From a virus (lineage: Duplodnaviria; Caudoviricetes), in the IMG/VR virus record IMGVR_UViG_3300038393_002693, positions 1 to 24,491 of that record: DNA of 24,491 nt, one strand, 5' to 3'. The notes under the pieces are model-generated. The model had not been told where the DNA came from. It did not search any database and saw nothing but the letters and a program-made list of their open reading frames with translations. Each line of letters begins with the position of its first letter. The first letter of the stretch is position 1. Made by a program: the position numbers and the translations under genes. Positions 1-24,491 of this stretch are shown here, piece by piece.

Positions 1-356
1 TGTTTGCGTCTCTTGAGGGTATACTTCCCATCCTTTTTTAGACGGGCACGGAGATGCCGTAGTACGGTGGCGGTGTCCTCCATCTCGGTCAGCCCTAGGA
101 TTTCTCCGCTGGTCAGGCCATTGGGGGCTTCCAGGAGGGCGATGATCACGTCATCGAGCTGTCGCTGGATTTTGTCGAACTGGTGCTGTCTCTCGTCGTT
201 GACTCTCTTGGCCTCCTGGGCTCGCTGGACCATGGAGGCGATCAGCTGTTTCTTATCCTCAGGGATGGTAGATAATTGTGGCGTGAGGACTTGCGGGTTC
301 TCGCTCAGCTCTACGGTTACGACTACGTCTGGAATTACTAGGTCATCCGGTGTCAT
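1..356 (-). CDS. Hypothetical protein, possible coiled coil plus winged-HTH; runs off the left edge
   Basis: Not in the ORF track. Hand translation from the ATG at 356 is open to the edge: MTPDDLVIPDVVVTVELSENPQ...QLDDVIIALLEAPNGLTSGEILGLTEMEDTATVLRHLRARLKKDGKYTLKRRK. The 'LLEAPNGLTSGEI' segment resembles a wHTH. Alternative ATG at 233. Confidence 0.6.
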   Translation of the reverse strand, partial: MTPDDLVIPDVVVTVELSENPQVLTPQLSTIPEDKKQLIASMVQRAQEAKRVNDERQHQFDKIQRQLDDVIIALLEAPNGLTSGEILGLTEMEDTATVLRHLRARLKKDGKYTLKRRK

Positions 357-357
357 T

Positions 358-1239
358 ATGAAGTCCTGCGTGTTCAGCGGTTCCACTGAAAATCTCAACA
401 CTTCCATGAACATCCGCCTGGAGGACGGCCAGGTCGTGGAAGTCTGGATCTCCGATCAATACGCCGATGATGCTACTCCCCGGGCAGTTAGGGAAGCATA
501 CCAGAAGCGGCAGCAGCAGGAAATGCAGAGCAGCGAAAAGTGGCTGCAACTCCAGAAACTCGCCAAGGAGCTTGGCCTGGAGCTACCGATGCCCGGCCAG
601 GCTCCGGCTTCCCCAGCTCCGATCGCCAACCCAACTCCTGCCGCTCCAGTGGCCCAGGCCCTCCCCAAGCGGAATACATTCAACAGCAAGCCAATCCTGG
701 AGAGTAACGACCCTAACGTCAGGGTGGTGGACGGTCGCACAGCAGATACCAAGATGGCCCAAGTCAACATTAATAATACTGCACCATCCCAGCTTGGGGT
801 TGGCGGCTTGAGCAATCAGTACGCTATTCGATCGATCTGCATGGCCTGCAACGGCACTGGCGAAACCCGGGGAGGCCAGCCCTGCCCACGCTGCGAGGGC
901 ACGGGTGGCGACAACGCTAAGGATTTGAAGGATGGCGAAGTAGCTTCAATCGAGCGGGTCAAGGGACGCAATGGCCTGGAGATCGCTATTCCGACCAAGC
1001 GTGTCGGCAAGATGGGGACTACCACTGTGCGGGTCGTCGATAATGGCGGCGACCGCAACCTACAGGATCGCTTCAAGAGCATGGCTCATGCGTCGATGGG
1101 TGGGCAGGCACCAGACTTCCGTAATGGCTACGACGCTCGCTTCGTGCAGTGCGGAATGTGCCACGGTAAGGGCATAACCATGGGCCAGACCTGCCCCAAG
1201 TGCGGTGGTGCTGGGGAATTCCAGCACAGCAATTTCTAA
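358..1239 (+). CDS. Protein with four DnaJ-type CxxCxGxG zinc-finger repeats and no J domain
   Basis: CMACNGTG, CPRCEGTG, CGMCHGKG, CPKCGGAG. The first 118 codons of track ORF 4..1239 are the antisense shadow of the minus-strand gene, so the start is moved to ATG 358. Confidence 0.75.
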   Translation: MKSCVFSGSTENLNTSMNIRLEDGQVVEVWISDQYADDATPRAVREAYQKRQQQEMQSSEKWLQLQKLAKELGLELPMPGQAPASPAPIANPTPAAPVAQALPKRNTFNSKPILESNDPNVRVVDGRTADTKMAQVNINNTAPSQLGVGGLSNQYAIRSICMACNGTGETRGGQPCPRCEGTGGDNAKDLKDGEVASIERVKGRNGLEIAIPTKRVGKMGTTTVRVVDNGGDRNLQDRFKSMAHASMGGQAPDFRNGYDARFVQCGMCHGKGITMGQTCPKCGGAGEFQHSNF

Positions 1240-1445
1240 ATTTGCGGATTATTCTTGCCCAACCCAAAGAACTGGCGGTGCCTGGGCTTGAGCGGTACTG
1301 GAGTGGGCAATACTGTCGGGGACTGGGCAGGAATCCCTGGCCCCTTCTTGCTATTTAGAGTAGACTTCAAGCCGCTCAGACGCATAGCCTTGGCAATCTT
1401 GTTGCCTAGCCCCTTAGCCTTTCCTACACCGTAGGGGTCAGCCAT
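1236..1445 (-). CDS. Small basic hypothetical protein
   Basis: 69 aa, K/P/G-rich. Its ATG overlaps the upstream stop (TAATG coupling at 1445) and its stop overlaps the stop of the convergent gene. Confidence 0.6.
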   Translation of the reverse strand: MADPYGVGKAKGLGNKIAKAMRLSGLKSTLNSKKGPGIPAQSPTVLPTPVPLKPRHRQFFGLGKNNPQI

Positions 1446-2143
1446 TATTGCTCCAGCGGGAAGGCCAGGTTCTCGGGCGTCAGGTGGCCCGTGCCCTCTA
1501 GCTGTCCTCGGACGCTGGCGAACATCTCGGGCGGAAGAGAGTCGGTCACATCATTCCCGTCCTCGTCCCTGATTACGATCATGATAATCAAGGGAGTCGA
1601 TTGGTCCTCTTTGAGGACCTTGCGATACGTGACAGTGAGGGGAAGGTGATACTTGTCTTCCAGGACCACGTGGACCCTGGCGGTGGTGCCGACCTTGCGT
1701 TCCTCTTCGATCTGGATGGGCTTGCTCAGTTCGACGATGGCGGCCAGCTCTGGGTTCCAGCCAGCATCTTTCTCGCTGACTACTTTGCTGTCTTTCTTGA
1801 GACCCTTGTATAATTCCTCTACAATGTCCTGGGCCTTGGCGATCTCCTCGGTGGGGATTCCCATGCCCTGCAGGTCCTTGCGGAACCCTTCGTGGAACTT
1901 GGGGTGATCGATGAAGCGGTAGTCGATGTTCTTCTTGAAGGCCGAGCAGATCCCGTCGTGGTGGATCAGATCGGCGCTCTTGAGGGTGAATTGGTCCAGG
2001 ATGTGCTCGTGGAGGAATTGTAACTCCGAGCCATCGTCGGGCTGCGAGTGGTCCTTGTGGAAGGCCAGCCCGAGCTTGGTCTTGCCGCTCAGGAGCGAGC
2101 CAATAGCCTCCACTAACATGCTTTGGGTCTTGTCCAACGCCAT
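1445..2143 (-). CDS. Hypothetical protein
   Basis: 232 aa ORF with AGGAG SD upstream and typical codon usage; no recognised motif. Confidence 0.8.
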   Translation of the reverse strand: MALDKTQSMLVEAIGSLLSGKTKLGLAFHKDHSQPDDGSELQFLHEHILDQFTLKSADLIHHDGICSAFKKNIDYRFIDHPKFHEGFRKDLQGMGIPTEEIAKAQDIVEELYKGLKKDSKVVSEKDAGWNPELAAIVELSKPIQIEEERKVGTTARVHVVLEDKYHLPLTVTYRKVLKEDQSTPLIIMIVIRDEDGNDVTDSLPPEMFASVRGQLEGTGHLTPENLAFPLEQ

Positions 2144-2155
2144 CGATGATCTCCT

Positions 2156-2167
2156 AGGCTATTTTTG
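2156..2167 (-). promoter_or_regulatory. CAAA-NN-TA class promoter-like motif
   Basis: Minus strand reads CAAAAATAGCCT, directly followed by AGGAG and the ATG at 2143; matches a motif recurring across the window. Confidence 0.5.
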
Positions 2168-2182
2168 CTACCAGTTCCTAGG

Positions 2183-2189
2183 ATAAATA
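2183..2189 (+). promoter_or_regulatory. RTAAATA promoter-like motif (T4 late-type)
   Basis: ATAAATA in the divergent intergenic gap ahead of the recA-containing unit. Confidence 0.5.
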
Positions 2190-2205
2190 CTAATTGAATA
2201 AGACC

Positions 2206-2484
2206 ATGCCAAATAATCAACTTTCCCAGTTCGACCTGGTTGAAATCATTACCGCCAAGAACGTGAAGTGGCTGCATGCTCCGGCAGGATCGCTGCCCAA
2301 GCCGGGCGGTGTCTGGAGCTTCGTTGGTATTGTAGAAAATGAAGCCCTGATCTGCAAGGACGGCATCACCTGCAAGATTCCGCTGGGGGACGTCCGCAAG
2401 GTCGGGGAATACCGATTACCTACTGTGGTCCTAACGGGCAATAACAGGCAAACGAACCAGGAGAAACATGGCAAAGAAAAATGA
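2206..2484 (+). CDS. Hypothetical protein
   Basis: Beta-rich ORF overlapping the recA start; ATG 2206 preferred over TTG 2194. Confidence 0.7.
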
Positions 2485-3622
2485 AGTTGCTGCGGCGGCA
2501 GTAAGTGCATACCACCAGGCTCGGCAGAAGGCGATTGCAGCAATCGAGAAGGCCCATGGAAAGGGAGCAATCCAACAGGCGGACGCCCGCCCCAGCATAG
2601 TAACACCGGCCATTAGTACTGGCAACCTTGCCCTCGATCTAGCCTTGGGGGTTCTAGGGGTCCCAGAGGGGAGGATTATTGAGATCTTTGGTCCGGAATC
2701 CTCTGGTAAGACTACCCTCGCCACCCATATCCTGGCCCAGGCCCAGATCAAGTACCCCGATAGGGGCACTGCCCTGGTGGACGCCGAGCACGCTTATGAC
2801 TTGGACTGGGGTAAACGCATCGGCATCAAGCCTGACCGGCTTGACATCTCTCAGCCCGATACGGGGGAGCAGGCTCTGGAGATCTGCCAGACCTTAGTGG
2901 AGTCTGGGGCATATTCGGTGATCGTGGTGGACTCGGTGGCTGCCCTGGTACCGCGAGCTGAAATTGAAGGCGAAATGGGCGATAGCCATGTTGGTCTGCA
3001 GGCTCGCCTTATGAGCCAGGCCATGCGAAAGCTGACGGCGAAGGTCAGCCAGACCAAGACCACCGTGATCTTCATCAACCAAATCCGTGAGAAGATCGGT
3101 GTGATGTTTGGGAATCCTGAGACTACCACGGGCGGTCGTGCCCTCAAGTTCTATTCCTCGGTCCGCCTGGATATCCGGCGGACTGGCTCGGCCAAGGAGG
3201 GGGAAGTCGTAGTGGGCTCCGAGACCCGGGTGAAGGTGGTTAAGAATAAAGTCTCCCCGCCCTTCCGGGAGGCCAAGTTCCGCATCTACTACGGTGACCC
3301 GGTATCGGGTATCGATGAGGCCGGGACCGTCCTGGATATGGCAGTGACGGACAACATCATTGAGAAGAGTGGTGCCTGGTACTCCTACAATGGCACCCGC
3401 CTGGGTCAGGGCCAGGTCCCGGTCACTCGTTTCCTTATCGAGAACCCAGATATACTCGCAGAGGTGCGCAAGCGAGTGATTGCTGCCCGTACCACTGGCG
3501 AGGTCATTGAGGCTGCTTCCAAGCCTATGGTTGCCTCACCCAGTAGTGAGGAGAATGATCTCAACCTTCCTCCTCCGAACGGGGAGGAAGAGGATGCTGA
3601 CAGCGTGCTGGGAGATGCCTAA
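2468..3622 (+). CDS. recA: Recombinase RecA (bacterial-type, phage-encoded)
   Basis: [13 protein letters not shown] Walker [80 protein letters not shown]; acidic tail; GGAG SD. Confidence 0.98.
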
Positions 3623-3640
3623 CCCTGATCCGAATTGGCT

Positions 3641-3677
3641 AGCGGCCCCGGGAGCGATTCCGGGGCCGCTTTCCTTT
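3641..3677 (+). terminator. Intrinsic terminator after recA
   Basis: AGCGGCCCCGGGA-GCGA-TTCCGGGGCCGCT stem with GNRA loop, followed by TTCCTTT. Confidence 0.85.
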
Positions 3678-3689
3678 CAAACCTATAAT
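3678..3689 (+). promoter_or_regulatory. CAAA-NN-TA class promoter-like motif
   Basis: CAAACCTATAAT right after the terminator, 1 nt before ATG 3691, no SD. Confidence 0.55.
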
Positions 3690-3690
3690 C

Positions 3691-3882
3691 ATGGCTGAGA
3701 AAATCAAGAGCGGCGGTGGCCCACGCATCTGGAAACTCAAGTCCCTCGATGAAATTACCCGCCTGCCCCAGCAGATCCAGAACGTGGTCAAGTGCCGCTG
3801 CGGAGAGATCTTCGCCTACGCCGGGACCGAACAATACCGTCCGCCCTGTCCCCGCTGCCAAGCCCACCCAGACAAGAAATGA
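3691..3882 (+). CDS. Small zinc-ribbon protein
   Basis: 63 aa with CRCG...CPRC pairs. Confidence 0.7.
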   Translation: MAEKIKSGGGPRIWKLKSLDEITRLPQQIQNVVKCRCGEIFAYAGTEQYRPPCPRCQAHPDKK

Positions 3883-3889
3883 TGCGGTC

Positions 3890-3901
3890 CAAACATAGAG
3901 T
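3890..3901 (+). promoter_or_regulatory. CAAA-NN-TA class promoter-like motif
   Basis: CAAACATAGAGT immediately before ATG 3902, no SD. Confidence 0.5.
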
Positions 3902-4231
3902 ATGGCCGCACCAAAGTATAATGTAGACGACGTAGTGTACCTGGCAGAGTCCGCCAAGATTGGGGCACTGGAATCCTACCAGATTACTGCTCAATACCGT
4001 GACGGTAGCGGGGTCTGGGTCTACCGTATTGGTGTTCCAGATCGCCTGCCCAATTCTCCCACCGTAGGGGACCGCAATAATCTCAAGCGGACGTTCGACT
4101 TCAACATGACAGAGGACGAATTCTGCAGCTTCTGCGAGGCCCTGGCCCTGGCCGAGAGTTATTTGCAGAGGGAGCTGGCGCGAATACAAAGCCTGAAGAC
4201 GACGTATTGTAATGGTGGTACCAGCTCCTAA
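3902..4231 (+). CDS. Hypothetical protein
   Basis: 109 aa with an SH3-like start (KYNVDDVVYL) and a helical C-terminus; fills the gap to the helicase. Confidence 0.75.
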   Translation: MAAPKYNVDDVVYLAESAKIGALESYQITAQYRDGSGVWVYRIGVPDRLPNSPTVGDRNNLKRTFDFNMTEDEFCSFCEALALAESYLQRELARIQSLKTTYCNGGTSS

Positions 4232-4234
4232 GTT

Positions 4235-5614
4235 ATGATCAAGGCCCTCGAACAAGCCGAACAGGAAGAACTCCAGGAGAAGTCTACGCCCTTCGGCCAG
4301 TACGAGGAAGAGGCCATCGTAGCGCTGATCCTGGACCACCCAGAGTTCTTCGTCAATATCGTCAAGCACCTGCACTACAGCCTATTCAAACGGCCAGAAG
4401 TCCAGTACGTCATCGCCTGCATCCTGGAGTACCACGAGAAGTACGAGGACTTCCCCACCCGCCCGATGCTGCGGGACGTGGTAGCCAAGAAGCTGACGGT
4501 GGACGAGCCCTATTACGAGGAAGTGCTCGACATAGTCAAGCGTCCTTCCAACCCCCGCGACATTCCAGCCCTCAAGGACAACCTGACGCAATGGGCTCGC
4601 CGCCAGGTTTACGCCAAGCTCTGGGAAGACCCCGAGACCCTTGAGCGGTATAAGGCCGGGGACTACCAGTACATCGACAAGATCATCGATGACGCCAACC
4701 AAGTGGCCGCCACCAAGCGGGAGGCCCTGTGGTTGTTCGACGAGTTGGACAAGCTCTTCATCCAGGAGGAGAAGGAGAAGTTCACCACCGGCATCTTCCA
4801 GCTTGACAAGTGCCTGGACGGGGGTCGGGGTCCGGGCCGCAAGGAAGTGGTCCTGTGGATGGCTCCAACCGGGGTGGGCAAGTCGATTAAGTTGATCAAT
4901 GATGCGGTAGCTAATTCCAAGATTGGCAAGAACGTCCTGTTCATTACCCTGGAGCTGTCGGTCCTGCGTACCGCCATCCGTGCACTGGGGGCGATGAGCA
5001 ATAAGCCGATCACCTCCGACGTGCTCTACTCCAAGGAGGACGAACTCAAGGCATTCGCCCAACAATTCAAGGCCAGCGGGGCTGGCGACATTGCCTTTTA
5101 CGAGTTCCCGCCCGACCAGATCAGCGTTAGCGACATCTATTCTCTGGTCGAAGATCTCAAGCGTTCCCGGGGCTGGGTCCCCGATGTGATCATCATCGAC
5201 TATCTGGAGCTGATGGTCAGCAGGCGTGAGTCGGACAACAAGGATGATTATACCCGCCAAAAGGCGGTGGCCACCCAGGTCCGTGGCGTGGCACAGACCC
5301 TCAACGTCCTGGTCTTCTCCGCTACCCAGACCAACCGCTCGGGCAACGAGCAGGCGGCTGATGGGGCCGGGCCTAAGAACATTGATGTGACCAAGGTTTC
5401 AGAATCCTACGGGAAGTTGATGCCGATCGATTATTTGATCAGTATCAACCAGACGCAGGAAGAGTATAACGAACAATTTGAGCCCAGTCACTTAGGGGTT
5501 GGGCGGGCACGCCTGTTCATTGCCAAGAACCGCAACGGCGTGAAGTTTGAGAGCATCGAGGTCACCATCAACTACAAGAGTATGATGGTTCGGGAAGTGA
5601 TTAAATCCTCGTAA
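4235..5614 (+). CDS. Replicative DNA helicase, SF4 (DnaB / T4 gp41-like)
   Basis: Walker A APTGVGKS, VLFITLEL, Walker B VIIIDYLELM, FSATQTNR, AKNRNG arginine finger. Confidence 0.93.
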   Translation: MIKALEQAEQEELQEKSTPFGQYEEEAIVALILDHPEFFVNIVKHLHYSLFKRPEVQYVIACILEYHEKYEDFPTRPMLRDVVAKKLTVDEPYYEEVLDIVKRPSNPRDIPALKDNLTQWARRQVYAKLWEDPETLERYKAGDYQYIDKIIDDANQVAATKREALWLFDELDKLFIQEEKEKFTTGIFQLDKCLDGGRGPGRKEVVLWMAPTGVGKSIKLINDAVANSKIGKNVLFITLELSVLRTAIRALGAMSNKPITSDVLYSKEDELKAFAQQFKASGAGDIAFYEFPPDQISVSDIYSLVEDLKRSRGWVPDVIIIDYLELMVSRRESDNKDDYTRQKAVATQVRGVAQTLNVLVFSATQTNRSGNEQAADGAGPKNIDVTKVSESYGKLMPIDYLISINQTQEEYNEQFEPSHLGVGRARLFIAKNRNGVKFESIEVTINYKSMMVREVIKSS

Positions 5615-5618
5615 ATAG
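5594..5618 (+). repeat. 25-bp direct repeat, copy 1 (helicase 3' end plus GTAAATA)
   Basis: GAAGTGATTAAATCCTCGTAAATAG; 23/25 identical to 5953..5977. Confidence 0.85.
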
Positions 5619-5672
5619 GCATTAACGCTGTTGGTAAGCGGCGACCACTCAAACGAAAGGTAGGAAAGGCAG

Positions 5673-5954
5673 ATGGGTGAATTGGTATTAATGCAGCTGG
5701 TGGTCGCGGCACTCGTGATTATAATTATCGTGCTCACGATCTGGGCCATTCGTGAGCGCAGTCTCCGCAATAGCCTCGACCGATCCTTAAGTGAACGTGT
5801 AAAGGAACACTGGGACGACCGAAAGAAATGGGACAAGCAGGTCCTGGATCTCCAGCGCGAAAACCAGGCGCTCCAGCGGCAGGCGATGTTCTGGCTGGCG
5901 GAGGCGAAAAACTTCGGGTGCCAGATTCCCTCCGGGGGCGAAATCACGCTGTGA
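5673..5954 (+). CDS. Small membrane protein (N-terminal TM helix plus coiled coil)
   Basis: LVVAALVIIIIVLTIWAI hydrophobic helix followed by a heptad-like charged segment; purine-rich SD region. Confidence 0.75.
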   Translation: MGELVLMQLVVAALVIIIIVLTIWAIRERSLRNSLDRSLSERVKEHWDDRKKWDKQVLDLQRENQALQRQAMFWLAEAKNFGCQIPSGGEITL

Positions 5955-5977
5955 AGTGATCAAATCCGCGTAAATAG
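5953..5977 (+). repeat. 25-bp direct repeat, copy 2 (contains GTAAATA, 5 nt before the deaminase ATG)
   Basis: GAAGTGATCAAATCCGCGTAAATAG. Confidence 0.85.
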
Positions 5978-5981
5978 CGGC

Positions 5982-6776
5982 ATGATTGAAGAACTCGCCC
6001 TGCCGGCCTATCCCGAGGAATGGATTGCCGATTTTCCCATCCCTACCTGGGAATGCCACTTCATGAGCCGTGTGTTCTCGGCGGCCATGCGTTCTCCCGA
6101 CGAGCAGACCAAACAGGGTGCGGTGATCGTGGACTGGGACACCAAGGTGCCCATTGGGGATGGTTATAACGGACATGTCCGCCACGCCAAGACCAAGCTG
6201 GCGACCATGCGGGCAGGCTCGGCTAAGAAGCGGTTCCTGGGGGATGATGGCAAGCTCTATCGCCGGGGCATGACTGTTCCAGAGGGAGTAATGGCGGTGA
6301 TGATTTATCCCCGCCTACAAGACATCGAGCAGCCGGGGGACGATCTATTTAACCTGGACTTGGACGGCGAGTATCTTACCCGGGGAGTGGATGCTCGGGC
6401 CATGCCCCGCGAGCTGTACGTCCAGGGCAACCCCGACAAGTACAAGGTGATATGTCATTGCGAGACCAATGCCATGCTCAATGGCCGTCTCGCCAGCGAT
6501 AACGCGGTGCTGTTCGTGCCCATGCCATCCTGTGACAATTGTGCTACCTTGATGCTCAACAACCCCTGGGTCAAGATCCGGAGAGTTGTTTACTTCGAGC
6601 CACGCGACTATGCCAAGACACTGTATGAGGCTCGGCCCGACGTGATACTGGAACAATATGACGAGGACAAGTATGGTGATCCGGCCGAGCTGCTGATCCA
6701 GACCGCCCGTTATATCAAGCTCCGTAGAAAACTAGGGCAGAAGTTGTCGGTTGACTCAATCAGGAGCTATCGATGA
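5982..6776 (+). CDS. dCMP deaminase family protein with a large insertion
   Basis: RSPD..TKQGAVIV, GYNG, KY..ICHCETNA (HxE) and PSCDNC (CxxC) zinc ligands, IRRVVY. Confidence 0.88.
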   Translation: MIEELALPAYPEEWIADFPIPTWECHFMSRVFSAAMRSPDEQTKQGAVIVDWDTKVPIGDGYNGHVRHAKTKLATMRAGSAKKRFLGDDGKLYRRGMTVPEGVMAVMIYPRLQDIEQPGDDLFNLDLDGEYLTRGVDARAMPRELYVQGNPDKYKVICHCETNAMLNGRLASDNAVLFVPMPSCDNCATLMLNNPWVKIRRVVYFEPRDYAKTLYEARPDVILEQYDEDKYGDPAELLIQTARYIKLRRKLGQKLSVDSIRSYR

Positions 6777-7159
6777 CCCCATTTCACCCATATCCTTACA
6801 TCAAGCTGGACATCCAGCCCACCGCCCAGGCAACCATTTGGATTGGCCTCAAGAACCGCGATACCGGGGAGGATTACCCGCTAGAGCATCTCAAGCGTGC
6901 CTGCCAACAATACGTGGATGAGTACAAACTGTGCGTCACTGTCACCACCACGCAGTACGTCTACGTTGATGGCGATGAATTAGGTGCCGCAATCGGTCTG
7001 CTCAATTATCCGCGTTTCCCCTCCACTCATTCGCAAATCCGTGATCACGCCTTGCGACTGGCTACGCTGCTTCTGGAGTTGTTCAAGCAGTATAAAGTCT
7101 TGGTGGTGATGGGGACGGAGACGATTATGCTCTCCGATACCCGGAAGGGGATGAAATGA
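6773..7159 (+). CDS. Hypothetical phage protein
   Basis: 128 aa, AGGAG SD, ATGA overlap with the upstream gene. Confidence 0.75.
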   Translation: MTPFHPYPYIKLDIQPTAQATIWIGLKNRDTGEDYPLEHLKRACQQYVDEYKLCVTVTTTQYVYVDGDELGAAIGLLNYPRFPSTHSQIRDHALRLATLLLELFKQYKVLVVMGTETIMLSDTRKGMK

Positions 7160-7356
7160 GCGACTTGCGAGACGGAGAACGGATCCATCACGACCCAGAC
7201 GGGGGAGAATATGTGCTGGATGAAGACGGTAATCGCCGCCCTCCACTGCGTATTTCAAAATCCAGCACCACGAGTGGGTTTACCACTTACGATACCAGTC
7301 AGGGACATTGTGCTCTCTGTGGACGCCTCGACTGCCGGGGCGGGTGCTTTAAGTAG
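7156..7356 (+). CDS. Small Cys-rich hypothetical protein
   Basis: ATGA overlap; C-terminal HCALCGRLDCRGGC cluster. Confidence 0.7.
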   Translation: MSDLRDGERIHHDPDGGEYVLDEDGNRRPPLRISKSSTTSGFTTYDTSQGHCALCGRLDCRGGCFK

Positions 7357-7376
7357 ATAACCCCACGGAGAAATTC

Positions 7377-7724
7377 ATGCAAGCTGCCAAGCTCAAGCGG
7401 ATCGACTGCCTTAACGACTACGTTGCTATCATTGCCGAGAAGGTCTCGGACGTGGTGGACGTGGACAGCACCAAGAACAAGTTCAAATGCGAAGGGGTGA
7501 TCTGCGGCCTTGGAACCGCCATTCCCGAGCACCTTAACCTACAGCTGGGCGAGCGGGTCGTGTTCCGCCAGAACACCTACCAGGTCTTTAAGACCAGCAC
7601 CGAGGACTATAAGGGCAAGGAGATTATCCTGGTCCGTACCGCCGACTTCATCGCCAAGGTTGGCCGGTCCGAGGATTACGAGTTCTACGCCGACAAGGCC
7701 CACACCCAGGCTGTAACCAAGTAA
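7377..7724 (+). CDS. GroES/Cpn10-like co-chaperonin
   Basis: CLNDYVAI (cf. PLxDRVLV), EGVICGLG (cf. GxVxAVG), LQLGERVVF (cf. VKVGDxVLF), YKGKEIILVRTADFIAKV; GGAG SD. Confidence 0.8.
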   Translation: MQAAKLKRIDCLNDYVAIIAEKVSDVVDVDSTKNKFKCEGVICGLGTAIPEHLNLQLGERVVFRQNTYQVFKTSTEDYKGKEIILVRTADFIAKVGRSEDYEFYADKAHTQAVTK

Positions 7725-7728
7725 GGCC

Positions 7729-8112
7729 ATGCTCCACGTTTATACCTGTAGCACGTGCATGACCAAGGAGGCTGGACGCCCCCTTACCGAGCTGACCATT
7801 CCTCAATGGGAGGAGCTGGTAGGCAAGATGGCGTTCCAGGTAGAACGGTCCATCAAGGATCGCTCGCCCGTCTCCTGCCCATGTTGCGGCGGCACCGATA
7901 CCAACAAGGTGCACCAGCTGGCCACCACTTATGTGCGAGGCTACGGGTATGTGGATAAGACCGGGATGAAGAACGCCTCCAATCTTCACACCATGGTCTC
8001 GGGTGCCGATCCCTACGCCGAGCACCGCAAGCCCGGCGATGCCAGGGACTTAGCTGGCAGACTCCGGAAGAAGACAGTATACGACCCGCACCGCAGCAAC
8101 GTATTCCTGTGA
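7729..8112 (+). CDS. FmdB-like zinc-ribbon protein
   Basis: MLHVYTCSTC...CPCCGG...KV pattern, with a longer spacer than usual. Confidence 0.7.
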   Translation: MLHVYTCSTCMTKEAGRPLTELTIPQWEELVGKMAFQVERSIKDRSPVSCPCCGGTDTNKVHQLATTYVRGYGYVDKTGMKNASNLHTMVSGADPYAEHRKPGDARDLAGRLRKKTVYDPHRSNVFL

Positions 8113-8113
8113 C

Positions 8114-9325
8114 ATGCAGCTGGTCTGTACACTGTTCGACCCCAACCGCGACGGACGCCCCCTGATGACCGGGGTGCTAGCCAACGGGAAGGTTGACTTT
8201 CACTCCTACTACCTGCCTAAAACGGGCAAGAGCATCTACGAGATCGAGCAGGGCCTTGCCGCTCTCAGCCATCAAGTAGAGGGGGACGTGCTGCTGAACG
8301 ACTACAAGCGGCACCTGATCGGATTTAACTTCAACCCCAGCGGCAGGGTCTACGACGCCCCAATAGAACTACCGCCAGACCCAGACCCTCGTAAAGCGGT
8401 AGCGCGAGGGCTGTTGGAGATGAAGAAGTGCCTGGAGGGTGGCAAGGCCCCAGAATGGATGAGAATAAGGGCGGAAGCGGCTATAGTCTACAAGTACCTG
8501 CAGGACAAGGGAGTGCTGCTCAATTACGAGCACGTGCACCCGCAATGGCACCTTGACGTGTTCTCTGGCCGCTCTCGGGCGGCGGTAGTGGGCGTTCAGG
8601 GGGCTACCCCAGAGGATCTGCTGTGTAACGTCAACGGGGACTCGATCTACATCAACTTCGACTTCGTCTCGGCTGATCTGCGGGCGGCGGCGATCATGAG
8701 CGGGGACCCGGTGCTGGAAGAGAGTTTCTGCTCTGATCCCTACAGCTATCTGGCTGAGATTATTAACCGCGACATTCGACCGGGGCAAGATCCGCTTAGC
8801 CGCGATGAGGCCAAGCTAGGATTATTCCAGCCTTTCTATGCCCTGGACGCCGATAGCGACATCCTGGCAGTTTACCCAACTCTACGGGACTGGATGGCTG
8901 GCTGCAAGGAACAGCTGGAACGGGACAAGTATCTGGTGAGTGCTCTGGGGCGTAAGTTTTATCTCTCGGAACGACGTGACGCAAAGTCGGTCTTCAATGC
9001 TACTCTCCAGGGGACGGTGGCTCACGCCATGCAGGCTTCGATCCGGCGTGTCTGGGACAAATTCCCGGATAATATTCTCTTGGAGAATCATGACTCCCTG
9101 GTGATGACGGCCAAGGATGCTGATCATGCCAAGAGGATTATTAATACTGTGGTACCAATAATGGTGCAGCCTTTCCGTGGCCTGCTGCCTTCCAATCCTA
9201 CTTTCCCAGTGGCGGTGAGCATTGGGGCGGGCTATAAGAAGTGGAAGCAGTATAAGCGGTATGATGCTGCACCGGTGGTGCAGAGCCGGGCGGCGGCCTG
9301 GTTGGCGGGAGGCTCCCATGCCTGA
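8114..9325 (+). CDS. Short family A DNA polymerase-like protein (palm and fingers; thumb apparently deleted)
   Basis: SGRS (cf. TGRLS), motif A DFVSADLR, SGDPVL, motif B RDEAKLGLF...Y, SALGRK, FNATLQGTVAH, motif C ENHDSL; only 403 aa. Confidence 0.88.
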   Translation: MQLVCTLFDPNRDGRPLMTGVLANGKVDFHSYYLPKTGKSIYEIEQGLAALSHQVEGDVLLNDYKRHLIGFNFNPSGRVYDAPIELPPDPDPRKAVARGLLEMKKCLEGGKAPEWMRIRAEAAIVYKYLQDKGVLLNYEHVHPQWHLDVFSGRSRAAVVGVQGATPEDLLCNVNGDSIYINFDFVSADLRAAAIMSGDPVLEESFCSDPYSYLAEIINRDIRPGQDPLSRDEAKLGLFQPFYALDADSDILAVYPTLRDWMAGCKEQLERDKYLVSALGRKFYLSERRDAKSVFNATLQGTVAHAMQASIRRVWDKFPDNILLENHDSLVMTAKDADHAKRIINTVVPIMVQPFRGLLPSNPTFPVAVSIGAGYKKWKQYKRYDAAPVVQSRAAAWLAGGSHA

Positions 9326-9647
9326 GTATCAGGTTGCTAGAGTGGCCTCCTATCGTCTTGGAACTTCTTCCAGGGACAACCTTTATTTTCTCACCCAGCT
9401 GGTAGCCGGTAAGCGTGAGGTGCGTTTCCTGATCACTTTATACAACCATAAGCTTCATCATCAGCTCTATTTGTTGTCTGATGGTGAGGATTATGCTATT
9501 GTTGTGCCGCACTCTAATTATGACCGTAATGGTTCTTGGTGGGCGCGAGCCAATAATGGGCCTGGCCTGGGGCCGTTTGTGACTCAGGAGATGCGGAATG
9601 AGGCCGAGAAGGGCCTTCGTGGTTACTTTGCCAAGGTTGCATTTTAA
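9318..9647 (+). CDS. Hypothetical protein with atypical composition
   Basis: GGAGG SD at 9308-9312 supports ATG 9318 rather than the track start 9222; T-rich, about 49% GC by hand count. Confidence 0.7.
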   Translation: MPEYQVARVASYRLGTSSRDNLYFLTQLVAGKREVRFLITLYNHKLHHQLYLLSDGEDYAIVVPHSNYDRNGSWWARANNGPGLGPFVTQEMRNEAEKGLRGYFAKVAF

Positions 9648-9661
9648 TTTACGGGGCGGCC

Positions 9662-9961
9662 ATGATCAAATATAATGAAAGAAGACGCAAGAAAGCAGAG
9701 AAAGTAAGAAAACGAAGAAGCAAGAAAGCAAGAGAGCAAAGAAAGTACGAAACTGAGAAAGCAAGAAAGAAAGCCTTAGAAGAGCCCACCCCAATTCTCC
9801 CAGCCAACAACACGCTTGACACTCCATCGGCAGGGTCCGGCGTGGGCTTCAACCTCGCAGCTTTCAACGGCCCTCAGCAAGTATTGGAACAACAGCCTAA
9901 GCCTTCTGCTGCGCCGCCCGTTCAGGGCTTTAATCGCGCGGCATGGGGTTTGAAGGATTGA
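9662..9961 (+). CDS. Lys/Arg-rich hypothetical protein
   Basis: 99 aa ORF filling the gap; N-terminal half is encoded by a purine-rich repeat. Confidence 0.6.
   Translation: MIKYNERRRKKAEKVRKRRSKKAREQRKYETEKARKKALEEPTPILPANNTLDTPSAGSGVGFNLAAFNGPQQVLEQQPKPSAAPPVQGFNRAAWGLKD
9690..9763 (+). repeat. AGAAAG(C/T)A array in a purine-rich tract
   Basis: AGAAAGCA at 9690, 9723 and 9756 (33-nt spacing); AGAAAGTA at 9699 and 9740; AGAGAGCA at 9731. Confidence 0.7.
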
Positions 9962-9964
9962 ACG

Positions 9965-10462
9965 ATGGCCGAGCGTAAGATTCCCAAGTGGTTTACGACC
10001 TACATCCCGCAGGAAGTGCAGGATGGGACTTTGTTTCGCTTTGAAGTCAAGGTCGCTGGGCAGAAGTTCAGCGTCGATCTTCGGGCGGACCTGGACGTGG
10101 ACTATACGGCTGTTGAGGAGCAGCTGGAGGACACGCCAGCAATTTTCTCTTACTGGTCCACGATATATGCCGAGCTGAAGAGCCAGACCGCGATCATGGA
10201 ACGCAGGATCAAGGCTCGGCGTGGTCTGTTGGCCAGTGAGCTGTTGAAGGAGGTGACGAAGGCAGGGGGCAAAGTGACTGACAAGCAGATGAACACAGTG
10301 ATCGAAGGGGACGAGGAACTGAATCGGATGGAGACAGCTCTGATCGTACTTGAGAAGCACACGGGCAAGATGTATTTCATGCTCCAGGCCATTCAGATGA
10401 AGGCCGAAAACCTCAGGTCACTTTCAGGCTTCGCCAAGATTGACAGGCAGCAAACCAGGTAA
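9965..10462 (+). CDS. UvsY-like recombination mediator
   Basis: Helical protein with DLDVD...P.IFSYW, KVTDKQMNTVIEGDEEL and LQAIQMKAENLRSL, following the T4 UvsY pattern; directly upstream of the SSB. Confidence 0.72.
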   Translation: MAERKIPKWFTTYIPQEVQDGTLFRFEVKVAGQKFSVDLRADLDVDYTAVEEQLEDTPAIFSYWSTIYAELKSQTAIMERRIKARRGLLASELLKEVTKAGGKVTDKQMNTVIEGDEELNRMETALIVLEKHTGKMYFMLQAIQMKAENLRSLSGFAKIDRQQTR

Positions 10463-10464
10463 GT

Positions 10465-10505
10465 CAAGCAAGCCAGAAAGCAAGAAAGCATAAGGAGAAA
10501 GCATC
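10465..10505 (+). promoter_or_regulatory. Unstructured A-rich repeated leader with SD upstream of the SSB gene
   Basis: AGAAAGCA at 10475, 10483 and 10496 surrounding TAAGGAG; almost no T. Confidence 0.55.
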
Positions 10506-11561
10506 ATGGCATACGATCTCGACAAAATCCGCGCGAAGATGAAGGAAAAGGGCCGTGGCCACTTCCAGGACCCGGACGAATTCCGTCCGCCCTCGGCCAA
10601 GCCCGGTGAGAAGATCACCTACCGCTTCTTCATCCTGCCGCCCCTCTCCAAGGGCGAGAAGTGTGCGGGCGGCGTGGCCAGCCAGGACATGGACCTGTAC
10701 TACGTCCAGAACGGCAACCACTGGGTGCAGAAGAAGCCCTATCCCTGCCCCCGCGTTCACGACGGCGAGGAGTGCGACGTCTGCAACATCGGCTTCGAGC
10801 GGATGAACGAGACCCAGGACAAGAAGGAGAAGTCGACAATCGCCCGCAACTACCTTCCCCAGGTCCGCAACGCGATGAACATCTATTTCCTCAGCAGCGA
10901 TAGCAATCCGGAAGAGCTGCGCGGGAAGAACAAGTGGTTCAACGCACCCAAGCAGGTGATCGACATCTGTGACGCCTGCCTCAACCGCGACGACGCTGGC
11001 GACCCCGAAGACCCCCAGGCGTATGGCGTGTTCTTCAACGAGCAGGCGGCCTACGTCTTCCAGCTGGAGATCACCAAGCAGGGCGACTACAACGAGTACA
11101 AGGCGTCCAAGTTCCTGGCTTCGGTTGGCCCTACCCCCATCGCCGCCAAAAAGGAAGGCAACCAGCGGGTCCCGCTCACCGAGAAGATCCAGGAGATCCT
11201 CAACGGCCGCTTCGACCTCTACACCAAGTTCGACCCCCGCGACAAGAAGAAGATCGCGGAGCTGGCCCAGAAGCTGCTGGCTGGCAACAGCAGCGAACAG
11301 GGCAACGGCTTCGACCAGGACGAGAATCGTGGCGGGAAGGGCAGCAACGCCCAGACCGTCAGCGAGGATTCCCTGGACACGGTGGCGGGCGAGGGTGCAG
11401 CCCCCGCTGGCAAGGCCCCGGCTCCCAAGGCGGCCAAGCCTGCCGCCGCCGCTTCCAAGCCCGCAGCTCCCGTCGCCGCCCCGGTTGTGGACGTGGACGG
11501 CGGGGATGGAGACGACATCGAGAACCTCCTGAATTCGATCAAGGAAGACGACGCGGGCTGA
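10506..11561 (+). CDS. Single-stranded DNA-binding protein, T4 gp32-like
   Basis: RFFILPP, HW...CP...CDVC zinc site, ITKQGDYNEYKASKF, Ala/Pro linker, acidic tail DDIENLLNSIKEDDAG; very strong codon bias. Confidence 0.88.
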   Translation: MAYDLDKIRAKMKEKGRGHFQDPDEFRPPSAKPGEKITYRFFILPPLSKGEKCAGGVASQDMDLYYVQNGNHWVQKKPYPCPRVHDGEECDVCNIGFERMNETQDKKEKSTIARNYLPQVRNAMNIYFLSSDSNPEELRGKNKWFNAPKQVIDICDACLNRDDAGDPEDPQAYGVFFNEQAAYVFQLEITKQGDYNEYKASKFLASVGPTPIAAKKEGNQRVPLTEKIQEILNGRFDLYTKFDPRDKKKIAELAQKLLAGNSSEQGNGFDQDENRGGKGSNAQTVSEDSLDTVAGEGAAPAGKAPAPKAAKPAAAASKPAAPVAAPVVDVDGGDGDDIENLLNSIKEDDAG

Positions 11562-11624
11562 TTTCTGTTCGGAAGACCACCCATGCCAGCACCGTGTAGC
11601 AGCGGCTTGCATGGGGCCTTTAAA

Positions 11625-11658
11625 CGGGAGGCCAGAGCAATCTGGCCTCCCGCTTTTG
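11625..11658 (+). terminator. Intrinsic terminator after the SSB gene
   Basis: CGGGAGGCCAGA-GCAA-TCTGGCCTCCCG perfect 12-bp stem with GNRA loop, then CTTTTG. Confidence 0.88.
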
Positions 11659-11671
11659 TATTCGAGGAAAT

Positions 11672-12571
11672 ATGAGCACTCCCCAGGGACCAGTATTGCT
11701 AATCGACGGTAGGAACACTTCATACCGCTCGGTGTTCGGCTCCCGCAAGAATCCGTCTCTAGAACTAGTTCATCCATTTACCAGTTGGATGCACTTCGCC
11801 CAGGAATGGATCAATAAATTCCGCCCCAGCCAGGTCATAATCGCCTGGGACTGCAGCAAAGACAGCGTATGGCGTAAGAAGCTGCACCCGGGTTATAAAG
11901 AGGGTAGAAAAGGCGAGGATATCAAAGAAGCCCTGGATAAGATCTGTACGGCTGGGAAAGCCATCCTGCCCTACCTCAACGTACACACCCTCTGCCGCGA
12001 ACACCAGGAGGCGGACGACCTGATCTATGCCGCCGCCAAGGCCCTCATCCCCCGCCCGATCATCATCATCTCCGGGGATACCGACATGCTGCAAATCCCC
12101 TGGAGCATGCCTAATTGCCGATGCTACGATCCGCAGAGGAAAGATTTCCTGGATCTTCCTGACACCAGCCCTGTAGTAGTTAAAGCCCTGGCCGGGGATG
12201 ATACGGATAATATTGATGGTTATCGTGGGATTGGGGAGCAGAAAGGGCGTGGTCTGGCCCGCAATCCTGCCGAGCTGCGAAAGTTCCTGCGAGTCTGTGG
12301 GGACAAGATCTTCAAGCTCAATCTGGCCCTGGTGGACATCTCACTCAATCCCGCCAGCTTGAATAATCAGATGCACGTTCTGGAAGCCCTGGCGGCCCCG
12401 GTGAGCTTCGACAAAGCCAAGGTCATGGCCCTGGCCACCGAGCATAAGGTGACGGGCCTGATGGCCCGCTTCAGCGAGATTGTCTTGCCCTTCAAGAAGA
12501 TTATTCCACCGTCCGTGGAAGAGATTGAGGTGGCGGAATCGGAAGTTGTCGAAGCCCAGTCTATCGGATAA
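11672..12571 (+). CDS. 5'-3' exonuclease / flap endonuclease (T4 RNase H, PolI N-terminal type)
   Basis: LLIDGRN..YR, AWD, WRK...GYKEGR, EADDLI, ISGDTDMLQ, LAGDDTDNIDG..GIG (H3TH); GAGG SD. Confidence 0.93.
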   Translation: MSTPQGPVLLIDGRNTSYRSVFGSRKNPSLELVHPFTSWMHFAQEWINKFRPSQVIIAWDCSKDSVWRKKLHPGYKEGRKGEDIKEALDKICTAGKAILPYLNVHTLCREHQEADDLIYAAAKALIPRPIIIISGDTDMLQIPWSMPNCRCYDPQRKDFLDLPDTSPVVVKALAGDDTDNIDGYRGIGEQKGRGLARNPAELRKFLRVCGDKIFKLNLALVDISLNPASLNNQMHVLEALAAPVSFDKAKVMALATEHKVTGLMARFSEIVLPFKKIIPPSVEEIEVAESEVVEAQSIG

Positions 12572-12574
12572 ATA
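12568..12574 (+). promoter_or_regulatory. RTAAATA promoter-like motif
   Basis: ATAAATA overlapping the upstream stop, 5 nt before ATG 12580; same spacing as at 5970. Confidence 0.55.
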
Positions 12575-12579
12575 GTAGT

Positions 12580-13536
12580 ATGATTATTAAGGTCTACCGC
12601 GAAGACAAGGTGGAATGCCCAGAGTGTGACTACATCAAGGACTGGAGCATCAAGAGTGCTCCCACCGGGGTTCCTTATACAAGTGCCAATCAAGAGATCC
12701 GCTTCCGTATTCACGCCAAGGCCAAACAGATTCCCCAAGTGGCCAAGGCCCTCCATGACATTGCCGGGGAACGGGGCGAGATCACTTACCAGGACAAGCC
12801 GATCCCTAGCGGTCTCCCCGCCATTGCTGCCTTTCTAAAGCAAGCCTTCAAGGAACGCAAGGAGAAGTTCTCCAAGGTAGGCAAGCGAGTGGGAGCCAAG
12901 GGGAAGAGCCACGAGCGGCGGGTGGCCCAGGAACTGCGTGAATGGACTGGGGACAAGGAGATCCAGCGGACCCCCAACAGCGGCGGCTTCAATAAGTCCT
13001 CCAAGACCACGGTGGGGGAGAGGGAATTCGCTTCCGATATCATGGCCAAGCGGGTCCTGGCCTTTACCGTGGAGGCCAAGAGCCAGGTCGGATTCAACCT
13101 GGACGCGGTATTGGCCCAGCAGGATGGTAATGCCTTCACCTCCTGGTGGTTTCAGGCCAATTACGACGCCGGGCGGGTGGGCAAATTGCCTTTCCTGTGG
13201 TTCAAGCCCCATCCTAACTTCGATTGGGTTGCTCTGACTTATGAAGGGTGCGTCAGACTCGGTTTGATTGACCTTAAAATCCCATATATTTATGTCAACG
13301 CTTACGGCCGGGAGGTGGTCTGCGAGATTTCCCTGGCCCAGGGTGGGCGGTCCAAGCATCATATGCTGCTGCCTAACGCCTATCTCTTCCGATGGAAAGA
13401 TATAAAGAAGTACGCCAATCCGGATCAATTTTTCGAGGGAGAGTCAGATGGGCTGCAGCACATGCGGGAACAGGTCGGGCAAGGAAGTACGTCGGGTCCC
13501 GATGATCAACCGGGTGCAGAAAAGCACTCCGCCTAA
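12580..13536 (+). CDS. Holliday junction resolvase-like PD-(D/E)xK nuclease with N-terminal extension
   Basis: KGKSHERRVAQEL, RTPNSGG, SDI, FTVEAK, WWFQA..DA, as in Hjc-like phage resolvases. Confidence 0.82.
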   Translation: MIIKVYREDKVECPECDYIKDWSIKSAPTGVPYTSANQEIRFRIHAKAKQIPQVAKALHDIAGERGEITYQDKPIPSGLPAIAAFLKQAFKERKEKFSKVGKRVGAKGKSHERRVAQELREWTGDKEIQRTPNSGGFNKSSKTTVGEREFASDIMAKRVLAFTVEAKSQVGFNLDAVLAQQDGNAFTSWWFQANYDAGRVGKLPFLWFKPHPNFDWVALTYEGCVRLGLIDLKIPYIYVNAYGREVVCEISLAQGGRSKHHMLLPNAYLFRWKDIKKYANPDQFFEGESDGLQHMREQVGQGSTSGPDDQPGAEKHSA

Positions 13537-13753
13537 GCCACGGCGTGTCAATACTACTGGCCTCCCCTCTCCGCTCCTGGAGGCACCTGAGCAGCCAGCC
13601 ACTCGTTCTGCTCCACTCAACGTTCAGGGGGTTGCCAAGGCCGAGATTTGTCCGCAGTGCAACTCGATGCTTCGCAGAGTATCTAGAAGGTTGAACGGCA
13701 AGCAGAGCGAGATTCTGCAATGCATTAGTTGCACCTTCTATCGGAAACTATGA
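13448..13753 (+). CDS. Cys-rich zinc-binding protein
   Basis: MGCSTCG...CPQC...CISC; GAGGGAGAG SD; stop forms an ATGA overlap with the next gene. Confidence 0.7.
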   Translation: MGCSTCGNRSGKEVRRVPMINRVQKSTPPKPRRVNTTGLPSPLLEAPEQPATRSAPLNVQGVAKAEICPQCNSMLRRVSRRLNGKQSEILQCISCTFYRKL

Positions 13754-14187
13754 AACTCGATCCCGGACCCAACGCTGATTTGTTTGAACGCCGTAGTCAA
13801 GTCAAGGTTGAAGTCGTGCAGGTTCATTCCCTGCACGACATTCGCCGGGTAGTCTCGGGCCTCCTAGCTCCCGTGACCGCCCCTCCGGTTCAGACTACCA
13901 TGAATGCCCTGGACCCTCAGGGTAATACCGTGCAAGTCAAGCTGTCGGCTCCCACCGACTGCGACTATGTAGCGTTGCTCAAGAAGGGATTCGACACCCT
14001 CAAGGCTCGCCATGAGGCCAGGGCTGCCAACCCACGCCTGGTCATGGTTGATGGCCACATGTGGCTGGATGACCTGATCCAGCGCCGCCTGGGGGGTAAG
14101 CGTGACGGGCTACGAATCCGCTGGGACGTGCCGGAGGGCACCTTCTATTTCGACCCCTTCAGTCAGAAACTGACCAAGGCTTCGTGA
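13750..14187 (+). CDS. Hypothetical protein
   Basis: ATGA coupling at 13750 (preferred over track start 13729) and GTGA coupling at its end. Confidence 0.75.
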   Translation: MKLDPGPNADLFERRSQVKVEVVQVHSLHDIRRVVSGLLAPVTAPPVQTTMNALDPQGNTVQVKLSAPTDCDYVALLKKGFDTLKARHEARAANPRLVMVDGHMWLDDLIQRRLGGKRDGLRIRWDVPEGTFYFDPFSQKLTKAS

Positions 14188-14537
14188 GCATGACCCAGAT
14201 TGCCACCAACCTCAGCAGGCTGAAGAAGCCCGATGCGGTGTTGATCCAATATTTTGATATTGGAAAATGGCGGCCGTCTGTGGGCGACGTCATCATGAAG
14301 CACGGGAAATTTTTCCAGCGGGTCAAGTGGTTCGGGGTGGTTAACCACATCGATCAGGACGGAAAAGTCTTCATCATCAAGGACGGGCTGATCAGCCTAC
14401 TGGTGACGCAAAATGGCCAAGAGCAAAGCAAAAACACAATCTGCCTCAACCACAGCGAAATCGTCGGGGCAGTCAAGGGCTCCTACAGTATCGTCAAGCA
14501 AGAAGCAGGCTCCGCCGCCCCAATCTGGTATCTCTAG
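14184..14537 (+). CDS. Hypothetical protein
   Basis: GTGA overlap start (alternative ATG 14190); beta-rich 117 aa. Confidence 0.72.
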   Translation: MSMTQIATNLSRLKKPDAVLIQYFDIGKWRPSVGDVIMKHGKFFQRVKWFGVVNHIDQDGKVFIIKDGLISLLVTQNGQEQSKNTICLNHSEIVGAVKGSYSIVKQEAGSAAPIWYL

Positions 14538-15072
14538 GATTGAACCCTTCGCGGTGCCACAGCTGCTCCGCTACCCCACAACGCCTATCCTGGATAAGCA
14601 ATCACCACTGGCCGGATTGTTCTGCTACATTATTGCCCCCTATTCCCCAGGGGTTGCAATAGTAATTCGCAGGGAGAAAGGGAATGTCGGCATCCGGCTC
14701 GGCGACTGGTACGGACAGGAATTATCCGAAGCTCGGCGAGCTGAAGAGACTGCGAAATTGGTCAAGCCCCTGAGCGTGCTCACCGGCATCTTGCAGACTA
14801 TCGGCCTGGCCCAGGCACAGTTCTTCTTCGCCCAGGATGGCAGGCTGGTAGACATGCAGACCTCCCTCAATAAGATGGTGGGTCCTGGTATGCTCCGCGA
14901 CCTGTTCTCCAATACCCTGCCGGTCCAGCAAGTCCTGGAGATCAATCACTTGACTCCTGAGAAGATCGACGCACTTTATGCCACGGACTTGACCAACGGC
15001 GCAGTAATCAAGCCCGCCCGCCCCCGCTGTACCGATGGCGGCGTGCTAATGTATGCTCGGGTGATCAGATGA
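14413..15072 (+). CDS. Hypothetical protein, possibly a degenerate ATP-dependent ligase (nucleotidyltransferase) fold
   Basis: RYPTTPIL, LVDM and NGAVIKP fall in ligase-like order, but there is no KxDG. Start is uncertain (alternative GTG 14554). Confidence 0.55.
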   Translation: MAKSKAKTQSASTTAKSSGQSRAPTVSSSKKQAPPPQSGISRIEPFAVPQLLRYPTTPILDKQSPLAGLFCYIIAPYSPGVAIVIRREKGNVGIRLGDWYGQELSEARRAEETAKLVKPLSVLTGILQTIGLAQAQFFFAQDGRLVDMQTSLNKMVGPGMLRDLFSNTLPVQQVLEINHLTPEKIDALYATDLTNGAVIKPARPRCTDGGVLMYARVIR

Positions 15073-15941
15073 CTCATCTGGACTTCGCCACCACTGCCGT
15101 CTGCCGACCCCAGATCCTTGACCGCACCTATAGCTCATTCCTGGGGCAACTAAAGGGGGACTGGCGTCCCGGCACACTCTACATCAACATCGATCCGCTT
15201 CCAGAGAAAGCCGACCCCACCGCCACCATCGAGGTAGCCAGGAAGCATTTCCCGCAAGTCTTAGTTAATACTCCTGCCAGGTCATCGTTCCCGTCCGCCG
15301 TCAAATGGTGCTGGGGCCAGCCGCAGACCGATTACTTTTTCTACTTGGAAGATGATTGGGATCTCACCCAGGAGGTCCAGGTAGACAAACTATTGGAATT
15401 GTTGCGACAGAACGAGAAATTGGCCTGCATCAATCTGCGAGCTTATCCGATTCGCGATGAACGCATTTGCCTGTCTCCGGGCTTATGGCGTTCCAGTGCC
15501 GCCCGCGTTCTGGCGGAGCGTCTGACTTTGGATGCCAATCCGGAGAAGCAACTTCGCCCTACTAGCCCTACCAACCCTATTGGGGACCGCCACCTGGGCT
15601 TCCTGGGCCGCCAGTTCCCCGACGATTATAGGGCCAAGATGATTCGGGATAGTGGGCGGGAATGGCTCGCGACCCAGTCGGAGTATGAGAAGGATGGGGG
15701 AATCCATTTCACAACCTGGAAGCCCCGCGATCCGGTGGTGACACGACCGGGCAAGGCTATCACCAAGCCACATACCCCTCCGGTAGCTCATTTTCCCCGC
15801 CCGCCTCAGATTCCGGTCCAGACTCGCCGCCAACCCCAGCTGGCTACTCGCAAATCTGCTGCCCCGCCTTCGAGCGTTATTCCCGTAAAGAACGTAATCA
15901 AGCTGATCGCCAAACCCCTGAGCCCCAGGAGGCCCAAGTGA
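15069..15941 (+). CDS. GT-A fold glycosyltransferase with Pro/Lys-rich tail
   Basis: TTAVCRPQILDRTYSSF, YINID, DYFFYLEDDW (acidic metal-binding motif); ATGA overlap. Confidence 0.78.
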   Translation: MTHLDFATTAVCRPQILDRTYSSFLGQLKGDWRPGTLYINIDPLPEKADPTATIEVARKHFPQVLVNTPARSSFPSAVKWCWGQPQTDYFFYLEDDWDLTQEVQVDKLLELLRQNEKLACINLRAYPIRDERICLSPGLWRSSAARVLAERLTLDANPEKQLRPTSPTNPIGDRHLGFLGRQFPDDYRAKMIRDSGREWLATQSEYEKDGGIHFTTWKPRDPVVTRPGKAITKPHTPPVAHFPRPPQIPVQTRRQPQLATRKSAAPPSSVIPVKNVIKLIAKPLSPRRPK

Positions 15942-16780
15942 CTCAGATCGTAATGGTCCGGAAGTTCTGCCAAGAAGTTCTTGCTGCCAATAGTCTGATT
16001 ACCTTGGATTCTGACTGGATAGGGTGGATAGCCAAGGAAGTGGCCGAGATGGGAAAGTGCACCTTCCCGTCTCCCAATATCAATGGGAACATCCTGAAGG
16101 GCGTGGACCTGGTTGCCTACGAATTGATGGCCTCGGCAGTCAATTATGCCTATTGGTATGGTCATCCGGAGCTTCGCCCAGGGGGAGCTAATGCCTTTGG
16201 GATGTATCGCCTGCTGAGTGATTCCTATTCTTCTGACTGGGCTAGGACTTGTGATCGTTTCTCCCGGGCCATGATCAAGCAAGGCTATCCTTTTGCCGAT
16301 CGCCGTGCTGCCCACCTGGCGGAGCTGGCTCCCCTCCTCCAAGATCTGGCCGATCAAGTCCACGGTTGCCAGTCGGCTAGCGATGCCATCGAGGTTATCG
16401 TGGAGAATGTGCCGGGGTTTGCGGGGGACGTCTTCCGCAAGCGGGCTTTCTTGTGCGTGATGCAATTGCATCGGCAGGACGGGCGATGGGCTGATAGTAT
16501 TGGGGCGGTACCGATTCCGGCTGACTATCAGGTCCCTAAGATGCTGCGGTACCTGCAAGCTTTCCATTACTCTCCGGATCTGGCTCGCCTGGTGGACACC
16601 TATAAGCTCATCGCTTCGGGGTCGTTGGAGGAGTGTGCGATTCGGGCTGCCAGTATTGTGGCCTGCGACCGGATTGGCCAGCTCTCGGGGCGGACCACGT
16701 CAGACGTGGACTACTTCTTGTGGACCCGCCGCAAGGAGGTTAAGGGGCCTTTCCATTTGACTATCACTACTGACTACTAG
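15938..16780 (+). CDS. Queuosine salvage N-glycosylase homolog (Qng1 / DUF2419)
   Basis: AVNYAYW, PGF.GD.FRKRAFL, PADYQVPKMLR, GS.EECAIRAASI, VDYFLW, terminal PFHLTITTDY. Confidence 0.9.
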   Translation: MTQIVMVRKFCQEVLAANSLITLDSDWIGWIAKEVAEMGKCTFPSPNINGNILKGVDLVAYELMASAVNYAYWYGHPELRPGGANAFGMYRLLSDSYSSDWARTCDRFSRAMIKQGYPFADRRAAHLAELAPLLQDLADQVHGCQSASDAIEVIVENVPGFAGDVFRKRAFLCVMQLHRQDGRWADSIGAVPIPADYQVPKMLRYLQAFHYSPDLARLVDTYKLIASGSLEECAIRAASIVACDRIGQLSGRTTSDVDYFLWTRRKEVKGPFHLTITTDY

Positions 16781-16794
16781 GGTGGGGGTGGCTG

Positions 16795-16806
16795 CAAATA
16801 TATTGT
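16795..16806 (+). promoter_or_regulatory. CAAA-NN-TA class promoter-like motif
   Basis: CAAATATATTGT immediately before ATG 16807, no SD. Confidence 0.55.
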
Positions 16807-17097
16807 ATGGCAGCCACCGATATTACCATTGTTCGCCGTATTCCGGTTGTCCACGGGTTCTTGCAGATCCCCGATAACAAGGAACAGTACCGCCACAAGG
16901 TTTCGGTCGCGGCGGCCCGTGCTGCCGTGGGCAAGACGGCCATCGGGACCGGTGCCTGGATTCGCCGCCTCGGTGCGGGTGGGGCGACCCGTACGGCTGG
17001 TGTTTCCCACGGCAGGCAGGAATTGTTTGAGCTGCCTGAGACGGGGGTCACTGCTATTGACACCAAGTACAATGCTCTGCGGGCTCTGGTGCCATAG
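16807..17097 (+). CDS. Hypothetical protein (possible virion component)
   Basis: 96 aa, A/G/T-rich; preceded by the recurring motif. Confidence 0.7.
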   Translation: MAATDITIVRRIPVVHGFLQIPDNKEQYRHKVSVAAARAAVGKTAIGTGAWIRRLGAGGATRTAGVSHGRQELFELPETGVTAIDTKYNALRALVP

Positions 17098-17159
17098 TGA
17101 AGAGTTCGCAGGTTTCGGCAAATTTATTTTGTTGGGTCTTTAACCATTAGGAGGTTATC

Positions 17160-17609
17160 ATGGCGAGTCAGCCTGCAAACACCCAAATTGTGGTCCTTCG
17201 CACGATGCGTTCGCAGCGTGATTGGGACCGGAACGAGACGATCAAGGCCAAGACGGGCCACCTGCGGAAGCTGATCCTTCAGCAGCCCGGCCTGGAGACG
17301 CCGTTCGTGGCGATCGGCACCAGCTTCGACACCACCCGCAAGGGCCTGTCGAGCTACGACCGCAACGGCCTCCCCATCGTGGTCGGTGCCCGCGCTACCC
17401 AGGCTTTCGAGACGATCGAGAACCTCACGGGTATCGCTCTCCCGATCGAGATCGGTCAGGACAAGTTCATCACCAACTCGGTGGTCAAGAGCACGGACGG
17501 CTCGGGCAACGTGTTCTACAGCTCGACCAGCGCCGCGACGACCCGCGACCTGTTCAAGGACGCTCAGGGCCTCCCGACGACCTCGACCGACCCCAAGGAA
17601 GTCCCCTAA
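17160..17609 (+). CDS. Hypothetical protein, probably highly expressed
   Basis: AGGAGG SD, very strong C/G-ending codon bias, Thr-rich, upstream CAAATTTATTTT (17119-17130), downstream hairpin. Confidence 0.85.
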   Translation: MASQPANTQIVVLRTMRSQRDWDRNETIKAKTGHLRKLILQQPGLETPFVAIGTSFDTTRKGLSSYDRNGLPIVVGARATQAFETIENLTGIALPIEIGQDKFITNSVVKSTDGSGNVFYSSTSAATTRDLFKDAQGLPTTSTDPKEVP

Positions 17610-17644
17610 TCCGGGCCTTTCGCGTTTCTCAACAACGAACCCAG

Positions 17645-17675
17645 AGATGGCCAGTCCCACTAGGACTGGCCATCT
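17645..17675 (+). terminator. Strong stem-loop after the 17160 gene (terminator or stabiliser)
   Basis: AGATGGCCAGTCC-CACTA-GGACTGGCCATCT perfect 13-bp stem; weak U tract. Confidence 0.7.
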
Positions 17676-17694
17676 TGGTATTCGGACATAGAAT

Positions 17695-17706
17695 CAAAGA
17701 TATTAT
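17695..17706 (+). promoter_or_regulatory. CAAA-NN-TA class promoter-like motif
   Basis: CAAAGATATTAT followed by GAGG SD and ATG 17722. Confidence 0.5.
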
Positions 17707-17721
17707 ACCGAGGTACACCCT

Positions 17722-18285
17722 ATGGCCAATCGTGTTCCCTTCACCATGCACATCCGTGTCCTCCCGAACACTACAGGGCTGCAGTCTTCGACTACCGCTA
17801 CCAAGCGAGTTGAAATCTCCCGCCTGTTCGAGAAGACCGCGTACAACGTCCAGCGGCTGCTGGAGAAGAACCTCACAAGCGTCAACGTCGCTGATGGTGG
17901 TGGCTCCGCCAACCTCAGCGTTGCAACCGATGGTACCTTGCTGGGAGACGCCCCCGCCTGTCTCACTAAGGTGGCTGCAGTGGTTGGCAGCTTCGGTGAC
18001 GGCCTGCCGGTTGTTACTGTCACGGGCTTCTATAATGTCACTCCCACTGCCCCCTACCCCTCGACGGGGTTGGTGCATGCCGGTAAATATACTACCGGCC
18101 CCGAAACTGGTGCTCGCGGTGGCAGGTCCGACCTGGACCCGCCCACAGCCTTCCTGAATCAGTTCAAGGCTTTCAAGCTGGCGGTGGAGACGGCCCTGAC
18201 TTCCATCTCATCCAGCATCGACATCGTCCGGGTGGATTATTGCGGCGTGACTTTCGGGATGGGCGGGCATCACTTCCCCAGATAA
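17722..18285 (+). CDS. Hypothetical protein (possible virion component)
   Basis: 187 aa, T/G/V-rich, GAGGT SD. Confidence 0.8.
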   Translation: MANRVPFTMHIRVLPNTTGLQSSTTATKRVEISRLFEKTAYNVQRLLEKNLTSVNVADGGGSANLSVATDGTLLGDAPACLTKVAAVVGSFGDGLPVVTVTGFYNVTPTAPYPSTGLVHAGKYTTGPETGARGGRSDLDPPTAFLNQFKAFKLAVETALTSISSSIDIVRVDYCGVTFGMGGHHFPR

Positions 18286-18293
18286 GGTGGACC

Positions 18294-18686
18294 GTGAAGA
18301 TAGGAGACCGTCTTAATCAGGCCCTCATGACCCTCCCCGGGAGGGTCATTGGGGACGACTTAGCCACGTATAAGACTCCAATCTCCGAAGGAAGTTTCTC
18401 GCGGCTCCTGCAGACCCTGGCTGGCGGAAACTCAACGCACAAGCAACTGGCCAAGCTGGCGAATGAGCGGGAGGAGCTGGCACAGCAGTCGCAAAAGATC
18501 AGTAAAGAGATTGACTTGCTAGTGAGATCCTGCCTGCTGGCGGTTGCCCAGGGCAATGGTGAGGCCCAGGTCCACTTAGAACAGTCGATAGAGACGCGAC
18601 AGGCTGACCTGGCGGCAGCGCTCCGGCAAATGCAGGCAATCCAGCAGAAGATGATGGAGCTGGGGAGACAGCCTAAAGTAGCCTAG
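18294..18686 (+). CDS. Coiled-coil hypothetical protein
   Basis: AAGGTGG SD before GTG 18294 (preferred over track start 18240); Q/L/A-rich heptads. Confidence 0.7.
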   Translation: MKIGDRLNQALMTLPGRVIGDDLATYKTPISEGSFSRLLQTLAGGNSTHKQLAKLANEREELAQQSQKISKEIDLLVRSCLLAVAQGNGEAQVHLEQSIETRQADLAAALRQMQAIQQKMMELGRQPKVA

Positions 18687-18702
18687 ACGGGAGGGACAGG
18701 GA

Positions 18703-18927
18703 GTGCCGCTAACCAACCCAAAGTTGCTGGCCAAGCTCAACCGAAAGTTGGGCGAGGCGGACAAAACCTGGACTCCCCTGGAACAGGCCACGCCCGAGCG
18801 GCTGGCCCAGTTCGTCAAGATCTATACCACCATCTTGCAGCACATCCAGGACCCGGTTCAGCGAGCCCGCTGCCAGGCCATGCTCCAAGCTATCCGAAAG
18901 CTGCAGAACGGGCAGCAAGCTTCATAG
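18703..18927 (+). CDS. Small helical hypothetical protein
   Basis: GGAGGG SD, GTG start, 74 aa. Confidence 0.7.
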   Translation: MPLTNPKLLAKLNRKLGEADKTWTPLEQATPERLAQFVKIYTTILQHIQDPVQRARCQAMLQAIRKLQNGQQAS

Positions 18928-18934
18928 AAGACCA

Positions 18935-18967
18935 CTCCTGGCGTAAATAAATCACCTACGTCAGGAG
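18935..18967 (+). promoter_or_regulatory. RBS-sequestering hairpin overlapping a GTAAATA promoter-like motif
   Basis: CTCCTGGCGTA (18935-45) pairs with TACGTCAGGAG (18957-67), which contains the SD; GTAAATA at 18943-49. Confidence 0.7.
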
Positions 18968-18972
18968 AGACT

Positions 18973-21522
18973 TTGCTCGCATCTATCATCATTCCCACCT
19001 ATAATCACTTTGAAGACTGCCTGCGTCCCTGCCTGGAATCGGTGGTAAAATACACTGATCTGTCCCAGGTCGAAGTCATCGTGGTTGGAAATGGCTGCAC
19101 TGATGGGACTGCATCGTACATGGCTGAGCTGACCAAGCGTCAGAATGTCCGATACTTGAGCTTCCCTGACCCGCTTGGCTATCCCAAGGCGACAAACGCC
19201 GGGCTGAAAGTTGCCCAGGGCAAATACATCGTCTTCCTCAACAATGATACCGAGCTAAAGGAGCAGCCGACCAACCAATGGCTACAACTCCTGATCGATC
19301 CCATGGAGGCAGATCAGAGCATCGGGATCACCGGCCCCATGGTCACCCAGAGCCCGGAAACCGGCGAGAATTTCACCATCTTCTTCTGTGCCTGCACTCG
19401 TGCTGTCTCAATCAAGCAACACGGCCTGCTTGACGAGGGTTATTCGCCCGGCTGGGGTGAAGACGTGGACTTCTGCATGCACATCCTGCGGGGCGGGCAG
19501 AAAGTCGTCCAGGTGCCGCTGGGAGCCAATTCCTATTATCCTGAGCCCAAGTACATGGTCGGTGAATTCCCCATCTGGCACAAGGGCACCCAAACCTTCC
19601 GCGAGGTGCCCAACGGAGACGCTCTGCTGCGGCGGAACCGTAGCCGCTTAAGGGAGAAGTGGGCCAAGAAAGTCAAGCTCAACCTGGGCTGCGGGGACCA
19701 GAAGATCGATGGCTACATTGGGGTGGACCTCTATAACCCCAATGCCGATCTCAAATTAGACATCTGTGACCTGTCACAATTCCAGGACAACAGCGTCGAT
19801 GAAATCCTGGCGGTGCACGTCCTGGAGCACCTCAACCCCTACAACATCAATCAGATCCTGGCGGAGTGGTATCGGGTGCTCAAGCCCCTGGGCAAGCTGG
19901 TTCTAGAGCTTCCCGACATCGAGGGGTTGTGCCGAGCCTTCATGGAGTCTGACAAAGGCCAGCGTTACCATCTGATCAACTGTATCTATGGGACTGGCAC
20001 CCTTGGGCAGCCTAGCTTTACTCCGCACCTGTTCGGCTGGTATTACGAGATCCTGCACGACCACCTGGCTCCCCTGGGCTTCGGCAACATTAGCAAGCAA
20101 GAGCCCCAGTTTGATCATTGGGGCGTCAACTTCCGTCTGGAAGCTCACAAGATGCCCCAGGGGTTCTTCTCGGAACTCAATGGCATCGTTTATCGCCAGA
20201 TGGTAGAACGGATGCCCGATAACGGCACGCTGGTGGAGCTTGGAACCTGGAAGGGCCGCAGTCTCGCTTACGTGGCCGACCTGGTGAAGAGCAAGAACTT
20301 GCGGGTGCTGGCGGTAGACACGTTTGGCGGTACCCCCGGGGACCCCTTCCATGAGAGCGTTAAATGGGAGAACATCCGCCAGATCTTCGATACCAACATT
20401 CGCCTGATGGGCCTGGAGAACCATGTAGATACCCTACAAGGGATGACGGTGGAGATGGCCAAGTCAGTGCCAGATGGCTCTGTTGACCTGGTCTTCGTCG
20501 ACGCCGACCACTCCTATGAGGCAGTTCGCGACGATATCGCGGCCTGGCGGCCCAAGCTTACCCCAAAGGGTGAGATGTGCGGGCATGACTATGTCGAGCA
20601 TTGTGGCGTGCCCAGGGCAGTCCAGGAGGCATTTGGGACGAACCACTCTCACCAGTGGGACGTGTGGTTCGCCCACGAGGCAGCGATTGCTATGCCCGAG
20701 CCCGCGATCCAGGCTTACCCCAAAACTAGCATTAGGGTAATCAACCGGGAACGCAAGGTCTTTGACTGTTTCCCGTTCTTCAATGAGATCGAGCTGCTTG
20801 AGATCCGCCTCAATGAGCTGAAGGATGAGGTCGATTTCTTTGTCCTGGTCGAGGCGACTGTCACCCACAGCGGTCTGCCCAAGCCCGCTTATTATGCCAA
20901 GCACAAGCACTTGCTGCCCCGCGAACTGACTGACAAGATCGTCCACGTGGTGGCCCCGCTTCCTGATTCCGCTGACCCCTGGGTGCGCGAGAGGGCACAG
21001 CGGGACGCGATTTTGGATGCCCTGGCGGGCCGGGCCAACGACAAGGATATAGTAATCATCTCCGATGCCGATGAAATTCCTTCGGCAAAGGCTGTACGCT
21101 CCTATAACCCAGAGCTTGGCATGTGCCAGCTTGACATGAAATTGTACTACTACTACCTGAATCTACAGGGTGGCGTACACTGGGGGCACGGAAAGATCAT
21201 GCTCTATGAGATGCTCAAGAGCATCACTCCGACTGACGCTAGGTACTACCAGTGCCCATGGTTAGCTGACGGTGGATGGCACTTCTCGTATCAGGGAGGT
21301 GTCGCCAAGATCATCCAGAAGATCGAGAGCTGGGGCCACCAGGAGTATAATACTCCTGAAAACAAGGACCCAGCTCGTATTGAGCGGGCAATCCTGGATG
21401 GAGTGGATCTCTTCGGGCGGAATGATCGCTATGACCTGGTGGATCTGGGTGCCCTCCCGCAATACGTACAGCGGCACGCCTCTGACCTGGTCAATAAGGG
21501 TCTGATTCTATGGAAAAACTGA
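18973..21522 (+). CDS. Four-domain fusion: GT2 glycosyltransferase, two SAM methyltransferases and a GT17-like glycosyltransferase
   Basis: SIIIPTYN / VFLNNDT / GEDVDFC (GT2); LNLGCG...HVLEH...RVLKP.G (class I MTase); VELGTWKGRS...VFVDADHSYE...GHDY (Methyltransf_24-like); DCFPFFNEIELLEIRL...SDADEIP...GGWHFSY (GT17). TTG start, AGGAG SD. Confidence 0.9.
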   Translation: MLASIIIPTYNHFEDCLRPCLESVVKYTDLSQVEVIVVGNGCTDGTASYMAELTKRQNVRYLSFPDPLGYPKATNAGLKVAQGKYIVFLNNDTELKEQPTNQWLQLLIDPMEADQSIGITGPMVTQSPETGENFTIFFCACTRAVSIKQHGLLDEGYSPGWGEDVDFCMHILRGGQKVVQVPLGANSYYPEPKYMVGEFPIWHKGTQTFREVPNGDALLRRNRSRLREKWAKKVKLNLGCGDQKIDGYIGVDLYNPNADLKLDICDLSQFQDNSVDEILAVHVLEHLNPYNINQILAEWYRVLKPLGKLVLELPDIEGLCRAFMESDKGQRYHLINCIYGTGTLGQPSFTPHLFGWYYEILHDHLAPLGFGNISKQEPQFDHWGVNFRLEAHKMPQGFFSELNGIVYRQMVERMPDNGTLVELGTWKGRSLAYVADLVKSKNLRVLAVDTFGGTPGDPFHESVKWENIRQIFDTNIRLMGLENHVDTLQGMTVEMAKSVPDGSVDLVFVDADHSYEAVRDDIAAWRPKLTPKGEMCGHDYVEHCGVPRAVQEAFGTNHSHQWDVWFAHEAAIAMPEPAIQAYPKTSIRVINRERKVFDCFPFFNEIELLEIRLNELKDEVDFFVLVEATVTHSGLPKPAYYAKHKHLLPRELTDKIVHVVAPLPDSADPWVRERAQRDAILDALAGRANDKDIVIISDADEIPSAKAVRSYNPELGMCQLDMKLYYYYLNLQGGVHWGHGKIMLYEMLKSITPTDARYYQCPWLADGGWHFSYQGGVAKIIQKIESWGHQEYNTPENKDPARIERAILDGVDLFGRNDRYDLVDLGALPQYVQRHASDLVNKGLILWKN

Positions 21523-22556
21523 CCGTAACTGCTACGATCTCTACTAAGGATCGTTACTTTACTACTCTCCCTTCAGCGATCATGGCGATCGTGGGGCAGA
21601 CTTATCGCCCGTCTAAGCTGATCATCTTCGACGATGGCGAGCACCGCGACCTGCGGGAAGAGCCTCTGTACAAGAACATCTTCGCAGCCATGGCCCTCAA
21701 GGGGATTGAGAGTTGGGTGGAATTCAGCCCGCGTGCCGGGCAGGTACGAAATCACCAGCGAGCAATCTCGCTAGCCCAGACTGACTTGATCTGGAGGGTA
21801 GACGACGATAACGTCCCGGAGCCCCAGACGCTTGAAAAACTAGTCGGCTGCCTGCAATCCGATCCCAAGATTGGTGCGGTGGGCGGTAGGATTATTATTC
21901 CTTCTATGGGGGTAATTTCGGCAGCCGTCAGCTCCAGCCGAATCGAGGATTTGTTTCAGCTGCCCAATCTGCAGTGGAGCGACCATAACGAGGAGTGCGA
22001 GGTTGATCACCTCCATAATTCTTTCCTCTATCGCAAGGAGGCAGCCAAGCACGGCTACTGCATGGAGCTGTCCCCGGTTGGTCACTGCGAGGAGACCCTC
22101 TTTACCTATGAGATGAAGCGCGCGGGCTGGAAGATCATGTTCTGCCCTACTGCCCTCAGTTGGCACATGCGTTATCCGGACGGCGGAATTCGCTCTTATC
22201 AGCAGCACGAATACTGGCAGAGGGACCACCATCTGGCGATGCTGAAGTTTAGTCAATGGGGAGTGCGGTTTAACCAGACCAAACTCTTCGTGCTCGATAA
22301 CGGCATTGGGGATCATTTCATGTTCAAGATGGCTTGGCCCAGGATCAAGGCCAAGTTCCGCCAGCACAGGATGTTCTTGGCCTGCTGTTATCCTCAGATT
22401 TTTGCGGATGAGAAGGACGCCCAGATTATTAGCATTGCCGAGGCAACCCAGATCGATGGGGAGCTTGGTAAGTACAATGTCTATGAGTGGGCGGCAGCCC
22501 GCAACTGGGACAAGAGCCTGGTAAAAGCCTTCGAAGCGATGCATCTGGGAGAATAA
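21510..22556 (+). CDS. GT2 glycosyltransferase fused to a GT9-like N-terminal half domain
   Basis: TISTKDRY, IIFDDG, WRVDDD (DxD), HCEET; C-terminal LDNGIGDHFMF resembles the GT9 N-lobe 'GIGD' motif. Confidence 0.85.
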   Translation: MEKLTVTATISTKDRYFTTLPSAIMAIVGQTYRPSKLIIFDDGEHRDLREEPLYKNIFAAMALKGIESWVEFSPRAGQVRNHQRAISLAQTDLIWRVDDDNVPEPQTLEKLVGCLQSDPKIGAVGGRIIIPSMGVISAAVSSSRIEDLFQLPNLQWSDHNEECEVDHLHNSFLYRKEAAKHGYCMELSPVGHCEETLFTYEMKRAGWKIMFCPTALSWHMRYPDGGIRSYQQHEYWQRDHHLAMLKFSQWGVRFNQTKLFVLDNGIGDHFMFKMAWPRIKAKFRQHRMFLACCYPQIFADEKDAQIISIAEATQIDGELGKYNVYEWAAARNWDKSLVKAFEAMHLGE

Positions 22557-22557
22557 T

Positions 22558-23040
22558 ATGAGCCAGCCCCTGGTCTTAATCAGCCCCTTCTCAAGCAAGC
22601 GGCGGAACGGAAAGCCCAATGCCAAAAATTACCCCTGGTGGCCAGAAGTAGTGAAGGGTCTGCGAGCAGCTGGCGTGCGTACTGTCCAGATTGGGGTTGA
22701 GGGAGAAGAGGAGATCGGGGCAGACGATCGCAAGGTCGGCCTATCCTTCGACCAGTTACGCCAGCTTCTGGATGCCGTTGATGGCTGGGTGGCAGTAGAC
22801 AACTTTTTCCCGCATTTTGCGGCCTACCACGGGCGTGGTGGTGTGGCGATCTTTGCTGTCTCGGACCCCAATCTTTTTGGACACACTATCAACACTAACT
22901 TATTGAAGGACCGCAAATTCCTGCGACGAGACCAGTATAATAATTGGCAGGAAATTGAACTTAATGCCGACGCCTTCATCCCTCCCCAGGAAGTGGTTCA
23001 GAAAGTTCTGAGTCGTCTACCTTCTTCTCTTGCGGCCTAG
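22558..23040 (+). CDS. GT9 (heptosyltransferase-like, GT-B) C-terminal half domain
   Basis: VLISPFS...KNYPWW, VQIG...E, LS..QL..LL, VAVDNF..HFAA..G, IFAVSDP..FG. Confidence 0.8.
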   Translation: MSQPLVLISPFSSKRRNGKPNAKNYPWWPEVVKGLRAAGVRTVQIGVEGEEEIGADDRKVGLSFDQLRQLLDAVDGWVAVDNFFPHFAAYHGRGGVAIFAVSDPNLFGHTINTNLLKDRKFLRRDQYNNWQEIELNADAFIPPQEVVQKVLSRLPSSLAA

Positions 23041-23360
23041 CCATTGATAATTGTGGGGGCGGCACCATTCTGGACGGGTAGGTTGCGGGCTTCGGTGGTG
23101 CCCAGGCTGCGCGTGCTGGTCACGGCCTTGTTCGTCGTGGCTTTCTCTTGCTTTCCCGTGCCGCTTTTGCGTTTGAAAGCTGCCCCGAGATTCGGCACGA
23201 CTTTAGGCTTTCTCGTGACCTCGACGGTGGGCTCACGCCGCTGGGGTGTGGCGGGACGGCTTCCTTTATAGGATGCCGCTGCTTTCTGGAGTTGGGCGGC
23301 CATGCGGGGAGCTTGTGTGATGCTGATGCTCTTGGAGGCGGTGGGCCGTTCGTTGTTCAT
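23037..23360 (-). CDS. Basic, low-complexity hypothetical protein
   Basis: 107 aa, K/R/T/A-rich; shares the CTAG stop palindrome with the convergent gene; CAAAGGTAGCTC motif directly before its ATG. Confidence 0.65.
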   Translation of the reverse strand: MNNERPTASKSISITQAPRMAAQLQKAAASYKGSRPATPQRREPTVEVTRKPKVVPNLGAAFKRKSGTGKQEKATTNKAVTSTRSLGTTEARNLPVQNGAAPTIING

Positions 23361-23372
23361 GAGCTACCTTTG
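23361..23372 (-). promoter_or_regulatory. CAAA-NN-TA class promoter-like motif
   Basis: Minus strand CAAAGGTAGCTC-ATG, same 12-nt offset as at 3890 and 16795. Confidence 0.5.
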
Positions 23373-23436
23373 ATCCTGGTTTGGATAATCTTATCTACCG
23401 CTCCTTACTCATCTACTAGTCAAAAATGTAGTAATC

Positions 23437-24491
23437 ATGGGCGCAAATCGCATCATTGATCAGATGAGCCAGTTGGCGGATGTAAACATTAATAATCCGC
23501 AAGCCGGTCAAGTTCTGATCTTCGACAACCAGGGCAAGGTCATCAATCAGTCCCTTGAGCTGATGGCTGGATATTCTGGTTATTCTGGCCAAAGCGGATA
23601 CTCGGGCTACTCTGGCTTGGGAGTCTCGGGGTACAGTGGCTACAGCGGCTTGGGCTCTTCAGGGTATAGTGGTTACTCGGGAGATTCCGGGCGTAGCGGA
23701 TATTCTGGCTATAGCGGCTCGGGTGTCTCCGGGTACTCTGGGTACAGCGGCTCTGGAGTTTCCGGTTATAGCGGTCAGTCTGGGTACAGTGGCTCTGGGG
23801 TCTCCGGGTATAGCGGCTATTCGGGGAATTCCGGGTATAGTGGTTATTCTGGTTCAGGTGTCTCTGGCTATTCTGGCTACAGCGGTTCGGGGGTCTCAGG
23901 GTATAGCGGCTATTCCGGCTCAGGTGTTTCCGGATATAGCGGATATTCTGGCTCTGGTCTTTCGGGGTATAGTGGTTACTCGGGGTCAGGGATTTCGGGG
24001 TATTCAGGTTATTCCGGGTCGGGGGTCTCCGGTTACTCCGGGTATTCCGGCTCGGGTGTGTCCGGGTACAGTGGCTACAGCGGTTCAGGAGTTTCCGGGT
24101 ATAGTGGTTATTCTGGGTCAGGGATTTCGGGGTACTCTGGTTATTCGGGGTCGGGGGTCTCCGGATATAGCGGCTATTCCGGCTCGGGGGTTTCCGGGTA
24201 CAGTGGTTACTCTGGCTCTGGGATCTCCGGCTACTCTGGTTACTCGGGGAAGAGTGGGTATAGTGGCTATTCCGGTCAGAGTGGCTATTCCGGGTACTCT
24301 GGCTCCGGTGTCTCAGGTTACAGCGGCTATTCTGGCTTAGGTCTTTCTGGCTATAGTGGATACTCTGGTCAGAGCGGATACAGTGGGTATTCCGGCCTGC
24401 CTGGCGACAAGTACGCCACTTCTTCTACTACGAGCAATACTAATAGTTTAGGGGCTCACACCTTCACGGTTGCTGCGGGCCTGGCCTATAC
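23437..24491 (+). CDS. Ser/Gly/Tyr collagen-like fibre protein; runs off the right edge
   Basis: Not in the ORF track. Hand translation: MGANRIIDQMSQLADVNINNPQAGQVLIFDNQGKVINQSLELMA-(GYS...)-LPGDKYATSSTTSNTNSLGAHTFTVAAGLAY. The L.DV...P..GQVL motif is typical of phage fibre proteins. Confidence 0.88.
   Translation, partial: MGANRIIDQMSQLADVNINNPQAGQVLIFDNQGKVINQSLELMAGYSGYSGQSGYSGYSGLGVSGYSGYSGLGSSGYSGYSGDSGRSGYSGYSGSGVSGYSGYSGSGVSGYSGQSGYSGSGVSGYSGYSGNSGYSGYSGSGVSGYSGYSGSGVSGYSGYSGSGVSGYSGYSGSGLSGYSGYSGSGISGYSGYSGSGVSGYSGYSGSGVSGYSGYSGSGVSGYSGYSGSGISGYSGYSGSGVSGYSGYSGSGVSGYSGYSGSGISGYSGYSGKSGYSGYSGQSGYSGYSGSGVSGYSGYSGLGLSGYSGYSGQSGYSGYSGLPGDKYATSSTTSNTNSLGAHTFTVAAGLAY
23569..24396 (+). repeat. 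Coding tandem repeat, about 276 codons, dominant unit SGYSGYSGSGV (33 nt)
   Basis: Protein-level repeat with heavy synonymous variation; variants include SGQ, SGN, SGD, SGR, SGK, LGV, SGI. Confidence 0.95.

Follow-up and report, generated by a model that had tools for sequence, protein, structure and literature searches.

The serine-rich repeat adhesins (GspB, Fap1, SraP) are characterized by the GtfA/GtfB enzymes, an accessory Sec system and a wall anchor. The Aah/TibC enzymes of the GT9 family heptosylate protein serines and have conserved iron-binding cysteines. The GtrABC-type serotype-conversion cassettes feature a membrane flippase and a polytopic transferase. In Clostridioides difficile, the GT2-TPR protein SgtA, encoded directly upstream of bclA3, transfers O-GlcNAc onto threonines of a collagen repeat and, in peptides, accepts serine too (PMC7157674). 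Among the tailed phages, reports of virion glycosylation concern a few mycobacteriophages, and where glycosyltransferases lie beside the tail fibers of aquatic phages, they are usually read as modifiers of host LPS or DNA; those in the host-recognition clusters of pelagimyophages and cyanomyophages, for instance, have been interpreted, in the passages concerned, as modifying host O-chains or DNA (PMC7029224, PMC12801897).

Here we describe a glycosyltransferase cassette next to a serine repeat in a 24,491-nucleotide stretch of viral DNA (IMG/VR record IMGVR_UViG_3300038393_002693; hereinafter the window). Its source is a large uncultured phage, whose DnaB has best matches of 26-30% identity among cultured phages. 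The end of the window encodes, in this order: a GT2–MTase–MTase–GT17 polyprotein (849 aa, 18973-21522, plus strand); a GT2 domain joined to a GT9-like N-lobe (348 aa, 21510-22556, plus strand); a GT9-like C-lobe (160 aa, 22558-23040, plus strand); a small gene (107 aa, 23037-23360, minus strand); and a truncated repeat protein (351 aa, open from 23437 to the contig end, plus strand). The ORF calls and Pfam, with GT9 below its cut-off, confirm the first-pass annotation of four glycosyltransferase modules, two methyltransferases and a single small gene before a repeat fiber gene. Positions 18801-24491 are matched by one contig of run X1 with 0 differences, X1 being a possible source of the window DNA, and run X2 contains short pieces of the glycosyltransferase genes only. 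A promoter and terminator scan of the window stayed at chance level. From the observed gene content, domain identities, residue pattern and co-occurrence, we consider it probable that the cassette enzymes O-glycosylate the serines of the neighboring Gly-X-Ser repeat, which likely belongs to a virion tail fiber.

The conserved core of the cassette comprises a GT2 enzyme and a split GT9-like enzyme. The GT2 domain (GT-A fold; residues 1-255 of the 348-aa protein, 21510..22274, plus strand) is the candidate priming transferase and is present in 49 of 52 distinct cassette loci. Pfam detects it above cut-off (E 7e-11), the two GT2 domains of the window scoring 84 and 43 bits against PF00535 (cut-off 23.3), and neither has an NCBIfam equivalog at cut-off. 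Its invariant motifs across 25 aligned members are RxDDD, EE, H and GGxR, with RVDDD (residues 96-100) as the DxD-type motif of the window copy. The AlphaFold2 model of this domain has a pLDDT of 95 and matches ppGalNAc-T1 (VIA Z 19.6, rmsd 3.5, 240 aligned), with other GT-A enzymes tied within 1 Z; the fold searches with the 348-aa model covered the GT2 domain alone and barely tested the N-lobe. This N-lobe (22275..22556, plus strand) forms a separate α/β domain in the AlphaFold2 model and has a G-I/L-G-D-H motif, and the C-lobe has its own gene (22558..23040, plus strand): the two Rossmann lobes expected of a GT-B enzyme are present, one ending the 348-aa chain and the other in the gene that follows. 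Because 10 of the 150 representatives listed (e.g. P0004, P0033) are natural fusions with both lobes in one chain, we regard the two halves as a split enzyme.

The 160-aa C-lobe protein matches Pfam GT9 (PF01075) with E 6e-4 and 19.6 bits, short of the 22-bit cut-off. Its family profile retrieves 546 representatives at E<=1e-10 and reaches WaaC with E 1e-4 to 9e-6 and TibC, over the C-lobe only, with E 0.6-1.5. In the Atlas, P0033 adjoins a viral GT9 cluster (score 0.97), 57% of whose members contain PF01075. Longer relatives of the C-lobe were found by the profile search and not by a word-index search, and single-sequence PDB searches with the C-lobe and P0033 returned nothing significant. 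No cysteine is invariant in the C-lobe alignment, and one is near-invariant in the N-lobe. The GT9 part is nearer to the LPS enzyme WaaC (E 9e-6) than to the protein heptosyltransferase TibC (E 0.6), a proximity that we counted against fiber serines as the acceptor.

Within the cassette, the soluble 849-aa polyprotein (18973..21522, plus strand) is the part that is accessory and variable. All its domains are above the Pfam cut-offs: GT2 (aa 4-133, E 1e-23), with a generic GT2 match to CgT (PDB 5HEA, E 4e-9); a class I SAM methyltransferase (Methyltransf_11, aa 260-311, E 2e-10); Methyltransf_24 (aa 421-540, E 8e-21); and a GT17-like domain (aa 591-815, E 4e-29; PF04724, 102 bits with the cut-off at 26, covering positions 70-299 of the 348 in the profile). 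Its 19-residue hydropathy peaks at 0.96, without any hydrophobic segment, and none of the three cassette proteins has a membrane segment (maxima 0.86-1.52). Over the 52 cassette loci, this first GT2 domain (GT2a) occurs in 35, the first methyltransferase (MT1) in 12, the second (MT2) in five and GT17 in four. The animal GT17 enzyme MGAT3 adds a bisecting GlcNAc to N-glycans, whence the earlier idea of a branched glycan; since GT17 is accessory in these loci, ‘branched’ is unsupported.

The last gene of the window (23437..24491, plus strand) encodes the N-terminal 351 residues of the repeat protein, which the contig end truncates: a 43-aa N-module, the Ser-Gly-Tyr repeat and the start of a spacer with a GDKYxT motif. 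The repeat, the predicted glycan acceptor (aa 44-320; 23566..24396, plus strand), measures 277 residues, close to the approximately 276 first claimed, and contains 99 glycines, 96 serines and 52 tyrosines (51 SGY), 0 prolines and three charged residues. All six serine codons are used (69 TCN, 27 AGY), hence it is a repeat at the protein level, not a simple DNA expansion. In the window copy, 79 of 80 triplets have serine at Y. Across the cassette-linked fibers the X position varies (Tyr 38%, Ile 18%, Phe 16%), whereas Y is serine in 91.5%: the conserved hydroxyl is that of serine, not tyrosine, and tyrosine as an acceptor, also envisaged at first, finds no support.

The main unit of the window copy is the 11-mer SGYSGYSGSGV, and the Gly-X-Y pattern is interrupted by 19 Gly-X-Gly breaks over the 80 triplets. 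The breaks amount to 23.8 per 100 triplets, as against 6.1 in relatives, which speaks against the continuous triple helix initially supposed for this copy. Its in-register glycines form five runs of 6-10, most runs being of 4; the cassette-linked relatives have a median Gly-X-Y run of 7 and reach 230 triplets. Collagen-like proteins have been defined by six or more contiguous Gly-X-Y triplets (PMC11923368). We considered a polyproline-II bundle for the 11-residue period, along the lines of the part of bioRxiv 2023.11.25.568672 available to us, and the long unbroken runs of the relatives favor a collagen-like family.

The repeat protein has a PHROG tail fiber match (E 2e-4), which is probably driven by the repeat. 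Its N-module is shared with an SGY protein encoded directly after the GT9 C-lobe in another locus (L468, E 0.001), and its spacer motif with the fiber of L022 (E 0.003), the tip of which matches the tail-fiber family phrog_11355. Other relatives end in Peptidase_S74 chaperones, which are typical of trimeric fibers. The window protein is likely a tail fiber, a virion role suggested by these relatives. An AlphaFold2 model of the fiber as a single chain was uninformative (pLDDT 32). The fiber tip lies outside the window, and this too was counted against the fiber-serine reading.

Between cassette and fiber lies a basic orphan of 107 residues (23037..23360, minus strand). Coding on this strand is favored by the codon score (0.07 versus -0.20 for both plus-strand frames), and the product exactly matches a called protein. 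It has no Pfam, PHROG or NCBIfam match and is absent from the related loci searched: it is probably an insertion. The separation of cassette and fiber in the window by this opposite-strand gene was likewise weighed against fiber serines as the target.

We examined the association of the cassette with the repeat in both directions, after dropping 170 pattern loci shorter than 3 kb, near-identical duplicates and two pattern loci that encode neither repeat. Of 32 distinct viral loci encoding SGYSGYSG, 17 contain the GT2 plus split GT9 core, as against 0/24 loci with Thr-Gly-Tyr, 0/65 with GATGPT and 0/71 with GPKGDK repeats; the search profiles were made from the window domains, and the zeros apply to this GT2/split-GT9 family only. 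As the loci are related and the scans are partial samples, these locus counts are not independent events. Three further SGY loci have part of a cassette at the contig end (L075) or a C-lobe outside the locus on the same contig (L037, L054). The remaining 12 show no cassette and count against the fiber-serine reading; eight of their contigs, all 5-52% complete, were searched whole without a match. The GT2-TPR family has a different distribution: it is seen in 13/65 GATGPT, 3/24 Thr-Gly-Tyr and 2/71 GPKGDK loci, and in none of the 32 SGY or 52 cassette loci. The enzyme family follows the hydroxyl of the repeat in a double dissociation, the cassette going with the serine type and the SgtA-like GT2-TPR family with the threonine type.

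In the reverse direction, an SGY gene is present in 27 of the 52 distinct cassette loci, and in 18 of the 22 whose flanks each extend 2 kb or more. The co-occurrence across phages proposed in the first-pass annotation passed in both directions with controls. Among the 27 linked loci, 26 have the two on the same strand, and 16 have the SGY gene within 300 nt of a cassette gene, a proximity by which linkage alone could preserve the pair. The genes and the fiber might hence be a mobile block acting on something unrelated, or the SGY protein might be glycosylated without being part of the virion, its virion role in the window coming from relatives. We hold both to be very unlikely: SGY proteins end in tail-fiber tips and S74 chaperones, and the pair co-occurs far apart. 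Ten exception contigs were searched whole, and five of these carry SGY repeats elsewhere, including all three that are at least 90% complete and one in which the repeats lie ~250 kb from the cassette; the cassette-repeat link therefore survives loss of physical linkage. The other five, 10-77% complete, have the cassette and no SGY repeat, and speak against the link. Whole-contig control searches for the C-lobe gave 0/5 for GPKGDK, 0/4 for GATGPT and 0/3 for Thr-Gly-Tyr contigs, and one of three large control contigs (24% complete) has four SGY pattern matches without a cassette.

The cassette and SGY repeat occur together in disparate contexts: next to T4-like neck genes, a tail sheath, a small-phage capsid block or siphovirus tail genes, and on contigs of 370-494 kb (a quick tree was used solely to show this spread, not donors). 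An estimated ~1,200 stored IMG/VR stretches match the cassette patterns. Among 185,579 prokaryotic genomes there are only 11 matches; every one comes from a metagenome-derived assembly, and several have phage-like genes around them. In four loci (L014, L021, L455, L482) the cassette is apart from the SGY gene and has neck, sheath or other genes around it, and mycobacteriophages are reported to glycosylate capsid and tail tube (via PMC11256854 and PMC12619734, from the parts consulted). By that token the cassette might glycosylate other or many virion proteins, with the SGY fiber one acceptor or none; we judge this unlikely, as the structural modules near the cassette differ completely among phages and the SGY repeat is the element that they share.

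The cultured siphovirus P19250A (KX815270.1) has the same arrangement at the end of its tail genes: a 1201-aa SGY protein (gp23), followed by a methyltransferase (gp24), GT2-GT9N (gp25) and GT9C (gp26). Since this phage is cultured with the fiber and a three-gene cassette, fiber glycosylation is directly testable in it. The earlier proposal that the cassette serves the fiber thus gains from co-occurrence and holds in P19250A at the level of gene content, with the glycosylation itself and the presence of the fiber in the virion as its predicted parts. The genome shows no DNA polymerase, integrase or base-modifying enzyme such as a hydroxymethylase or dioxygenase (annotation and Pfam scans of 37 of 58 genes). 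This bears on hypermodification of phage DNA with methylated glycans, for which phage glycosyltransferases are known; indeed, the window cassette is preceded by a replication region, which encodes a dCMP deaminase, another GT-A protein and a member of the queuosine-salvage family. With the cassette present in P19250A, and following fiber genes rather than nucleotide genes across loci, we regard DNA as an extremely improbable substrate.

A further alternative is that the cassette acts on the host cell surface (LPS core, O-antigen or exopolysaccharide) and alters it so as to block superinfection, receptor-binding and receptor-masking genes being swapped together. GT9 enzymes are typically LPS heptosyltransferases and WaaC is the best structural match; HldE I/II- and HldD-like genes, a hint of ADP-heptose, abut the cassette in one of 52 loci (L462, whose contig is 25% complete and shows no SGY repeat), and one of the 52 cassettes has Rml genes within it; and glycosyltransferases beside pelagimyophage tail fibers have been so read in the passages of PMC7029224 concerned. 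Nevertheless, host-surface remodeling seems improbable to us. It leaves the tracking of serine versus threonine by the enzyme family unexplained, the enzymes have no membrane segments, P19250A is annotated without an integrase, and a single cassette is conserved across highly divergent phages, the surface glycans of whose hosts are expected to be dissimilar.

Returning to the fiber serines, we infer the following acceptor, donor, order of steps, location and purpose. The GT2 and GT9 enzymes, one chain in some phages and two in this one, would build a core of about two sugars on the Y-position serine in the host cytoplasm, with priming by GT2 and extension by GT9 slightly favored over the converse and GT9 possibly using ADP-heptose as its donor. 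Further sugars and a methyl cap, differing between lineages, would then come from the variable GT2, GT17 and methyltransferase domains of the 849-aa protein. The glycan could stand in for the hydroxyproline or salt bridges of other collagens, and keep a proline-free, charge-poor, aromatic-rich stalk folded, soluble and shielded from proteases. More tentatively, and with considerable doubt, we suggest a widespread virus-specific O-glycosylation: the GT2/split-GT9 pair would place a heptose-containing, methyl-capped glycan on the Y-position serine and so let a proline-free, charge-free Gly-Tyr-Ser collagen fold, with enzyme families matched to the acceptor (this cassette to serine, SgtA-like enzymes to threonine) and the glycan diversified by modular glycosyltransferase polyproteins of up to 2,400 aa. 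If so, glycans would be a third route to collagen stability beside hydroxyproline and salt bridges.

A literature search, supplements aside, found no description of a GT2/split-GT9 serine-repeat system; a virion proteome of P19250A may exist. As in the C. difficile SgtA/BclA3 pair (and Bacillus anthracis BclA), to judge from the portions of these accounts consulted, a soluble GT-A gene adjoins a collagen-like gene and a Y-position hydroxy residue is the acceptor, here a predicted one. Unlike that pair, the window repeat is Gly-Tyr/Ile/Phe-Ser, not Gly-Pro-Thr, and belongs to a phage fiber, not a spore coat; moreover, the window glycosyltransferases are without TPRs (Pfam), and feature GT2, split GT9-like, GT17-like and methyltransferase domains instead. 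Similar to the serine-rich repeat adhesins, a dense serine repeat lies next to several glycosyltransferases for priming and extension; the repeat is however Gly-X-Ser rather than Ser-X, and GtfA/GtfB, accessory Sec and wall anchor have no Pfam or NCBIfam match in the window ORFs scanned, the fiber C-terminus lying outside the contig. The GT9-like part resembles WaaC/WaaF, and with far less significance Aah/TibC (E 0.6), in its GT-B C-lobe, but at ~250 aa it is usually split, has its N-lobe on GT2, is far below curated cut-offs and, unlike Aah/TibC, has no invariant cysteines in the C-lobe. The absence of membrane segments distinguishes the whole cassette from those of the GtrABC type. As in the pelagimyophages and cyanomyophages, glycosyltransferase genes adjoin tail fiber genes in an aquatic phage setting; the consulted passages of PMC7029224 and PMC12801897 link these to no repeat acceptor or GT2/split-GT9 family. 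In the present case, the enzyme family tracks the hydroxyl of the neighboring repeat, which points to the fiber as the substrate. Like mycobacteriophage Che8 and its relatives (Freeman et al. 2023, via the consulted parts of PMC11256854 and PMC12619734), these phages are predicted to glycosylate their own particles with phage glycosyltransferases, though GT2b and GT9C queries against 50,697 phage records found no mycobacteriophage match. The mycobacteriophage acceptors in those accounts are capsid and tail tube subunits, and the one predicted here is a dedicated repeat with ~96 sites in its sequenced part. Should this hold, many environmental phages would possess densely glycosylated fibers, which would affect adsorption, stability and grazing, and their cassettes would add a new set of soluble protein O-glycosyltransferases to those known.

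The enzymes encoded at 18973-23040, computed from sequence to be soluble, probably O-glycosylate, in the host cytoplasm, the Y-position serines of the putative fibre encoded from 23437, a reading for which the genomic support is strong. The cassette encodes three proteins: an 849-aa polyprotein (18973-21522) with GT2, Methyltransf_11, Methyltransf_24 and GT17 domains, all of which exceed the Pfam cut-offs; a 348-aa GT2b-N-lobe protein (21510-22556) that couples a second GT2 to a 93-aa C-terminal domain with a GIGDH motif; and a 160-aa GT9-like C-lobe (22558-23040), which scores under the Pfam cut-off and whose family profile matches WaaC (E 1e-4 to 9e-6; TibC, E 0.6-1.5). The split of the GT9 is real, since both lobes lie in a single chain in 10 of 150 representatives among the matches listed, e.g. 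the GT2-N-C fusion P0004 and the stand-alone, 252-aa P0033. The four GTs and two methyltransferases listed in the first-pass annotation are all present, the split GT9 being backed by natural fusions; that annotation did not list a fifth GT-like gene (15069-15941, +), which has no Pfam match. Its neighbours in the Atlas, by feature and by structure alike, are viral and resemble GT2. The gene overlaps one of the queuosine-salvage family (15938-16780, +; PF10343, E 1e-15). The forward IMG/VR comparison found neither of them at its fibre and cassette loci, and hence the two are probably a separate module.

The left part of the window, which is an entire virus record of 24,491 nt, is by domain matches a large-phage replication block, with RecA, a DnaB-like helicase (26-30% identity to the best cultured matches), dCMP deaminase, a family A polymerase-like protein, UvsY, a gp32-like SSB, a 5'-3' exonuclease and a PD-(D/E)XK resolvase. 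A soil metagenome run that contains all the sequence words sampled from the record may be where it comes from. The polymerase-like protein (8114-9325, +) has just 403 aa; with T4-type gp32 and UvsY encoded nearby and a RecA of bacterial type, the replication set is unusual. A protein with DnaJ-type CXXCXGXG zinc-finger repeats is encoded at 232-1239 (+); where it truly starts is uncertain, given its overlap with an ORF on the other strand (3-413, -).

A 107-aa minus-strand gene separates the C-lobe from the repeat protein, which begins at 23437 and is incomplete, ending at the contig end. Its repeat (aa 44-320) comprises 99 Gly, 96 Ser, 52 Tyr and 3 charged residues, and read as Gly-X-Y has Ser at Y in 79 of 80 triplets, with 19 breaks in register via Gly-X-Gly, making it the most interrupted copy among those measured. 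Cassette-linked fibres from 18 loci (2,944 triplets) have 6.1 breaks per 100 triplets and unbroken runs of up to 230; Ser fills 91.5% of their Y positions, whereas X positions hold Tyr (38%), Ile (18%), Phe (16%) or Thr (8%). As Y is so constant while X varies, the hydroxyl that is conserved is that of Ser, and Tyr acts as a bulky residue. Of the Ser and Tyr hydroxyls pointed out in the first-pass annotation, those of Ser are borne out as conserved and those of Tyr are not. By its triplet pattern the repeat family is collagen-like; aa 44-320 contain neither Pro nor the KGE/KGD triplets that, according to PMC11923368, stabilise bacterial and viral collagens. The same paper states the view that glycosylation explains Y-position Thr. 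Cys-rich variants also occur, with Gly-Cys-Ser triplets in G005:C1:44852-47091 (a contig searched whole) and Cys in place of Ser in the protein P0155; disulfide cross-links or S-glycosylation are possible in these.

AlphaFold2 gave no usable model of the window repeat protein, and it is from its relatives that we infer a fibre. An SGY (Gly-X-Ser repeat) protein encoded directly after the C-lobe gene at locus L468 shares its N-terminal module, a protein of locus L022 shares its post-repeat motif, and of 12 SGY protein fragments scanned, 3 end in tail-fibre tip families or Peptidase_S74 chaperones.

The co-occurrence check proposed in the first-pass annotation was run in both directions, and the association appears in each. 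IMG/VR was scanned for three repeat patterns, keeping loci of at least 3 kb and merging near-identical ones; all forward counts come from among the matches listed and are samples. The loci of the first pattern numbered 58, of which 32 are Ser-type, 24 are Thr-type and 2 are unrelated. GT9 halves lie beside 17/32 Ser-type repeats, versus 0/24 TGY, 0/65 GATGPT and 0/71 GPKGDK repeats. In a further 3 Ser-type loci part of the cassette lies where the contig ends or at some distance on it; of the remaining 12, 8 were searched over their whole, incomplete contigs and had no cassette. A broader GT/methyltransferase cluster accompanies 25/58 first-pattern, 19/65 GATGPT and 3/71 GPKGDK loci: hydroxyl-rich repeats draw GT-type genes in general. 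The GT2-TPR type is found at 13/65 GATGPT, 3/24 TGY, 2/71 GPKGDK and 0/32 SGY loci, and the GT family beside the repeat thus differs with the repeat residue. Remodelling of the host surface is the reading published for pelagimyophages (PMC7029224); for a cassette with this distribution we regard it as improbable.

In the reverse direction, the best 80 of 580 confirmed viral C-lobe matches gave 52 distinct loci, 27 of which have an SGY gene; restricted to loci flanked by 2 kb to left and right, the figure is 18/22. Ten exception contigs were searched whole: five, including all three that are at least 90% complete, have SGY repeats elsewhere, and the other five (10-77% complete) have none. Fisher values overstate this evidence, as the loci are related. 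The pairing recurs amid T4-like neck genes, tail sheath genes, small-phage capsid blocks, siphovirus tails and on 370-494 kb contigs. Mere linkage, or a non-virion role, is very unlikely. In the same 52 loci GT2b and the N-lobe (49) form with the C-lobe the conserved core; GT2a (35), the two methyltransferase types (12 and 5) and GT17 (4) vary. Assembly-line-like GT polyproteins of 1,800-2,400 aa, which hold at most five GT2 domains and three each of GT17 and methyltransferase, are encoded at L001:4022-16414, L004:7907-15037 and L008:6530-11896; the L001 cassette encloses RmlA/B/D-like genes and a LAGLIDADG gene, and that of L004 a CmcI-type O-methyltransferase. Across 185,579 prokaryote genomes there were just 11 matches, all in metagenome-derived assemblies and several amid phage-like genes. 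One (L441:7630-10462) lies amid such genes in a 4.5-Mb metagenome-assembled chromosome, possibly as a prophage; some 9 kb from it is an ORF with Ser/Thr-Gly repeats.

A search of 50,697 annotated phages with the 348-aa protein matched a single record, that of Methylophilaceae phage P19250A (37% identity across 97%), the C-lobe matching the next gene. The region (KX815270.1, 21390-27040) closes the block of tail genes. It encodes gp23, a 1,201-aa SGY repeat protein mis-annotated as tape measure, and behind it three proteins annotated as hypothetical: a methyltransferase (gp24), GT2-N-lobe (gp25) and C-lobe (gp26). Modification of DNA by the cassette is extremely unlikely; neither the P19250A annotation nor Pfam scans of 37 of its 58 genes revealed a polymerase, integrase or base-modifying enzyme. 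As this phage is cultured, fibre glycosylation is directly testable. The Pelagibacter phages HTVC111P and HTVC112P (MN698245.1, MN698246.1) have a weak GT9 C-lobe match (E 2e-3), annotated putative glycosyl transferase.

GT2b has a GT-A fold, for which VIA ranks polypeptide GalNAc-T1 first (Z 19.6, rmsd 3.5, 240 aligned); three unrelated GT-A enzymes fall within 1 Z of it, so the match does not identify the acceptor. Action on virion acceptors other than the fibre is, in our estimate, unlikely. For fibre glycosylation, an order in which GT2b would prime and GT9 would extend the glycan is slightly favoured, with SgtA as precedent; priming by GT9 is almost as likely, and TibC exemplifies priming by a GT9-type enzyme. 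The accessory domains would extend and cap the glycan. Hints of the donor come each from a single locus. In one (L462:1760-3954) the cassette is immediately preceded by genes that resemble those for HldE adenylyltransferase, HldE kinase, a cupin and HldD (ADP-heptose pathway), all scoring under equivalog cut-offs; the other hint is the Rml genes inside the L001 cassette.

In the literature searched, with subscription papers and supplements outside its scope, we found no description of the Gly-X-Ser fibre family or of the GT2/split-GT9 cassette. The features tested speak against an Aah/TibC, serine-rich adhesin or GtrABC system. Closest in presumed working is SgtA/BclA3 of C. difficile: according to PMC7157674, SgtA, encoded upstream of bclA3, puts O-GlcNAc on Thr of the Gly-Pro-Thr repeat. 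However, SgtA is a TPR enzyme with a Thr acceptor, whereas the window GTs lack TPR and the window repeat offers Ser. Thr-type collagen-repeat phages encode a GT2-TPR protein of about 355 aa, sometimes directly beside the repeat gene (L326:4997-6064, L328:4683-5741, L340:1853-2914 and L354:10777-11910, among others). By their architecture these resemble SgtA, and they are a candidate second fibre-glycosylation system.
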